DNA of 51,474 nucleotides, taken from the sequence record PZ445410.1. The stretch is one strand, 5' to 3'. This stretch comes from a phage. This document shows positions 1 through 51,474 of the stretch, one piece after another (position 1 is the first letter of the stretch; the number at the start of each line of letters is the position of its first letter). Made by a program: the position numbers and the translations under genes. The notes under the pieces are model-generated. The model did not search any database. It was not told the DNA's origin and worked only from the letters and a program-made list of their open reading frames with translations.

Positions 1-362
1 TTGGAGATGCGCCAATTGGCGGCGGGAAGACGTCAATTCAGCAAATCATTGGCGAGGAGATCCACAAGGCAGCCGTTAAAATGAAAGCACCTGTAGGCTG
101 GCGTATTGACAAGAGCGCCTTTGCATATCAAGAAATCGTAACGCAGGGCAAAATTGAAGATATGCCGCTTGGCGCTTCAATCATCGGCATCAGAGACAAT
201 AACGGCGACTGGAATGATGTTTCATTCCCTGTCAAGCGGATCGAGTTGCACGAAGACCTGATTTGCATCCTGGCGCATCATGGCAGCTATAAGGACAAGC
301 CATTCGCCGCCGAGCTTAACATCAAGCGCGGAACTATGGTTAAGTGGAAAGTCAAAGTGTAA
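1..362 (+). CDS. hypothetical protein, 3' portion (5' end outside window or continuous with the ORF at 50946..51474)
   Basis: Frame of track ORF 81..362 is open back to nt 3; no convincing RBS before the ATG at 81; same phase as the ORF running off the window end. Confidence 0.4.
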   Translation, partial: GDAPIGGGKTSIQQIIGEEIHKAAVKMKAPVGWRIDKSAFAYQEIVTQGKIEDMPLGASIIGIRDNNGDWNDVSFPVKRIELHEDLICILAHHGSYKDKPFAAELNIKRGTMVKWKVKV

Positions 363-363
363 A

Positions 364-405
364 TAGCACGAATTGTTAAAACTCAAATGTGGGGCCAGGT
401 ATAAT
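364..405 (+). promoter_or_regulatory. TAGCAC-box promoter-like cassette (TAGCACGAATTGTTAAAAC, spacer, TATAAT at 400-405)
   Basis: Conserved 19-nt element directly after upstream stop; GGCC..GGCC inverted repeat flanks the TATAAT; gene start 31 nt downstream. Confidence 0.5.
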
Positions 406-435
406 GGCCTCACTTTCAACGAAGGAGATAAAACG

Positions 436-654
436 ATGTACATTAGCAAGAAGATGAAATGCGTTTCCGTTAATTATGGTTGTGCTGGAATGTTCAAGCC
501 TGGCGAAATCTATACGGCGCAAAAACTGAAATCATCAACCGGATCCTTTTACGTCAGCAACAGCAAAGGGCATCGCATGTTCCTGAACGGAGGTGAAGGC
601 ACTAAGGTTATGGCACACGCTATGGTAATTGCTGAATTTGAGGAAGTGAAATAA
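436..654 (+). CDS. hypothetical protein (73 aa)
   Basis: Internal ATG of track ORF 373..654 preceded by AAGGAGA RBS; lies downstream of the promoter-like cassette. Confidence 0.55.
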   Translation: MYISKKMKCVSVNYGCAGMFKPGEIYTAQKLKSSTGSFYVSNSKGHRMFLNGGEGTKVMAHAMVIAEFEEVK

Positions 655-1193
655 TGAAAAAATACGAATTTGAACTTTGGGGCAGCAAATACCATTTTTC
701 CACTAGCAAGCCGATTGTTATCGTTGACCTGGACGGAACGTTATCAGACGGAACGCATCGCTTACACCTTCTTCCGACAGAGGATTTACACCTTACAGAA
801 AGCTGGTCTGAGTTCAATAAGGCGGCTGTTGGCGATTCGCCGATTAAGAGCACTGTTGCAGTGGTTAACGGTTTGTGGATGTCAGGATTTGCCATCGTTA
901 TCCTGACCGGACGTAGCGATGAAGTGATGGAGGACACCTGCAAATGGATTAACGAAAACGGCATCAAGTACGATGCGTTAATCATGCGCCGCAAGGAAGA
1001 CAACCGCAAAGACACAATCATCAAAGAAGAAGTCTTGCGCGCTATCGGACTGGAAAACATTGTGTGCGCTTTTGATGATTCGCCGAACGTGGTTAAGCAC
1101 TTCCGAAGCCTGGGAATCACAACCTATCAGGTCACGGAATACGACAAGCCACACAATCATATCCAATCGCATGGCGTGGAGGAATTGAAATGA
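654..1193 (+). CDS. polynucleotide 3'-phosphatase, HAD superfamily (T4 Pnk C-terminal domain-like), stand-alone
   Basis: VIVDLDGTL (DxDGT HAD motif I), IVILTGRSD, RKDTIIKEEV, CAFDDSPNVV match the order and spacing of the T4 Pnk phosphatase domain motifs as I recall them. Confidence 0.7.
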   Translation: MKKYEFELWGSKYHFSTSKPIVIVDLDGTLSDGTHRLHLLPTEDLHLTESWSEFNKAAVGDSPIKSTVAVVNGLWMSGFAIVILTGRSDEVMEDTCKWINENGIKYDALIMRRKEDNRKDTIIKEEVLRAIGLENIVCAFDDSPNVVKHFRSLGITTYQVTEYDKPHNHIQSHGVEELK

Positions 1194-1351
1194 CCTGGAT
1201 TCTATTTGTGATTATCACAAGCTACAATTCAGCCGCCATTGAGTCTCGCGAGTTCCACGGTGAATCAAGATGTCAGGCCGCGAGAGAGCAAGTAATTTTG
1301 CATATGTCAGATAACGATAAAGAAGTTGAAGTATTCTGCATTCGTAAATAG
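1190..1351 (+). CDS. small hypothetical protein (53 aa), not in ORF track
   Basis: ATGA overlap with phosphatase stop, GGAGG RBS; stop TAG is the first triplet of the next TAGCAC-box. Confidence 0.35.
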   Translation: MTWILFVIITSYNSAAIESREFHGESRCQAAREQVILHMSDNDKEVEVFCIRK

Positions 1352-1391
1352 CACTTTTTGCAAAAACAGATTGTCGGGCTTGCGGTATAGT
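1349..1391 (+). promoter_or_regulatory. TAGCAC-box promoter-like cassette (variant TAGCACTTTTTGCAAAAAC; TATAGT at 1386-1391)
   Basis: Motif plus GGGCTT..AAGCCC inverted repeat around the -10-like hexamer; gene start at 1423. Confidence 0.45.
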
Positions 1392-1422
1392 AAGCCCATC
1401 GACAACAAACGAGGATTAAATC

Positions 1423-1686
1423 ATGGTTAATAAAGTTGAGTTTTTCAAAGCGGTAGACAAGATTGACGGCGCGCCAAGTTTCTTTGCTATCCATTCCATT
1501 GACGGCGAAGACGTTGAATACAACGTGATTAGTCGAGACGGTATATCAAAACTTAGTGACCTGGTGGGTTATATTGTGGCGAACGGGAAATGTGCATGGC
1601 CCGATTCACCACGAGAGCCGCGCCGCCGCGACATGCAAAATCCAGTTCTGCTTTACACGCTGGTAATTGAAGTAGTCAACAAATGA
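1423..1686 (+). CDS. hypothetical protein (87 aa)
   Basis: ORF with GAGGA RBS. Confidence 0.55.
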   Translation: MVNKVEFFKAVDKIDGAPSFFAIHSIDGEDVEYNVISRDGISKLSDLVGYIVANGKCAWPDSPREPRRRDMQNPVLLYTLVIEVVNK

Positions 1687-1868
1687 TTTGGTTACTTGTA
1701 TTTTTAGTAGTTTTCTTTTATATTTCAGGCTTATTCATCTTCCGCGCATTGGTTAAAGAGTGTGATTGCACTGATAAAGATCAGCCTCTTGTTCTGATGT
1801 TCTGGTTTGTGTGGTTTTGGGTGGCGCTTTACCAGATTGTACGGGATGAAAGCGGTTTTAAGTGGTGA
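1683..1868 (+). CDS. small membrane protein (61 aa)
   Basis: Hydrophobic N-terminus LLVFLVVFFYISGLFIF; ATGA-type overlap with upstream gene. Confidence 0.45.
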   Translation: MIWLLVFLVVFFYISGLFIFRALVKECDCTDKDQPLVLMFWFVWFWVALYQIVRDESGFKW

Positions 1869-1923
1869 TTCTTACTATAGCGCATTCACGCAGTGCGCTA
1901 TGTTGAGATAACAACAGGAGTTC

Positions 1924-2061
1924 ATGAAGATGCGAAACTTCGAAAAAATCGTAACCAAGAAAAAGCGCTACAGCTACGACGAGCACCGCGAGATGAATCA
2001 ACGCTATCGCAAGAAGCGCCAGCGCACAGGTAAACATTCAAGCAGATATGGAGAAAACTAA
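1924..2061 (+). CDS. small basic protein (45 aa), not in ORF track
   Basis: ACAGGAG RBS then ATG; Lys/Arg-rich; stop 1 nt before next gene. Confidence 0.3.
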   Translation: MKMRNFEKIVTKKKRYSYDEHREMNQRYRKKRQRTGKHSSRYGEN

Positions 2062-2062
2062 T

Positions 2063-2653
2063 ATGAAGCGAGACATTATCATCCTTAACGGACCGCCAGG
2101 AGTTGGCAAGGATACGCTTGCGGCATACTTAACTGGCCATCGTTACGCAGCCGTTAAAGCGTCGTTTAAGCAACCGATGTTTGATATTGCATTCTCCATG
2201 CTTGGCGTTTACCTATATGACGAGTTCATTGATCTGTATAACGACCGCGAGCAGAAAGAAAAGCCTCAAGCAATCTTGCAAGGCAATTCGCCTCGCAAGT
2301 TCATGATCTGGATTAGCGAAGAAGTCATGAAGCCAGCTTTTGGCGAGCAATATTTCGGAAATCGCATGGTTGAGCAAGTACACGAGATGTACAGAGATTT
2401 GGCTGTTGTAATTAGTGATGGCGGATTCCCTGAAGAAATCAAGCCGCTCGTTAAGGCAGGCCATGAAGTTCACATTTGCCGACTGCATCGCGAAGGATTC
2501 ACGTTTGATGGCGATTCGCGAAACTATATTGACCTGAGCGGATACCATCACCGAGTCAAGCATTACGACTTCACAATGATTGATGGCGAGCCAGAAAAGA
2601 CTGTTGACGAGATCATCAAAACGGTGCAGTGGAAACACACAAAGATTGAATAG
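2063..2653 (+). CDS. P-loop nucleotide kinase (T4 gp1 dNMP kinase-like)
   Basis: Walker A GPPGVGKDT near N-terminus; GKDT..A..Y.AVK pattern resembles dNMP kinase as I recall it; start chosen at internal ATG with GGAG RBS. Confidence 0.5.
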   Translation: MKRDIIILNGPPGVGKDTLAAYLTGHRYAAVKASFKQPMFDIAFSMLGVYLYDEFIDLYNDREQKEKPQAILQGNSPRKFMIWISEEVMKPAFGEQYFGNRMVEQVHEMYRDLAVVISDGGFPEEIKPLVKAGHEVHICRLHREGFTFDGDSRNYIDLSGYHHRVKHYDFTMIDGEPEKTVDEIIKTVQWKHTKIE

Positions 2654-2693
2654 CACGAATTGCTAAAAGCGGGGCACAATGCCTCGCTATAAT
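2651..2693 (+). promoter_or_regulatory. TAGCAC-box promoter-like cassette (variant TAGCACGAATTGCTAAAAG; TATAAT at 2688-2693)
   Basis: TAG of motif is the kinase stop codon. Confidence 0.45.
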
Positions 2694-2723
2694 ACAAACA
2701 CCAATCAACGAGAGGAAATCATC

Positions 2724-3125
2724 ATGGTAGAGTTAAACGACATTCGCGTTGGGACAAAATTTCGCGTAACCTGGGCAGATAAATATTGCGGAGTTAGCAA
2801 GGGCCAGATTGTTACTGTGGATAGTATTTATCGCGGATGCAGCAAAGACTTTCGGCGCCCACGCATCAAGAATGGCTATATCATTACTCGCCGTTTTGGG
2901 TTTGATCATTATTGCGTAGTGTCAACTCAAGGCGCTTTGATTGAGCTTAAGCGAATAAGCGATCATCGCGGCTGTCATGTTAAGACAATGAAAACACCAT
3001 TTCAGCGAGCGCGATACGATGCGCGACGGATGCGCCGACTTGCTCGAAATGCGATCAAGTTCAAAAAGCCTGGCAGTAATTTTTACAGAATGTACAAAGG
3101 GATTGCGCGAAATGCTGGGAAATAA
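2724..3125 (+). CDS. hypothetical protein (133 aa), basic C-terminus
   Basis: Internal ATG with GAGAGGAAA RBS. Confidence 0.55.
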   Translation: MVELNDIRVGTKFRVTWADKYCGVSKGQIVTVDSIYRGCSKDFRRPRIKNGYIITRRFGFDHYCVVSTQGALIELKRISDHRGCHVKTMKTPFQRARYDARRMRRLARNAIKFKKPGSNFYRMYKGIARNAGK

Positions 3126-3224
3126 CAACAACGCAACCAATCCAAAGCCGCCATTTGATTTTCATGAAATCATGATTGTGTTATTCTTGATTCTCTTAGT
3201 TGTTTATTCAGTGAGGGCCGCAAT

Positions 3225-3488
3225 ATGGTTTTTAATGCACTAAAACGAATCTTTAAACCTGAATACCGGATCGTTGCTTGCACAGAATGTAAGATTTATT
3301 ACCTGCAACGCCGCCGCGTTATTAGTGGGGATTGTGAATATCTAACTGATGATGCTTTCGGATTTTGGGCTATGGAGTTCAATAGCTACAGCGAAGCGCG
3401 TGAATACGCTAAAAAGTTGCACAAGTTCAGACCTTACAAGCTGCGTTTGCTGGTTGTCAAAAAATGCGATGTGTGGGATCACGAATGA
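3225..3488 (+). CDS. hypothetical protein (87 aa), Cys pairs suggest a zinc ribbon
   Basis: ORF; CTEC...C motif. Confidence 0.45.
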   Translation: MVFNALKRIFKPEYRIVACTECKIYYLQRRRVISGDCEYLTDDAFGFWAMEFNSYSEAREYAKKLHKFRPYKLRLLVVKKCDVWDHE

Positions 3489-3664
3489 AAAGAGTAATTA
3501 TCATTTTTATTGCCGTTATCGCTGGTTGTTACCTGGCTTATAATTATAGCGGCATTGTTGAGTCAATCGGCGGGTTGATTATCTTCATGGCTGGTGGGTA
3601 TGCTGGCTATTGTGATGGATTCGAGAACGGAAAGCGTTACGTGCTGACCGGAAAAAAGAAGTAA
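3485..3664 (+). CDS. small membrane protein (59 aa)
   Basis: ATGA overlap with upstream stop; hydrophobic segment VIIIFIAVIAGCYLAY. Confidence 0.45.
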   Translation: MKRVIIIFIAVIAGCYLAYNYSGIVESIGGLIIFMAGGYAGYCDGFENGKRYVLTGKKK

Positions 3665-3707
3665 TGTTAACCGCGCCGCTTCGGTGGCGCTAAAAGGAGG
3701 AAACAAA

Positions 3708-3995
3708 ATGGCTAAAAGCAATCGTAAAATGTTGATTAACGCATTCGAAAAGGAAGCGCTTGAGCGTGGTTGGAATGACTCATTTCACACAGCAAACTGT
3801 ATCCGCCGTTACGGATTCAAGGATTGCCGATCCTGGGCGCGTCAAATGGCTTCATGGTATGATCTTGATGCGCATTACCTTGATATGGATTGCGCCCTGG
3901 TTGAAATGATTGAGCAGGCCGCACTAGAGGATCGACCATTAACGCAATCTGATTTTGACGATTTTGTGCGCGATGAAATCTATTACATGAGCTAA
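3708..3995 (+). CDS. hypothetical protein (95 aa)
   Basis: AAAGGAGGAAA RBS before ATG. Confidence 0.55.
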   Translation: MAKSNRKMLINAFEKEALERGWNDSFHTANCIRRYGFKDCRSWARQMASWYDLDAHYLDMDCALVEMIEQAALEDRPLTQSDFDDFVRDEIYYMS

Positions 3996-4039
3996 TAGCA
4001 CTTTTTGTTAAAACTTCCGCGAGGGCATTTGTTAAAGTG
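3996..4039 (+). promoter_or_regulatory. TAGCAC-box promoter-like cassette (weak -10-like TAAAGT)
   Basis: Exact 19-nt motif directly after stop codon; gene start at 4071. Confidence 0.35.
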
Positions 4040-4070
4040 TCCTCATTGAAGCGAAACAGAGTAAATCAAA

Positions 4071-4283
4071 ATGAAAATTCGAATCACCAGGGTTGACATT
4101 GACCGTAACGACGGAAGCATTACCCTTGAACAATGTGGATTCAAAGTTGGTGACATTGTAGAGGTTGACGGATTCTTTCGCGATGGTTCTTACTGCGTGT
4201 TAGCAATCCGCAACACGGAAGAAATTCGAATCGGTGATAACATCGGCGTAAACCATGACGAATGCGAGGTAGTAGAGGAATGA
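4071..4283 (+). CDS. hypothetical protein (70 aa)
   Basis: ORF downstream of motif. Confidence 0.5.
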   Translation: MKIRITRVDIDRNDGSITLEQCGFKVGDIVEVDGFFRDGSYCVLAIRNTEEIRIGDNIGVNHDECEVVEE

Positions 4284-4588
4284 TCACGATTAACCTTTCA
4301 GAAGAGCAAGCAAAGAAACTCCTGCATGCTGTAGGTTCTCGTGCGCTTTGCGGATCAACTGATGAAATGATGATTGATCATGAGGTTGCAAGAGAGCTTT
4401 TTACTCAGCTTGAGCAAAAATTCTCACCACGTCCGACTGACGCGGCAGAAACCGCAAAATGGCTTGCTGAGAATGGATACACGGCTTTAAAAGTTCATAA
4501 CTGGAAGCGAAAGAATGAAAGCATGGAGTCGGCATTTGCCAATTACGCCAAATCAGTTGCAAAGCAGGTAACGGAGAAATATAAATGA
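4280..4588 (+). CDS. hypothetical protein (102 aa)
   Basis: ATGA overlap, GAGGTAGTAGAGGA RBS. Confidence 0.5.
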   Translation: MITINLSEEQAKKLLHAVGSRALCGSTDEMMIDHEVARELFTQLEQKFSPRPTDAAETAKWLAENGYTALKVHNWKRKNESMESAFANYAKSVAKQVTEKYK

Positions 4589-4899
4589 TTTACATTCACT
4601 ACTACCATATCGGGACAAACGAAAACAAGCAGGAGCGCAGAACAATTTGTGACACACTCGACGATGCTAAAGCACAGCAACGCGTTTTGGGTGGTGTAAT
4701 TCAGGCTTTTGAGCCAGTGGAAGACATAGAGCACCGAGAGCATTTGAAAGAGATTATTGTTGATGAAATTTCATCACTAATCGACGACATGACAAATCAC
4801 GGTCCTGGTTCTACGTGGGAAGAAGCTGGATCGACGGAGTGGGATTGTGCTAAGGTTGCAACGCTTAACAACTTTCGTGAGTTGCTCGACGATTTTTAA
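4585..4899 (+). CDS. hypothetical protein (104 aa)
   Basis: ATGA overlap with upstream gene. Confidence 0.5.
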   Translation: MIYIHYYHIGTNENKQERRTICDTLDDAKAQQRVLGGVIQAFEPVEDIEHREHLKEIIVDEISSLIDDMTNHGPGSTWEEAGSTEWDCAKVATLNNFRELLDDF

Positions 4900-4969
4900 T
4901 TAAAATTGAATGCCTCATACAGCGAACAGGACGCATTTTGACGAGGCATTTTTTAGGTAAGGTGATTCA

Positions 4970-5098
4970 ATGGATAGCTACATAAAACCGTCGCAGTGGT
5001 GCGCACAGAAGCAAGAGGAAGCATTGGAGCGCGGCGATACTGAAACAGCAATGCACTATTTCGAAATGTACAACTTGTGGAAGGGTAGAGGTCTGTAA
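4970..5098 (+). CDS. small hypothetical protein (42 aa), not in ORF track
   Basis: AGGTGA RBS; TAATG overlap with next gene. Confidence 0.3.
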   Translation: MDSYIKPSQWCAQKQEEALERGDTETAMHYFEMYNLWKGRGL

Positions 5099-5328
5099 TG
5101 TTTGGAATGAATGAGGCGCAATTCAACGCTGCAAAACGCCAGGCTAAGAAGTGCGGCGAGGCAATGAAGGCGGATGTTGAAAAGCGCGGGAAGTATGTTG
5201 ATGAAGTCATGAAGGGCATTATTGCCGAACATTATCAGCCAGTTGCGCCAATGCTGACAATTACCCAATTCATCTGGTTGTGTGGTTATCTTCGTGGGAG
5301 ATGGGGAAACGCATTTGACCGCGAATGA
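5098..5328 (+). CDS. hypothetical protein (76 aa)
   Basis: ORF. Confidence 0.5.
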   Translation: MFGMNEAQFNAAKRQAKKCGEAMKADVEKRGKYVDEVMKGIIAEHYQPVAPMLTITQFIWLCGYLRGRWGNAFDRE

Positions 5329-5357
5329 TTGACAACGATTTCCTGATTGGTTAGCAT
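5329..5357 (+). promoter_or_regulatory. sigma70-type promoter (TTGACA, 17 nt, TAGCAT)
   Basis: Near-consensus -35 and -10 with 17-nt spacer. Confidence 0.5.
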
Positions 5358-5363
5358 ATTCAA

Positions 5364-5464
5364 CGTTTACATAAGAGCGGCATTAGTGCCGAACGGGTGG
5401 CGCGGTTGCCACGCAACAACGGCGATATGCAGGTTTTTACCGTAAGACGTATCGCCTTTTTTTT
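5364..5464 (+). ncRNA. candidate small non-coding RNA (~100 nt) between promoter and intrinsic terminator
   Basis: No ORF longer than 14 codons; GTGGC..GCCAC stem and terminal GGCGATA..TATCGCC stem followed by T8. Confidence 0.25.
5421..5464 (+). terminator. intrinsic terminator
   Basis: GGCGATA...TATCGCC stem then TTTTTTTT. Confidence 0.5.
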
Positions 5465-5476
5465 ATAGGTGAATAT

Positions 5477-5710
5477 ATGGAAAAGTACAAATTAACTTTC
5501 ATGTTTAATAGCATGGTGATGAATCCATTAAATGGTTACGCTTGCAATAGCTTTTCTGTTACCGTTAATGAGGATGAAATTGATGATGATGGAAAACTCA
5601 TTCGAATTGGTGAATACTTGTACCCCGTTCACAATATCAATTGCATCAAACGCGAGATCGTAAAAGATGAAGTACAAGGTAAGGTTGACGATCAGGCGAA
5701 TGGGGCGTAA
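5477..5710 (+). CDS. hypothetical protein (77 aa)
   Basis: ORF. Confidence 0.45.
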   Translation: MEKYKLTFMFNSMVMNPLNGYACNSFSVTVNEDEIDDDGKLIRIGEYLYPVHNINCIKREIVKDEVQGKVDDQANGA

Positions 5711-5852
5711 TTGCTCGTCATGTAGACAAAGTTTTGAATGTGAGGTTGAAGCGCGCGGAGAGCTTGAGGCAGCAGCAAGAGCAAAAGAGTTGTCCGGCGC
5801 TAATCAAGACACTCACCAGTTTTCAATAGATCTTGTAAGGAAAATGTCATGA
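5667..5852 (+). CDS. small Cys-rich hypothetical protein (start uncertain)
   Basis: Track ORF; CSSCRQSFEC. Confidence 0.3.
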   Translation: MKYKVRLTIRRMGRNCSSCRQSFECEVEARGELEAAARAKELSGANQDTHQFSIDLVRKMS

Positions 5853-6088
5853 GTTCTGTAATTATTGGTTTGGTTGCTTTAATCATTGGTGTTCTAATCG
5901 GCTTTGTTGCTGTATCTTTCGTGGTGGCTGTCGGTGTTCGCTATAAGTCAAAAAAAGGTGAATTTGCTTTAGCGTTTTGGGATGAAGAACAGAAAGTTTG
6001 GCAGGTTCGCGGTCACTATTTATCAATCGGTGGCAGGATTCACAGCACTATGAAGACAAATCCAGAAAAAGTAAAATACAAGTATTGA
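5849..6088 (+). CDS. membrane protein (79 aa, one TMD)
   Basis: IIGLVALIIGVLIGFVAVSFVVAV hydrophobic stretch. Confidence 0.5.
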   Translation: MSSVIIGLVALIIGVLIGFVAVSFVVAVGVRYKSKKGEFALAFWDEEQKVWQVRGHYLSIGGRIHSTMKTNPEKVKYKY

Positions 6089-6094
6089 ACAACT

Positions 6095-6118
6095 ACCCGC
6101 CAAATGGCGGGTTTTTTA
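6095..6118 (+). terminator. intrinsic terminator
   Basis: CCCGCC-AAAT-GGCGGG then TTTTTT. Confidence 0.55.
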
Positions 6119-6168
6119 TTGCCTGCAATTTGTCTATAATGAGGCTTTGTTATAAAGGAGGGCGCATT

Positions 6169-6690
6169 ATGGCTAAAAACGTTGAGCCAGCAGTAAAGGC
6201 TTGCAATTTTAAAAAACTATATAATAAGAAATATGGCGATATAGCAAAAATGACAAAGGCGCACAAGTACACGCCGGAGCAGGTATTTGATCTGGCTGTT
6301 CGTTACTTTACGTGGGCTGAGGAAAACCATATACAGGCTGCGGAAACGGCATCCTTTCAGGGTGACGTATACGAAAGCAAGATTCACAAGCCGCGCGTGT
6401 TCACCTTAAACGGATTCCGATTATTCGCTGGCCTTTCTGCTTCCGTGCTTGAAAAATGGCGACGTGAGCCAGGATTCAGCGATGTTATGGACTTTATCGA
6501 CGGCGTTGTTTACGAGCAAAAATTCCAGCTTGCCGCAAACAATATTGTTAACGCCGGATTCATTGGTAAAGAGATCGGCATTGAAAAGCCAGCTACCGTT
6601 ACCATTGAGAATAACACAAGCGCCAGCGTTGACGCTGTAACGGCGGAGGAAGTCAAAGAGGCGGTAATTGACATTCTGGAGAAGATATAA
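6169..6690 (+). CDS. terminase small subunit (putative)
   Basis: 173-aa ORF immediately upstream of and overlapping the large terminase; AAAGGAGGG RBS; track N-terminal extension rejected. Confidence 0.55.
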   Translation: MAKNVEPAVKACNFKKLYNKKYGDIAKMTKAHKYTPEQVFDLAVRYFTWAEENHIQAAETASFQGDVYESKIHKPRVFTLNGFRLFAGLSASVLEKWRREPGFSDVMDFIDGVVYEQKFQLAANNIVNAGFIGKEIGIEKPATVTIENNTSASVDAVTAEEVKEAVIDILEKI

Positions 6691-8258
6691 TGCTGATTTG
6701 GGAAGACTTAACAGCGGCGCAAAAACGCGCCATTAAGGAAATGAGCGAATATTCATTCGAAAAGATGATCCGCATTTGGTTTCAACTTCTCCAGGGGCAA
6801 AGGTTCTTAGGAAACTGGCATTTCAGTTACCTATGCAGCGAAGTTGAAAAAATCATCAAAGGCGAGTCACAGAATGTAATTTTCAACATAACGCCAGGCA
6901 GCGGTAAAACAGAGATATTCTCGATCCACATGTCACCTTATGCGTCATTGAAAAGTAAGAAGGTGAGAAATCTTAATTTGTCGTTTAGTGATGGCCTTGT
7001 CCAGCAGAACAGCAACCGCATCAAAGAGATTATTGGTTCTCCAGAATGGCAGGAGCTATGGCCTGGAAAGCTGGCAAAGGCGAGCGCAAAGGATTTGATT
7101 GTAACCGATGGCGGCAAGGTTAAATTGCAAGTTAACTCGCGATCAATTGGTGGTCAGGTTACTGGTCTGCGTGGCGGCTACATGGACGATGGTTTTACTG
7201 GTATGTTGGTTCTTGATGATCCAGACAAGCCGGATGACATGCTTTCTAAGGTGAAGCGCGAAGCCGGACACATGCGCCTAAAGAACACGGTGCGATCGCG
7301 TCGAATGAAAGACACTACGCCAATTGTGATGGTTCAGCAACGTCTACACGTCAATGATTCAACATGGTTCATGACAAACGGCGGCATGGGCGGCATCCAG
7401 TTTAAGGTGGTCAGTATTCCAGCGCTCGTTACTAAGGAATATCGCGAAACTCTTCCTGATTGGTTAAAGCCTGAGTTTGATCGCGATGTTTTGTCCAGTA
7501 AGCCAGTGATGATTGATGGCGTTGCTCATTATTCATTCTGGCCTGCTAAGGAAAGCGCTGAGGAATTACTTGCACTTCGCAATGCTGATCCGTACACGTT
7601 CGCTAGTCAGTATCAGCAACAGCCTGTTGCGCTTGGCGGTAACGTGTTTAAAACAGAGTGGTTTCAGTATTACGGCAGCAGCGAGAAATGCACGCTACCA
7701 AAACCGGATCGCTTTGAATATACATTTATCACGGTTGATACCGCGCAGAAAACAGGTGAGCTTAACGACTACTCCGTGATCTGTTATTGGGGGATGTATA
7801 AAGATCGCGTTTACTTCATTGATGGTGTTCGCGGAAAATGGGAAGCACCAGACCTTGAGAATAATTTTGTTGCGTTCGTTAATCAGTGCTGGAAGCGCAA
7901 TAAAGAATGCGGAACGTTGCGAAGGATTCATGTTGAAGATAAGTCATCTGGCACTGGCTTGATTCAGAGTGCAGCGAAAAAAATCATGATCAAGATCAAT
8001 CCCGTTCAGCGCGATAAAGACAAGGTTACTCGCGCAATGGACGCAGCGCCAGTAATGCGCGCCGGACGCGTAGCACTTCCAGAATCGCATCCTATGCTGG
8101 CTGAGATACTAGCTGAAGTTGCGGCGTTTACATTCGATGATAGCCATCCTCATGATGATATTGTTGATAACATCATTGATGCGGTTAACATTGAAATGAA
8201 CATGGCAGATGATCCGGTTGGAAGAATGAAAAAATTGGCAGGTTTGCGGAACAAATAG
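6690..8258 (+). CDS. terminase large subunit
   Basis: 522 aa, GSGKT P-loop-like motif, directly upstream of portal. Confidence 0.75.
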   Translation: MLIWEDLTAAQKRAIKEMSEYSFEKMIRIWFQLLQGQRFLGNWHFSYLCSEVEKIIKGESQNVIFNITPGSGKTEIFSIHMSPYASLKSKKVRNLNLSFSDGLVQQNSNRIKEIIGSPEWQELWPGKLAKASAKDLIVTDGGKVKLQVNSRSIGGQVTGLRGGYMDDGFTGMLVLDDPDKPDDMLSKVKREAGHMRLKNTVRSRRMKDTTPIVMVQQRLHVNDSTWFMTNGGMGGIQFKVVSIPALVTKEYRETLPDWLKPEFDRDVLSSKPVMIDGVAHYSFWPAKESAEELLALRNADPYTFASQYQQQPVALGGNVFKTEWFQYYGSSEKCTLPKPDRFEYTFITVDTAQKTGELNDYSVICYWGMYKDRVYFIDGVRGKWEAPDLENNFVAFVNQCWKRNKECGTLRRIHVEDKSSGTGLIQSAAKKIMIKINPVQRDKDKVTRAMDAAPVMRAGRVALPESHPMLAEILAEVAAFTFDDSHPHDDIVDNIIDAVNIEMNMADDPVGRMKKLAGLRNK

Positions 8259-8284
8259 CACGAATCGACAAACCAATATATAAT
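8256..8284 (+). promoter_or_regulatory. TAGCAC-box variant (TAGCACGAATCGACAAACC) with TATAAT at 8279-8284
   Basis: TAG is the terminase stop; followed directly by a terminator-like hairpin. Confidence 0.4.
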
Positions 8285-8285
8285 C

Positions 8286-8312
8286 AAAGGCTGGTAAATC
8301 CAGCCTTTTTTA
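8286..8312 (+). terminator. intrinsic terminator-like hairpin (possible attenuator)
   Basis: AAAGGCTGG-TAAAT-CCAGCCTTT then TTTTT. Confidence 0.5.
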
Positions 8313-8326
8313 TTGGAGGAAAGATA

Positions 8327-9607
8327 ATGAGTAAATCACGAATCGTTAAGGCTGATGGCTATAACGAGATCTTTAAAGGCGAGAATTGCAAATCGCGAGT
8401 AGAGCAACCATTCTACATGCAATCAATGCCATACAAGACACTTGCTGACTTTTACGAAAAAGACGGCCTGGCAAAAAGGGTTATTGACGTAGTACCAGAG
8501 GAAATGGTTTCCCCTGGCTTCACGGTTGACGGCGTGGCAGACGAGGCAGCATTCCGTTCTTTGTGGGATGAGAAGCGATTGAATGCAAAAATTATTGATG
8601 CGCTTTGCTGGTCGCGTTTGTTTGGCGGATCTGCAATCATTGCTCTTGTTCAGGATGGTCGGGCGCTCAAATCACCTGTAAAACCTGGTGCCATGCTGGA
8701 AGACGTGCGCGTTTACGATCGTTATCAGATTCGCGTTGAAGCGCGAGAAACAAATCCCCGCAAGGTTCGCTATGGTGAGCCAGTGCTTTACACTGTAACG
8801 CCAGGCGGAGACTTGCCGGAATACCAGGTACACTACACGCGCGTTTGCATTATCGACGGCGAGCGGATACCTAACGCAAAGCGACGCAGCAATGATGGCT
8901 GGGGTGAGTCAGTTCTTAACAAGCGACTTGTTGAGGCTATTGTTGATTATAACTATTGTGAAACATTGGCAACGCAATTATTGCGGCGGAAGCAACAGGC
9001 TGTATGGAAGGCTAAAGGACTCGCTGACTTGTGCGATGATGAGGAAGGTGTTAGCGCGGCACGCCTGAGACTTGCGCAGGTTGACGACGAGGGCGGTGTT
9101 GGCAAAGCAATTGGTATTGATGCTGAGGATGAGGAATATGATGTTCTTAATTCTGACATCAGCGGCGTTGATTCTTTCTTGGAAAAGAAAATGGATCGCA
9201 TCGTTTCCCTTTCAGGTATTCATGAAATCATCCTGAAAAATAAAAACGTTGGCGGCGTTAGCGCAAGCCAAAACACGGCGCTTGAAACATTCTATAAGCT
9301 GATTGAACGAAAACGCATTGAGGATTACAAGCCTATCCTTGAATTTCTATTACCGTTCATCATTAGTGAGCAAGAGTGGAGCATTGAGTTTTCACCTTTG
9401 AGCGTACCTAGCGATAAAGATCAGGCTGAAATTCTGAATAAGAATATCGACTCAATCAGCAAGGCTATTGATGGTCAGTTCCTTGATGTTGAAGAAGCGC
9501 GAGACACGTTGCGAGCAATCGCCCCAAGCGTTAAACTAAAGGACACTAATAAAATCAAGCTGCCGGAGCCAGCGGAGCCGGAGCCAGGCACACAGGGGAA
9601 TGAGTAA
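8327..9607 (+). CDS. portal protein
   Basis: 426 aa; position after large terminase; acidic C-terminus. Confidence 0.7.
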   Translation: MSKSRIVKADGYNEIFKGENCKSRVEQPFYMQSMPYKTLADFYEKDGLAKRVIDVVPEEMVSPGFTVDGVADEAAFRSLWDEKRLNAKIIDALCWSRLFGGSAIIALVQDGRALKSPVKPGAMLEDVRVYDRYQIRVEARETNPRKVRYGEPVLYTVTPGGDLPEYQVHYTRVCIIDGERIPNAKRRSNDGWGESVLNKRLVEAIVDYNYCETLATQLLRRKQQAVWKAKGLADLCDDEEGVSAARLRLAQVDDEGGVGKAIGIDAEDEEYDVLNSDISGVDSFLEKKMDRIVSLSGIHEIILKNKNVGGVSASQNTALETFYKLIERKRIEDYKPILEFLLPFIISEQEWSIEFSPLSVPSDKDQAEILNKNIDSISKAIDGQFLDVEEARDTLRAIAPSVKLKDTNKIKLPEPAEPEPGTQGNE

Positions 9608-10371
9608 TGAAAGTGAAGGGCGTCGTTAAACAATGGCGCTTTCCTGAAGCAAGCGAGCGGCAATTTAGCCGCTCAATTCAGGAGGCAATTAGAGATCTTG
9701 TGGTTCTCATGCGCAAGCGAACAAAAGCGATGAAGTTTGACGCAACAGATAATGAGATCAACATCGCAGAAGATGAAATTAACAGCCTGGCAACTGACCT
9801 TATAGCTGGCATTGTTTCAGCTCTTCCTGCAATCGCGTTGACCATTTATAAATTCAATGCGAAGCAGTTTATCAATGTTGCCAAGTCAACTGGCGGAAAG
9901 GATAACACGGCGGTAATTGTTTTGATCGCGGTTGGCGCTAACGCTAACGAGGATTGGTATCAGACGCTATACGGTCAATGGCACGGGCTTACAGAATCAT
10001 CGCTAAGGAAGTTATTCACAAATATTGTGTCTGACTGGTCAACAAACATTCGCAATGCAAACTTTCGCGGAAGCAATGATAAACAGGTTAATGATCTTGC
10101 AGAAAAGAGATTTGCTGTTTATAGCTCCTGGGGTAAAACTAGATCAGAAAACATTATCGGCGCGTGGAATAGTCGCCTTATGCGCCAGCGCCTTTATGAT
10201 GCTAAGGTGACTCATTATTTCTGGCATGGAATGTTAGATGATAGAGAGCGCTTGCAGCATGTGTTATGGGAAGGTAAAAGAATAGCGCTTGATGCAATTC
10301 ATGATTTCCCTGGTGAGCCGTGGGGTTGCCGTTGCTGGGCGATTCCAGACTGGAATAATAAAGGAGAGTAA
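9607..10371 (+). CDS. head morphogenesis / minor capsid protein
   Basis: 254 aa directly after portal, ATGA overlap; assignment by gene order. Confidence 0.5.
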   Translation: MKVKGVVKQWRFPEASERQFSRSIQEAIRDLVVLMRKRTKAMKFDATDNEINIAEDEINSLATDLIAGIVSALPAIALTIYKFNAKQFINVAKSTGGKDNTAVIVLIAVGANANEDWYQTLYGQWHGLTESSLRKLFTNIVSDWSTNIRNANFRGSNDKQVNDLAEKRFAVYSSWGKTRSENIIGAWNSRLMRQRLYDAKVTHYFWHGMLDDRERLQHVLWEGKRIALDAIHDFPGEPWGCRCWAIPDWNNKGE

Positions 10372-10374
10372 TTA

Positions 10375-11487
10375 ATGAAGTCAAAACAAAGATTTGATAG
10401 CGTCCAGGTTAAGGCGCATTTTGATGATAATGGCTTTTTAGTGGATCGCCCAATTGTGGCGCGAATTGGTTTGCAGGAGTACCGCACACCGTATGGAATC
10501 AGACGAGAGTTCCGACCAGCGTCAGAGGTGTTTAAGGCTGATTCGCTTGCTACGTTCGCAGGCAAGCCGATCACTATCGGTCACGTCACAGTGACGCCAG
10601 ACAATGCGGATCAGGTTGTTGTTGGTTCATGCGCTGGCGCTGGTGTTCCAAATGGGATTGGCGTTGAAGTTCCGTTAAGCATTTACTCAAAGAGAGCAAT
10701 TGAGAGCGCAAAAAAGAAAGACACGGCGGAAATTTCAGTCGGTTACACATCGGTTGATATTGATAAGCCAGGATGGGGTAATAATAAAACTGGTGATTAC
10801 TTGTTTGAGGAAGACCTTAAGGAAGACTGGAAGCCTGATTCTCCTGATTGGGTTAAATTTGACGCCATTCAGACGAATATTCGTGTTAATCACATTGCGC
10901 TCGTCTTTCGTGGTCGTGCTGGAATTGCCAAATTAAATCTTGATAGCGAACAGGATTTTCCGTATAGTGACGAGGTTTCAAATGACAAAGGAGATGAGGA
11001 AATGACAGTAAAAATCAAACTTGATGGCGCGGTAGAATTTGATGTTCCAAAGGCCGTTGCTGATCATATTGAGGCGCTAAAGGCTGACGCAAAAGCTGCA
11101 ACCGAAAAAGCTGATGGCCTTGAGGCAGAGCGCGACGCCCTGAAAACTAAAGTCGATGGCATTCCGGCGCAGATTGCAGAAGCTGTTAAGAAGGCGAAGA
11201 CTGACGCAGAAGAACACGCCAAGCTGGTTGCAGATGCAACTGAAATTGGCATCAAGTGTGACGGCTTGGACGCTAAAGCGATCAAGGTTGCTTACGTCAA
11301 AGAAGTCACTGGCGCTGATATTTCAGAAAAAGCCGATGCATATATTGAAACAGCTTTTGACCTTGCGAAGCAGTCTGATAAAATGGCGGCGCAGCGTAAA
11401 TCTGTTAAGGGCGATTCTTTCGAGTCTGGCAAGAGTGAAAAAACCGACTCCCTTGATCCGACTGCGCGTTTGAAAAAACTTAAATAA
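10375..11487 (+). CDS. putative prohead protease and/or scaffolding protein
   Basis: 370 aa; C-terminal coiled-coil-like Ala/Lys/Glu-rich region; position before capsid genes. Confidence 0.4.
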   Translation: MKSKQRFDSVQVKAHFDDNGFLVDRPIVARIGLQEYRTPYGIRREFRPASEVFKADSLATFAGKPITIGHVTVTPDNADQVVVGSCAGAGVPNGIGVEVPLSIYSKRAIESAKKKDTAEISVGYTSVDIDKPGWGNNKTGDYLFEEDLKEDWKPDSPDWVKFDAIQTNIRVNHIALVFRGRAGIAKLNLDSEQDFPYSDEVSNDKGDEEMTVKIKLDGAVEFDVPKAVADHIEALKADAKAATEKADGLEAERDALKTKVDGIPAQIAEAVKKAKTDAEEHAKLVADATEIGIKCDGLDAKAIKVAYVKEVTGADISEKADAYIETAFDLAKQSDKMAAQRKSVKGDSFESGKSEKTDSLDPTARLKKLK

Positions 11488-11499
11488 GGAGAAATAAAC

Positions 11500-12012
11500 A
11501 TGGCTACAATTGGAGCAAGTTATTTTGCTGTAATGTCTCGTGCGTTACCTGGTCAGGTTTCTGACACTTCAGCTTATAATATTGATAGCGCTTGTGTTCT
11601 TGAGAATGCGGCAGGCAATCAGAATCAGTCTGTTTTTGTTGGTGTGGCGGTCCAGCATGGCGGCGTTGATGCGATGGGTAATAAACTGATCAAGCCCATG
11701 GCGGCAAGCGGCAAGGCTTACGGCGTTGCAATTCGATCTCACTTTCAGACAACTTCGTCTGACGGTCGAATGATTTATGAATCTGGCGGCGGGATCAACG
11801 TAATGACTGAAGGGCGTGTTTGGATGTTGGCTAAAGACGCATCCGCGCCAGCGTTCGGCGCTACAATCAAACTTTCTGATGATGGTCAGGTTGATACCGC
11901 GTCTGGCACTATCGAAACAAACTGGATCGCGACTGGTGATTTCACCGAGTTTCAAGGCTTGAAGCTGGTAGAGGTTCAGGTGCAAAAAGTTCCGGCAGTT
12001 TCAGCAGGTTAA
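11500..12012 (+). CDS. structural protein, paralog 1 (possible head decoration protein)
   Basis: Shares GVAV...VW.L...AP..G...DG....G...W(I)..TG pattern with the next ORF. Confidence 0.5.
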   Translation: MATIGASYFAVMSRALPGQVSDTSAYNIDSACVLENAAGNQNQSVFVGVAVQHGGVDAMGNKLIKPMAASGKAYGVAIRSHFQTTSSDGRMIYESGGGINVMTEGRVWMLAKDASAPAFGATIKLSDDGQVDTASGTIETNWIATGDFTEFQGLKLVEVQVQKVPAVSAG

Positions 12013-12019
12013 TAAATAT

Positions 12020-12042
12020 GGCGCTCACTGAGCGCCTTTTTT
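12020..12042 (+). terminator. intrinsic terminator
   Basis: GGCGCTC-ACTG-AGCGCC then TTTTTT. Confidence 0.55.
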
Positions 12043-12057
12043 ATATTTGGGGTTATC

Positions 12058-12492
12058 ATGAGTGATTATTCAGTCATTGTTGGCGCTGAGTCGCCAGGGT
12101 GCATGGTCGATTCTTCAATAATGGTGATTAACGGATCTTTCGTGTGCGGAGATGAATTTATTGCGCCAGGTAAGATTGTGCGACTATCACATATAACAAA
12201 TGGATACAAAATAGCAAGTGTTAATGGGGATCTTGTTATTGGCGTGGCAGTAAGGCCGCCGGACTCGTGCATATATGAGGAGTGTGATCCCGTCAATGTG
12301 GTTAGTAGAGGTAGTGTGTGGTGCTTAACTTCTGAGAGCGAAGCGCCAGAATATGGAGATAAAGTATTTGTAACGCAAGATGGAGATGCGGCATACAGTG
12401 AAGGCGACTTGCTGACTGGTTGGATCTTTACTGGCGAACATGTAAAGATTGATCATGATTCATATATTGTCGGGGTAAGCATTATCGCATAA
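12058..12492 (+). CDS. structural protein, paralog 2
   Basis: Tandem paralog of 11500..12012. Confidence 0.5.
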   Translation: MSDYSVIVGAESPGCMVDSSIMVINGSFVCGDEFIAPGKIVRLSHITNGYKIASVNGDLVIGVAVRPPDSCIYEECDPVNVVSRGSVWCLTSESEAPEYGDKVFVTQDGDAAYSEGDLLTGWIFTGEHVKIDHDSYIVGVSIIA

Positions 12493-12504
12493 CACAAAAT
12501 TATG

Positions 12505-12532
12505 TTGCACGTTTAACAAAAAATGCTATCAT
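12505..12532 (+). promoter_or_regulatory. sigma70-type promoter (TTGCAC, 16 nt, TATCAT)
   Basis: Hexamers with 16-nt spacer; spacer contains a reverse-oriented partial TAGCAC-box (TTAACAAAAAATGCTA). Confidence 0.4.
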
Positions 12533-12575
12533 TGTGGCGTTACATACTAACAGCCTTTATATATGGAGGAAGAAA

Positions 12576-13550
12576 ATGGAAAAAGAAAAATTTGATCAGC
12601 TAGATGCAGATATTGTTTCTAGTTATCTGGCTACTCGCGGCGTTAAAGGTGATGCGTCCGATATGGGTATTTGGACCGCTCAAGAGCTACACAAGATTCG
12701 CTCTAATGCTTACGAGAAAGAGTATCCGGCAGGTTCGGCGCTTCGTGTGTTCCCTGTAACTAATGAGCTTTCTGATACTGATAAGACTTTTGAATACCAG
12801 ACTTTTGATAAAGTTGGTTACGCAAAAATTATCGCTGATTATACCGACGACCTGCCAACTGTTGACGCTTTAATGTCCAGCGAGTTTGGTAAGGTGTTCC
12901 GACTTGGTAACGCGTTCTTGATCTCCATTGACGAAATCAAGGCTGGTCAGCGTACTGGTAAGAGCCTTTCCACTCGCAAGGCAAACGCAGCGCAAAACGC
13001 TCATGATCAGGAAGTTAACCGCCTGGTGTTTAAGGGTTCAAAGCCGCATAAGATTCTTTCGGTGTTTGAGCACCCTAACCTGACAAAGATCGTGTCAACT
13101 GGCTGGTTAAGTGCTGATGAAAACACTAAGTTCCCGCAGGCGGCATCTGATGAACTGGAAAAGGCTATTGAAACAATTCAGACCATCACCAATGGTCAGC
13201 ATCGAGCAACCAACATCCTGATTCCGCCGTCTATGCGCAAGGTTCTTTCCGTTCGAATGGAAAACACCACTGAAAGTTATCTGGAATACTTCCAGAAACA
13301 AAACAGCGGAATCACCATTGACTCAATCGCAGAGCTTGAGGATATTGATGGCACAGGAACGAAAGGTTGCCTGGTATATGAGAAAGACCCGATGAACATG
13401 TCGATCGAAATTCCAGAAGCATTTAACATGCTTCCGGCGCAACCAAAAGATCTGCATTTCAAAGTTCCGTGCACTTCAAAATGTACTGGCCTGACGATTT
13501 ACCGTCCGTTTACGCTAGTGCTTATTACTGGCTTGAAAAAATCAGGTTAA
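12576..13550 (+). CDS. major capsid protein (putative)
   Basis: 324 aa, GGAGGAAGAAA RBS, own promoter and strong terminator downstream; assignment by position and size. Confidence 0.55.
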   Translation: MEKEKFDQLDADIVSSYLATRGVKGDASDMGIWTAQELHKIRSNAYEKEYPAGSALRVFPVTNELSDTDKTFEYQTFDKVGYAKIIADYTDDLPTVDALMSSEFGKVFRLGNAFLISIDEIKAGQRTGKSLSTRKANAAQNAHDQEVNRLVFKGSKPHKILSVFEHPNLTKIVSTGWLSADENTKFPQAASDELEKAIETIQTITNGQHRATNILIPPSMRKVLSVRMENTTESYLEYFQKQNSGITIDSIAELEDIDGTGTKGCLVYEKDPMNMSIEIPEAFNMLPAQPKDLHFKVPCTSKCTGLTIYRPFTLVLITGLKKSG

Positions 13551-13563
13551 TCGTATAACATTG

Positions 13564-13593
13564 GGGAATCCTTAACTGGATTCCCTTTTTTTA
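13564..13593 (+). terminator. intrinsic terminator
   Basis: GGGAATCC-TTAACT-GGATTCCC then T8. Confidence 0.7.
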
Positions 13594-13607
13594 TTGGAGG
13601 TTATGAA

Positions 13608-13880
13608 ATGGCTAAAGAAAAAACTGTAACGCTAAAGGTTTCCGGCGTGTGCCTTATCATTGTTGATGGTGAGCATTATCATCCAGGCAAAGAGTTTGAC
13701 GTAGAAGAATCAAAATTGAAAACAAGCGCGTTTGAATATCTAATTGCAAAAGGCGATCTGGAGGTTAAAGACAACTCCGCATTGAATGAAGAAATCAAAC
13801 AGAGCGCAGCAAGCAAACGTAAAAAAGACCCGCGAGAGGGCAAGAGCAAAGCCGAACTTGAAGACGGCGGCATCTATTAA
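13608..13880 (+). CDS. hypothetical structural protein (90 aa)
   Basis: ORF with GGAGG RBS. Confidence 0.5.
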   Translation: MAKEKTVTLKVSGVCLIIVDGEHYHPGKEFDVEESKLKTSAFEYLIAKGDLEVKDNSALNEEIKQSAASKRKKDPREGKSKAELEDGGIY

Positions 13881-13927
13881 TAAAGAGGGCGCTATAAGCG
13901 CCCTTTGTCATATCTGGAGGAAACACA

Positions 13928-14344
13928 ATGGTTGATGAATTTTTCACTGACGCAGAAATCACGCAGCAAATCGTGAAATTAGCTCCACCGATGAAACAGA
14001 TTGATCCAGATTTAATGGTGGCATGGATTGATCTGGCAAAGGAATTTGTTTGCAAGAAGCGGTTTAAAGAATCATATCCAAAAGCGGTTGCCCTTTATAC
14101 GTTGCACCTTATGACGCTTGACGGAGCTATGAAGCAAGAAGGGGAAAGCGTAGAGAGTTACTCGCGGCGCGTGGCGTCATTTTCCCTGACTGGTGAATTT
14201 AGTCAGACATTTGATCGCGTGTCAGGCGATTCAAGCGGAAAAGAGATTAGACAAACTCCGTGGGGCAAAATGTATGAGACGTTAAATAGAAAAAAAGGCG
14301 GTGGATTTGGCCTTGTGACTGGATTTCGGAGGCGCTGCAAATGA
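13928..14344 (+). CDS. head-tail connector / adaptor protein (putative)
   Basis: Position between capsid and tail genes. Confidence 0.4.
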
Positions 14345-14712
14345 ACTATAACGAGATCGCAAGAATGGCAACCGAAGGAATTAACTTCTTTAGTGATGGC
14401 AACGGTGAGTTTAAGTGCATAACGCAGCGCGGAAGCGTTGAAATCATCGGAGGCGAAGAAGTAGAAAAGCCAGAGATTAGTGTAATGATTAAGGGTTTAA
14501 TTAGATCCCCCAAAGTCAGAGAGGTTGACGGCGAGACAATACGAGTAACCGATAAGTTGGGAGTTTTTAACAATAAAGTTGAAATTAAGAACGGGTATCA
14601 TATTGATGTTGATGGTGAATTATATGTTGTAGTTGAAGCAAGACCAATCAGACAAACCAATGTCACTGTTGCTTATCGGCCTATTTTGAGAAGGATTTCT
14701 GTACATGGCTAA
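14341..14712 (+). CDS. head closure / neck protein (putative)
   Basis: ATGA overlap; gene order. Confidence 0.4.
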
Positions 14713-15148
14713 AAACTACACGATAAGGGAATTTCACGGCAACATTGATGCGTGGATAAACGCCGTTGATAATGGCCTGAAAGATTGCGTTGAGTTGTTC
14801 GCCGAAAAAGTGCATACAGATCTTGTTAAGCGTTCTCCGGTTGATACTGGTCGTTACCGTGCAAACTGGCAGGTAACAGCAAACAAGCCGCCATTGTATG
14901 CGCTTAACCAGTACGATAAGCACGGAGACAAAACGATCGCGGAAGGCAAGCGAGCCATATACGCGATTTTACGAGGTGGCGGCGCAGTAAGAGCCATTTA
15001 TTTTTCTAACATGCTTATTTATGCTAACGCGCTTGAGTACGGTCATTCAAAACAAGCGCCAGCGGGTGTGCTTGGGGTTGTAGCGGTTAAGTTGAGATCT
15101 TATATGGCTGAAGCAATAAAAGAGTCGAGGGCTAAAAATGCACTATGA
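14705..15148 (+). CDS. tail completion protein (putative)
   Basis: Gene order. Confidence 0.4.
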   Translation: MAKNYTIREFHGNIDAWINAVDNGLKDCVELFAEKVHTDLVKRSPVDTGRYRANWQVTANKPPLYALNQYDKHGDKTIAEGKRAIYAILRGGGAVRAIYFSNMLIYANALEYGHSKQAPAGVLGVVAVKLRSYMAEAIKESRAKNAL

Positions 15149-15536
15149 ATTAATGCTATCGGCGCGTAAGGCGCTGGCGACTGAATACGAAAGCAGATTC
15201 ATGATCGCTTATGAAAACGTAGAGTTTACGCCACCTGGTGACGGTTCGCCGTGGTTGAAGTTTGACTATGCCGAAGTTGACACAGAATACTTGTCATTGG
15301 ATCGCAAATGCGTTTCTTATATCGGAATGATTCAGGTTGGTATTGTGTTTCCACCAGGTTACGGAACTGACAGGCCGCGCGTTCTAGCTAAAGAGATTGC
15401 GCAATTCTTTTACGATGGTAAAATGCTGGAGCATGGTTATATATATGAGGGTGCAAGAGTTCACAAGCCGCTCAAGAGTGAAAGCGGTTGGATTCTCCCA
15501 ATAAGGTTTTATGTTCGAATTGAAACAAAGGAGTAA
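15138..15536 (+). CDS. tail terminator protein (putative)
   Basis: Gene order, immediately before major tail protein. Confidence 0.4.
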   Translation: MHYELMLSARKALATEYESRFMIAYENVEFTPPGDGSPWLKFDYAEVDTEYLSLDRKCVSYIGMIQVGIVFPPGYGTDRPRVLAKEIAQFFYDGKMLEHGYIYEGARVHKPLKSESGWILPIRFYVRIETKE

Positions 15537-15541
15537 AAATT

Positions 15542-16204
15542 ATGCATTTACCAAATGGATCGCAAATTTTCGTTGAGAGCAATCGCGGAAGCGAAATCCA
15601 AGCAACAGCAGTGTCAAACGCCAAAGATCCTGTTTTCACTGTTGCATCTGGCGGCACTGCGTACAAGAAAGGTGATTATGTGATCATCACTGCGTCTTCT
15701 TGGGGTAAGCTGATTGATCGTGTTATGCGTGTAAAGGCTAACGGTGAAGAAACAAGCGTAACTCTTGAAGGCGTAGATACTACTGATCAGAACGTTTTCC
15801 CGTCTGGCGGTACTGCATCTTTTGCCAAAATTGATGCATGGACTGAGATCCCTTGCGTTCAGGATTTGTCGCAGGACGGCGGCGAACAGCAATACTACAC
15901 TTATCAGTGTTTGGCAGACGATCAGGAACAGCAGTTACCTACCTATAAGAGCGCAGTTTCTCTGACATACACTTTTGCTCACGAATACGATAACGCGATC
16001 TATCCGCTATTGCGTTCAGCAGATGAATCAGGCGCTGTAACGGCGCTTCGTATGTATGTACCAAAAGCAAAAGAGATGCGTTGCTGGGCTGGTGTACTTT
16101 CGTTTAACGAAATCCCGCAGACCACAGTTAACGAAATGGAAACTGTTTCCCTTTCTGTATCACTGAAAGGTCGATTCACCTTTCTACCTTCTCAAGTAGA
16201 GTAA
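15542..16204 (+). CDS. major tail protein
   Basis: 220 aa, strong terminator after it, directly upstream of G/GT chaperone and tape measure. Confidence 0.6.
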   Translation: MHLPNGSQIFVESNRGSEIQATAVSNAKDPVFTVASGGTAYKKGDYVIITASSWGKLIDRVMRVKANGEETSVTLEGVDTTDQNVFPSGGTASFAKIDAWTEIPCVQDLSQDGGEQQYYTYQCLADDQEQQLPTYKSAVSLTYTFAHEYDNAIYPLLRSADESGAVTALRMYVPKAKEMRCWAGVLSFNEIPQTTVNEMETVSLSVSLKGRFTFLPSQVE

Positions 16205-16207
16205 TAA

Positions 16208-16232
16208 CAAGGGGCGTTGCGCCCCTTTTTTT
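16208..16232 (+). terminator. intrinsic terminator
   Basis: GGGGCG-TTG-CGCCCC then T7. Confidence 0.7.
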
Positions 16233-16246
16233 GTTACTGTACAATC

Positions 16247-16289
16247 ATGATACACGATTCATAATCAATTCTTTTAACAAAAAGTGCTA
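16247..16289 (-). promoter_or_regulatory. TAGCAC-box cassette in reverse orientation (TATCAT at canonical spacing)
   Basis: Exact reverse complement of the motif 15 nt upstream of the G gene ATG; points into the 16208-16232 terminator. Confidence 0.3.
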
Positions 16290-16303
16290 TCAAGGAGAAA
16301 GAA

Positions 16304-16621
16304 ATGTCAAAAATGAAATTGACGATTGGGCCGCTTCCTGACTTTAAATTACCAGTGAAATTTGCAATGCCTAACGGAGAAGATCAAACAATTATCTTCA
16401 CAGTTCGCCACCGCAAAACAAGTGAGATTCACGAGCGCTACACGTCAGATACTCCAATGAGCGATGTTGAAATGATCACCTTCCTTGCTTCTGGTTGGAA
16501 TCTTGATGATGAATTTAACGAAGAAAATATTAAACAGCTTCTTGATTACTACCCAGCAACAGCAATCGGATTAACTAGCGCATACATGAAAGCGCTTGCG
16601 GGGCAGCGAGTAAAAAACTAA
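16304..16621 (+). CDS. tail assembly chaperone (gpG-like)
   Basis: 105 aa ORF before tape measure, ends just after slippery heptamer. Confidence 0.65.
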   Translation: MSKMKLTIGPLPDFKLPVKFAMPNGEDQTIIFTVRHRKTSEIHERYTSDTPMSDVEMITFLASGWNLDDEFNEENIKQLLDYYPATAIGLTSAYMKALAGQRVKN

Positions 16622-16932
16622 AAAGGGCGGTTTACCTGTTTTATCAGAAACCGCCGACAGATGCAGAGCTTGAGGCTGTTGGCCTTACAAGGGCAGACTA
16701 TGAAGGAGAAGATCCGCCAGAGGTTATATTTGATGAAAGCATGATGCAATCATGGGATATATTTTGCGCAATGCAAACGCAATGGAGATGTTCTGGCGGT
16801 GGAGCTTACGGATTTGATTATAATGTCTTGCCTATGCTTTTTGAGATTTACAAGGTTGAGGATCGCGAGATGGCGCTAAACGACTTGCGAATCATGGAGC
16901 AAAAAGCACTTGAAATGATGCATTCAAAATAA
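16304..16932 (+). CDS. tail assembly chaperone G-T fusion via programmed -1 frameshift at A_AAA_AAC (16612-16618)
   Basis: -1 frame is open from 16579 to 16932; canonical X_XXY_YYZ heptamer 2 codons before G stop. Confidence 0.55.
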
Positions 16933-16953
16933 GCGCCTACGGGCGCTTTTTTA
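16932..16953 (+). terminator. intrinsic terminator
   Basis: AGCGCC-TACG-GGCGCT then TTTTTT. Confidence 0.6.
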
Positions 16954-16971
16954 TTACCTGGAGGATTAATA

Positions 16972-19644
16972 ATGTCAGAACAATACGCAGGCTTGACGCT
17001 TGGGGTTGATGTATCTCAACTCAACAATGCTGTAAAGTCTTTGCAGCAATTCAAGAAGGCAAACGACGACGCAAAGGGAAGCGTTGAGAGTTTTGTTGAT
17101 TCAGAGGTTGTTGCAAGACAAAGAGCCAAACAACTGGCTGAGGAATTGGCAAAGCAGAAGCAAGAATTTAAAGCAATTCAGTCGGCAATAGATCCGACAG
17201 CAAGCAAAATGGATAAGTTGCGCCAGGCTGCGACACAGCTTGATGCACTATGGAAAAAAGGAATTGTGCCGGATGATACATTCTTTGAATTAGGTTCAAT
17301 TCTTGAGACACAGCAAAACAAGCTGATCGCAACGAAAAAGGCGCTAACAGAAGAAGGCCGAGCGGCGATTGAGGAAGCAAAGAATAAAGCCAGGGCAGAG
17401 GCTGAGGCCAGAAAGTTCATTGCGGCATTACAGGCACAAGCAGACGCAGCAGAAAAGACAAAATCAGAACTTGTTGAAATGAGAGCCGCACAACTTGGAG
17501 TTAGTGCGGAGGCCGCGCCATTTATTGCAAAAATGAAGGAGCAGGAAAAACAAGCCTCAAAACTTGGCGTTTCTATGGGGCAGTACAAGCAAGCAATGGC
17601 GCAATTGCCAATGCAGATCACTGACGTTGTTACTTCTCTTGCTTCAGGAATGCCAGTATGGATGATCGCAATCCAGCAGGGCGGGCAGATCAAGGACTCA
17701 TTCGGCGGTGTTGCTAATACTTTTAAAGCGCTAATGACATTTGTCACGCCGCTAAGTGTTGGAATGACGGCGCTGACTGGTGCTCTTGGGTATGCAGCAT
17801 ATAACGCTTACAAAGCCAACGCACAACTGAAGGAGATCACAAAAACCGTTCAGGATGTAACAGGTCTTTCCGGTGAGTTTGCAGAGCGGATCGCAACTGG
17901 AATCCAGGCGCTATCTGACAAGACAGGAGAGAGCGCAGACAATATCGCAAAGGCTTACATAAGCACTAAGGATGGAGCAAGCGAGGCTATACAAAAACTC
18001 GTCGATGTTGGATTTACCTATGACGAAGCAAAGGCAAAAGTAAACGAATACAAAAACGCATCAAGTTTTGTAAGTCTTAACAATGAAATTGCTGATCACA
18101 AAAACAAAGTTCTTGAGCTTGGCGATTCATGGTATGCGGTCTTAAAAGCAAAACGTGATTATGCTTCACCGTCCGGCGGGCTGTTGGGGAAAGAGCTTGG
18201 TTATGTGAATCCAATGCTGCAATTTGCGAAGAACACCTATGAGGATATAGGAAAGATCGTAAAAGATGCGAATAAGGATATGGCGGAACGAGCAGCACGC
18301 ATCGACAGAGAAAACCTTTCCTTAAACAGAGTTCGAGCGGCGCAAGAGGCTTTAAACAAAGCCATAGAGGATCAGAAGAACGTAGCAAGGACAGCAGACG
18401 AAGAGTTGAAAAAACGAGCGGCTGAGAACGTGGAGTTCAGGAGAAAAGAGCTTGAAGAGGCGAAGAAGGCGCAGCAGCAAAAGGAAAAAGTTGGTGGAGT
18501 TGTAAAAGCACCAACAGAGCAGCTTGATAAGGAGCTATATGTTCTCAAAGCGCAACTTGAAACTCTGAAAGAGCACCGAACTGTAAATGATGTTATTTCA
18601 CGCCAGAGGCAATCTTTGTGGAGTATTGAAAAGCAGATCCAGATCCTGGAGGAAGCGCAAAGCAAACGTAAGCTGACAAAAGCGGAACAGGCGTTACTAA
18701 ACGAGCAAAAAACAGTTCTTGCCATGGCAAAAGAAAAGGCCGAGATAGGCGATCAGATTGTTTTGCAACAGAGAAAGAACAAGCAATACCAGGAAGGGCT
18801 AAAGTTCATTCAGCAAACTTCAGATGCCATTGATGCTATGAACTTGCGACAGTCTGGAGCTACAGATCTGCAAATCCAGCGAGAGCTTGAATTGAAAAAG
18901 TTGCGAACTGATTATGTTGCTGGCGGAGGTAGTATCGACGATGAAATTTATCAGCAGATGGAAGAAAAGCTGAAGGAGTATTACGCCACTGAGGATCAGC
19001 TAAGAAATAACTGGATTGCAGGAGCAAAAAACGCATGGGAGGTTTACGGACAAGATGCAATGGATATGTACGGAAACGTGCAAGATATTGCAAGCGAGGC
19101 GCTCAACGGTCTAACCAACCAAATGGCTACATTCCTTGCAACAGGCAAGGCAAACTTTAAGAGCTTCGCAACGTCAATCATCCAAATGATTATCCAGATG
19201 ATCACGAAGATGGTTATCTTTAATGCCATATCTGGTGCGATTGGCGGTGACACTTGGACGATTGGAAGCCTTCTTAAAAATGTTGGATTTGCAACTGGTG
19301 GATACACTGGCGACGGCGGGAAGTATGAGCCAGCAGGTGTTGTCCATAAAGGCGAGTTTGTCATGACGAAGGAGGCCACGAAGCGGATCGGAGTTGGAAA
19401 TCTTTACAAAATGATGCGCGGTTATGCAAATGGCGGCGTTGTTGGCGGAACTTCATACACTGGCGGCGGAGTTTCATCTGGAGCAACAAATCTTAATATT
19501 GGTGGGATCAGCGTTGATATTAACAACGGAAACGATCCGAAAGGGTTGGAGACTGGCGTAAAAATGATTTTCACTGATATGATTAAGCGTTCCTGTACGC
19601 AGGGTGGGGAAGTTTACGAATTTGTTATGTCTAAGCGGGGGTGA
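16972..19644 (+). CDS. tail tape measure protein
   Basis: 890 aa, long Ala/Glu/Lys/Gln-rich coiled-coil-like stretches, Gly-rich C-terminal part; position after G/GT. Confidence 0.8.
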
Positions 19645-19700
19645 TAGTGAAACTTGAGCAATTCAAATGGTGCACGCAAACGCAAGGAGGCGGCGGCACT

Positions 19701-19997
19701 ATGACCACATCAAATAACGACAGGGAAATCTCATTTGGTAATGGTTACACGCAGGTTGCGTCAGGAGGGTTTAACACTGTACGCAGGGAGTTTTCCATTG
19801 TCTATGTGGGTAATGATTACCGAGATGTTGTTGACTTCCTGAATGGTCACAGGTTGAAGCCGTTTTTATGGTTTATGCCTGACGGTCAACCTGGTCTATT
19901 CAGGGTGAAATCTGGTAGCGTTGGATTGACTCCAATATCAGCAACTGTTCAGGAAGTGAAAGCAACATTTACTGAGCAATTTACATCAATGCAATAA
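19701..19997 (+). CDS. minor tail protein (lambda gpM-like)
   Basis: FGNGYTQ...FLWFMPDG resembles lambda M as I recall it; AAGGAGG RBS at internal ATG. Confidence 0.6.
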   Translation: MTTSNNDREISFGNGYTQVASGGFNTVRREFSIVYVGNDYRDVVDFLNGHRLKPFLWFMPDGQPGLFRVKSGSVGLTPISATVQEVKATFTEQFTSMQ

Positions 19998-20002
19998 TTC
20001 AA

Positions 20003-20027
20003 GCCGCCTTTGTGCGGCTTTTTTATT
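20003..20027 (+). terminator. intrinsic terminator
   Basis: AGCCGC-CTTTGT-GCGGCT then TTTTTT. Confidence 0.6.
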
Positions 20028-20058
20028 GATGATACAATGCACGAAAGGAGGTGCAATT

Positions 20059-20820
20059 ATGGCTAATGAAACAACAGGTCGCGCGGATCTTGAAAATTGT
20101 CTGCAAAGCCTTTACCCTGGCGAGATTATCACGCTAATTGAGATTGACGGCACAAAGTTTGGCGCAAACATTTACCGCATACACAATGAGAATATCTCAT
20201 ACACTGCGGAAGAATTATTACAGGCGCGAGAAACTGGAGTTCTTCCGCCGAAAGAGATTACATTCCGTGGTGAGGTTTACGGCGCTCGCCCGTTCGGAAT
20301 ATCTGGAATAAACTTCACAAGCAACGGAAAGGCTGATAAGCCACAATTGATACTATCAAACCTTGATAGCCAGGTGAGCGCGATGATTCGTAACTTTAAC
20401 GGCATGATGCAAGCAAAGGTGACAATATGGATCACGCCAGCCGAATTGATGGGAAAAGATGGTAGCATTAAAGATGGTGCTTCAAGAAGGCTGGTTTATT
20501 ACATTGAACGACCAAGCCATTACAATAGAATGATGGCAAAATTTGATCTGACATCGCCTTATGATATGGATGGAATAATGATTCCTCCGCGAATAACTCA
20601 AAGCGTTTGTTATTGGGCGCAGCGTGGATGGTATCGAAGCGGAAAAGGTTGCGGATACAATGGATCGCGAATGTTTGATAAAGACAACAATCCTGTAACA
20701 GATCCATCTCAAGACTTTTGCGCCGGAACTGTAACAGCGTGCAAACTTCGTTTTGGTGCAGATCAGCAGCTTGATTTTGGCGGCGCACCAGTAGCAAGCC
20801 TGTTAAGGAGAAGTCAGTGA
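20059..20820 (+). CDS. minor tail protein (lambda gpL-like)
   Basis: CYWAQRGWYRSGKGCGY and C-terminal Cys cluster resemble lambda L as I recall it; AGGAGG RBS. Confidence 0.6.
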   Translation: MANETTGRADLENCLQSLYPGEIITLIEIDGTKFGANIYRIHNENISYTAEELLQARETGVLPPKEITFRGEVYGARPFGISGINFTSNGKADKPQLILSNLDSQVSAMIRNFNGMMQAKVTIWITPAELMGKDGSIKDGASRRLVYYIERPSHYNRMMAKFDLTSPYDMDGIMIPPRITQSVCYWAQRGWYRSGKGCGYNGSRMFDKDNNPVTDPSQDFCAGTVTACKLRFGADQQLDFGGAPVASLLRRSQ

Positions 20821-21551
20821 TGATTAGTGCAAAAATAAAACTTGAAATAATGCAGCACGTAAAAGATGAATACCCGCGCGAGGCGTGCGGTGTTATCACT
20901 CAAAAGTCGCGGGTACAGAAATATCACCGCATCACCAACGTGCATGATGATCCTGAAAATCATTTTGAAATGGATGCGGTTGAATACGTTGAAGCGTGTG
21001 AAAGTGGAGAGCTTATTGCTGTTGTGCATAGCCATACTGGAGACGGGGCAAGCACAATTCCAAGCGCACATGATACATGCATGTGTGATGAAATGGGCGT
21101 TTCATGGATTATTGTTTCATGGCCTGAAGGCGACATGAGAATCATTGAGCCTGAATCTCGTCCATTGATTGGTCGTCCGTGGTCGCTTGGGGCATATGAT
21201 TGCTGGGGTCTTATTATGGCATGGCACAAGCAACATGGCGTTATCCTGAATGATTTCAGGAAACCATATGAATGGTGGAAGCCTGAGCACGGCGAAAATC
21301 TTTACCAGGAAAATTATCTGAAAGAGGGTTTTGTTGAAACAGGAGAGCCGCCAAAACCTGGTGATATGGTTATCTTCCAGCTTTCCGCGCCAGTGTGGAA
21401 TCATGCAGGCATTTATCTTGGCAACAATCAGTTGCTTCATCATGCCTTTGGTAAGTTGTCGAGGGTTGATTTGTATTCTGGATGGTATCAGGAACATGCA
21501 AAAATGGTTTGTAGACATAAGGATCTGAAATATGACTTTGAAGGTAATTAA
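20817..21551 (+). CDS. tail tip assembly protein (lambda gpK-like; JAB/MPN plus NlpC/P60 domains)
   Basis: JAMM motif HSHTGDGASTIPSAHD; NlpC/P60-like Cys in YDCWGL and downstream His. Confidence 0.7.
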   Translation: MMISAKIKLEIMQHVKDEYPREACGVITQKSRVQKYHRITNVHDDPENHFEMDAVEYVEACESGELIAVVHSHTGDGASTIPSAHDTCMCDEMGVSWIIVSWPEGDMRIIEPESRPLIGRPWSLGAYDCWGLIMAWHKQHGVILNDFRKPYEWWKPEHGENLYQENYLKEGFVETGEPPKPGDMVIFQLSAPVWNHAGIYLGNNQLLHHAFGKLSRVDLYSGWYQEHAKMVCRHKDLKYDFEGN

Positions 21552-22128
21552 ATTATCTGGATCTTTAGGCCGAAGATTTGGAGTATTTCATAAGCTGGCT
21601 GTTGATTCATACCCCGAAGCAATACGCGCACTATCTTCGCAGGTGGAAGGATTCAAGGACTACATGCAAAGCGAAGTAGGATCGCGAATGCGTTATGCTG
21701 TATTTGTTGACGGTAATAATGTAGGACAGCACGATGAAAAATCGTGGCAATGCGCAAAGGAAGTGAGGATTATTCCAATCCCAACAGGTTCAAAGTCTGG
21801 CGGGTTGTTTCAGGTTGTTCTTGGCGCGGTTATTATGGCGACTGCATTTTTCACTGGCGGCGCTTCACTTGCTTTGATGGGCGCTTTTGCATCTTCTGCT
21901 TTCATGATGGGTGGTGCTATGGTGCTTGGCGGAGTAATGCAAATGATTTCACCGCAGCAAGGAGGATCAAGATTGTCCTCACAGTCAGCAGAAAACAAAC
22001 CGTCTTATGCTTTCGGTGGCGCTGTTAACACAACGGCAGCAGGATACCCAATACCATTGCCATATGGTCAAAGGACCGTTGGGGGAGCTATCTGGTCGGC
22101 TGGCAGCTATGCAGAAGATAAGGCTTAA
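21532..22128 (+). CDS. tail assembly protein (lambda gpI-like)
   Basis: 198 aa, Gly/Ala-rich hydrophobic C-terminal half, between K and J. Confidence 0.55.
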   Translation: MTLKVIKLSGSLGRRFGVFHKLAVDSYPEAIRALSSQVEGFKDYMQSEVGSRMRYAVFVDGNNVGQHDEKSWQCAKEVRIIPIPTGSKSGGLFQVVLGAVIMATAFFTGGASLALMGAFASSAFMMGGAMVLGGVMQMISPQQGGSRLSSQSAENKPSYAFGGAVNTTAAGYPIPLPYGQRTVGGAIWSAGSYAEDKA

Positions 22129-22146
22129 TATAAAAGAGTCGCGCGT

Positions 22147-22174
22147 TGCGCGGCTTTTTTTTTGCCCGTATAAT
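22147..22174 (+). terminator. intrinsic terminator
   Basis: GTCGCGCG-TTG-CGCGCGGC then T9. Confidence 0.6.
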
Positions 22175-22208
22175 TCAACAAATCAAATAGCACAAAAGGT
22201 GAAAAAGC

Positions 22209-25200
22209 ATGGCTGAAAATATGATAACGGGCAGTAAGGGTGGATCATCAAAACCTTATGTGCCGAAAGAGATGGAAGATAACCTGATCTCAATCAACAA
22301 AATCAAAATCCTTCTTGCCGTTTCCGATGGTGAGTGCGATCCAGATTTCACGCTTCGCGATCTGTATCTCGATGATGTTCCGGTAATTGCAGATGATGGA
22401 ACTGTTAACTATCAGGGTGTGAAAGCTGAATTTCGACCCGGAACGCAGACGCAAGATTACATCCAGGGGTTTACTGACACATCAAGCGAAGTGACGCTGG
22501 CGCGTGACATTACGACGACAAATCCTTATGTAATTTCCGTAACCAACAAAACATTATCGGCTATCAGAATCAAAATGCTAATGCCAACAGGCATTAAGCA
22601 AGAGGATAACGGCGATCTTGTCGGCGTTAAGGTTACTTATGCTGTTGATATGGCTGTTGACGGAGACTCTTACAAAGAGGTATTGCTAGACACTATCGAA
22701 GGTAAAACGCGTTCCGGTTACGACAGAAGCCGGAGGATTGACCTTCCGGCATTTAATGATCGCGTATTACTTAGGGTTAGAAGGGTTACGGCAGACAGCA
22801 CATCTTCTCGTGTTACTGATCTGATTAAACTACAAAGTTACGCTGAGGTTATTGATGCAAAATTCCGTTATCCTCTGACTGGTCTTGTTTACGTTGAATT
22901 TGACAGCGAATTGTTCCCAAATCAGATCCCTAACATTTCAATCAAGAAGAAATGGAAGCTGATTAACGTTCCGAGTAACTACGATCCTGTTTTGAGAGAG
23001 TATCACGGTTCATGGGATGGAACATTCAAAAAAGCATGGTCAAATAATCCAGCATGGGTGCTTTATGACATTATCACAAACCAGCGATATGGATTAGATC
23101 AGCGAGAGCTTGGTGTGCAGGTTGACAAATGGAGTCTTTACGAAGCGGCGCAATACTGCGATCAGAAAGTGCCGGACGGAAAAGGCGGCACAGAGCCGCG
23201 TTATCTATGCGACGTTGTGATTCAAAGCCAGATTGAGGCTTATCAGCTTATTCGTGATATTTGCTCAATCTTCAGAGGCATGAGCTTTTGGAATGGAGAG
23301 AGCTTGTCAATCGTCATTGATAAGCCGCGCGATCCGTCGTACATCTTCACAAATGACAATGTTGTTGATGGTGATTTTCAGTACACAACAGCAAGTGAAA
23401 AGAGCATGTACACGCAGTGCAACGTGACGTTCGATGACGAACAAAACATGTATCAACAGGACGTAGAGGGTGTATTCGACACAGAGGCCGCATTGCGATT
23501 TGGATACAATCCTACAAGCATAACCGCGATCGGATGTACACGCAGGAGTGAGGCTAATCGGCGCGGTCGATGGATACTAAAAACCAACTTGCGCAGCACT
23601 ACGGTAAACTTTGCTACTGGACTGGAAGGCATGATCCCATCAATAGGTGATGTGATTGCTATTGCTGACAATTTTCACAGCAGCAACCTTAAATTAAACC
23701 TATCAGGGCGCGTGATGGAAGTTTCCGGCTTGCAGGTGTTCGTTCCGTTTAAGATTGACGCGCGACCAGGTGATTTCATTATCATCAACAAGCCGGACGG
23801 AAAGCCAGTTAAGCGCACAATCTCAAAAGTAAGCGGTGACGGAAAAACCATTGAACTAAACATTGGGTTTGGGTTTGAAGTTAAACCTGACACGGTTTTT
23901 GCAATCGACCGCACTGATATTGCATTGCAGCAATACGTTGTAACGAGTATCGGCAAAGGTGATGATGATGATGAATTTACATACTCCATCACGGCTGTTG
24001 AATATGACCCTAACAAATACGACGAGATTGATTATGGAGTAAACATTGACGACAGGCCAACTTCAATTGTCCAGCCTGACACAATGGCAGCGCCTGAAAA
24101 TGTGCAAATATCCTCATACTCGCGAATTGTCCAGGGTGCAAGCGTTGAGACAATGGTTGTGTCGTGGGATAAAGTACCTTACGCATCGCTGTATGAAATG
24201 CAATGGCGAAAAGGTGATGGCAACTGGCTGAATACACCACAGACCGCAAACAAAGAAATTGAGGTTGAAGGTATTTATTCAGGAAACTACCAGGTAAGGG
24301 TTAGATCTGTTTCCGCTTCAGGTTCTACGTCTCCGTGGTCCAGAATTGTGACAGCATCACTGACTGGTAAGGTAGGAGAGCCAGGCGCGCCAGTTAACTT
24401 AACCGCATCCGACAATGAAGTGTTTGGCATTCGTGTTAAGTGGGGGATGCCAGAAGGGAGCGGAGACACGGCATACATTGAGCTTCATCAGTCGCCGGAT
24501 GGAACGGCTGAAAACTCAAGCCTGCTAACGCTGATCCCGTATCCACAATATGAATACTGGCACGGTACGCTTCCGGCTGGTCATGTTGTATGGTATCGGA
24601 TCAGGAGCGTAGACAGGATCGGCAACGTTTCCGGTTGGACTGATTTTGTTAGAGGTATGGCTTCAGATGATGTGGAGGCTGTTTTAGGAGATATTCTTGA
24701 TAAGATTTTTGATACTGAAGCAGGTCAGGATCTTAAAGAGAACGCCATTGACAGTGCAAACAAGATAAAGGACCAGGCGCAAGCAATCATCCAGAATGCT
24801 CTTGCTAATGATGCTGATATTAAGTGGACGCGAGTACAAAATGGAAAGCGAAAGGCTGAATATGGTCACGCGCTTGAGCTTATCGCCACAGAGACTGAGG
24901 CGCGAGTTACGCAGATTGAAGAATTGAGGGCGTCAATCGACGAGGATATTGTTTCAAGCATAAAGACAGTGCAGGAGGCTATCGCCACAGAATCTGAAAC
25001 GCGAGCAACTCAAATAAATGCTTTGGATTCAAAATTCACAACTGAAATTGACGGTGTAAAACGCGATACAGCCGCAAGCATTAATCAGGTTAATCAAACC
25101 ATTGCCAATGAGTCAGAAGCGCGCGCGCAGGCCGTTAACGCGCTTGATGCGAAGTTCACAAAGGAGATCGAAGATTTAAACGGAGTCATTAAGACTGAGG

Positions 25201-25787
25201 TTGAGGCTAACATCTCTGAAGTGAAACAGGCTATCGCTAACGAGACAGAGGCAAGGGTGCAGGCTGACCAGGCGTTAACAGCTAAGTTTGGAGACGTTGA
25301 ATCTGCATTAGCTCAAAAACTTGATTCGTGGGCTGGCGTTGATTCGGTTGGCGCTAAGTACGCCATGAAATTGGGCCTTACTTACAACGGGCAGAAGTAC
25401 AGCGCAGGAATGGTAATGCAGCTTTCTCAGAGTTCATCCGGCCTTATCTCGCAAATTTTGTTTGATGCGAATAGGTTTGCGATTATGACTAGCTCGACTG
25501 GCGGAGTGTATACGCTGCCTTTCGTTGTTGAAAATAACCAGGTATTCATCAATAGCTTGTTAGTTAAAAACGGATCAATAAACAATGCGATGATCGGTAA
25601 CTTCATCCAATCAAACAATTACGTTTGGAATCAAACAGGATGGAGGTTGGATAAAAACGGCACGTTTGAAAATTATGGTTCTACTCCTGGAGAGGGAGCC
25701 ATGAAAATGACAAACGAAACGATCAGCGTTAGGGATGCAAACGGCGTTTTGCGTGTTCAGATTGGGCGTATCACAGGTTATTGGTAA
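22209..25787 (+). CDS. central tail fibre / host specificity protein (lambda gpJ-like)
   Basis: 1192 aa after M-L-K-I; FN3-like segments; C-terminal tandem ~35-aa repeats. Confidence 0.8.
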   Translation: MAENMITGSKGGSSKPYVPKEMEDNLISINKIKILLAVSDGECDPDFTLRDLYLDDVPVIADDGTVNYQGVKAEFRPGTQTQDYIQGFTDTSSEVTLARDITTTNPYVISVTNKTLSAIRIKMLMPTGIKQEDNGDLVGVKVTYAVDMAVDGDSYKEVLLDTIEGKTRSGYDRSRRIDLPAFNDRVLLRVRRVTADSTSSRVTDLIKLQSYAEVIDAKFRYPLTGLVYVEFDSELFPNQIPNISIKKKWKLINVPSNYDPVLREYHGSWDGTFKKAWSNNPAWVLYDIITNQRYGLDQRELGVQVDKWSLYEAAQYCDQKVPDGKGGTEPRYLCDVVIQSQIEAYQLIRDICSIFRGMSFWNGESLSIVIDKPRDPSYIFTNDNVVDGDFQYTTASEKSMYTQCNVTFDDEQNMYQQDVEGVFDTEAALRFGYNPTSITAIGCTRRSEANRRGRWILKTNLRSTTVNFATGLEGMIPSIGDVIAIADNFHSSNLKLNLSGRVMEVSGLQVFVPFKIDARPGDFIIINKPDGKPVKRTISKVSGDGKTIELNIGFGFEVKPDTVFAIDRTDIALQQYVVTSIGKGDDDDEFTYSITAVEYDPNKYDEIDYGVNIDDRPTSIVQPDTMAAPENVQISSYSRIVQGASVETMVVSWDKVPYASLYEMQWRKGDGNWLNTPQTANKEIEVEGIYSGNYQVRVRSVSASGSTSPWSRIVTASLTGKVGEPGAPVNLTASDNEVFGIRVKWGMPEGSGDTAYIELHQSPDGTAENSSLLTLIPYPQYEYWHGTLPAGHVVWYRIRSVDRIGNVSGWTDFVRGMASDDVEAVLGDILDKIFDTEAGQDLKENAIDSANKIKDQAQAIIQNALANDADIKWTRVQNGKRKAEYGHALELIATETEARVTQIEELRASIDEDIVSSIKTVQEAIATESETRATQINALDSKFTTEIDGVKRDTAASINQVNQTIANESEARAQAVNALDAKFTKEIEDLNGVIKTEVEANISEVKQAIANETEARVQADQALTAKFGDVESALAQKLDSWAGVDSVGAKYAMKLGLTYNGQKYSAGMVMQLSQSSSGLISQILFDANRFAIMTSSTGGVYTLPFVVENNQVFINSLLVKNGSINNAMIGNFIQSNNYVWNQTGWRLDKNGTFENYGSTPGEGAMKMTNETISVRDANGVLRVQIGRITGYW

Positions 25788-25794
25788 AAGCAAA

Positions 25795-25821
25795 GGGAGG
25801 CGCATTGCCTCCCTTTTTTTA
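25795..25821. terminator. bidirectional intrinsic terminator
   Basis: GGGAGGC-GCATT-GCCTCCC flanked by A-run and T-run. Confidence 0.7.
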
Positions 25822-26713
25822 TTAGTCATATTTTGATGCGTCTATAGCAAGTATTGATGAAGAATAATAAACCCCAAGCGGACCAGGCGTTTGAGCAACC
25901 TGCTTTGATATTGAGTAAATATTTGATCCAGATGCGCCGGATTGTGATTCAAATATCATGTGACCGCCAAGTTGAGGATTTGGAACGGAGTTTATTGCCG
26001 TTTGAAATGGCGTTACAGCGCATGTATAACCCAAATAAACATCAAATGTTATTCCGCTAACTGGTATTTGGTGAGCCTCTAAAGGCTTCATTTTTCCGTG
26101 GTATGTCATTTGACCAGCGGAATTATAAAACGCTATTCCGTGACTACCAGGACTTGTTACCATATCGCTAAAAGCGTAAACCCTAATCCATCCAGGGTTG
26201 TCCGTCCTATCAATCCTAAGTGCATGATAACCACCATTATTTATGTGAGAAAAAGCAGTGTATGCACGAGATCCCATTCTCACAAAGAAAAAGCATACAC
26301 GATCAAATGGTATTGATGTTTGATAAATGGAGCCGTTATAAACCCCCATATCACCTCGATTAATTAAATTCACAGGCGTAAAATCAGGACTTAGCCAAAT
26401 TGACCCATCCGGCTTTGTGATCTGCATTCCGTACATGTTACCCCCAAAACGTATATATATATCTTGACTCGCCAGCATTAAGACCAGACCACGAAACAGT
26501 ATTCCCGCTAACGTTTATTGTTGGTGCTCCCCAGTTAACTCCAGCCCACGTCTGCGTTCCAATATATCCAGCCTTTAATGTTTTTCCTGGCGGCTGATTG
26601 TAATATGTCTTGCTTCCTGATGGTTGTGTGAATCTATCCAGGAAGAATACAGGAGTTAATAAACCAGTAACATCCCTTCCTTGTTCGTCGTAAATTGCGT
26701 AACCGTATGCCAT
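25822..26713 (-). pseudogene. frameshift-interrupted gene (fragments 26438..26713 and 25822..26478); function unknown
   Basis: Two ORFs overlap by 41 nt in different frames at a C5/G5 tract (26441-26445); removing one G fuses them into about 299 aa; upstream fragment is coupled (TAATG) to the lipoprotein gene. Confidence 0.4.
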
Positions 26714-26982
26714 TATTTGCACTCCACATAATCAAAATTATCCTCGCTTTGCCACCTGTGAACGAAAGTTACATATTTTTGTGATGGAGCTACGCGATAG
26801 TGTTTTTCACCGAATCTGTTTTCGCGCACAGCGTTTATTTTCACAGGATAGCTATCATTTACAGGGAATGTTTTCACCATGTATGAGCCAACGCAATCAA
26901 CCTCTTTATAGCCCCCATCCATTGACGCAGAACAACCAGTCAGGGCAACGGCGGCAATCAAAACGGCTATTAACTTTTTCAT
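26713..26982 (-). CDS. outer-membrane lipoprotein, Cor/Llp-like superinfection exclusion candidate
   Basis: Signal peptide MKKLIAVLIAAVALTGC with lipobox; 89 aa; just downstream of the J gene on the opposite strand. Confidence 0.5.
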   Translation of the reverse strand: MKKLIAVLIAAVALTGCSASMDGGYKEVDCVGSYMVKTFPVNDSYPVKINAVRENRFGEKHYRVAPSQKYVTFVHRWQSEDNFDYVECK

Positions 26983-27013
26983 TTTGGTGTCTCCTTAGTT
27001 GTTGTTGGTTGCA

Positions 27014-27055
27014 ACTATACACGATCTTGCGGTGGGCGTTTAGCAAAAAGTGCCA
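27014..27055 (-). promoter_or_regulatory. TAGCAC-box variant (TGGCACTTTTTGCTAAACG) with TATAGT
   Basis: Motif at canonical spacing, oriented toward the lipoprotein gene. Confidence 0.4.
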
Positions 27056-27119
27056 TTCTGTTCTTTTTGTTCTCCTGCGTTCTCAAATCTGCGGAGGCTT
27101 AAATTTAGCTCAAAATGTG

Positions 27120-27330
27120 AGCAACAATAGAGCGATATACATACAGATAAATATATATACATACATATAAATCAATAAGTTAGTAGTATATATATTTATA
27201 TTTGTTCTTTATTGTTATCTATGTTTTGTGTGATTTTGTGTGTCTGGTGATTTTTCTGTGATTATGTATGTGTCAGTGGTTGTGTGTGTCTATATATCTA
27301 TATCCGGCGCAAATTGAGGAACAAGAGAAC
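27120..27330. repeat. AT-rich, C-depleted iteron-like element, copy A
   Basis: Shares AAATCAATAAGTTAGT...TATTTATATTTGTT core and GT-rich GGTGAT/GTGAT word repeats with 49265-49480. Confidence 0.6.
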
Positions 27331-27359
27331 AAAAAGACAACAAAGATATTTATCAATCA

Positions 27360-27373
27360 CTTACATGTAAGTT
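27360..27373. promoter_or_regulatory. perfect 14-bp palindrome ACTTACATGTAAGT (operator-like)
   Basis: Perfect dyad 55 nt upstream of the exonuclease promoter -35. Confidence 0.35.
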
Positions 27374-27427
27374 TTGTTATCAAAGATGTCTAGAACGTTG
27401 TTAGAACAGAAAAAACAAAATAACTAT

Positions 27428-27455
27428 TGACTAAACGCATCAAATAGCTACAATG
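27428..27455 (+). promoter_or_regulatory. sigma70-type promoter (TTGACT, 16 nt, TACAAT)
   Basis: Near-consensus hexamers; A/T-rich upstream region. Confidence 0.55.
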
Positions 27456-27483
27456 CAGACATACCAACCAATGAGGGCAAATC

Positions 27484-28545
27484 ATGAATAAGTTTATGGC
27501 GTACACCAGCGAAGAAATGAGCAACGAGCTTTATCACAATCCAGAAGCGTGGACTGCTGATTATGTTAGCGGTTCAAGCCTGGCAGAGATTTACAGCACA
27601 TGCCCGGCAGCGTGGAAGTTCAAGCCGCGTGACGACAAGAGCAAGGCGCTAGTTTTTGGTACGCAGTCGCATACCAATTTTGAAAGCAAGGAGCTTTTCG
27701 AAAAAACCTATCGCCGTGCGCCAGCGCCAGAAGACTTTAAGGATCTGATAACCAGCCAAACGGCGCTTGCTGCAAAGCTAAAATCATTTGGCCTGAAAGG
27801 TACAACAGGAAAGACTTACCCTGAACTTATAAAAATGTTGGTTGACTGCGGAGAAGACCTTAACGTCATGTGGTTAATCGACATGATCGCAGAAAGTCAA
27901 GCCAGGGCCGATGGGGTTCAGTTAATCGAAGCTAAAGATTACGATGCGTGCGTGGCAATGCGCCAGGTTCTGGAATCAATACCGGAACATAACGCATGTA
28001 TGAATAGCAAGACGGCACAACGTGAATTATCGTTATTCGGTGAAATCAACGGCGTAAAAGTCAAAGTGCGATGCGATCACGTTGACGTAACAAAGAACGT
28101 GACAGCAACTCTTATTGATGGTTACGATGAAAAAGGTCAGCCGATTTGCCGCGATATTATTTATCCAGAAGCTATTGTGATCACTGACTACAAAACAACA
28201 ATGAGCGCTAATCCGGTTGAGTTTATGCGCCTGGCTTACAATCACGGCTATTATTTGAAAATGGCGTTGCAATGTGATTTATTCAGAAAAGCGTATCCAG
28301 AAGAAAAGCGACCTATAGTTGTGCGACTGTTAGCGCAAGAGAAGAAAGAGCCTTATTTGCCGTTGGCTTTTCGCATGAATAGCGAGCAATTAAAGATCGG
28401 GCGCATTCAGTACATGAGCGTGATTAACCAGTTTGCCATGTGCCAGCAGCATGACGTTTGGCCTTCGTATTCAAACGGTGAGCCGGAGGTTTGCCTTGAT
28501 ACTCCTGATTGGGTGCGCCGCCAGTTTAAGCAATATCTTATTTAA
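27484..28545 (+). CDS. RecB-family PD-(D/E)XK exonuclease (recombination exonuclease)
   Basis: RCDHVDV and VITDYKTT nuclease motifs; followed by Erf-like and SSB genes. Confidence 0.6.
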   Translation: MNKFMAYTSEEMSNELYHNPEAWTADYVSGSSLAEIYSTCPAAWKFKPRDDKSKALVFGTQSHTNFESKELFEKTYRRAPAPEDFKDLITSQTALAAKLKSFGLKGTTGKTYPELIKMLVDCGEDLNVMWLIDMIAESQARADGVQLIEAKDYDACVAMRQVLESIPEHNACMNSKTAQRELSLFGEINGVKVKVRCDHVDVTKNVTATLIDGYDEKGQPICRDIIYPEAIVITDYKTTMSANPVEFMRLAYNHGYYLKMALQCDLFRKAYPEEKRPIVVRLLAQEKKEPYLPLAFRMNSEQLKIGRIQYMSVINQFAMCQQHDVWPSYSNGEPEVCLDTPDWVRRQFKQYLI

Positions 28546-28626
28546 ACAGCACAAATAGCTAAACAAATGAAAAATGCGGTGTTATAATTCACAGCATAAG
28601 TTAACAGTAAACGAGAGGAAATAAAT

Positions 28627-28908
28627 ATGGAAAACAATAAATCAGTATCAGCGGTAGCAGTTCACATCAATAATTTTGCCACTGGCATGGCTATGTTGCT
28701 TCGTGATTTTGTAGCGCCGCTTGACCCAACGGCAGGCGCAGAAGAAATGGAGTACATCAGAAAAGTAATGGATGCAGTCGATAACGTCATACTTATTGCA
28801 ACAATGAGCGAAGACAACGAGGAAGCAATCAAGGCGGTAAAAGAAAGTTCCGATCGCATGATGGAAAATCTGATTAAATTACACACCAAAGAAGAAACAA
28901 AACATTAA
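28627..28908 (+). CDS. hypothetical protein (93 aa)
   Basis: ORF with GAGAGGAAATAAAT RBS. Confidence 0.5.
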   Translation: MENNKSVSAVAVHINNFATGMAMLLRDFVAPLDPTAGAEEMEYIRKVMDAVDNVILIATMSEDNEEAIKAVKESSDRMMENLIKLHTKEETKH

Positions 28909-28953
28909 CAGCAATAAGGCGGCGAAAGCCGCCATTAATTACGGGAATTAATC

Positions 28954-29610
28954 ATGAAACTATCAGAGCAATTCGACAAGGTTTTACCAGCACTGCATAA
29001 GGCGCGTAGTTTGTTTGTAAAGGTGAAGAAGGATAAGCAAAATACGCACCTTAAAAACCGTTACGCAACACTTGATGCCGTACTTGATGCAATCACTCCA
29101 GCATTGAACGATAACGAGCTAATGTTGATGCAGGATATGATTGAAAGCGAACAACCTAACAGAATCAAGGTTGAGACAACAGTTCTTCATGTTTCTGGTC
29201 AGTGGGTTAAATTTTACGCAGAGCTACCAATCGTCAAAAACGATCCTCAAGGCGTCGGATCTGCATTCACATACGCGCGTCGTTATGCAGCCGCAGCAGC
29301 ATTTGGCTTAAGCCAGGCAGACGATGATGCACAAATTGCTGTTAAATCTGCAAACGACTGGAAACGTGACATTGAGAAATGCGAGAGCGTAAACGAATTG
29401 CAAGAAGTGCTAAAATCAGCATGGAAGGCAAGCGATCCGGCAAGCAAGCAGGTAATTAAAGAGCATTACGAAAAGCGCAAGGCAGAGCTTGAGATCGGCA
29501 AAGCACGAGGATTTAATCCAGCGCAACCAAAGCAAAATCTTGCCTCGCCAGAAGTTGACACAAAAAACGACGAGCAAGTAAAATCACAAAGTATCACTGA
29601 TTTTGAATAA
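28954..29610 (+). CDS. ERF-family single-strand annealing protein (putative)
   Basis: [12 protein letters not shown] motif as recalled for Erf proteins; between exonuclease and SSB. Confidence 0.55.
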
Positions 29611-29654
29611 TTGACATGGGGCGCTTGCGCCCCTTTCTTACAGGAGTATAAAAC

Positions 29655-30107
29655 ATGCATATTATTACTGGTGAGATCCGAAAAGAGCCGCGAGTAAAGC
29701 AAATGCCTAACGGCAGCACACTTTATGTAGTTGAACTTCCAGAGCGATACAAAGATAAAGATGGAAACTGGCAATATACAAACTACAGTTTCTTTTTTAA
29801 TGCTAAAACAGAAGGTATTAAGGGTTGGTATGATGAGGCGTTCCAGGTTGGCAAGGTTATTTCTGTATCTTGCGACACTCTGCGCATTGAAACGCGAGAA
29901 TACAACGGAAAGATGTATTCAAGTTTAATGCCAGGAGGATTTGCAAATCTTATCTTCAGTCAGCGCGGGGAAAGCCAGCAACAATATCAGCAGCGAACGC
30001 AATGGGGATGGGGCCAACCACAACAACAGAATCAACCGCAACAACCGCAACAGCCAAGACAAAGCAATCAGCCACCTATGGATTTTGACGACGACATCCC
30101 TTTTTGA
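29655..30107 (+). CDS. ssb: single-stranded DNA-binding protein
   Basis: OB-fold-like N-terminal region, Gln/Pro-rich linker, C-terminal tip DFDDDIPF as in E. coli SSB. Confidence 0.85.
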   Translation: MHIITGEIRKEPRVKQMPNGSTLYVVELPERYKDKDGNWQYTNYSFFFNAKTEGIKGWYDEAFQVGKVISVSCDTLRIETREYNGKMYSSLMPGGFANLIFSQRGESQQQYQQRTQWGWGQPQQQNQPQQPQQPRQSNQPPMDFDDDIPF

Positions 30108-30111
30108 TCAG

Positions 30112-30136
30112 TAAAGGGGCATTACGCCCCTTTTTC
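30112..30136. terminator. bidirectional intrinsic terminator
   Basis: AGGGGC-ATTAC-GCCCCT flanked by A/T runs. Confidence 0.65.
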
Positions 30137-30379
30137 ACCCTCAGCCATCCCAAGAACAGCAATCACCTTAACAGCAATTCGCTTTGCAAGTTCAGTTTGA
30201 TGAGCGTTCAGCTTTCCAGTGGTCATTATTGACAACATTCCGCTCATACTTCCAAGCCCGTTAAAATCTGACATTGCCGATTTCATGATTGATATTGGTG
30301 AGTGACCCTCATCAGCTATTGTGTGCGCTCTCTCTGACAGGTCTTTAACTACCTGAGCAATTCCTTCACTTTTCGTCAT
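30122..30379 (-). CDS. hypothetical protein (85 aa)
   Basis: ORF, last gene of a minus-strand operon. Confidence 0.45.
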   Translation of the reverse strand: MTKSEGIAQVVKDLSERAHTIADEGHSPISIMKSAMSDFNGLGSMSGMLSIMTTGKLNAHQTELAKRIAVKVIAVLGMAEGEKGA

Positions 30380-30857
30380 TTGCTTTTCCTTCAGGAGTTG
30401 ATTGCTGTTCTGGCATTACAGGCCACGGGCTAATTGATTCCCTTTCTGCTACTGGCTTTTCAGGTTCAATTCCTAAAAACTTTCCTACAAACTCACCAAC
30501 AAAATTTGAGCTATCGCTTACATAAACATGCATCCTGTCTAGATCTGCAACAGTAACGCTATTTGGTGCGATCATGATCCTCTGTTGGTGAAAACCGATA
30601 TACATCACATTAGCCGGACGCTCAAGAGTCCCCATATTTGGCGCAATTACGCCCATTATCCAACAATAATGAATGTTGCCATCAAGCGGCTCACATCCAG
30701 CGTTAAGCCAGTTTACTTTCTGGTGAGGAAACGCCATTGATGAATCAGTAGCATCACGCCGTAACGACCATTTAACTCCGCCAATCTCAATGATTTGTTT
30801 CGGCCTCATCCCGTTGAATTGAGTCACGCCAGCGCCATTTTGATTAATGTTTTGCAT
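30366..30857 (-). CDS. hypothetical protein (163 aa)
   Basis: ORF. Confidence 0.5.
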   Translation of the reverse strand: MQNINQNGAGVTQFNGMRPKQIIEIGGVKWSLRRDATDSSMAFPHQKVNWLNAGCEPLDGNIHYCWIMGVIAPNMGTLERPANVMYIGFHQQRIMIAPNSVTVADLDRMHVYVSDSSNFVGEFVGKFLGIEPEKPVAERESISPWPVMPEQQSTPEGKANDEK

Positions 30858-30871
30858 ATCGGTTAACCTTT

Positions 30872-31195
30872 TTACATTGATTTCATTTTACGCAATGCGC
30901 AGATACAAGCGGCAGCAAGATCGGTTAATTCTTTCTCAATGCCATGATGCGAGCCGTCTGCCTTTTCGGTCATTAGCTCTTTGTATTCCATTTCTACAAT
31001 CGACATTAAGCCGCCTGGCTTGTCAATGTGCGCGTCCCAGGTTTTAGGATAGTGCTTAGTTCTTTCCATAACACTTCCCATAACTGAATCATGTTTGCTA
31101 TCTCGCTCATAATCATCATCATGATCATCACTCCCGATTGAAACTCGCGGCAAATGAATGCGCGGTATTTTATAGCCAGCATAACGGATCTTCAT
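30872..31195 (-). CDS. hypothetical protein (107 aa); weak MazG-like resemblance
   Basis: GAGGGTGAGATA RBS; EMEYKEL...IEKELTDL pattern; preceded by a hairpin. Confidence 0.45.
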   Translation of the reverse strand: MKIRYAGYKIPRIHLPRVSIGSDDHDDDYERDSKHDSVMGSVMERTKHYPKTWDAHIDKPGGLMSIVEMEYKELMTEKADGSHHGIEKELTDLAAACICALRKMKSM

Positions 31196-31244
31196 TATCT
31201 CACCCTCTTGATGAAAAGCGCCCCGAAAGGCGCTTGATTTATTA

Positions 31245-31946
31245 TCAGCCGCAACAGCCAGTAGGCGGAGTCTGAGGAGTAGGCAACTTGAAGTTTACCA
31301 ATTGCTCTACCTGGTTGATTTTGCAATTCAGTGCGGCGGTCTGGTTTGCCTGAGATAGAGCAAAACGCGCTTCCTGCAACTGAGCTTTCATATCGCAAAT
31401 CAAAACAGCCTGAGAATCAGCAAACTGTTGACGAATCAGATCTCGCGTTGCGTTACCTTGTCGCTCAATGTTCAGGTTAGTCTCGCAGCAACATCTTTCG
31501 GCTGCAATCTGCGCCTGATAGGAACGCTCAAGAGCATTAACATCAGCAGCATTAATCGCAGCAACTGTCTGGTTAGTACCGCTAACAATCGCGGTATTCA
31601 GTCCGGCAAAACCTTGCACCGATGCAAGCAGGCTTTGCGTATTCTGGCTGGTAATGCCGTTAAATGTTGATGCGGCGGAGCGCTCAACGGTAAGGTTTGT
31701 GGAGTTTTGGCCTTGCAGAGTTTGCAGCCCCAGGTTGTTTACGCCTGTCTGGATGTTATTAATACCATCAAGAACAGCGTTAGCACCGACAGCAACAGCA
31801 GCACCATCACCACCATAACCACCACGACCATTAAAGCCATTACCAAACCAAGACCCAATCAGGCCACCAACAGCACCGCCAAGACCAGCCGCGCCAGCTT
31901 CGCCACCAAAACCACCACCAGTAGGGAGTAAAGTCATATCTGACAT
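31245..31946 (-). CDS. glycine-zipper protein with Cys-rich C-terminus (233 aa)
   Basis: N-terminal GGGFGGEAGAAGLGGAVGGLIG; Q/N/T-rich middle; CCCE and terminal TGCCG; own AT-rich upstream region. Confidence 0.5.
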   Translation of the reverse strand: MSDMTLLPTGGGFGGEAGAAGLGGAVGGLIGSWFGNGFNGRGGYGGDGAAVAVGANAVLDGINNIQTGVNNLGLQTLQGQNSTNLTVERSAASTFNGITSQNTQSLLASVQGFAGLNTAIVSGTNQTVAAINAADVNALERSYQAQIAAERCCCETNLNIERQGNATRDLIRQQFADSQAVLICDMKAQLQEARFALSQANQTAALNCKINQVEQLVNFKLPTPQTPPTGCCG

Positions 31947-32115
31947 AGTAAATTCCTCTTTGACGTTAAAAAAATTAAAAAAAAGTTTGTAACATTTGCG
32001 TTACGACAAATAGTATGCGCCTAACTGTCAGGAATAGATATAAAGAATTTGTAAGCGATATGTCAGCAACTGGCATAAAGGCGAAAAAAGGCGCAGCCTG
32101 AGCCGCGCCTTGTGA

Positions 32116-32793
32116 TTAAATGTTGTTATTTTTTATTGATTCAATTTGGCTTTTTAATTGCTCTATTTCTTCTTTCATCCGTTTCACATGATGAATTAGC
32201 GGAACAACCAAACGCTCATACATAACGCCTTCTGCAACCATGCCATTGCTTGAGGCGATTTCTGGATCATCACCTTCTTGTAATGGCCTCCAGTGAACGT
32301 ATTCAGACGCAATCTCTCCAACTTCTTCGGCGATCAGTCCATACCAACCCCAATCTTTTCTGTCATTCTCGCAAATCGACCGATACCAGACAGGACGCAT
32401 GTCAAACATTCGATCTGCATATTCATCCATAACAGTTTCAACAGATCTTTTGTATCTTTCGGAAGACGTTGAACGAAGAACGCTTGACACTGCGGCATCT
32501 GGATTGAGATACAAGTTTGCGCCAGCGGTTGTTGTTCCAAGTCTAAAAAAGTAAACGGCCTCTTGTGCTGTTAATGGGTAAAAGTTTCCGCTATGTGTTC
32601 CGCCCTCTAATTCATTTGAAAGCTCGCTTTTCTTCATGTACGTCTTTAACTTGTTGTCAACGTCAGAGCTTGATGGCTTTGTGTTAACTTCTTGCTGCAA
32701 CGTGGAAACATTGCCTTGCAACGTGGAAACATTGCCTTTTAAAGCAGTTATATCAGCCGGAATATTTGTTACGGTAGCCATGATTAAGCCCAC
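32116..32793 (-). CDS. short tail-fibre-like protein carrying a C-terminal S74 intramolecular-chaperone domain
   Basis: SSERYKRSVE (compare SDERLK-type cleavage motif), WGWYGLIAEEVGEI and terminal coiled coil resemble the fibre chaperone domain as I recall it; only ~110 aa precede it. Confidence 0.5.
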   Translation of the reverse strand: MGLIMATVTNIPADITALKGNVSTLQGNVSTLQQEVNTKPSSSDVDNKLKTYMKKSELSNELEGGTHSGNFYPLTAQEAVYFFRLGTTTAGANLYLNPDAAVSSVLRSTSSERYKRSVETVMDEYADRMFDMRPVWYRSICENDRKDWGWYGLIAEEVGEIASEYVHWRPLQEGDDPEIASSNGMVAEGVMYERLVVPLIHHVKRMKEEIEQLKSQIESIKNNNI

Positions 32794-33062
32794 TCCCTAA
32801 GTTTTTGATCCGTCACAACGGTTCTGCTATTGAATAATTTCGCATCGTAATTATCATTAATGATGCGAGCGTTCACAAAATAACCATCATTTTTCTCTAC
32901 AATTTCCTCTCCTTCTTCCGTTACAGATACAACAGTGTAAGTGTTCCCGATAACGTCGAGAAGAATTGCATCCTGAATGGATTCGTTTTCGTTCCATTCA
33001 ATTTCTTCAAGAAAGGCAGAAAACTCTGCCTTGTCTGCAAATTTCAGTGTTAAATCTCTCAT
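32784..33062 (-). CDS. hypothetical protein (92 aa), possible fibre assembly factor
   Basis: ORF coupled between fibre gene and S74-domain gene. Confidence 0.4.
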   Translation of the reverse strand: MRDLTLKFADKAEFSAFLEEIEWNENESIQDAILLDVIGNTYTVVSVTEEGEEIVEKNDGYFVNARIINDNYDAKLFNSRTVVTDQKLREWA

Positions 33063-35017
33063 TATACAATTTCCCCCAATTGATGATCTGTTAATGCCTT
33101 ATGCCAGATCCTAAAGTTTCTAATGTGTCCAAACAAATGGCGCTCTCCAGTTCCTGTTTGTCCGCCAAACCTGATATTTTTATCTCCTGTTACGCCTATG
33201 TAATCGCAGTATGAATCAGACACTGCTATAGCATTGGTGACAACATGAAATTTGCCATCAGATTTTGCAATGCATCCAAAAGTGGATTTTTTTGCAAACA
33301 CATCAGATGCCGCGCTATTAATATATGCCCCAGCAGGCGTTGATAAACTCATGTATAATTTTCCACTTCCTCTATTTATTGCCGCAATTGCTGATTGACC
33401 AGTATTTGCAGCAGCTATATCCCAAACACGAGGGGCAGAATTTGGAGCAACATCCCAACACTTACTAACCTCAAGCAAAAAAGTAAACGGCAATTTATAT
33501 AGGTTGTTTTTTGTTGGAATGCTAACAAGATCGCTAGCTCTCGTTGTTGGCATTGAAGTTATAATAAATGACGATGCTGTATTTCCAAGTTCAATTTGCG
33601 GCGTAGCCATCGTTAACGTTGAATCAGAATAAAATGGTTCGTTGTTAATTTTATTAGTCATGTAAAATGCACAATTAACAGTGTCAACATTTGTATTGGC
33701 TGTATATGTCGCTTGATAATACATCCATTCGCCATCCTGTTCCACTTTAGCGGTTATAAGTGAAGTGTCTCCACTTACCGATGCAACCAAAGTATCAAGA
33801 TCCAAATAAGAATCAGCAGAAAATGTATCTACTCCATCAATAATTGTAGACACTCGAAGCCTGCATCTTGCTTTAGCACCTTTAACCCTACAAGAAAAGG
33901 TGAAACTTTCACCTGACACCAAAGGGAATCTATCGGCTGTAACAACTCCATGAACGGTATAACCTCCAGTAGTACCAACAATACTTTCTACAGGGGTGAC
34001 TGTAGCGTAGTTAAAACCACGATCATCCGTTCCGAAAGTTTTATTTAAAGAAGAATGAATAGTCCAAGAATCTGTTTTATTTGAGTTTCTTAGATAGTTA
34101 GTTCTTTGCCCTTCGATTAAAAGACCTTCTTTTTCAAAACGAGGTTCGTCAATCTCCGCAACAGTCAATACACCTGATTTGTTAATATAAGTTGCTGTTG
34201 AAGCGCGTGAAAATGTAACTACTTTATCTGTTGGCATAGTTATAACATCATTACCAACTGTTATTTTTTTGTAACCAGGTGCAAAGCCTGTAATCATCTC
34301 AAGAGAATCATTAAACGGTATCCACACGTCGGGCAGCGGTTGCAATAAATCTTTGTAAGGTTCTGCGGCCTGCCTTGCGTATTCCTCCGCTTGATCTCGC
34401 GCACTTTCAGCTCCTGCCTTTGCAGTGTTCGCAGCGTTACGCGCGGATTCAGCGCCAGACTTTGCTGTTTCAGCGCCAGTCTTTGCAGTGTTTGCAGCGT
34501 CGCGCGCGGATTCAGCAGCGGTCTTTGCAGTATCAGCGCCTTTCTTGCTGTTTTCTGCATTTGTTGCGCTTTTCTTCGCGTTATTCTCGCTAGTTTTAGC
34601 GGCCTTCTGGCTTGCTGCGGCCGCAGCAGCATCGCTCTTTACGTCAGCCTGTATCTGTTGAAGTTTATCCCAATCAAATGTTTCGATGATCTCAATGAAT
34701 CTGGCAAATTCAGTTTCTTTACCCTGGTAATATCGCAGTGTTTCAGCGACATCTTGCGCCAGGCCATCAACAGTTATTGAATCATGAAGCATGATCAGAT
34801 AGTTTGTCTTTGCTACAACAGCGCCGCCAGTAGTAATGGCGCGAATGCTTGTGTCGCTAATAACCTCAGTGATTACAGCGGCTTGCATTGGATTTGTTAA
34901 GAAAAATATTGTTGCACCAGGGCGAATGAGTGTTAGCTGTTCGCGCCATTTTGTGCCGTATCCAGTTATATAACCTTGCGCGTCCATTGACGCCTGTCCG
35001 GTTCTGTAAATTGCCAT
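33062..35017 (-). CDS. side tail fibre protein
   Basis: T7 gp17-like N-terminal virion-attachment region, Ala-rich tandem repeats, C-terminal lectin-like region; GGGAG RBS at chosen ATG. Confidence 0.65.
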
Positions 35018-35073
35018 GCGTTTTCTCCCATGTTGTATGTTAATGTCAATGCAGATAATAGCATTTGACAAGG

Positions 35074-35098
35074 CAAAAAAAAACCCCGCAATGCGGGG
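35074..35098 (-). terminator. intrinsic terminator (minus strand)
   Basis: CCCCGC-AAT-GCGGGG preceded on the plus strand by A9. Confidence 0.65.
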
Positions 35099-35115
35099 TA
35101 AAGTAGCAGTGACAT

Positions 35116-36048
35116 TTAGAGAATTGATTCAGGTTTGAAAACCTTCCTCTCTATCCCTTGCCTGTAATTATCATTAATCGGCATCATAATTTCAAGTCCT
35201 CTTTCCTCGGCAGCAATGATCGCGTCACGGTCTGTACTCTTACAGACAACTCTCATTCTTCTGTTTCCCTTATACCTGTAAGCCACAATCTCAATGTTAG
35301 TTGCATCAAAGCAGGCCCAGACCTCTTGACCAGTTGCAAGGTGGATGTGTTGCGCATCAATCCAGTCAACGCAAAGATAGATCGTCTTATCTGTACTTCC
35401 TGTTCTCACAATCGACCCTCGCGTGTAGTCCTTTGCGAGAAAAGACTGATTGCCGTCTTCATCAATGAAAAGCACATTGCACATTTCATCATCAATCTCA
35501 TCTGAGTGTACCAGGTGACACGGTAACGCGTGAATGTATCGGCCATCTTTTACGCCGCAATCATAATGACCATCTTCAGGCGGGTATATTCCTTCATATG
35601 TGCTTAACGGCGTGCGATCAAATTTTAGTGTTTTTGACATAACGCGCTCGCAGCATTCATGGCTTGCCTGTTTCCCAAACGAATAACCAGAATCACGAGA
35701 TACTCGCTTATTTGCCTTGATCCTATAGTCCTGCGGAACTTTTCCAAGAAAACGGCCCAAAATATTGATCACTTCGCTGTAAGGTTCTCCGGTTAGCTTC
35801 ATGATCCAACCAATTCCGGTATCATTACCGCACACGTTGCAGATCGCACCGCCATCGCCTTTTTTATCGCCAAGTTTATCCGTCCATCTGAAGCGATCCT
35901 TTCCGCCGCAGTGTGGGCAAGATTGATGCTTTCCGTTAAAAACTTCATTTGGAAGACCGCAAATACTTTGTAGCGCCTCACGCCACAATCCTTGCATATA
36001 TGGGAGAACATCTTCCTTTTGATAAACCATAAAGTTTTCGTTATTCAT
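35116..36048 (-). CDS. DNA primase (zinc-binding)
   Basis: CPHCGG...CNVCG zinc-binding motif; acidic DEIDDE / DEDG region; GAGGTG RBS. Confidence 0.6.
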
Positions 36049-36103
36049 ATACACCTCAAACAAAAAAGCCTGACAGATGATAACATCATGCCAGGCATTG
36101 TTT

Positions 36104-36577
36104 TTAGCAATTAGTGCTTTCAGGTTTATACAGGAATCCGCCAGGTTCATAATCTGACATTCTTACCACTCGCAACATTTCACGCTTATCACATCTCTTT
36201 GTGAGCGGTTTGCCATTGGAATCAAATCGCAGGTCTGGACGACAGAATGATGCGCGATAGCCTTGACATCCATATTTTTTGTAATCGTTATGCACCTTTT
36301 GAGCGCCAGCGGCTGAAATCATACCGCGAACGCGCCACTGATTTACAGTTTGCTGGCTAACGTTAAGACGTTTTGCCATTGCTGACACGCTTCCGTAATA
36401 CTCAATAAGGATGTCAAGTCGCGCTTTTAGTCCGGCGCGCACTTCATCTTTTAAAACATAGTATCCCGTAGGGCGCTTGCGCTTCTTCTTATCCTTTCCT
36501 CTTCGAGTTCCGTTATTGCCATTAATTGTGCGCTTGTCAATCTTGCCTGTTGATACTGCGATTCGTTGCTCTTTCAT
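36104..36577 (-). CDS. HTH DNA-binding protein (Cro/YdaS-like)
   Basis: SVSAMAKRLNVSQQTVNQWRVRG helix-turn-helix; basic N-terminus; divergent from helicase gene. Confidence 0.5.
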   Translation of the reverse strand: MKEQRIAVSTGKIDKRTINGNNGTRRGKDKKKRKRPTGYYVLKDEVRAGLKARLDILIEYYGSVSAMAKRLNVSQQTVNQWRVRGMISAAGAQKVHNDYKKYGCQGYRASFCRPDLRFDSNGKPLTKRCDKREMLRVVRMSDYEPGGFLYKPESTNC

Positions 36578-36591
36578 TATTCATTCTCCAA

Positions 36592-36633
36592 TAGCATTTT
36601 TTGTTAAACGATGATTTAATGATTGTGTATTAT
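36592..36633 (+). promoter_or_regulatory. TAGCAC-box variant (TAGCATTTTTTGTTAAACG) with TATTAT
   Basis: Motif at canonical spacing upstream of helicase. Confidence 0.45.
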
Positions 36634-36666
36634 ACACGCCAAATGGCATTACTCAAAGGTTTTAGA

Positions 36667-38706
36667 ATGATTCCAAACATTGAAAAGCAAATATCAACAC
36701 TTGGTGAAACGGTAATTAAATCCATTCAGGAGCGATTCACTGTTGGCGAGATTGTGCCTTACCATTACCAGTGCGTTGCATACGCTGAGATCGCAAAGCG
36801 TATGAAAAATTATGAGCATCCATTCTTTGTTAAAGCGTCCGTATCGGCTGGCAAAACATTGATGTTTGCAATGGTTGCTCACCAGTGCCGGAAAATGGGC
36901 TTGAAAATGATGGTCCTTGCTCGCCAGGCTGAGATTGTGGATCAGGATTCTGAAGAGATAACAAATCTTGGTGTGCCGAACTCCATCTATTGTGCAGGAC
37001 TGAAGACAAAAAGCGCATACTTTCCGATCGTTGTTGGTTCTGAGGGAACTGTAGTTAATGGACTGTTTAAAGCGCTTGGCGACTATGTTCCGCACGTTAT
37101 CGGGATTGACGAGTGTCACCAGGTGGATTGGGAAGACCTTGCCGACGCAATAGAGAAAGACGAATCATTTTTACAAATGACAACGAAGAAAGGCGAAAAA
37201 GTACCAAATCCAGATTATGACATAACGAGCGATAACGAATGCGAAGAGTTCCTGATTGGTGAGGATGGCTTGCCAATGGAGGGAACAGGCCGCACACAAT
37301 ACACTGTCATTATCATGGAAATGATGCGCCGCTGCCGGAAAACATATGGTCATGAACTGCGCATATTTGGCATGACTGGATCGGAGTTTCGCGGCGTAGT
37401 CCCGATCCTGGTAGAAGACAAAAAACAGAAAGGATTCTGGCGTGAACAGGTTACTAATATTGACACCAACTACCTGATCAAATTCGGTTCTGTTGTGCCA
37501 ACAAATTTTGGCGACGTTGGCGATCTAGGGTATGACCTTTCAGAGTTTGAGGCATCCAGTGAGGATGGAGTTGCAGACTTTGACGCTAAAACGCTTCGCA
37601 GGATGGAACAAAAAATTCATGAAGAAGCGACCATGACAAAGCGCATCATGGCGAAAGTTCACGAGATCTGTAAAAACCGCAACGGCGTACTTGTGACATG
37701 TGCAGGAGAAAGGCATTGCAAAGAGGCAGCGGCAGCGTTGCCACCTGGAACTACTTACAGGATCATTACTGGTAAGACTGGCGACAATCAGCGCAAGGAG
37801 TGGTTGAGGGAAGCATACGAAGGGAAGGTAAAATACATCTTCCAGGTTCAGGCGCTAACTACTGGCGTTAACGTGCCGTTTTGGGATACGTCTGTTATTC
37901 TGCGTAAGATTGGATCGCTAACTTTGCTGATTCAGCTTTTAGGACGCGGAATGCGACTTCTTAAGAAATGGCATAAGGAACAAGGCTTCAAGAAAGATGA
38001 TCACCTGGTTATGGATTTTTCAGGAACGATGGACGAGTTAGGTGAGCTTTATTTTGATCCGATACTGGAACAGGCGCAACATCAGAAGCGATTCAGGAAC
38101 GGTAAAGATCCGAAGCCTTGTCCTGTTTGCGGAACTCTTAATAGCTATTATGCTCGTCGTTGTATGCACGTAGACGAAAACGGCAACAGATGCGAGTGGT
38201 TCTTTAAATTCAGGACATGTGATGATCAGATTGACCCGCGCACTAAAAAGATTATTCAGCGCGGTTGTGGAACGAAAAATGATATTGCGGCCAGGGTATG
38301 CAGACATTGCGACATGTCATTGATTGACCCTAACGAGAAGTTAAGCGGAAAGCACTACACAAAAAACGACTGGTTTCAGGTGCAATCTTTCTCGGTTGAC
38401 ATGACGAAAAACCAGAAAGGGATAATATTTAATTATGAGCTTTCCGATGGCATAGATACTTTCAGGGCGAGAGAGATATTTTTCCCTGAATCTGAGAGCC
38501 AAATTTGCCGCGCAAAATGGCGAAGCGTTGCTCTTAAGCACATACCAGATCGCCGTGTTGCTGGCATGGTGGCGAGCTATCGTAATGCACGAAAAATAAT
38601 GCAATATGTTAATCACATTATGCCGCCATCGCGTGTTACTCACAGAAAGACTAGCAATGGCGAAGATAATTTATACAAGAAGGACTTTAATTATGGCAAT
38701 GACTGA
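36667..38706 (+). CDS. superfamily 2 DEAD/DEAH-type helicase with zinc ribbon
   Basis: Walker A SAGKT, DECH box, C-terminal CPVCG...C...C; start chosen at ATG with AAAGG RBS. Confidence 0.7.
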   Translation: MIPNIEKQISTLGETVIKSIQERFTVGEIVPYHYQCVAYAEIAKRMKNYEHPFFVKASVSAGKTLMFAMVAHQCRKMGLKMMVLARQAEIVDQDSEEITNLGVPNSIYCAGLKTKSAYFPIVVGSEGTVVNGLFKALGDYVPHVIGIDECHQVDWEDLADAIEKDESFLQMTTKKGEKVPNPDYDITSDNECEEFLIGEDGLPMEGTGRTQYTVIIMEMMRRCRKTYGHELRIFGMTGSEFRGVVPILVEDKKQKGFWREQVTNIDTNYLIKFGSVVPTNFGDVGDLGYDLSEFEASSEDGVADFDAKTLRRMEQKIHEEATMTKRIMAKVHEICKNRNGVLVTCAGERHCKEAAAALPPGTTYRIITGKTGDNQRKEWLREAYEGKVKYIFQVQALTTGVNVPFWDTSVILRKIGSLTLLIQLLGRGMRLLKKWHKEQGFKKDDHLVMDFSGTMDELGELYFDPILEQAQHQKRFRNGKDPKPCPVCGTLNSYYARRCMHVDENGNRCEWFFKFRTCDDQIDPRTKKIIQRGCGTKNDIAARVCRHCDMSLIDPNEKLSGKHYTKNDWFQVQSFSVDMTKNQKGIIFNYELSDGIDTFRAREIFFPESESQICRAKWRSVALKHIPDRRVAGMVASYRNARKIMQYVNHIMPPSRVTHRKTSNGEDNLYKKDFNYGND

Positions 38707-39112
38707 TAAAGGCGATTATCTTGAGTTTTACGAAAGAGATCCGACGGATACGCTAAAAGAGGAATCACACCAGATTGGGGCGTTTCAATGGTTAACTTAT
38801 GCTCATCCTGAATTGCTGGCATGGCATACGAAAAACGAGGGCGACAAGGGAATCGCCACAGCAATGATGGATCAGCAAGCTGGACTTGTTAAGGGAGTAA
38901 GTGATTTTATCATCCTGATTGGATTAAAAGGCCGTTACCCGTTCGCGGCAATAGAGATGAAGCGCGTCAATAAGTCCGGCAAGGGGAAGGCTTCACCAGT
39001 CAGCAAGGAGCAAAAAGCCTTCTTGCGCCGCGTGCGTGAGCTTGGCGGATTCGCTGCCGTAACATACGGATATAAGCAATTCATGATCGCGGTAGAATAC
39101 ATGATGAAATAG
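38693..39112 (+). CDS. VRR-NUC domain nuclease (putative)
   Basis: PD-(D/E)XK-like VSDFIIL...AAIEMKR; SKEQKAFL...G pattern; overlaps helicase stop. Confidence 0.5.
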   Translation: MAMTDKGDYLEFYERDPTDTLKEESHQIGAFQWLTYAHPELLAWHTKNEGDKGIATAMMDQQAGLVKGVSDFIILIGLKGRYPFAAIEMKRVNKSGKGKASPVSKEQKAFLRRVRELGGFAAVTYGYKQFMIAVEYMMK

Positions 39113-39152
39113 CACTTTTTGTTAAAACAGGCGCGAAGGATTGCGCCATAAT
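39110..39152 (+). promoter_or_regulatory. TAGCAC-box promoter-like cassette (CATAAT at 39147-39152)
   Basis: TAG is the upstream stop; GGCGC..GCGCC inverted repeat in spacer. Confidence 0.5.
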
Positions 39153-39186
39153 AACACAAGTTCAACAAGCAACAGGTAATTAAGAA

Positions 39187-39888
39187 ATGAGTAAAGAAAC
39201 TGAAGTGACATTTGAACAAATAGAACGAGAAACATTCATTGGCAATGCTCTTGCTACTGGAGGCCATTACCAGGCTGTTAAACCAAATCAATATTTCAAA
39301 GTGACTGGCAACCGCTATAACGGCAGCAATACGCCTGACATTGTGCGCGATTTGTGGTCTACGCCGTATGAACTTGTCGCATGGATGGAAAGCGAATACG
39401 GTGATTATGACATCGACGCGGCGGCAAGCAAAGAAAATGCTGTATGTGAAAAATTCTACAGCAAGGAAACAAATTGCTTAAAGCGTTGGTGGGGTAGTAA
39501 CAAGCATATATGGCTGAATCCGCCGTACAGCAATATAACGCCTTTCGTTAAGAAAGCGATTGAGCAAATGGAGCACAATAACCAGATCGACATTCTGTTA
39601 CCTTGCGACACATCAACAGGATGGTTTTATGAAGCGCAGCAGCGCGCAGCGGAAATCATCTGGATCACTGGCGAAGTTTACCAGGAGGACGGAACAGAAT
39701 ATTCCCGCACAGGACGCCTTGCGTTTACCTCTGCTCTTACAGGTAAACCAGTACAGGGAAACAACAAAGGAAGCGTTATTTTCATCATGCGCGAACTTAA
39801 AGAAGGTGAGCAGCAGAAAACTCGATACGTTAAAATCAGCGACATTTGCCCTTCGGTGGCAGACCGTCGCGCACGGAAACGGAGCTAA
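39187..39888 (+). CDS. dam: DNA N6-adenine methyltransferase (Dam-like)
   Basis: NPPY catalytic motif in WLNPPYSNITPF; 233 aa. Confidence 0.7.
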   Translation: MSKETEVTFEQIERETFIGNALATGGHYQAVKPNQYFKVTGNRYNGSNTPDIVRDLWSTPYELVAWMESEYGDYDIDAAASKENAVCEKFYSKETNCLKRWWGSNKHIWLNPPYSNITPFVKKAIEQMEHNNQIDILLPCDTSTGWFYEAQQRAAEIIWITGEVYQEDGTEYSRTGRLAFTSALTGKPVQGNNKGSVIFIMRELKEGEQQKTRYVKISDICPSVADRRARKRS

Positions 39889-39892
39889 AACA

Positions 39893-40153
39893 ATGCAGAA
39901 AGAAAGAAGAGTTGTACTTAATGAAGATGGCGAATTTCTTTTGTATCGCGCTATGGTATGCGATGCACTTGATAAAAACCCTAACGTGAAAAAGATGATT
40001 GATTGCGATCCGTGGGAATTTTCAAGCGCATTAGATATGAGCTTTGAGGAGACAAAAAAACTCCCACTTGAAAAATGGCACGAACAAATCAGAAATGACA
40101 TGCAAGAATTTGTCGATTCGTGGAATTTTCAGAACGGAATGATCCACCAATAG
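39893..40153 (+). CDS. hypothetical protein (86 aa)
   Basis: GGAG RBS then ATG; track ORF 39560..40153 extends this frame back over the methylase and is rejected. Confidence 0.45.
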   Translation: MQKERRVVLNEDGEFLLYRAMVCDALDKNPNVKKMIDCDPWEFSSALDMSFEETKKLPLEKWHEQIRNDMQEFVDSWNFQNGMIHQ

Positions 40154-40193
40154 CACTTTTTGTTAAAACGCCCGACCTTGTGTCGGGCATAAT
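40151..40193 (+). promoter_or_regulatory. TAGCAC-box promoter-like cassette (CATAAT at 40188-40193)
   Basis: TAG is the upstream stop; GCCCGAC..GTCGGGC inverted repeat in spacer. Confidence 0.5.
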
Positions 40194-40225
40194 TATTTCA
40201 TCAAAACGAACAAGAGGAAAACAAA

Positions 40226-40405
40226 ATGGTTGTTTACGATCCACGCGCTTTTAAAATTGCTCAAGAAGTTTCACGCGAATCTGTTGCTGGCGGTTCGGTT
40301 AACGGATATCAGTTTGATTGGTCGGCAGCAATGACCCTGCTTAAGGTTGCATATGGTCACGCGCCAATTGAAACAGCGGAGGAATATTATAAGCATGAAG
40401 GTTGA
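40226..40405 (+). CDS. small hypothetical protein (59 aa), not in ORF track
   Basis: AGAGGAAAACAAA RBS. Confidence 0.4.
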   Translation: MVVYDPRAFKIAQEVSRESVAGGSVNGYQFDWSAAMTLLKVAYGHAPIETAEEYYKHEG

Positions 40406-40637
40406 ACAAGGTAGGCAGGCCGTATGGGATCACGCAAAGGAGTGCGGGATCTCTGAAGACATAGCCATGATAGCAAAATATTTTGATATTGCTGACATAA
40501 GCATTATCAGCGGCGACAAAATGACATTTCTCAATGAACGACCGCGCAAGATGCATCGCGTACCAGCAATACCAACAAAGATTGATTTCAAAGAGGCTAT
40601 GGCGAAAATTCGCGAGCCGCGCAAATACTACAAATGA
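40395..40637 (+). CDS. hypothetical protein (80 aa)
   Basis: GGAGG RBS before internal ATG of track ORF. Confidence 0.45.
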   Translation: MKVEQGRQAVWDHAKECGISEDIAMIAKYFDIADISIISGDKMTFLNERPRKMHRVPAIPTKIDFKEAMAKIREPRKYYK

Positions 40638-40732
40638 GGATTATTATCATGTGGCGTTTGTTACTTTTGCCCTTACCTGTTATGATGGCGATCTCTATTG
40701 TATACGTTGTCATAATGAGATAAGGAGAATTT

Positions 40733-41851
40733 TTGATGAAGCAAATCAAAATCACAGATGAACAATTTATCAATGAGCGCAAGCAGGGAAAGACATATAA
40801 GCAGATCGCTAATGAGTATGGCATGAACGTTCGCAGCATTGAGCGCCGCGCGGCACGATTAGCAAAGCAAGGTAAAGTTACAACCATCGGATCGCCTGGT
40901 TTTGGTGTTACTGGAGAATCAAAGCTAATTGATAAAGATGGCAATGTGGTTATGACATGGATTAAGACAAGTAAGGACCGCGAACAGCTAGAAGCATTAA
41001 TGCAGGCCGCTATTGATGCATTTAGCGAAGAAGTCCCTCGACTTGATCCGCAGCCAGAATCACAAAAGGATTATAGCGAGACGTTATCACTGTATCCGAT
41101 CTTTGATATGCACTTGGGCGCAATGGCGCATAAGCATGAATGCGGCGAGAACTGGGATACAGCAACAGCAGAGCGCGTAATGAATAATTTCATTGATTAT
41201 TCCATCCAGTGCGCGCCGGATAGCGAAAATGCTGTTTTGCTGATTGGTGGTGACATGCTGCATAGTGACGGCCTGGAAGCGGTGACACCTGCAAGCGGTC
41301 ACGTATTGGATCAAGATAGTCGATACGCAAAACTTGTTTATGTTGCCATCCGGTCAGTGCGTAGAGCAATTACAAAGCTGTTATCAAAACACAAAAACGT
41401 CGAGATTCAGATCATTGAAGGCAACCACGACCAAAGCGGCATGATCTGGTTGCGCGCAGCAATGGCGGCAGCATATGAGAATGAGCCACGAGTGCATGTT
41501 GATGTGTCTCCGCGAGTAGTTCATCACACACAATATGGCAAAACATTCCTGGCATACCATCACGGGCACACTATCCGCAAGCCTGAAACATTGCTCATGA
41601 TGTGCGCAGCAGACTGGCGCGAAGACTTCGGCAATTCAAAAATGATGTATGCTCACGTAGGGCATTGGCATCATCAAACAGTAACCGAAACAAGCCTGGG
41701 AATTGTTGAAGTGCATAGCACTATGGCGGCAAAAGATGCATATGCGGCGCGCGGTGGATGGCGTTCTCGCCGCCGTGCGGCTGTTATTGTTTATGATAAA
41801 GAATACGGAGAAGTGGGGCGATTTATGCATTATCCAGAAATTGCTGGTTGA
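40733..41851 (+). CDS. HTH domain fused to calcineurin-like metallophosphoesterase
   Basis: N-terminal HTH KTYKQIANEYGMNVRSIERR; phosphoesterase motifs DMH, GGDMLHSDG, EGNHD, HHGH. Confidence 0.55.
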   Translation: MMKQIKITDEQFINERKQGKTYKQIANEYGMNVRSIERRAARLAKQGKVTTIGSPGFGVTGESKLIDKDGNVVMTWIKTSKDREQLEALMQAAIDAFSEEVPRLDPQPESQKDYSETLSLYPIFDMHLGAMAHKHECGENWDTATAERVMNNFIDYSIQCAPDSENAVLLIGGDMLHSDGLEAVTPASGHVLDQDSRYAKLVYVAIRSVRRAITKLLSKHKNVEIQIIEGNHDQSGMIWLRAAMAAAYENEPRVHVDVSPRVVHHTQYGKTFLAYHHGHTIRKPETLLMMCAADWREDFGNSKMMYAHVGHWHHQTVTETSLGIVEVHSTMAAKDAYAARGGWRSRRRAAVIVYDKEYGEVGRFMHYPEIAG

Positions 41852-41894
41852 ACTTTTAATCATTAAAATATAAATATAAATCATCAATTTAATT

Positions 41895-41925
41895 GGGCGT
41901 GGCATTTTGCTTCGCCCTTTTTTTA
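41895..41925 (+). terminator. intrinsic terminator
   Basis: GGGCG...CGCCC then T8. Confidence 0.5.
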
Positions 41926-41997
41926 TTCCTTTTTGTGCGTTCAATGGTTAGGATACAAACAATTAATTGTTGACTTTTATATACAGGAGATCTAATC

Positions 41998-42213
41998 ATG
42001 AAAGATTTTTTAAACGCTGCAACTTCCGGCACTGGCGGCGCGTCAATCACTGGCGCGGTAACTGGTCAAACAACTATTGCAATAGCCAGCTTCGTTTTGA
42101 TGGCTGCATTTGGTATGTGGGGCGCTTATCTTCGCTGGCGTGATAGTAAGGCGCTACGTGACGCGCTTGAATGCGGTGATATTAAGAAAGCTATTGAGAT
42201 CAGAGGGAAATAA
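41998..42213 (+). CDS. holin (probable pinholin)
   Basis: 71 aa, hydrophobic TMD, charged C-terminus, immediately upstream of SAR endolysin. Confidence 0.6.
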
Positions 42214-42701
42214 TGAGTATAAAACAAAGAGTGACCGCTGCGGCTTTTGGCGTTGCTCTTGCCCTTACTTCTCCGCTACTGGAGGAAATAGAAGGAGTAA
42301 AACATAAGCCGTACAAAGATATTGCTGGGATATGGACGGTTTGCGCCGGAATAACTGGACCTGACGTAATACAAGGCAAAACGTACACACAAAGAGAGTG
42401 CGATGCACTACTGGCAAAGCATATCAAGATCGCAAAGGATGAAGTTGATAAGCGTGTAAAGGTTGACATTCCTGATACAATGCGCGCAGCAATGTATTCA
42501 TTCACATACAATGCTGGAACTGGAGCTTTTAGAAATTCAACCATGCTTAAGCTGATTAATAACGGTCGTTATATGGAAGCGTGCAATCAGTTATGGCGAT
42601 GGACAAAATACACCAATCCAAAAACAGGAAAGAAAGAAACGTCTAAAGGACTGCGCAACCGCCGCGCGGTGGAATTTAAATATTGCATTAAGGATCTGTA
42701 A
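42213..42701 (+). CDS. SAR endolysin (T4-type lysozyme fold)
   Basis: N-terminal Gly/Ala-rich SAR-like segment then [23 protein letters not shown], close to P21 R-type catalytic region as I recall it. Confidence 0.75.
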
Positions 42702-42703
42702 TC

Positions 42704-43102
42704 ATGAGAAAGTTATCAGCAATCGCGATCGCTGTTATTTTGTCTGGATGTTCAAGCGTTACGCCACTGACCGGATTAATCGGTAGTAAGCCGGAAATCA
42801 CAGCACAGGCAGGAGCGGAGAACGTAAAGCAGACCGTTGGCGTTACCGCAAAGCAGGACACCAGCACAAAACAGGAAACTACAATAAAGGAATCTGCGGT
42901 TGATAAGGTGGACACTTCCAGCAAGAAGGATTTCACTACGTCAACCATTCAGGCTAACACCATCAAGGCTGATAAAATCCAGGTTGTGCAGGGTGAGCAA
43001 AGTAAGTGGTACGATCCTATAATCTATTGCGCTGCAATTTTCAGTGGTCTTTTGTCAATGCTTTACTTTTCCTACCGCAAAGGCAACAAAAAGGAGGCTT
43101 AA
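42704..43102 (+). CDS. unimolecular spanin (T1 gp11-type)
   Basis: Lipoprotein signal with lipobox LSGC plus C-terminal TMD; 132 aa; last gene of lysis cassette. Confidence 0.7.
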   Translation: MRKLSAIAIAVILSGCSSVTPLTGLIGSKPEITAQAGAENVKQTVGVTAKQDTSTKQETTIKESAVDKVDTSSKKDFTTSTIQANTIKADKIQVVQGEQSKWYDPIIYCAAIFSGLLSMLYFSYRKGNKKEA

Positions 43103-43117
43103 CGCCTCCTTTGTTTT
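43093..43117. terminator. bidirectional terminator-like hairpin
   Basis: GGAGGC-TTAAC-GCCTCC then TTTGTTTT. Confidence 0.5.
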
Positions 43118-43352
43118 ATAGTGAATCCATCAAATCTTGAAAGCTGTTTCCGCTATAATCATTCTCGACAAGAATGTAAGCACCTTTCTTCTTTATATCC
43201 CATAGCATTTCATTGTATTCGTAACGATTTATTTCAAACGTGCTGCCATCTTCTCTTGTCGCAGTTCCTTTGTCGTTGAAAACATCAAAAGTTACATTGA
43301 TGATTTTTGTCTCTTTCTTTGTTACTTTGATAGCCATTTTTAAAATCCTCAT
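43116..43352 (-). CDS. hypothetical protein (78 aa)
   Basis: ORF downstream of minus-strand promoter-like cassette. Confidence 0.5.
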   Translation of the reverse strand: MRILKMAIKVTKKETKIINVTFDVFNDKGTATREDGSTFEINRYEYNEMLWDIKKKGAYILVENDYSGNSFQDLMDSL

Positions 43353-43370
43353 ATTCGTTCCGATGAAACA

Positions 43371-43413
43371 AATATACCCGATACGAGATCGGGAGTTTTA
43401 ACAAAAAGTGCTA
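43371..43413 (-). promoter_or_regulatory. TAGCAC-box promoter-like cassette (TATATT)
   Basis: Exact motif on minus strand; its TAG is the stop of ORF 43411..43605. Confidence 0.5.
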
Positions 43414-43605
43414 TTCAATACGCTTTACAGTAACCAACAAAACGCCGTCCTCATCACACAAATTATGCTCTGATATATCAAACGCTCGCATGTCAGAATG
43501 AATGAGCGTTAACATTGCGTGCATGAAGTCGTCATGTGAGATTGAACTTACGGCGCAGAACTTCAATATTTTGTCTATTAGCATTTGACGTAAACAATTC
43601 TTCAT
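43411..43605 (-). CDS. hypothetical protein (start uncertain)
   Basis: Track ORF; overlaps the next ORF by 74 nt so the true start may be internal. Confidence 0.35.
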   Translation of the reverse strand: MKNCLRQMLIDKILKFCAVSSISHDDFMHAMLTLIHSDMRAFDISEHNLCDEDGVLLVTVKRIE

Positions 43606-43924
43606 CGCTCATTTCTCCGATCCTTAAAACATCCCTTACCCATTCGTTTTGCATACCTTCCAGGCTGTAAAGTTCAAACGAGAAAGGGCGATTTGCTGAT
43701 CCTTTCTTACACCAGAACTTTCCACCAACTCCATCAAGATAACCAGCGGTCATCATTCTTGCGCAAAACTCTTTTGAAACGGCGGTTGCAAACATTCTCG
43801 GCGTAAATCCTGCGGCCCTTGCGAGCCGCTCACATTCTCTATGCTGAAATATAAATTTTGCGATATGTTGACGTGTAAACCATTCGAATGACTCACACCA
43901 GCGATACAGATCCAGAAGAAACAT
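43532..43924 (-). CDS. hypothetical protein (130 aa)
   Basis: ORF coupled to upstream ATPase gene. Confidence 0.5.
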   Translation of the reverse strand: MFLLDLYRWCESFEWFTRQHIAKFIFQHRECERLARAAGFTPRMFATAVSKEFCARMMTAGYLDGVGGKFWCKKGSANRPFSFELYSLEGMQNEWVRDVLRIGEMSDEELFTSNANRQNIEVLRRKFNLT

Positions 43925-43926
43925 AA

Positions 43927-45510
43927 TTACCCCAGCAATGTTGGATTTACGAAAACAACGCCATTAATCACACAAATATAATTTCTTTCCTCAAGCATCG
44001 GAAGCAGTTGCGTTTCCATGCGCTTCATTACGCCAGCCTGACCAACAAACGGCTTAACTTTTCGTGCAGCCTCATATATGGCGCGAACATTCAAGATTCC
44101 CTTATTAGCCTTTCCGTGTCGAGTGATGATCTCGATTAGTTTACCCATTTCAGCATCATCACCAGCGTAGCCAGAAGCGTTGGCGGCGCTAATGTATGTT
44201 TTGCTCAACTCGCTAAACATCAACAATGCTTCCTGAACGGTTTCAACCTCAATTTCTTTCGACTTCTGAGGGTATCCACCAGGATTAAACCAGTTGCGGA
44301 TAGTGTGCAAAACTGAAGCAATCCTGATCACCTGCTTATCCATTTTGCCAAGCGCGCCGCGCAGCATTGTATGCGAATACTTTCCGCCATCGGCAAGGTG
44401 CGGTTCCATCTCCTGACGAGCCATGTTAAGAACTCGCATTGCTGATTTGCTGATCTTAAGCTGGATGTTTGATTCGCTCATTATGTTATGGATCAGCTTG
44501 AAATATTGGCTTTTCAGTTCCCCGTCAACAGGTTCATAAGTAGAATCACCGTTATCATCAACAAACTTTCTACGGCCTAAAAATGATTCCTCACGCACAA
44601 GCAAATAACGCTCACTTACACCGATACCGCGCGATCCTGCATCCATGATGGCATTGATTGTTTCATCCTGGGCAATTACCGCCATACAGCCAAGAGCTTT
44701 AAAACTCATATTGTTGTCAGCGTTTGCACGAGCTATAGAAACATGACCATGATCCCAGGCTTTTAATACAAGTTCGCTGTTGGTTTTACGTTCGCTATTG
44801 GCATATGTCAGACCTAAAAGGCTGTTAATACTCGTTGCCTCGTCTGAAATTACAGCAAAGTTTCCCTGGCGGTTGTTGATTCTTGCAAGTCCTTCCGGCG
44901 TGGTGTCGGAGACAGGGAAAACAATGTCACACATCTTTTCCAGTTTTTCTTCCAGATCTTCTTTCTCCTGGTATAGCGATTCCATATCAGCGCCGGAACG
45001 CTCGCTTTTCATCTCTTTTGCAAGACCTGCCAACTTTGCCTGAATCTTTTTTCTTTCCTTCTTTCGCTGATCGTTAATTCTTTCCACTTCTGCAACCATT
45101 GGAGCAAGTGCCAGGCTGTTAACGGCAGACTTACCAGTTGAAGGAGGCTGGCTTGTAACAACGTACAGAGCGGTTGGTTGATCCGTTCCGTGATACTCAA
45201 CCGTGAAGCGTCCAAGCATTGCAGCAGACACGCAGCCGATAAAATGCATATATGCCGATGATTCAGGGAATTGAACAGATCGAGCAATGTTGCGCGCCAA
45301 CTTTCCAACAACATCAACATCATTGCCAAGAGAAATTATAGGGTAGCGATCGTTTCCGTTATTAACATCATTAACCTCACCCCAAAAGCTGGACGATTGA
45401 CGGTATCCGTTTGCCTGAATGGACACGCGCACCGGAGACAATCCTTGTGCATCAGCTAATTCGATAATTTGTTTTGGTGTTAGTTTATTGGTTTCAAACG
45501 AAAAATTCAT
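43927..45510 (-). CDS. P-loop ATPase, putative replication protein
   Basis: Walker A PPSTGKS, Walker B FAVISDEA; 527 aa; AGGAG RBS. Confidence 0.55.
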   Translation of the reverse strand: MNFSFETNKLTPKQIIELADAQGLSPVRVSIQANGYRQSSSFWGEVNDVNNGNDRYPIISLGNDVDVVGKLARNIARSVQFPESSAYMHFIGCVSAAMLGRFTVEYHGTDQPTALYVVTSQPPSTGKSAVNSLALAPMVAEVERINDQRKKERKKIQAKLAGLAKEMKSERSGADMESLYQEKEDLEEKLEKMCDIVFPVSDTTPEGLARINNRQGNFAVISDEATSINSLLGLTYANSERKTNSELVLKAWDHGHVSIARANADNNMSFKALGCMAVIAQDETINAIMDAGSRGIGVSERYLLVREESFLGRRKFVDDNGDSTYEPVDGELKSQYFKLIHNIMSESNIQLKISKSAMRVLNMARQEMEPHLADGGKYSHTMLRGALGKMDKQVIRIASVLHTIRNWFNPGGYPQKSKEIEVETVQEALLMFSELSKTYISAANASGYAGDDAEMGKLIEIITRHGKANKGILNVRAIYEAARKVKPFVGQAGVMKRMETQLLPMLEERNYICVINGVVFVNPTLLG

Positions 45511-45538
45511 TAATGATAACTCCTTTTTTGATGCGGCA

Positions 45539-45581
45539 ATAATACCGCACCAATGCTACCCGCATTTAACAAAAAATGCTA
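45539..45581 (-). promoter_or_regulatory. TAGCAC-box variant (TAGCATTTTTTGTTAAATG) with TATTAT
   Basis: TAG is the stop of ORF 45579..45800. Confidence 0.45.
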
Positions 45582-45800
45582 TTTGATCCGCTCTATGCTA
45601 ACTAAGATTTTTTCTGGTTCCCTTGCGCTATAGCAATTCGCGGTTACGGAATCAGCAAAATCAAAATAAAGTGATTTGTGGTAAGAAAGACCAATCAGCC
45701 ATCCAACCATCGTTTTCTTTATTGGCCTGACTATATCGCCAGGCTTGAAGGTTTTTGTTGCTGAATGAGTCACCTTATAGCGATATTCAGCCTTGATCAC
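45579..45800 (-). CDS. hypothetical protein (73 aa)
   Basis: ORF. Confidence 0.5.
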   Translation of the reverse strand: MIKAEYRYKVTHSATKTFKPGDIVRPIKKTMVGWLIGLSYHKSLYFDFADSVTANCYSAREPEKILVSIERIK

Positions 45801-46183
45801 TTATACATAGCCTCAAACAAATGACATCCACCAGCGGAAAAGCCTACTTCTTCGCGGTATAGCGTCCAGCGGTCGCCAGCTTCATCAAACACATAACCAG
45901 CAACAGCGCCAAGCGCGCGGCCTTGCTCAATCTGGTAGCGCTTTCCTTCTTTGAAATGCTTTTTGCACGGGATCTTGTGATCTACAAAGGTGCATTTAAT
46001 TGTTTTTGTCTTGATATGACGATAGTCAGACTCAACAGCGTTTTGCCACTTGCTACCCTTTGTAATGCTCTTTACCTGGAATTGTTCCAATTCGATCACA
46101 TCATCGCTACCAGCAATTTTTTCGTATACAGCTATATAACGACCGTTCATCAAAACATTGGTTTTATTGCAGATAACTTTCAT
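45797..46183 (-). CDS. hypothetical protein (128 aa)
   Basis: AGGAGAAATAAA RBS. Confidence 0.55.
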   Translation of the reverse strand: MKVICNKTNVLMNGRYIAVYEKIAGSDDVIELEQFQVKSITKGSKWQNAVESDYRHIKTKTIKCTFVDHKIPCKKHFKEGKRYQIEQGRALGAVAGYVFDEAGDRWTLYREEVGFSAGGCHLFEAMYK

Positions 46184-46214
46184 CGTTTATTTCTCCTTTC
46201 GTTCCGGTGAAGTG

Positions 46215-46257
46215 ATTATGCCAGGCTTTTACACCTGGCTTTTAACAAAAAGTGCTA
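46215..46257 (-). promoter_or_regulatory. TAGCAC-box promoter-like cassette (CATAAT)
   Basis: TAG is the stop of the methyltransferase-like gene; CCAGG..CCTGG inverted repeat in spacer. Confidence 0.5.
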
Positions 46258-46965
46258 TTTTGCGTTTGCTTCAAAGACGGCGCGAGCAAAACCGCGCGGT
46301 GTGAGGGAGCGGATCATCTTTGTGCGAGATGATTTTCCGCCAGTTTTGGCCCAACCAGGATTATCCTTGTCGTCCTCTTTCGGAAGGATTGTTGCGCGCG
46401 GAGGAATAACAAAACCGTTTCCAGTCCAAAGACATGTTTTCTTAAAGTACCGATCCCGCGCCGGAATAATATCAGGGAAGTCGGGATGCTTATCATCTTC
46501 CGGCAGATAGCCAGCATAATCGCACGGATGGAACGTATAATCAGGCTTGCGCCATAACGTTGACAGCTTGCCTACAGGATTCTCTATCATGTACGGAACA
46601 CCGAAATAATCAGCGATATGCGACGCAATTTTGCAAGTGTCGGCGGCCTCATCCTGGAAAGATGGATTCTCAAGGCGTTTTTTGGCCCAATGGCGAGATC
46701 CGCTATTTGCAAGGTCAGTGCATGGAGGGAATGCCATAATAAAATCAGGCTTACCCCAATTTTCAAGTTTTGCGGTATATTTGAATAGCTCATCAATCCA
46801 CACATTAACGTAAAAAATATTGTCGTGGATTATGCGCACTGATTGGTAGTCGCCATGATCTGCATCATCGTAATTAAAGCAAATGCACTTATATCCAGCG
46901 TCGGCCCAATCTTTAACAGCCTTTCCAGATCCATCAAACAAAGAGAAAATTAAACCTTTATACAT
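46255..46965 (-). CDS. compact C5-cytosine methyltransferase-like protein
   Basis: FDGSGK (motif I-like), FPPCTD (PC motif), MIENPVG (ENV-like) in canonical order; only 236 aa, no obvious target-recognition domain. Confidence 0.45.
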   Translation of the reverse strand: MYKGLIFSLFDGSGKAVKDWADAGYKCICFNYDDADHGDYQSVRIIHDNIFYVNVWIDELFKYTAKLENWGKPDFIMAFPPCTDLANSGSRHWAKKRLENPSFQDEAADTCKIASHIADYFGVPYMIENPVGKLSTLWRKPDYTFHPCDYAGYLPEDDKHPDFPDIIPARDRYFKKTCLWTGNGFVIPPRATILPKEDDKDNPGWAKTGGKSSRTKMIRSLTPRGFARAVFEANAK

Positions 46966-46974
46966 TTCATTACC

Positions 46975-47199
46975 TCAAAACGGAAAGCATCTAGGACAGT
47001 TCGGATCAAAATTGCAACCACAATCATTAACAATCATAGTTGGATCTGCAAATGCAGCGCCGCATTCATGGTTCATATCCATTTCACCCAACGCATCATC
47101 AAGCGTCCTGATTTTATATGCGACTTCAAGCGCTGCCTCTTTATTCAGTCCGGCATCTTCTGCTTTTTGCAGTCGCTCAAAAAAACCGTCTTGACTCAT
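46975..47199 (-). CDS. small Cys-rich protein (74 aa)
   Basis: C-terminal CGCNFDPNCPRC. Confidence 0.5.
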   Translation of the reverse strand: MSQDGFFERLQKAEDAGLNKEAALEVAYKIRTLDDALGEMDMNHECGAAFADPTMIVNDCGCNFDPNCPRCFPF

Positions 47200-47309
47200 T
47201 TAATAAACTCCTTAACAACAGCAAGAATAATCACAAGCCCAGCAGTAAAAACAAGCAAACCGACAAGGCCAATCATAACACCAAATAAAATATCAAGCGT
47301 CTTAATCAT
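47196..47309 (-). CDS. small hydrophobic peptide (37 aa), not in ORF track
   Basis: Minus-strand ATG to TGA reading MIKTLDILFGVMIGLVGLLVFTAGLVIILAVVKEFIK; 4-nt overlap with downstream gene; weak RBS. Confidence 0.3.
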   Translation of the reverse strand: MIKTLDILFGVMIGLVGLLVFTAGLVIILAVVKEFIK

Positions 47310-47356
47310 TTATTCACCATTGATAAAACGGGAGTCGGAAACCTCCCATTGATTAA

Positions 47357-47617
47357 TCATACAGCCTTCCAGCTTTCAATAAACATGCTGTTTTCTTCCA
47401 GCAGTTTAATCAATTCTTCGCGCGTATATTTGCGGATTTTACTACCTGGATGTGAGCCAACAACAAACACACCTTTACCACTCGTGATTGTTAACTGGTT
47501 GATTCCGCAAGATTTATCCATCTTAATGGCGACGCGGTGATGTGCATCAACAGTGTGCATGATGTTAGTGACTTTAGCTTTCATTATGCGATCCTCATTG
47601 TACTTAGTGTAGGACAT
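47357..47617 (-). CDS. hypothetical protein (86 aa)
   Basis: ORF. Confidence 0.5.
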   Translation of the reverse strand: MSYTKYNEDRIMKAKVTNIMHTVDAHHRVAIKMDKSCGINQLTITSGKGVFVVGSHPGSKIRKYTREELIKLLEENSMFIESWKAV

Positions 47618-47622
47618 TATAT

Positions 47623-47856
47623 TTACTTCAAATTCTCGATCTTGTTATTGCCAATTGAAGAATGAACGCAACGCTCTTGCGACTCCTTGTCGCCATGAAC
47701 ATCAATATAATAACCAGGTATGACAGTAAAAAACCAATTGCCACGCCAGAAGAAATAAAGGCCATGCTTGCTTCCTTTCGCGCATTTATTAGCATTTTTA
47801 GGTATTGGAAGTCCGTGTACTCTACGCAATTCTACATTCTTGTTAAAATTTGGCAT
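47623..47856 (-). CDS. hypothetical protein (77 aa)
   Basis: ORF. Confidence 0.5.
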   Translation of the reverse strand: MPNFNKNVELRRVHGLPIPKNANKCAKGSKHGLYFFWRGNWFFTVIPGYYIDVHGDKESQERCVHSSIGNNKIENLK

Positions 47857-48050
47857 TACACAACCTCCATAATAGTATTGAATCCACGCAGTTTGAAAGC
47901 ATTTCCATGTTTAACAACGTTCCATGTCAGGCCGGAGTGATACGCAACCATATCCTCAAGATCAATGGTGATGATAGCGCCTTTCTTAAAGATTCCTTTC
48001 TCGTGAGTAGTGTCACGCTGTACAACTTTAACATCAACTTGATTTTCCAT
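47856..48050 (-). CDS. hypothetical protein (64 aa)
   Basis: ORF downstream of promoter-like cassette. Confidence 0.5.
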   Translation of the reverse strand: MENQVDVKVVQRDTTHEKGIFKKGAIITIDLEDMVAYHSGLTWNVVKHGNAFKLRGFNTIMEVV

Positions 48051-48081
48051 TTTTAAATCCTCGTTCGTTGTCGATGCGCAT

Positions 48082-48124
48082 AATATACCAATCAGAGGCG
48101 CATCGGTTTTAACAAAAAGTGCTA
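48082..48124 (-). promoter_or_regulatory. TAGCAC-box promoter-like cassette (TATATT)
   Basis: Motif follows TAA stop of ORF 48126..; CGATGCGC..GCGCATCG inverted repeat flanks the -10-like box. Confidence 0.5.
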
Positions 48125-48125
48125 T

Positions 48126-48392
48126 TTAGTCCAGGAGTTCGATTTCGCGCTCGCCAGTTAACGGATCTTTAATCCAGAATCCAAGCGCCTCACCGTAAAT
48201 ACCGCCATAGAATCCAAGCGCCGACAGTTCCTCACCTTTAACAAATACCAGATCACCGCTACGGCTTACGTGAGACACGTTAACGATAACCGGAAATGTG
48301 CGGTTTTTAAATGCAGGCCGCAGGGCGTAACACCCGTTATTGAGAAAACGTGCTTTGCGCTTAACTGGAATAGGTGCATTGATTCGCGCCAT
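48126..48392 (-). CDS. hypothetical protein (88 aa)
   Basis: Internal ATG with AAGGAGAAATAAAG RBS; track start at 48431 is TTG. Confidence 0.5.
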   Translation of the reverse strand: MARINAPIPVKRKARFLNNGCYALRPAFKNRTFPVIVNVSHVSRSGDLVFVKGEELSALGFYGGIYGEALGFWIKDPLTGEREIELLD

Positions 48393-48405
48393 CTTTATTT
48401 CTCCT

Positions 48406-48651
48406 TCATTGTTGATCGTGTTTAACGGCAATCAGAACATCACAGGACTCGTTAATAAATTTTGCCATGCGCTTATCATCACCAACAGGGATTAGCGCAT
48501 TACACTCGCGCTTGCTACTGAATACCGTCACTTTATGAAACGATGCGAACGGCATCGACGGGAACTCGACTGTTTGCGTCAAGATCCGCAATCCCATCTT
48601 TTTGGCCCTTACCTGGGCCTCGGCAAGTTCAAAATCCACTTCATTAATCAT
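48406..48651 (-). CDS. hypothetical protein (81 aa)
   Basis: ORF. Confidence 0.5.
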   Translation of the reverse strand: MINEVDFELAEAQVRAKKMGLRILTQTVEFPSMPFASFHKVTVFSSKRECNALIPVGDDKRMAKFINESCDVLIAVKHDQQ

Positions 48652-48920
48652 TTCTTGATCTCCTCAGCAATAAATTTCAGGACTTTGCGCAAAAACACTT
48701 CATTATTGATGGTCGCTGGCAATTCCTCTTTCACTTCTTGCGGCAGGTAAACGTTGCCATGCCAGGTCAAGCAATCGTAGTTGATACGATAAGAGCAAAG
48801 CCACTCGCAATCGTTATCCGCTTCCCAAATGCAGAGTTGCAGAACATCGCCGAAGTCTTCAACAGTCAGGTCCAGACCGTGACGCTTTGCAAAGTTGAAA
48901 GTGGTTTTGCTGATGTTCAT
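48648..48920 (-). CDS. hypothetical protein (90 aa)
   Basis: First gene of leftward early operon. Confidence 0.5.
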   Translation of the reverse strand: MNISKTTFNFAKRHGLDLTVEDFGDVLQLCIWEADNDCEWLCSYRINYDCLTWHGNVYLPQEVKEELPATINNEVFLRKVLKFIAEEIKK

Positions 48921-48958
48921 TTGCTTTCTCCTGATGGGTATCTCGTTTCGATGGGATA

Positions 48959-49001
48959 ACTATACCAGGTTATCCCGATCGTGCTTTAACAAAAAGTGCT
49001 A
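48959..49001 (-). promoter_or_regulatory. TAGCAC-box promoter-like cassette (TATAGT inside GGGATAAC..GTTATCCC hairpin loop)
   Basis: Motif on minus strand at canonical spacing; first promoter of the leftward early operon. Confidence 0.5.
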
Positions 49002-49264
49002 TTTGCTGACTGGTCATTATTCCACATATTCCATTAATCAGGAATAACAGGAATAATTCATTCGCGATCACCTGGATTGTGAGACTTTGAGTTTGATCAA
49101 TTTTAATCAGTTGATTAACTTTTTGTGTGGAGGGGATAGAGAAATGCGGCCCTCTTGCATCCTTTCCGGCAATCCTGGCGCGCACATCTGTTATTTCTGT
49201 TCCCCGTGTTATCTCAAATAAGCCTCCGCACTTTTAGATAACAGAATCGGCGTTCATCAACAAA

Positions 49265-49480
49265 AAGAACAAAATAAAATTTATATATATACCCATAAAA
49301 TCAATAAGTTAGTTATATATGTATTTATATTTGTTATTTACTGTTGAGCTTGTTCTATTGGTATATGGTGGGGTGGTATTGTTTGTGGTGATATGTATGT
49401 GTGATTGTATATTTTTTAATCAATGGTGATGTGTGGTGATTTTTGTATGTATATATATGGGTATGGGGCAATCCTCCGTC
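49265..49480. repeat. AT-rich, C-depleted iteron-like element, copy B
   Basis: Shares core with copy A; three GGTGAT words; about 110 nt with almost no C on the plus strand. Confidence 0.6.
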
Positions 49481-49593
49481 AACCAAGTCAACAAGGTCAT
49501 TTTTAACAGAAAAACCAATGGCTTAACTGAAGCATTTTGTTATCTTTAAACACGCCATGCGCCAAAAATTGTTATTAAAACACAAAAATACAT

Positions 49594-49621
49594 TGACATG
49601 CAGGAAGGGCAAGGCAATAAT
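49594..49621 (+). promoter_or_regulatory. sigma70-type promoter (TTGACA, 16 nt, AATAAT)
   Basis: Consensus -35; A/T-rich upstream region. Confidence 0.5.
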
Positions 49622-49657
49622 GCATTAAGTTTAAACGCAACAAAAGGAGTAGATGCC

Positions 49658-50128
49658 ATGATCGAAGAAAATATTAGCACCATGTCGCGTAGTGAGTTCT
49701 GCGATATGCTTCGCGACCTGGGCGCGGCAATTGGTAGTGGTGAGCGTAATAATGTATTCATGCCAGCGCTTTTTTTGTGCGCTAATGTGGAGAACGGCGA
49801 AGCAATTACGGCATCGTACATGCGCCAGGTTGTCAACCGCGTACCTGAAGTAAAGCAAAAAGGCGTGATCAGCATTAAGCGAAAGGTGACTGATGAGGGT
49901 GATGGCTTTGTGTTTGCGCTCACTGAAGCCAAAAGCAAACCTCGTGTTCTGACTGGGGATGATATAGCGAAACTTGAAATCAAGTGGCGAGCAAAGTTTA
50001 TTGCTCAACTACTGAAAACACAGCCGCGAATCAGTGATCTGGAAGGTGAGCGCCTGGAGGGTGCGGCAATCGCACTTGAGCGAATGAATGAAATGCTCAA
50101 CGAGATGGTAAAGGTGGGGGATGAATAA
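49658..50128 (+). CDS. hypothetical early protein (157 aa)
   Basis: AAAAGGAG RBS before internal ATG of track ORF. Confidence 0.5.
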   Translation: MIEENISTMSRSEFCDMLRDLGAAIGSGERNNVFMPALFLCANVENGEAITASYMRQVVNRVPEVKQKGVISIKRKVTDEGDGFVFALTEAKSKPRVLTGDDIAKLEIKWRAKFIAQLLKTQPRISDLEGERLEGAAIALERMNEMLNEMVKVGDE

Positions 50129-50388
50129 TGAATAAGGCATTAATTGGAGTTTTGATTGCAATTGCTACCCTGACCGGATGCGAAAAGGCATCTGAATCAA
50201 CGGTAGTCGTAGGCGTGGAGTCAGATTTTAAAGTCGGTCGCCTGTTTACTGTTGATGGATGCACTGCGTACCGATTCTATGACAACGGTCGGGCAATCTA
50301 TTACACCAATTGTAAGGGCGCAACGGATAGCACATACCGCAGCGGCAAAAACGTAATGCACCAACAAGTCACAACAGATATGAAATAG
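50128..50388 (+). CDS. lipoprotein (86 aa), early-expressed
   Basis: Signal peptide MNKALIGVLIAIATLTGC with lipobox. Confidence 0.55.
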   Translation: MNKALIGVLIAIATLTGCEKASESTVVVGVESDFKVGRLFTVDGCTAYRFYDNGRAIYYTNCKGATDSTYRSGKNVMHQQVTTDMK

Positions 50389-50428
50389 CACTTTTTGTTA
50401 AAACGCCAGGTGCAAATCCTGGCATAAT
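50386..50428 (+). promoter_or_regulatory. TAGCAC-box promoter-like cassette (CATAAT at 50423-50428)
   Basis: TAG is the lipoprotein stop; GCCAGG..CCTGGC inverted repeat in spacer. Confidence 0.5.
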
Positions 50429-50460
50429 AGCCTCATCGAAACGAGATTGAGGAAAACAAA

Positions 50461-50646
50461 ATGGCACGTCGCATTACCAAAGACCTTAAAGTACTGAACA
50501 AAGAAAACGTAGTTAAAATCCTGGTAATCTGGGGATACAACGAAGAAACAGCAAAGCAGAAGGTAGATGCGGGTTATGACCTGGCTGTAAAAGCAATGCC
50601 AAACGACGACGCCAAAGGCATTGCAAACTATGTAGCTTTCTTTTAA
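50461..50646 (+). CDS. hypothetical protein (61 aa)
   Basis: GAGGAAAACAAA RBS. Confidence 0.5.
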   Translation: MARRITKDLKVLNKENVVKILVIWGYNEETAKQKVDAGYDLAVKAMPNDDAKGIANYVAFF

Positions 50647-50661
50647 TTAGCAGGTGAATAA

Positions 50662-50847
50662 ATGAAAACGAAATTAGTCCATAAATCAGAAATCAAGATC
50701 GGCGATACTGTGATTCACAACGGAGAGCTTAGAACGGTTGGCAAAGAGTCAATAAGCCGCGATGAATTTATGGGGATCTTGTTGTTCGGTGACTCTTATC
50801 GGCTGGGTTATAAAATGGTTGAGCTTGTGGAAGAGGTAAAATTCTAA
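50662..50847 (+). CDS. hypothetical protein (61 aa)
   Basis: ORF. Confidence 0.5.
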   Translation: MKTKLVHKSEIKIGDTVIHNGELRTVGKESISRDEFMGILLFGDSYRLGYKMVELVEEVKF

Positions 50848-50848
50848 A

Positions 50849-50891
50849 TAGCACTTTTTGTTAAAACTCAAAAACGATAACCAGGCATAAT
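50849..50891 (+). promoter_or_regulatory. TAGCAC-box promoter-like cassette (CATAAT at 50886-50891)
   Basis: Motif directly after TAA stop. Confidence 0.5.
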
Positions 50892-50945
50892 ACACACATA
50901 GGGCGGCACGGCGTCGCCCAGTTAAACCAATCAGGAGAAAGCACT

Positions 50946-51474
50946 ATGTTAAAACTTGCTAACATTAAATTCCCGATCACCTTCGAATCTCGCGGCGTTG
51001 GTCACTTCATGTTTTCCGACAAAAATACATGCACTAAGTTTAACGAATACGGAAAGCCTGATGTTTCAACAATGGAGATTGAGCACCTCATTGATGCGCA
51101 CAATAAGCACTACAACTCGCTTAAAGACTATGGCTACGCAATGCCAGGCTATACATGTTTTCACTACAAGCCATATAAGGGCCAGGTGTTACCAGTGCGC
51201 TCACCGGAACGCGCAGAGATTCCGATGGTCGAGATGAAAACCTGCGACTATAAAAAATTGTGGTGCTTAAGAGTGGATAACATCAAGTATCCGATCACGT
51301 TCTACACGGCTGGTAATTCAACGATTCGCTTCACATCGCGCGAAAATGGCGTTTATAGCGATGGTACGAAATCAGAGTTGAAAGTTGATTTCTTTGTCAA
51401 TGGTCACAACAAATTCAATCCGCACAACGAAGAGGATAAGGTTTACTACGTGGAAGACATTACAAAACACTTGT
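50946..51474 (+). CDS. hypothetical protein with internally duplicated domain, 3' end beyond window (possibly continuing at 1..362)
   Basis: AGGAGAAAG RBS then ATG at 50946; frame open to last base; two similar segments (IKFPITFESRG... / IKYPITFYTAG...). Confidence 0.5.
   Translation, partial: MLKLANIKFPITFESRGVGHFMFSDKNTCTKFNEYGKPDVSTMEIEHLIDAHNKHYNSLKDYGYAMPGYTCFHYKPYKGQVLPVRSPERAEIPMVEMKTCDYKKLWCLRVDNIKYPITFYTAGNSTIRFTSRENGVYSDGTKSELKVDFFVNGHNKFNPHNEEDKVYYVEDITKHL

Follow-up and report, generated by a model that had tools for sequence, protein, structure and literature searches.

Considered jointly, the fold, the sequence motifs and the published work on an orthologue indicate that dcm very probably encodes the phage's own SAM-dependent cytosine-C5 DNA methyltransferase, pared down to its catalytic domain, and that triggering of the retron Ec86 would be a side effect of this activity. 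The gene lies on the minus strand at 46255..46965 of the window (the whole 51,474-nucleotide stretch of phage DNA analysed here, record PZ445410.1). It starts with ATG, spans 711 bp with its stop codon, and encodes a minimal, DNMT3-like enzyme of 236 aa. An exact-sequence cluster look-up matches the protein exactly to QXV82308.1 of Escherichia phage KarlJaspers (BASEL Bas06), whose kin are Drexlerviridae, Tempevirinae, Hanrivervirus. The dcm gene is 92-96% identical in pSf-1, herni and JakobBernoulli, and the JakobBernoulli copy, bas07_0054, carries the same product name as in KarlJaspers ("Dcm-like" DNA cytosine methyltransferase). The gene was already annotated, and its orthologue in the sister strain K42 had already been characterised functionally.

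The initial annotation, made from the sequence by eye, described a compact C5-cytosine methyltransferase without a normal target-recognition domain (TRD), and the fold, the motifs and the K42 work all support that description. The three landmarks it had listed are found in order in the 236-aa reading frame: FDGSGK from residue 10, FPPCTD from residue 79 and MIENPVG from residue 126. The first contains motif I (F10-D-G-S-G14), which is of the AdoMet-binding type F-x-G-x-G and follows directly on a strand modelled at residues 5-9; hhalign aligns it to SLFDGIATG of DNMT3A, and positions 4-82 of the Pfam profile PF00145 are covered. Motif IV is P80-P81-C82, of which P81-C82 pairs with SPCN of DNMT3A and FPCQ of M.HhaI in hhalign. 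C82, at the position of the catalytic nucleophile, is conserved at a level of at least 90% across the family. Motif VI, E128-N129-P130, aligns to ENV of M.HhaI with proline in place of valine, and each of its three residues is again conserved at 90% or more. Towards the C-terminus lie a motif VIII-like segment, R170-D-R-Y-F-K175-K176-T-C-L-W180, and a further motif, I218-R219-S-L-T-P-R-G-F-A.

The AlphaFold2 model, computed from an 83-sequence alignment (pLDDT 95, pTM 0.91), contains the catalytic-domain fold of C5-cytosine DNA methyltransferases. Its best Foldseek matches are DNMT3A/B (E about 6e-7), and its structural homologs in BFVD carry the name DNA-cytosine methylases. Consistent with this, hhalign places the family profile on the DNMT3A catalytic domain (PDB 5yx2_A) over residues 3-90 with E=1.4e-4; the corresponding alignment to M.HhaI, over residues 71-148 including PC and ENx, is weak (E=0.17). 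The wording of the motifs is DNMT3-like throughout (SLFDG, PCxDL, RxRYF...WxGN, RS(L/W)(T/S)), and RDRYFKK...W resembles RARYFWGN of DNMT3A by eye.

The C-terminal half is less readily assigned. None of the sequence tools placed motif VIII (Q-x-R-x-R), motifs IX and X (GN[AS]V) or a distinct TRD. The C-terminal 27-aa peptide has no match in the PDB, ten C-terminal fragments have none in Pfam, and hhalign against the single sequences of DNMT3A and M.HhaI aligns the N-terminal half only, a forced global alignment giving nonsense. When the C-terminal RSLTPRGFARAV / IRSLTPRGFARAVF is compared with motif IX of M.HhaI (...AKTGG...RKLHPRECARVM), the local alignment speaks for motif IX, being matched or beaten by only 3 of 300 shuffles. 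In the AlphaFold2 model, IRSLTPRGFARAVF lies in a helix-linker-helix context that is motif X-like.

The spacing of the motifs locates the missing material. From PC to EN there are 47 residues in the dcm protein, 47 in DNMT3A and 39 in M.HhaI, and from EN to the motif VIII region about 46, 34 and 44, respectively. From the motif VIII region to the C-terminal motif, the TRD-bearing interval, the count is 44 in the dcm protein as against 100 in DNMT3A and 140 in M.HhaI. Only this last interval is shrunken, which bears out the earlier remark that the protein is too short for a normal variable region.

How such an enzyme would read its target can be approached from the pattern of conservation. The best-conserved parts across the family are PPCTDL (80-85), all of 121-190, and 219-229, and the variable, indel-prone parts are limited to 31-70, 111-120 and about 189-210; the loop at ~189-210, of about 20 residues, is for this reason the sole plausible candidate for a variable "mini-TRD". 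The block 131-190 (LSTLWRKPDYTFHP..YGGYLP...RDxYxKxTCLWTG) is specific to the family and probably forms a fixed DNA-contacting surface. Since there is no separate TRD lobe, target reading would have to rest on this conserved segment together with the variable loop.

The dcm protein belongs to a family that is very large yet mostly missed by PF00145, and whose members are inconsistently annotated as hypothetical, Dcm or site-specific methylase. By tblastn, the family is present in 1,502 phage records, including T1-like siphoviruses of Escherichia, Klebsiella and Salmonella, rV5-like and Phapecoctavirus myoviruses, Xanthomonas phage DIBBI, and others. Clustering at 90% identity gives 3,363 groups; at 50% identity there are 1,230 representatives (E<=1e-3), most of ~200-260 aa. 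The 236 aa of the dcm protein fall inside the range of the phage short Dcm family (about 225-260 aa), and its 90%-identity cluster, of 320 members, goes by the name Dcm-like / DNA cytosine methyltransferase.

The profile search that had been proposed as a check, with the DNA_methylase model, gave a divided answer: PF00145 scores 11.1 bits, below its gathering cut-off of 22, but PHROG 757 ("DNA methyltransferase"; phrog_757) matches residues 2-235 with E=6e-86. The low Pfam score is shared by the relatives, as PF00145 reaches E<0.01 in just 3 of 83 diverse family members, and in the three above-threshold relatives the match is confined to profile positions 4-94 of 324, corresponding to motifs I-IV. 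NCBIfam holds no model for the family. Single-protein searches of Pfam, NCBIfam and the PDB sequences returned sub-threshold matches or none, and a search of the PDB with the family profile returned M.HaeIII alone (E=0.17) besides a spurious kinase match.

Several relatives differ in architecture. In one distant member (P0262, 563 aa) the short Dcm domain is fused to a D12-class N6-adenine DNA methyltransferase, and in another (P0267, 348 aa) to an HNH endonuclease domain; dcm also has HNH genes for neighbours in several of the phages listed by tblastn. In several members of 400-450 aa, an N-terminal extension of ~180 aa finds no match in Pfam. Within the 90%-identity cluster of the dcm protein, many members from Warwickvirus relatives are annotated with a length of 257 aa, with a further 21 aa at the N-terminus from an upstream start codon. 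The dcm reading frame of PZ445410.1 has no room for such an extension; the Warwickvirus start annotation may be wrong, or the start may be genuinely different.

The function of the orthologue comes from the selection of escapers from retron Ec86 (Eco1) with phage KarlJaspers strain Hzau42 (K42), whose genome is 95.4% identical to that of Bas06 (Wang et al., bioRxiv 10.1101/2023.08.16.553469; Cell Rep 2024;43:114857). All four K42 escapers carried lesions within or just upstream of the 711-bp dcm, and expression of K42 dcm was toxic solely in cells carrying Ec86. LC-MS against a synthetic standard found high 5mC in the msDNA with wild-type K42 Dcm and not with the C82A/E128A/K175A/K176A mutant. 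In a dcm+ MG1655 control there was little 5mC in the msDNA until the phage enzyme was expressed, and changing either C of the CCTGG in the msDNA stem abolished Ec86 defence. The same authors remark that Dcm itself is apparently toxic, and their CCWGG target is adopted from E. coli Dcm (bioRxiv 10.1101/2023.08.16.553469). Later retron papers treat methylation of the msDNA as the established trigger.

K42 is a different isolate of the same phage species, and the likeness of its enzyme to the dcm protein rests on gene length and residue positions: the K42 gene is likewise 711 bp long, and all four of its catalytic and substrate-binding residues, C82, E128, K175 and K176, occur at identical positions in the dcm protein. 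For K42, then, 5mC formation that needs the catalytic residues, toxicity limited to Ec86 cells and escape through loss of dcm are shown; by analogy, the KarlJaspers Bas06 allele would be expected to behave in the same way.

The likely chemistry follows the canonical scheme. C82 of PPC would attack C6 of a flipped-out cytosine, and E128 of ENP would protonate N3. The methyl group of AdoMet would then pass to C5, and beta-elimination would free the enzyme. In the infected cell, Dcm would be expressed from a gene block of early or replication type and would methylate replicating phage DNA, probably at CCWGG. Such DNA would presumably be shielded from 5mC-sensitive restriction of the EcoRII type, above all in dcm-negative hosts. 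As a side effect, the enzyme would methylate the CCTGG stem of the Ec86 msDNA and so switch on the abortive-infection system. A role as a minimal anti-restriction methylase, one of the possibilities raised in the initial annotation, is plausible. In the BASEL study, the methyltransferase genes of Drexlerviridae bore no simple relation to their resistance to restriction, and a search of the literature found no mapped methylation motif, methylome or restriction-digest data for these phages. The sole demonstrated biological consequence is the triggering of Ec86, by the K42 orthologue.

The enzyme may be a true 5mC DNA methyltransferase whose target is not the host Dcm site, a reading that we regard as somewhat unlikely; it could instead recognise a shorter or relaxed motif (CCW, CCNGG, CWG), methylate CCWGG at its outer cytosine, or favour DNA that is single-stranded or in hairpin form. 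A candidate recognition loop of just ~20 variable residues leaves the enzyme almost without a TRD, and DNMT3A/B, nearest to it in structure, recognise a site of 2 bp. Little msDNA 5mC in dcm+ cells before the phage enzyme is supplied would be odd if that enzyme merely duplicated host Dcm, as would the apparent toxicity of Dcm itself. From the former observation it follows that the phage and host enzymes possibly differ, and this difference may lie in specificity, substrate preference or dosage; overexpression by itself could, however, account for the contrast. The dependence of Ec86 defence on both cytosines of CCTGG argues against a different target, and the highly conserved segment 131-190 could itself be a fixed, specific reading head. 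The genome, moreover, avoids CCSGG (2 observed against 12 expected in the window) but not CCWGG, as expected if the W form alone were protected. A more radical version is that the minimal DNMT3-like family is unlike host Dcm in how it reads DNA, whether by a relaxed or other motif, by favouring hairpin or replicating DNA, or as an obligate dimer. This is unlikely in our judgement, although it would explain the discrimination by Ec86: the retron would tell the phage enzyme from host Dcm by that difference, and not by the mere presence of 5mC at CCWGG. In a rarer variant of the idea, the conserved R219 would permit some use of Cx-SAM.

That variant touches on the suggestion of the initial annotation that the same fold might serve a different base modification. 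The group transferred could be other than methyl, for example carboxymethyl from Cx-SAM in the manner of CmoX, with host CmoA making the cofactor, or the activity could be dual. CmoX, a phage cytosine C5-carboxymethyltransferase supplied with Cx-SAM by E. coli, is marked by SPPC and by an arginine replacing N304 of M.HhaI (PMC12783734), and the FPPC and near-invariant R219 of the dcm family recall these marks, although the alignments gave no secure equivalence of R219 to N304 or to R350 of CmoX. The same arginine, however, is present in GRSWSVP of DNMT3A, a true methyltransferase and the closer structural neighbour (the residue equivalence being taken from published motif alignments), and R219 may be the first arginine of motif IX, given that 3 of 300 shuffles match or beat its alignment to RKLHPRECAR of M.HhaI. 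The product of the K42 orthologue in E. coli, furthermore, is 5mC, but Cx-SAM is the only cofactor that wild-type CmoX takes (PMC12783734). CmoX also has a canonical length, with a 372-residue chain (PDB 8yf3; Nat Commun 2025, PMC12783734) against 236 aa here, and usually has CmoA and a ligase for neighbours. No CmoA-, CmoY-, ligase- or hydroxymethylase-type gene is annotated in the 18.7 kb of JakobBernoulli that are syntenic, where the annotations comprise small early genes, helicases, lysis genes and Dam only. The natural fusion of a distant member to a D12-class N6-adenine DNA methyltransferase fits plain DNA methylation as well. A different modification thus finds no support in the K42 product or in the JakobBernoulli gene neighbourhood, and we consider it very improbable. 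Also very improbable, finally, is the view that the protein acts chiefly on RNA, as a Dnmt2-type m5C methyltransferase of tRNA, or that it is an anti-defence protein which binds DNA without catalysis. The preferred reading remains a cytosine-C5 DNA methyltransferase producing 5mC.

The composition of the window can be set beside this proposal. GATC and CCWGG occur at their expected frequencies, and several 6-bp palindromes are nearly absent (observed, with expected in brackets: GAATTC 0 (12), AAGCTT 0 (15), TCCGGA 0 (18), GGCGCC 1 (22), GGATCC 1 (13)); GGCC occurs 76 times against 132 expected. These counts fit protection of CCWGG and GATC, although statistics of this kind do not separate host from phage methylation. 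The most over-represented tetramer in the window is CCAG/CTGG (z=+7.4), and among the most under-represented are CCAA/TTGG (z=-7.0), CCTA/TAGG (z=-5.9) and CTAG (z=-3.5). In E. coli, such a pattern is classically ascribed to very-short-patch repair by Vsr, which acts on deaminated 5mC at CCWGG. Here, its cause may be Vsr of the host working on the phage DNA, or the phage may simply have adapted to the composition of its host.

The translation signals of dcm offer a further connection to the K42 escapers. The ribosome-binding region (46966..46977, minus strand) contains the Shine-Dalgarno (SD) sequence GAGG at -11 to -8 from the ATG. Two of the K42 escapers have a dC-to-dA mutation 9 bp upstream of the dcm ATG (bioRxiv 10.1101/2023.08.16.553469). 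In the window, the plus-strand base 9 bp upstream of the ATG is 46974, a C, which is the complement of the third base of GAGG; judging by position and base, 46974 would be the site mutated in these escapers. Because this base pairs with the third base of GAGG, a dC-to-dA change there would destroy the dcm ribosome-binding site. The GAGG also overlaps the TGA stop of a 74-aa reading frame directly upstream (46975..47199, minus strand), and this overlap implies translational coupling. The Cys-rich C-terminus of the 74-aa product (CGAAF...NDCGCNFDPNCPRCFPF) suggests a small zinc-binding protein. Further upstream, the transcription unit likely starts at an intergenic cassette at 48107..48121 (minus strand), the nearest such copy upstream of dcm, and the proposed operon would run through the reading frames 47856..48050, 47623..47856, 47357..47617 and 46975..47199 into dcm.

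Another copy of this cassette, at 46215..46254 (minus strand), adjoins the dcm stop. It consists of CACTTTTTGTTAAAA, the hairpin GCCAGG-N8-CCTGGC and CATAAT, is identical in JakobBernoulli, marks the 3' end of the dcm block, and is probably a promoter-like signal for the gene that follows (45797..46183). Fifteen copies are present in the window, where chance would give 0.37, and each is oriented with the genes around it (1352, 3999, 12525(-), 16286(-), 27052(-), 36595, 39113, 40154, 43410(-), 45578(-), 46254(-), 48121(-), 48998(-), 50389, 50852). The elements run from the TAG stop of the gene upstream through CACTTTTTGTTAAAA, a ~19-nt hairpin, a (C/T)ATAAT-like -10 element and the conserved CATCGAAACGA to an SD and an ATG, the last about 55-60 nt downstream. 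The hairpin arms vary between copies yet remain complementary, through compensatory changes in the stem. From TTGTTA to the -10 element is 22 nt, too far for a standard sigma-70 -35, and the opposite strand reads as a hairpin followed by TTTTAAC, which is terminator-like. The cassette probably serves as a phage promoter, or as a module that combines a promoter with an antisense terminator.

Two of the hairpins, at 46220..46239 and 50405..50423, have stems of paired CCWGG (GCCAGG-loop-CCTGGC; 2 against 0 expected), and the first, right downstream of dcm, resembles the CCTGG stem of the Ec86 msDNA. The idea that the hairpin near dcm is a Dcm-linked regulatory site was rejected, as it is one of 15 cassette copies whose hairpin sequence varies.

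Apart from dcm, the window encodes a Dam-like N6-adenine DNA methyltransferase at 39187..39888 (plus strand). It matches Pfam PF05869 with E=2.3e-60, confirming the earlier assignment, and its JakobBernoulli counterpart is annotated 'Dam-like N6-adenine methyltransferase'. In the conflict between phage and host, dcm appears to cut both ways, as presumed camouflage and as the infection signal for retron Ec86, the latter already published for this species.

Among known systems, the catalytic domain of DNMT3A/DNMT3B (PDB 5yx2, 6u8p) is closest in shape and in motif wording, with an identity to the dcm protein of just 12-18%. The dcm protein is about 50 residues shorter than this domain, and the DNMT3 regulatory domains have no counterpart in it. 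With E. coli Dcm and the EcoRII-type enzymes, M.HhaI and M.HaeIII it has in common the catalytic fold, the PC nucleophile and the ENx acid, and with E. coli Dcm and the EcoRII type also the presumed target CCWGG and the product 5mC. Canonical bacterial C5-methyltransferases are built of two lobes with a TRD of 80-100 residues; the dcm protein has neither and, unlike them, shows no recognisable QxRxR or GN(A/S)V. With 236 aa, where M.HhaI and M.HaeIII have about 330, it is one of the smallest C5-methyltransferases in design, and its structure in complex with DNA would reveal the minimum for sequence-specific cytosine methylation.

Follow-up and report, generated by a model that had tools for sequence, protein, structure and literature searches.

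T1 is one of the founding model phages, and the locus described here raises the question of what function is served, in a phage of its kind, by a non-coding element that is present twice and that carries, in one of its copies, 113 nt with a single cytosine. The sequence analysed (the window, 51,474 nt) is a complete genome-sized T1-like phage (Drexlerviridae, Tempevirinae, Hanrivervirus-like), and phages phiE31-2, herni and SFP17 match it at 93-95% identity around the C-free tract. Three shared functions had been offered for the two copies in an earlier note on this DNA (a bidirectional origin, a host-factor site or an unusual G-poor antisense transcript), and among these the origin proved to be the best supported: with a probability of roughly one half, the element is a duplicated replication origin of the type served by self-loading initiator-helicases. 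A literature search retrieved no T1-family origin or transcript map and no paper describing these elements; a re-analysis of TLS (2024) looked for lambda-type iterons and GATC clusters and reported no lambda-type iterons 'anywhere else in the genome', and the SU57 paper (2020) looked for an oriC-like sequence and found no origin.

Anatomy of the two copies

The element is found at ~27.1 kb (copy A) and ~49.3 kb (copy B) in the same orientation, is non-coding and is ~370-400 nt long (Table 1). The copies lie in two intergenic regions (26983-27483 and 48921-49657) that are 22 kb apart; copy A is beside recombination genes, whereas the genes to the right of copy B, all of which run rightward, begin with the DUF7174 gene (49658-50128) of the rightward early operon. 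Each copy ends 2-3 nt upstream of a consensus sigma-70 promoter. The duplication reported in the earlier note was therefore confirmed, as were the two promoters that it placed on either side of copy B, one a T1-type 21-nt repeat (a motif described in PMC11447400) and the other a TTGACA-17-AATAAT promoter. Its description of both sites as early switch regions holds in part: both copies are upstream of a sigma-70 promoter, but the leftward promoters belong to a genome-wide T1-type 21-nt class, and copy A of Tlsvirus is without any leftward promoter. A 185-nt insert at 49005-49190 is specific to the copy B region and absent from copy A.

Alignment of the A and B intergenic regions yielded a common plan. 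Its left part consists of block 1 (three TGTT[CA] words, 9 nt apart), a GC box and block 3 (AACA words); its middle consists of a (TA)n centre and the core AAATCAATAAGTTAGT...TATTTATATTTGTT, block 5 (TGTT three times, at 9-10-nt spacing) and a G/T-rich, C-poor spacer; and its right part consists of TATATAT and the box GGCGCAAAT, block 9 (GAACA words), a second IHF-like site, TTTTGTTATC, GAACAGAAAAAACAA and the sigma-70 promoter. Judged from this alignment, the C-free tract is the right-hand variable spacer of a composite conserved non-coding element.

Table 1 Coordinates of the element, of its parts in both copies and of the neighbouring and candidate partner genes (arrows give word direction)
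Feature	Coordinates	Strand	Remarks
T1-type 21-nt repeat, promoter-like, leftward operon	48962-49004	-	Neighbour outside the element
Copy B, whole element	49189-49590		
Copy B block 1 (<<<)	49189-49211	+	TGTTA, TGTTC, TGTTA, 9-nt spacing; conserved in copy A and across genera
Copy B GC box	49222-49232	.	GCCTCCGCACT; invariant in 11 Hanrivervirus B copies
Copy B block 3 (>>)	49257-49280	+	CAACA and GAACA words in an A-rich run
Copy B (TA)n centre and conserved core	49281-49331	.	AATCAATAAGTTA at 49299-49311 fits the IHF consensus perfectly
Copy B block 5 (<<<)	49332-49355	+	TGTTA, TGTTG, TGTTC, 10- and 9-nt spacing
C-free G/T/A tract	49356-49468	+	Variable spacer between blocks 5 and 9; ends in (TA)n and GGGTATGGGG
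Copy B box, then block 9 (>>)	49469-49512	+	CAATCCTCCGTCAA; CAACA, TAACA
Copy B blocks 11 and 12	49535-49590	+	TTTTGTTATCT (block 11) and TTGTTATTAAAACACAAAAATA (block 12); directly upstream of the -35 hexamer
Consensus sigma-70 promoter, rightward early operon	49593-49621	+	TTGACA-17-AATAAT
Copy A, whole element	27059-27426	+	
Copy A block 1	27059-27082		
Copy A GC box	27091-27101		GCGGAGGCTTA; inverted orientation relative to the copy B box
Copy A (TA)n centre and core	27135-27216		IHF match at 27170-27182
Copy A block 5	27203-27226		
Copy A GT-rich, C-poor spacer	27232-27300		
Copy A box	27303-27313		TCCGGCGCAAA
Copy A block 9	27319-27345		
Copy A second IHF match	27351-27363		
Copy A blocks 11 and 12	27371-27424		
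Sigma-70 promoter, exonuclease VIII / Erf / SSB operon	27427-27454	+	TTGACT-16-TACAAT
Zn-ribbon/Toprim DNA primase	35116-36150	-	Helicase partner
DUF3987 helicase, candidate initiator	43927-45510	-	Predicted MCM-like AAA+ ATPase; C-terminal winged helix at residues ~451-521

The recurrent words of the element are the 5-nt sequences TGTT[CA]/[GT]AACA, which stand in arrays of two or three at a spacing of 8-10 nt. Across the centre, and again across the spacer, the arrays reverse direction, and the words lie to either side of the C-free tract without filling it. Genome-wide, the density of [GT]AACA peaks at the two regions, with 7 words in 300 nt where the mean is 1.6; when the first base is relaxed, the count per copy is eight 5-mers of the TGTT type and seven or eight of the AACA type. 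The orientation pattern <<< >> [AT] <<< [spacer] >>> < >> recurs in 9 regions. Blocks 3 (>>) and 5 (<<<) flank the core, and in copy B they form an inverted repeat around it whose pairing is seen in the centroid of the DNA fold, while blocks 5 (<<<) and 9 (>>>) flank the spacer. The TTGTT/TGTT columns of block 5 are invariant in 18 intergenic regions of several genera; the weak blocks are block 3 in copy A and block 9 in copy B, the latter being degenerate there and clearer in copy A.

Perfect matches to the IHF consensus WATCAANNNNTTR start at 27170, 27351, 49104 (minus strand) and 49299, which means that 4 of the 10 matches in the window fall within 2.4% of its sequence. The suggestion that a host factor binds here thus gains from an enrichment of predicted sites in the two intergenic regions, although the IHF-type site is degenerate in copy A of Tlsvirus. 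The DnaA box TTWTNCACA has three matches in the window, none of them in either region, and direct repeats of 17-22 bp, of the kind found in iteron plasmids and lambda, are absent from both. Besides the A/B pair itself, no long tandem or direct repeats were found.

Conservation, lineage-specific words and a candidate initiator

The conservation in relatives on which the earlier note had made its reading depend was found, in that the plan is kept across T1-like genera. The architecture is common to 16 copy-A regions, whose neighbouring exonuclease VIII is 63-99% identical to that of the window, and to 10 copy-B regions, and it is also present in the A and B regions of TLS and in Pseudomonas phage Motto. 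Since copies A and B share one architecture that is conserved across genera, a shared function of the two, as had been proposed from their duplication, is very likely. The best-conserved part is the (TA)n core; the matches returned by a 15-nt core scan across viral contigs were mostly due to chance.

T1 keeps the plan of the window, a (TA)n centre in each of two long intergenic regions, but with other words: TGTAACA/TGTTACA is present in 6 copies in these two regions and in none in the other 47.6 kb, and CGATTAACA forms three tandem copies adjoining a promoter. Because the words are lineage-specific while T1 and the Hanriverviruses share the host E. coli K-12, the protein that binds them is probably encoded by the phage. 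Two candidate word binders were noted in the window, a Cro/YdaS-like HTH protein (36104-36577, minus strand) next to the primase and the DUF3987 helicase. The latter is predicted to be an MCM-like AAA+ ATPase with a C-terminal winged helix; this result came from fold comparison alone, searches of the helicase sequence against the PDB having given no match. The recognition helix of the Cro-like protein differs between the window and T1, and that of the helicase varies with the word in a manner that is suggestive only (GVMKR in GAACA lineages, GVMTR in a GTAAC lineage and KVAER in T1). The small proteins adjoining the helicase genes carry no informative domains.

Three distant phages (L261, L262 and L263), with helicases 36-40% identical to that of the window, served as a further test set. 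In L263, TGGGGT/ACCCCA is found 11 times in a 565-nt region directly upstream of the helicase operon and 0 times elsewhere in the contig (p 3e-24). On one side of its (TA)n centre this region has C-free runs of 40 and 58 nt, and on the opposite side 36 nt without G; the C-free tracts arise from the L263 iterons themselves, which consist of G and T only and share one orientation. L262 carries these words together with a (TA)n centre just downstream of its helicase gene, and both are missing from the divergent promoter region of the replication operons. In L261, CTTACA is present 10 times upstream of the helicase-primase-helicase-exonuclease genes compared with 11 times in the other 21 kb, and the same region holds a TTGACT promoter, a GGGCGCAAATC box resembling that of the Drexlerviridae and, as (AAC)13, a tract of A and C only. 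The three phages together indicate that this type of element travels with the helicase family, that each lineage has its own word and that C-free tracts on one strand recur.

These observations are consistent with a replication origin at which the winged helix of the helicase would read the words, IHF would bend the core, and divergent or outward transcription would supply negative supercoiling, upon which the (TA)n centre would melt and the bubble would spread into the C-free tract. The least stable 100-nt duplexes of the genome are 27135-27234 (83% AT) and, second, 49266-49365 (81% AT, z 4.8), and the two least stable duplexes at both 100 nt and 200 nt lie in the two elements (z 4.7-5.3). 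Structure of the whole region as a cruciform or as ssDNA was not significant (z -0.03 and -1.08), and the cumulative GC skew tracked gene orientation and gave no independent origin signal.

The main rival of the origin, with which it is not mutually exclusive, is an early-promoter control region, in which a phage regulator such as the Cro/YdaS-like HTH protein would act together with IHF on the words; the resulting looped complex would boost and then shut off the sigma-70 early promoters, as at the Mu operator or phi29 A2c/A3, with the tract as a bendable spacer. The abutment of both copies on a sigma-70 promoter is explained equally well by such a role, and blocks 1 and 12 adjoin promoter upstream regions, block 12 resembling an A-rich UP element; however, the best-conserved (TA)n core is 250-300 nt from the promoter, at least 10 sites with an AT-rich centre are unusual for an operator, and a third sigma-70-like promoter in the window (29555-29584) is without such an element. 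The enrichment of IHF-consensus sites and the variation of the Cro-like recognition helix between the window and T1 would also be accounted for. Comparison across phages cuts both ways, since the L261 and L263 elements are upstream of operons, whereas the words of L262 are downstream of the helicase gene and not in the divergent promoter region, and copy A of Tlsvirus has lost its leftward promoter and kept its entire left half. On balance a control region is the strongest of the alternatives but rather unlikely.

Composition and evolution of the C-free tract

The segment 49265-49480, which had been described as nearly C-free over about 110 nt, has the base counts A60 C15 G47 T94. Within it are the two longest C-free runs of the window, 49356-49420 (65 nt) and 49422-49468 (47 nt), the next longest being 41 nt, and the 113 nt that they span hold T53 G37 A22 C1. 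From the composition of the window, ~0.004 C-free runs of at least 65 nt and ~9e-6 113-nt stretches with at most one C would be expected, and the description is borne out on exact counting at a level far from chance. Over 113-nt windows the GC skew of the copy B tract is the highest in the genome (0.95), with copy A (27177-27289) second (0.69). The stated match of the core to copy A was likewise recovered, at 43 of 48 identical positions (90%; 49298-49345 versus 27169-27216), with 71% identity across 110 nt (49298-49407 versus 27169-27278).

Three GGTGAT words are present as described (49387, 49425 and 49435), but their interpretation as an iteron did not survive: some 6-mer was found at least three times in 4530 of 5000 dinucleotide shuffles (91%), the tract being so low in complexity that three copies of one 6-mer are not beyond chance, and the word is patchily conserved. 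T recurs in the tract at period 2 (TG/TA alternation), and neither a 3-nt (DnaA-trio-like) nor a 10-11-nt periodicity was detected in it. Other readings of the same letters were rejected, namely a coding 36-aa hydrophobic ORF (49319-49429), whose ATG is lost in BEC3 and whose 3' part is lost in Fulano1, a Chi-like site (CTGGTG is not conserved) and a G-quadruplex (too few closely placed G3 runs in the tract).

As ssDNA the tract is essentially unfoldable, with -1.4 kcal/mol for the plus strand and -0.9 kcal/mol for the minus strand against genome means of ~-10, because a strand without C and a complement without G can form no G-C hairpins. The least foldable 113-nt window in the genome, 49301-49413, overlaps it, with copy A second; on both strands the least-folding windows of this length lie in the two elements, with an MFE of ~0 compared with means of -10.8 and -10.1 kcal/mol. 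At an origin, helicase hexamers, SSB and primase may find in these hairpin-free strands an unobstructed place to load. The extreme scarcity of C in copy B would come partly from words and degenerate copies of words that are G/T-only and all point in one direction; selection, or deamination of C to T, may have contributed as well, acting on a strand frequently exposed as ssDNA.

Among 10 Hanrivervirus copy-B sequences the C-free segment evolves as fast as its flanks (41 changes in 113 sites), but only 4 of the 41 changes create a C, compared with 46 of 133 in the flanks (Fisher p 0.0015), and T-to-C changes affect 3 of 52 T sites in the tract and 25 of 108 in the flanks. The rarity of C-creating changes in a tract that otherwise changes quickly indicates that in copy B composition is kept and sequence is not. 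It also bears on the view that the C-free composition has no function of its own and is a by-product of G/T-only word copies, of (TG/TA)n tracts or of C-to-T deamination on an exposed strand, in a spacer of roughly fixed length. The fast evolution itself and the period-2 pattern of T, such as TG/TA tracts typically show and with neither a 3-nt nor a 10-nt component, would be expected of a by-product, as would the absence of C-avoidance in copy A, where 8 of 23 changes create a C, and the 10-18 C in the homologous spacer of many genera. In Fulano1 the tract has been replaced by a shorter, C-containing one, from which extreme C-freeness appears dispensable. On the other hand, C-poor or G/T-only tracts of unrelated sequence recur in Tlsvirus and L024/L026 (C-free runs of 45-77 nt) and in L261 and L263, and T-richness with G in excess of C to the right of the centre is a general trait (G > C in 48 of 52 regions). 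We regard a composition without function as improbable, more so than a control region. The fullest form of the origin reading, in which the G/T-only tract is a loading zone selected for composition, an MCM-like helicase placed by opposed 5-nt iterons opens the (TA)n centre into this unfoldable stretch, and the two copies are an origin pair, is put forward tentatively and at about half the weight of an origin as such.

Action at the level of RNA was the basis of the antisense transcript considered in the earlier note, and is very improbable. A leftward RNA from the tract would be A53 C37 U22 G1 (33% C) with an MFE of ~-1 kcal/mol, and such a G-free, unstructured RNA could serve as a Rho-loading (rut) site that insulates the core from antisense transcription, but the genes to the right all run rightward, and no leftward transcript is therefore expected. 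For rightward transcription the G clusters GGTGGGGTGG and GGGTATGGGG would be on the non-template strand, which would suit R-loop priming as at ColE1 and T4 origins, and the asymmetry between the strands would be in keeping with deamination of the displaced one; an intrinsic terminator in Tlsvirus, however, blocks entry from the left, and a C-free RNA cannot form stable structure. Neither sigma-70 promoters nor terminators were found inside the element, no sigma-70-type promoter is in or faces the tract on either strand that could drive a transcript through it, and no Rfam covariance model matched at the gathering threshold across the window. That copy B is part of a packaging (pac) recognition region is hardly to be credited, since, although the T1 and TLS GenBank records start inside the copy-B intergenic region (with the T1 terminal repeat annotated as 1-2800), the TLS pac site was mapped by restriction digests and IHF sites with repeats are typical of cos and pac sites, the same element is present 22 kb away in copy A beside recombination genes, and T1 position 1 aligns not to the C-free tract but to the B-only insert (~49090), which is far better conserved and the better pac candidate.

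Comparison with known origins and control regions

An origin of the kind found in staphylococcal pathogenicity islands (SaPI) would be the most economical reading of the element. If it is correct, T1-like phages would have their first defined origin. In the fullest form of the reading, with the tract selected for composition, the origin would also be one that is constrained in base composition and not in sequence; the same pattern in the flanks of some other origins would thereby find an explanation. Should the elements be origins, and should lineage-specific words of 5-7 nt be read by the DUF3987 protein as an MCM-like initiator-helicase, replication of the T1 type would become directly testable, and a (TA)n centre with inverted arrays of short words and a strand-asymmetric tract near a DUF3987 helicase could be annotated as a candidate origin.

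The Mu operator and the phi29 early/late switch resemble the element in having many short sites in both orientations and an IHF-type bend near divergent phage promoters; they differ in being present once per genome and in having neither a (TA)n centre nor strand-asymmetric tracts. With the origins of iteron plasmids, lambda and oriC it shares an AT-rich unwinding element, flanking repeated sites, IHF sites and nearby transcription, by which those origins are activated; their initiators bind to a specific strand of the unwinding DNA. Unlike those origins, it has no 17-22-bp iterons and no DnaA box in either region. In SPP1 (oriL/oriR) and P4 (ori/crr), two separated cis sites carry the same short repeats beside AT-rich DNA and are served by one phage initiator, which in P4 is the primase-helicase alpha. 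Copies A and B could, by analogy, be two origins, as in SPP1, or an origin and a helper site, as in P4. SPP1 G38P and P4 alpha are, however, unrelated in sequence to the proteins considered here, the repeats differ, and one SPP1 origin is inside the initiator gene.

The closest likeness is to SaPI origins and to those of SCCmec Cch elements. The Rep proteins of SaPIs, self-loading helicases, use a C-terminal winged helix to bind iterons of five or six nucleotides; these number 6-12 and surround a central AT-rich region with at least two per side in opposite directions (PMC9371898). Short iterons of 5-6 nt, an AT-rich centre and at least two opposed iterons per side are likewise features of the present element, and a cognate helicase with a C-terminal winged helix (here predicted from the fold) and a separate primase complete the resemblance, the Rep2/Cch type being MCM-like (PMC9371898). 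The present case differs in that the carrier is a virulent Gram-negative phage with two copies per genome, and in that the element itself is much longer (~400 nt), counts six word blocks and includes IHF-consensus sites as well as a long strand-asymmetric tract. A SaPI origin is immediately 3' of the rep gene, whereas in the window the helicase gene adjoins neither copy, both being at least 3.4 kb away; such adjacency is seen in the distant phages, downstream of the gene in L262 and directly upstream in L261 and L263. If the origin reading is true, a large family of virulent phages would be linked mechanistically to the SaPI and SCCmec replicons.

A candidate packaging site within the copy-B insert

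Comparison of copies A and B of the non-coding element, a proposed replication origin, showed that a 185-nt insert is confined to copy B. The insert is near-invariant in 10 Hanriverviruses, with conservation far above that of its flanks, and contains a palindrome (TTATTCC-ACA-TATTCC-ATTAAT-C-AGGAATA-ACA-GGAATAA). In phage T1, TCATTATTCCA...CTGGAATATCTGGAATAA lies approximately 57 nt ahead of position 1 of the GenBank record, which is where the terminal repeat starts, and the GenBank record of the T1-like phage TLS starts close by, with C-free GATTT repeats. The insert is a candidate for a pac site or a terminase site. An ORF of 70-110 aa, annotated in relatives within the copy-B intergenic region, is probably not a gene: the start codon lacks conservation (GTG in the close relative phiE31-2, GAG in the window), and the majority of substitutions between relatives are amino-acid-changing.

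Coordinates of features in the window and in phage T1
Feature	Genome	Position	Strand	Remark
Copy-B-only insert	window	49005-49190		185 nt
Palindrome	window	49017-49058		inside the insert
ORF annotated in relatives	window	48970-49215	-	inside copy-B intergenic region
T1-type 21-nt repeat, example sites	window	361-380, 3993-4046, 39107-39160, 40148-40201, 50383-50436, 50846-50899
T1-type 21-nt repeat, example sites	window	43374-43414, 46218-46258, 48085-48125	-
Third near-consensus sigma-70 promoter	window	29555-29584		TTGACA-18-TAAAAT; within erf 3' end, shortly upstream of ssb
Protein annotated 'DNA helicase/DUF3987'	window	43927-45510	-
Intergenic regions with TGTAACA/TGTTACA	T1	29851-30377; 48675-48836 plus 1-538

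Promoter classes, helicase and other features of the window

The T1-type 21-nt repeat AAATAGCACnnnTTGTTAAAA occurs at at least 16 sites in the window, its orientation matching gene direction without exception. A short hairpin comes after the repeat, with CATAAT/TATAGT approximately 22 nt downstream. These sites look like an activator-dependent promoter class; the role of the repeat is counted among open questions in the 2024 re-analysis of the TLS genome (PMC11447400).

For the DUF3987 protein, the prediction is an MCM-like AAA+ ATPase that carries a C-terminal winged helix. The last 85 residues of the protein also match phrog_7327, a distinct PHROG family whose function is unknown. Elsewhere, a tandem repeat (34401-34540; 63-nt unit, 2.2 copies, 81% identical) sits within the long tail-fibre ORF at 33062-35071 (minus strand), 5821-5933 ranks third among the least foldable 113-nt windows, and 41854-41893 ranks second among the least stable 40-nt duplexes.

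Related records and word arrays in other phages

Approximately 20 'Campylobacter phage' records in the phage collection (H22-H24, H29, H30, H41, H42), flagged UNVERIFIED and lacking annotation, are ~90% (89-92%) identical to the coliphage region, and their host assignment looks doubtful. The candidate origin of L261, a distant phage with a related helicase, includes an (AAC)13 microsatellite of A and C only (9395-9430). In T1, TGTAACA/TGTTACA is present six times in two intergenic regions and nowhere in the rest of the genome, and CGATTAACA is found three times in tandem with a 9-nt period, adjoining the early promoter.

Follow-up and report, generated by a model that had tools for sequence, protein, structure and literature searches.

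A predicted DUF4884-family lipoprotein from the early region of a T1-like phage, encoded apart from the receptor-binding cassette

Several of the closest described systems are small phage lipoproteins. Cor of the phages T1, phi80, N15, and HK022 mediates FhuA-directed superinfection exclusion, and Llp of phage T5, the product of an early gene, blocks FhuA. Rtp45 of phage Rtp is a proven LptDE blocker (PDB 9RPS; PMC12685063), and both Llp and Rtp45 are small, periplasmic, disulfide-containing, and beta-rich (PMC12685063). T1-like phages already own such a receptor-blocking lipoprotein, either Cor or Rtp45, and a second lipoprotein, unrelated to it, encoded in an immediate-early position, and independent of the receptor module, suggests a further, undescribed envelope-directed step of infection. 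Here, we analyzed such a candidate in the circularly permuted genome of a T1-like phage (Drexlerviridae, Hanrivervirus-like; record PZ445410.1, 51,474 nucleotides, the whole stretch being referred to as the window). In its similar size, predicted periplasmic lipid anchor, likely disulfide, and beta-hairpin content, the protein resembles T5 Llp and Rtp45, which are the best working analogy at hand. However, our comparisons with Llp, Cor, Rtp45, or any characterized protein gave neither a sequence nor a fold match, and the gene does not adjoin a receptor-binding gene.

The gene and its transcription unit

The features of the unit are as follows.
49593..49621, plus strand: near-consensus sigma-70 promoter TTGACA-17-AATAAT, 5' of the two-gene unit (11 of 12 consensus positions)
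49658..50128, plus strand: DUF7174 protein gene (Pfam PF23796), 156 aa, first of the unit, with AAGGAG 7 nt 5' of its ATG and a stop that overlaps the lipoprotein start
50113..50121, plus strand: Shine-Dalgarno-like G-rich GGTGGGGGA, 7 nt 5' of the lipoprotein ATG (from the sequence)
50128-50388, plus strand: open reading frame of the DUF4884-family lipoprotein, 86 aa (read from the sequence)
50386..50388, plus strand: stop codon (TAG) of the lipoprotein frame (from the sequence)
50384..50428, plus strand: phage-specific promoter recognized by its repeated box (AATAGCACTTTTTGTTAAAAC, hairpin CCAGGtgcaaatCCTGG within the spacer, -10 CATAAT), which bounds the unit and serves the downstream genes

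The preliminary description had placed an 86-residue lipoprotein gene at 50128-50388 on the plus strand, and the coordinates and the length were confirmed. The ATG is the earliest possible start, as an in-frame TGA is found 5' of it at 50122-50124, and it shares nucleotides with the TAA that ends the preceding gene (TAATG), which points to translational coupling, so that the lipoprotein would be translated in tandem with the DUF7174 protein. The product of this upstream gene matches PF23796 with 154.7 bits (E 1.9e-45) and also phrog_4841. The lipoprotein gene is under selection, as evidenced by 38 close homologues, 119 phage records, and the 1426 clusters at 50% identity (E<=1e-3; nearly all of about 80-110 aa) that make up the DUF4884 superfamily. 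We regard it as highly probable that the frame is a true gene in the early region of this T1-like phage and encodes a DUF4884-family lipoprotein, a confidence that belongs to this identity alone.

The position as second gene of an early unit behind a sigma-70 promoter, also claimed before, was borne out, with 49658-50128 as the first gene and the unit in the early region at the left end of the genome. Only two sites with 11 of 12 consensus positions exist in the 51.5-kb genome, and the promoter at 49593-49621 is one of them. It is devoid of the AATAGCAC...TTGTTAAAAC box that is present at 15 other promoters. This phage-specific box, of which 0.10 copies would be expected in the window and 15 are found, occurs 16 times in T1, and most other early genes lie behind promoters of this class, which likewise look sigma-70-like. 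The plain sigma-70 promoter would probably be used by the host RNA polymerase, and from its consensus we infer an early expression of the lipoprotein gene. Phage Rtp shows the same layout, with a promoter, rtp1 (DUF7174), rtp2, and rtp3 (DUF4884). The DUF7174 gene was also considered as a conserved partner, and this was rejected, as the pairing occurs only in Drexlerviridae (Rtp) and is absent in Serratia, Pseudomonas, and Xanthomonas phages and in Pseudomonas prophages.

This gene position could suggest a host-takeover or counter-defence factor in the envelope, which would weaken an envelope stress response, act against a defence or abortive-infection system located there, or change the traffic of vesicles or LPS. 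Counter-defence genes abound in the early accessory regions of virulent phages, the position is immediate-early and shared with another uncharacterized gene, and the T1 protein that takes the place of the partner has a very weak AcrF2 match (E 0.005, below threshold). We nevertheless consider this role very unlikely, as it is deduced purely from gene position, we know of no lipoprotein anti-defence factor that could serve as a precedent, and a search with the window lipoprotein gave no match in PADLOC, a library that holds defence, not counter-defence, proteins.

Lipoprotein signals, predicted fold, and family membership

The following parts of the protein can be distinguished.
50128..50181, plus strand: lipoprotein signal peptide, residues 1-18, with n-region MNK, h-region ALIGVLIAIATL, lipobox L-T-G-C, and Cys18, with which the mature protein would begin and which is predicted to carry the lipid (sequence, conservation)
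50182..50385, plus strand: mature protein after Cys18, with the tether EKASES and then a six-stranded antiparallel beta-sheet; residues 34-64 are the conserved core (Cys45/Cys62), and residues 65-86 are a C-terminal hairpin of variable sequence (AlphaFold2 model, conservation profile)

We assessed the claimed lipoprotein nature by a PROSITE PS51257-type rule, which demands positive charge in the n-region and no charge in the h-region, followed by the lipobox [LVI][ASTVI][GAS]-C, whose cysteine must fall at position 15-35. MNK-ALIGVLIAIATL-TGC agrees with this rule, as do the N-termini of 98 of 108 relatives, and Cys18 is invariant in a smaller alignment (26/26) as well as in the larger one (108/108), so that on the sequence level the claim holds in every respect. 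After its export, the precursor would receive a lipid at Cys18, and signal peptidase II would then cleave it. Residue +2 after Cys18 is a glutamate rather than an aspartate, and aspartate occurs there in only 6 of the 108 relatives; on the basis of the E. coli +2 rule, the Lol system thus probably delivers the lipoprotein to the outer membrane, where it would sit in the inner leaflet.

The mature lipoprotein comprises 69 aa including Cys18 (about 7.7 kDa, pI 7.9). The AlphaFold2 model (ma8bc861b5a74; pLDDT 89.2, pTM 0.71) shows a six-stranded antiparallel beta-sheet. A fold comparison of this model with the PDB gave no significant match, and the single-sequence and profile searches of solved structures returned only signal-peptide noise. 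A search of NCBIfam with the window lipoprotein gave no match either. The structural matches in BFVD were phage proteins labelled DUF4884 or "Lipoprotein". Among the 108 relatives, Cys45 and Cys62 are both present in 97 and both missing in 10, with a single one in 1, and a second pair, Cys72 and Cys76, is complete in 36, missing in 69, and reduced to a single cysteine in 3. Since the cysteines of each pair are kept or lost together, they are likely to form disulfides, which in turn points to an oxidizing compartment, the periplasm; for Cys45-Cys62, the pattern implies a periplasmic disulfide. The C-terminal hairpin is only 23-41% identical where the core is 77-100% identical, and clear mosaics were seen in this comparison (P0012 and P0038), which characterizes the hairpin as a fast-evolving and recombining part.

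The assignment to Pfam DUF4884 (PF16225) rests on several lines of evidence. The window protein itself matches with 24.5 bits (E 2.3e-5, residues 32-60), which is under the gathering threshold of 30 bits, and PF16225 is matched by 107 of the 108 aligned relatives and is the precomputed tag on all 38 close homologues. A GenBank protein that is 98.8% identical is annotated as "DUF4884 domain-containing protein". The family core motif, LFTvDGCtVYRFxDxG...YFTNCxG, the size, and the lipobox are common to PF16225, PHROG 6360, and the window protein, whereas the window gene is distinguished by its setting, as it belongs to a virulent coliphage and lies there in the immediate-early unit. The Pfam family was originally built on Bacteroides proteins, with no function attached. 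In the literature searched, DUF4884 was found only in two table listings that give no function, nothing relevant was found on phage-encoded or early lipoproteins, and we found no experiment or annotation that assigns a function to DUF4884 proteins. The window lipoprotein is therefore a catalogued, ordinary, and uncharacterized protein with close relatives already in the databases.

It could be objected that the frame does not encode a functional lipoprotein at all and is a chance frame, or that it encodes a cytoplasmic or membrane-anchored protein with a lipobox-like N-terminus, as the Pfam score stays below the curated threshold and lipidation is predicted from the sequence alone. Hundreds of conserved homologues, however, keep the invariant lipobox cysteine, and the paired cysteines, the confident fold, the good ribosome-binding site, and the translational coupling also speak against this view, which we regard as close to refuted.

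Independence of the receptor-binding and exclusion cassette

Two other frames with a lipobox are encoded in the genome.
26713-26982, minus strand: Cor-like lipoprotein open reading frame (from the sequence)
42704-43099: lipobox frame of a u-spanin homologue (T1 gp11-type), with the lysis cassette around it

The DUF4884 protein had been introduced as the second lipoprotein of this phage, next to the Cor-like one; when the u-spanin homologue is counted, it is the third lipobox frame. The coordinates given for the Cor-like frame were correct, and its strand must be corrected to minus. The relation of the two proteins, which had been left unclear, was resolved by the suggested pairwise comparison, as BLASTP aligned only residues 3-18, that is, the signal peptide (11 of 16 residues identical). 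A profile of the mature domain scored at or below 0 bits against T1 Cor (-1.3 bits) and T1 ST72, and it did not match the Cor-like protein of the window or Rtp45. The NCBIfam Cor model recognized the Cor-like protein weakly (19.5 bits), with no match to the DUF4884 lipoprotein. Homology to the Cor-like lipoprotein was therefore rejected. Cor, the Cor-like protein, and the DUF4884 protein are alike in being small phage-encoded lipoproteins of the outer membrane (a sorting that is predicted for the DUF4884 protein) with two cysteines in the mature part, and their signal peptides are nearly identical, whereas their mature parts are without similarity.

The genes also differ in their inheritance. 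A J-like tail-tip gene (22209-25787) and the receptor cassette (25822-26982) lie 23 kb from the DUF4884 gene at 50128. Phage JakobBernoulli has a DUF4884 copy that is 97.7% identical to that of the window, whereas its T1-type Cor is only 36% identical, and phages that share one Cor type (about 56% identity to that of the window) have DUF4884 copies that are either 91-93% or 44-47% identical (tblastn tables). Cor resides in the J-proximal cassette and is exchanged with it, whereas the DUF4884 gene is inherited with the genome backbone. The DUF4884 gene is thus independent of the receptor-binding and exclusion cassette, with neither linkage nor co-variation. This argues against a role tied to the receptor module of the phage itself, and a different receptor or envelope process as the target, as proposed in the preliminary description, is a hypothesis.

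These data bear on the possibility of a second receptor-specific exclusion lipoprotein of the Llp, Cor, or Rtp45 kind, which would attach from the periplasmic side to one particular outer-membrane protein, not used by this phage, and would thereby exclude competitors that use it. The build of a small, lipidated, disulfide-bonded beta-hairpin protein is that of the proven blockers (PMC12685063), and hypervariability and recombination, as seen in the C-terminal hairpin, would be fitting for an interface in an arms race. An early gene position, too, is shared with T5 Llp. However, mature-domain homology, adjacency to and co-exchange with the cassette, and fold likeness, by which a protein of this type would be recognized, are all missing, the DUF4884 type does not follow the host-recognition module, and the core is kept across phages of very different hosts with differing outer-membrane proteins. 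We therefore regard a receptor-specific exclusion as doubtful. Rtp carries Rtp45 as well as a DUF4884 copy (rtp3), and the two are therefore not redundant.

With the u-spanin of the T1 gp11 type, the DUF4884 protein has in common the lipobox and an action in the periplasm, whereas the spanin belongs to the lysis cassette, has double the length, and ends in a C-terminal transmembrane helix. In the DUF4884 protein, a transmembrane or C-terminal hydrophobic segment is absent, and its gene lies among early genes. A spanin or lysis role was rejected on the grounds of the position outside the lysis cassette and an architecture unlike that of o- or u-spanins. Nor does the protein agree with the lipoprotein lysozyme inhibitors MliC/PliC, which are eight-stranded beta-barrels, as DUF4884 is the only Pfam match and the six-stranded model has no significant PDB neighbour.

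Distribution and possible role at the envelope

Close homologues are found in the BASEL phages JakobBernoulli, FritzSarasin, PeterMerian, and JeanPiccard, and unrelated phages that infect E. coli, Serratia, Erwinia, Pantoea, Pseudomonas, and Xanthomonas repeatedly have DUF4884 genes in their early or accessory regions. Those of the Pseudomonas, Serratia, and Xanthomonas phages lie within arrays of small early-type genes, and in Pseudomonas prophages, they are located in a recombination or nin-like region or beside the integrase, locations that are typical of accessory or exclusion genes. No DUF4884 homologue was found in the plasmids and E. coli chromosomes searched. T1 has no DUF4884 homologue either, and the slot is held by T1 ST76, which is not a lipoprotein; the gene must therefore be dispensable for a T1-type life cycle.

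The core motif is kept across the hosts Pseudomonas, Xanthomonas, Serratia, and E. coli, and it probably also occurs in Bacteroidetes, judged only from the lipobox style and the Bacteroides origin of the Pfam family. Such a conservation is unlike that of receptor-loop binders, and a housekeeping-type role in the envelope could equally be its cause. A core kept across phyla would also fit a target that is universally conserved, for instance peptidoglycan or its hydrolases. The protein could then inhibit or modulate an enzyme of the cell wall or envelope and guard the infected cell against lysis from without or premature lysis, be it as a lysozyme or lytic-transglycosylase inhibitor like T4 Spackle or MliC/PliC, or as a lysis-timing accessory. 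The periplasmic location and the stand-alone gene, which has no conserved partner outside Drexlerviridae, are compatible with this. We consider it quite unlikely, however, as neither Pfam and NCBIfam nor the fold comparison gave a match to MliC/PliC/Ivy or any inhibitor, and the gene lies outside the lysis cassette and never beside lysis genes in the phages examined.

The reading that we tentatively prefer, at somewhat less than an even chance for the account as a whole, is that of an early DUF4884 lipoprotein that faces the periplasm and serves exclusion or protection by acting on some part of the envelope different from the terminal receptor of the phage; our confidence in this function is low. 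A six-stranded beta-sheet of about 7.7 kDa, stapled by Cys45-Cys62 and held on a short tether, would bind this component in the periplasm and alter the envelope of the infected cell early, with the invariant core as a scaffold and the recombining C-terminal hairpin as a contact surface. Its likeliest purpose may be an exclusion or protection at the envelope level, by which competing phages would be kept out or fewer progeny would be lost on debris.

A more far-reaching idea, which we put forward as speculation and consider unlikely to hold in full, is that DUF4884 proteins are pan-Gram-negative, mostly phage-borne early periplasmic lipoproteins whose target is a machine or structure of the envelope that is universally conserved (e.g., Lpt, Bam, Lol, Tol-Pal, or peptidoglycan). 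If true, superinfection exclusion or host-envelope takeover would here work by a mechanism that is new and receptor-independent, in which the conserved core recognizes the target shared by all and the C-terminal hairpin, which can be swapped, tunes the specificity. The family is very large, mostly phage-borne, and present in unrelated phages, yet functionally uncharacterized, and the target of the lipoprotein could lead to a new mechanism of exclusion or takeover and perhaps to a weak point in the Gram-negative envelope. The small size, an E. coli K-12 host, and the homologues in BASEL phages make this a tractable system. A point against the preferred reading is that at least one member of the family is found in an ordinary chromosomal setting, namely a deltaproteobacterial relative (31 bits against PF16225) that is encoded between threonyl-tRNA synthetase and OPT transporter genes.

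The two-gene unit and the left-end early region

The 86-aa reading frame of the preliminary description was found at precisely its reported position, and translation can begin no earlier than its ATG, since an in-frame TGA is located at 50122-50124. The element GGTGGGGGA is found upstream of this ATG at 50113-50121. The ATG overlaps the TAA of the preceding gene (TAATG), an arrangement typical of translationally coupled genes. The proposed canonical sigma-70 promoter was likewise recovered (TTGACA-17-AATAAT, 11 of 12 matches; a genome-wide scan gave just one other site of this quality), and the lipoprotein gene is indeed second in the operon:

49593-49621: sigma-70 promoter
49658-50128: DUF7174 gene, first after the promoter (DUF7174 model, 154.7 bits)
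50128-50388 (+): lipoprotein gene, second after the promoter

Early expression of the unit is plausible from these signals. Its promoter is of the plain sigma-70 type, and a 21-nt box, AATAGCACTTTTTGTTAAAAC, occurs elsewhere in the window in 15 copies (0.10 expected by chance) and in T1 in 16.

Start positions of the AATAGCACTTTTTGTTAAAAC box in the window
Plus strand: 362, 1347, 2649, 3994, 36590, 39108, 40149, 50384, 50847
Minus strand: 16291, 43415, 45583, 46259, 48126, 49003

Every copy points along the direction of the local genes and lies a fixed distance upstream of a -10-like hexamer (-35 TTAAAA, 18-nt spacer), which is followed after 35-45 nt by a ribosome-binding site and ATG; the first boxed promoter (50384-50428) directly follows the lipoprotein stop codon. 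The box marks a phage-specific promoter class, and its conserved upstream half may be the binding site of a phage regulator. Many boxed promoters also contain a short inverted repeat in the -35/-10 spacer, e.g., CCAGGtgcaaatCCTGG and CCCGAccttgtgTCGGG (repeats at 50405-50422, 40170-40186, 39129-39146, and, on the minus strand, about 43378-43394 and about 46222-46238), whose palindromic character is kept while the sequence varies from copy to copy, and which could represent a terminator/attenuator overlap or an operator.

The window represents a complete genome in circular permutation, as a gene of about 294 aa, equivalent to bas07_0071 of phage JakobBernoulli, crosses its ends (50927-51474, then 1-361). 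The DNA of the early region is 90-95% identical to that of many Drexlerviridae, among them SFP17, Henu8, phiE31-2, and JakobBernoulli/Bas07 (Tempevirinae, Hanrivervirus). The counterpart of the gene at 49658 opens the genome at its left physical end in both Rtp and T1, so the lipoprotein gene sits right where the left-end early region begins. A non-coding, GT-rich stretch with degenerate repeats (GGTG/TGTG runs) at 49240-49590 separates the two divergent early operons, leftward and rightward; judged by the gene order of Rtp and T1, it is the counterpart of the physical ends or pac region in T1-like genomes.

The layout is conserved in Rtp, where a sigma-70-like promoter is followed by rtp1 (DUF7174, 176.5 bits), the tiny rtp2, rtp3 (DUF4884), a motif-type promoter, and pnk. 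The T1 genome lacks the DUF4884 gene, and the slot after ST77, a weak DUF7174 gene, is occupied by ST76, which is not a lipoprotein. ST77 (T1 539-1114) has sub-threshold matches to DUF7174 (21.3 bits) and to the anti-CRISPR family AcrF2 (17.6 bits, E 0.005), which are probably noise. The left-end early region of T1 also contains, at 2099-2272, ST72, a 57-aa ORF with a lipobox (VVSGC) and no Pfam match, possibly a non-homologous early lipoprotein.

A DUF4884 lipoprotein and its predicted structure

The claimed lipoprotein nature was borne out at the sequence level, as the N-terminus (MNK, ALIGVLIAIATL, L-T-G-C18) constitutes a canonical lipoprotein signal peptide and, like those of 98 of 108 relatives, conforms to the PROSITE PS51257-type rule. 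The designation as second lipoprotein needs amendment, since three lipobox ORFs are present in the genome when the u-spanin homologue at 42704-43099 is counted.

A word-indexed search returned 38 homologues, all with a precomputed PF16225 (DUF4884) tag, and tblastn matches came from 119 phage records, including T1-like coliphages such as Rtp and JeanPiccard, Serratia phages MTx and MyoSmar, Erwinia phage TropicalSun, Pantoea phage AAS23, Pseudomonas phage Dolphis, and the Xanthomonas jumbo phages X1 and BUDD. Among 1.84 billion cluster representatives, a profile search matched 1426 clusters at E<=1e-3 and 404 at E<=1e-10; nearly all are 80-110 aa long and share a lipobox and the core LFTvDGCtVYRFxDxGxxxYFTNCxG. 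With PF16225, the window protein itself reaches 24.5 bits, below the threshold of 30, yet the model matches 107 of 108 aligned relatives, which makes the protein a divergent member of the DUF4884 superfamily. This family is catalogued and uncharacterised, with near-identical copies annotated as DUF4884 in GenBank, and the window protein is a new member. The literature that could be searched assigns no function and names DUF4884 in two tables only, and a recent paper analysing the Cor loci of T1-like phages does not take up the gene.

Cys18, Phe40, Phe50, and Asp52 are invariant in the 108-sequence alignment, and conservation is 90% or higher at Leu39, Gly44, Tyr48, Arg49, Tyr58, Cys62, Gly64, Gly73, and Lys74; that the gene is a non-functional ORF, the lowest-ranked of four rival readings, is essentially excluded. 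In a broad homologue alignment, the tether after the lipidated Cys (residues 19-23) is unexpectedly conserved as C-E-K-x-x-E (Lys20 56%, Glu23 47%), even among sequences whose lipobox follows the Bacteroidetes style, and resembles the acidic export signals of Bacteroidetes surface lipoproteins.

AlphaFold2 modeling with the 108-sequence alignment (pLDDT 89.2, pTM 0.71; pLDDT only 68.7 with a shallow 26-sequence alignment) predicted a signal helix (3-13) and six antiparallel strands (24-28, 34-42, 45-52, 55-60, 64-72, 75-83). Foldseek gave no informative structural neighbour in the PDB (best E 0.75), and a BFVD search matched family members only. Cys45 and Cys62 are both present in 97 sequences, both absent in 10, and single in 1. 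At positions 72 and 76, a further pair that the window protein lacks is complete in 36, absent in 69, and single in 3. This coupled gain and loss points to disulfides, with Cys45/Cys62 as the probable pair in the window protein, and hence to the oxidising periplasm. Asp after the lipidated Cys is the inner-membrane retention signal of E. coli (the Lol-avoidance rule). As the window protein has Glu at this position, and only 6 of 108 members have Asp, sorting to the outer membrane would be expected. The mature protein has 69 aa, about 7.7 kDa, and a pI of 7.9. With such a predicted location, the protein might inhibit or modulate a cell-wall enzyme, which we consider improbable and place second among the rivals; in the phages Dolphis, MTx, and X1, the DUF4884 gene lies amid runs of small unannotated genes, never adjoining lysis or tail genes, and has no DUF7174 partner.

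Relation to Cor and the host-recognition module

The Cor-like ORF at 26713-26982 was confirmed, though on the minus strand. It encodes a genuine but distant Cor homologue (35% identity to T1 Cor, E 2e-6; NCBIfam Cor model 19.5 bits, threshold 31). The suggested pairwise comparison with the DUF4884 protein gave a BLASTP alignment confined to residues 3-18. A profile built from mature domains alone scored 91.8 bits on the window protein, 87.0 on Rtp rtp3, and -1.3 on T1 Cor, while the Cor-like protein and the exclusion lipoprotein Rtp45 were absent from the output.

22209-25787: J-like gene
25822-26982 (-): three-gene cassette immediately downstream of it (89, 94, and 218 aa), headed by the Cor-like lipoprotein (89 aa)

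In many coliphages, Stx-converting phages among them, relatives of the 218-aa protein bear the annotation "membrane associated protein", and phiE31-2 (PP988008.1) has an identical cassette. Several INPHARED records (MG065643, MG065657, MG065680, MG065681, and others) are 49.9-kb T1-like coliphage genomes labelled "Campylobacter phage" (host C. jejuni), with a Cor-like protein 94% and a cassette protein 99% identical to those of the window; they are probably mislabelled or contaminant isolates.

According to the BASEL study, receptor-binding loci downstream of gpJ are exchanged horizontally together with exclusion genes and follow receptor specificity, not phylogeny (PMC8594841). Unlike these loci, the DUF4884 gene does not behave as exchanged with the receptor module. 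The JakobBernoulli copy is 97.7% identical to the window's, whereas its cassette is T1-type (52-57% identity to ST32, ST31, and Cor of T1), its Cor is just 36% identical to the Cor-like protein, and its other two cassette proteins have no match among those of the window. Among phages with a uniform Cor-like protein identity of about 56% to that of the window, two DUF4884 classes occur:

91-93% identical: FritzSarasin, vB_EcoS-95, Poky, atuna, tiwna
44-47% identical: tonnikala, JLBYU10, BEK12A, tonijn, JK16

The LptD-targeting Rtp and JeanPiccard have a 56% identical copy, in Rtp alongside Rtp45, whose solved complex with LptDE explains exclusion (PMC12685063). Together, these patterns indicate that the DUF4884 gene is inherited with the backbone and occurs together with blockers dedicated to two or more types of receptor. 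That the protein itself blocks a second specific receptor is the first-ranked rival, and we regard it as unlikely.

Proposed role and variation

The best-supported picture is a binding protein that would be made early, anchored in the outer membrane, and facing the periplasm, with a target other than the phage's own terminal receptor. We tentatively favour a role in envelope-level exclusion or protection, short of an even chance, because of the analogy with Llp of T5, Cor, and Rtp45 and because of positions in prophages. A scan of species-representative bacterial genomes gave 11 loci, mostly in Pseudomonas; one lies in a prophage recombination/nin-like region with exonuclease, HNH endonuclease, and NinI-like phosphatase genes, and two others have phage integrases 1.5-2 kb away. 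A deltaproteobacterial copy is found in a plain chromosomal setting, flanked by threonyl-tRNA synthetase and OPT transporter genes. No homologues were found in the plasmids searched, and a DNA-level search of 5426 complete E. coli genomes was likewise negative. A takeover or counter-defence factor acting in the envelope would be another explanation for an early protein of this kind, more doubtful still than the cell-wall enzyme reading and ranked directly below it. The observation in the preliminary description was correct, and its interpretation is reasonable but unproven; the gene would gain in interest should the family turn out to represent an envelope mechanism that is independent of the receptor.

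Identity to the window protein within T1-like phages
Residues 19-33, tether and strand 1: 7-100%
Residues 34-64, core: 77-100% (61% in the outlier P0038)
Residues 65-86, C-terminal hairpin: 23-41% outside the closest relatives

The relative P0012 is identical to the window protein in signal peptide and tether and 97% identical in the core (through residue 64), but only 27% in the hairpin, and P0038 combines an identical signal peptide with a divergent mature part. Both are obvious mosaics, which indicates recombination inside the 86-codon gene. The combination of a conserved scaffold and an exchangeable hairpin fits a binding protein, or the pattern could instead reflect relaxed constraint.
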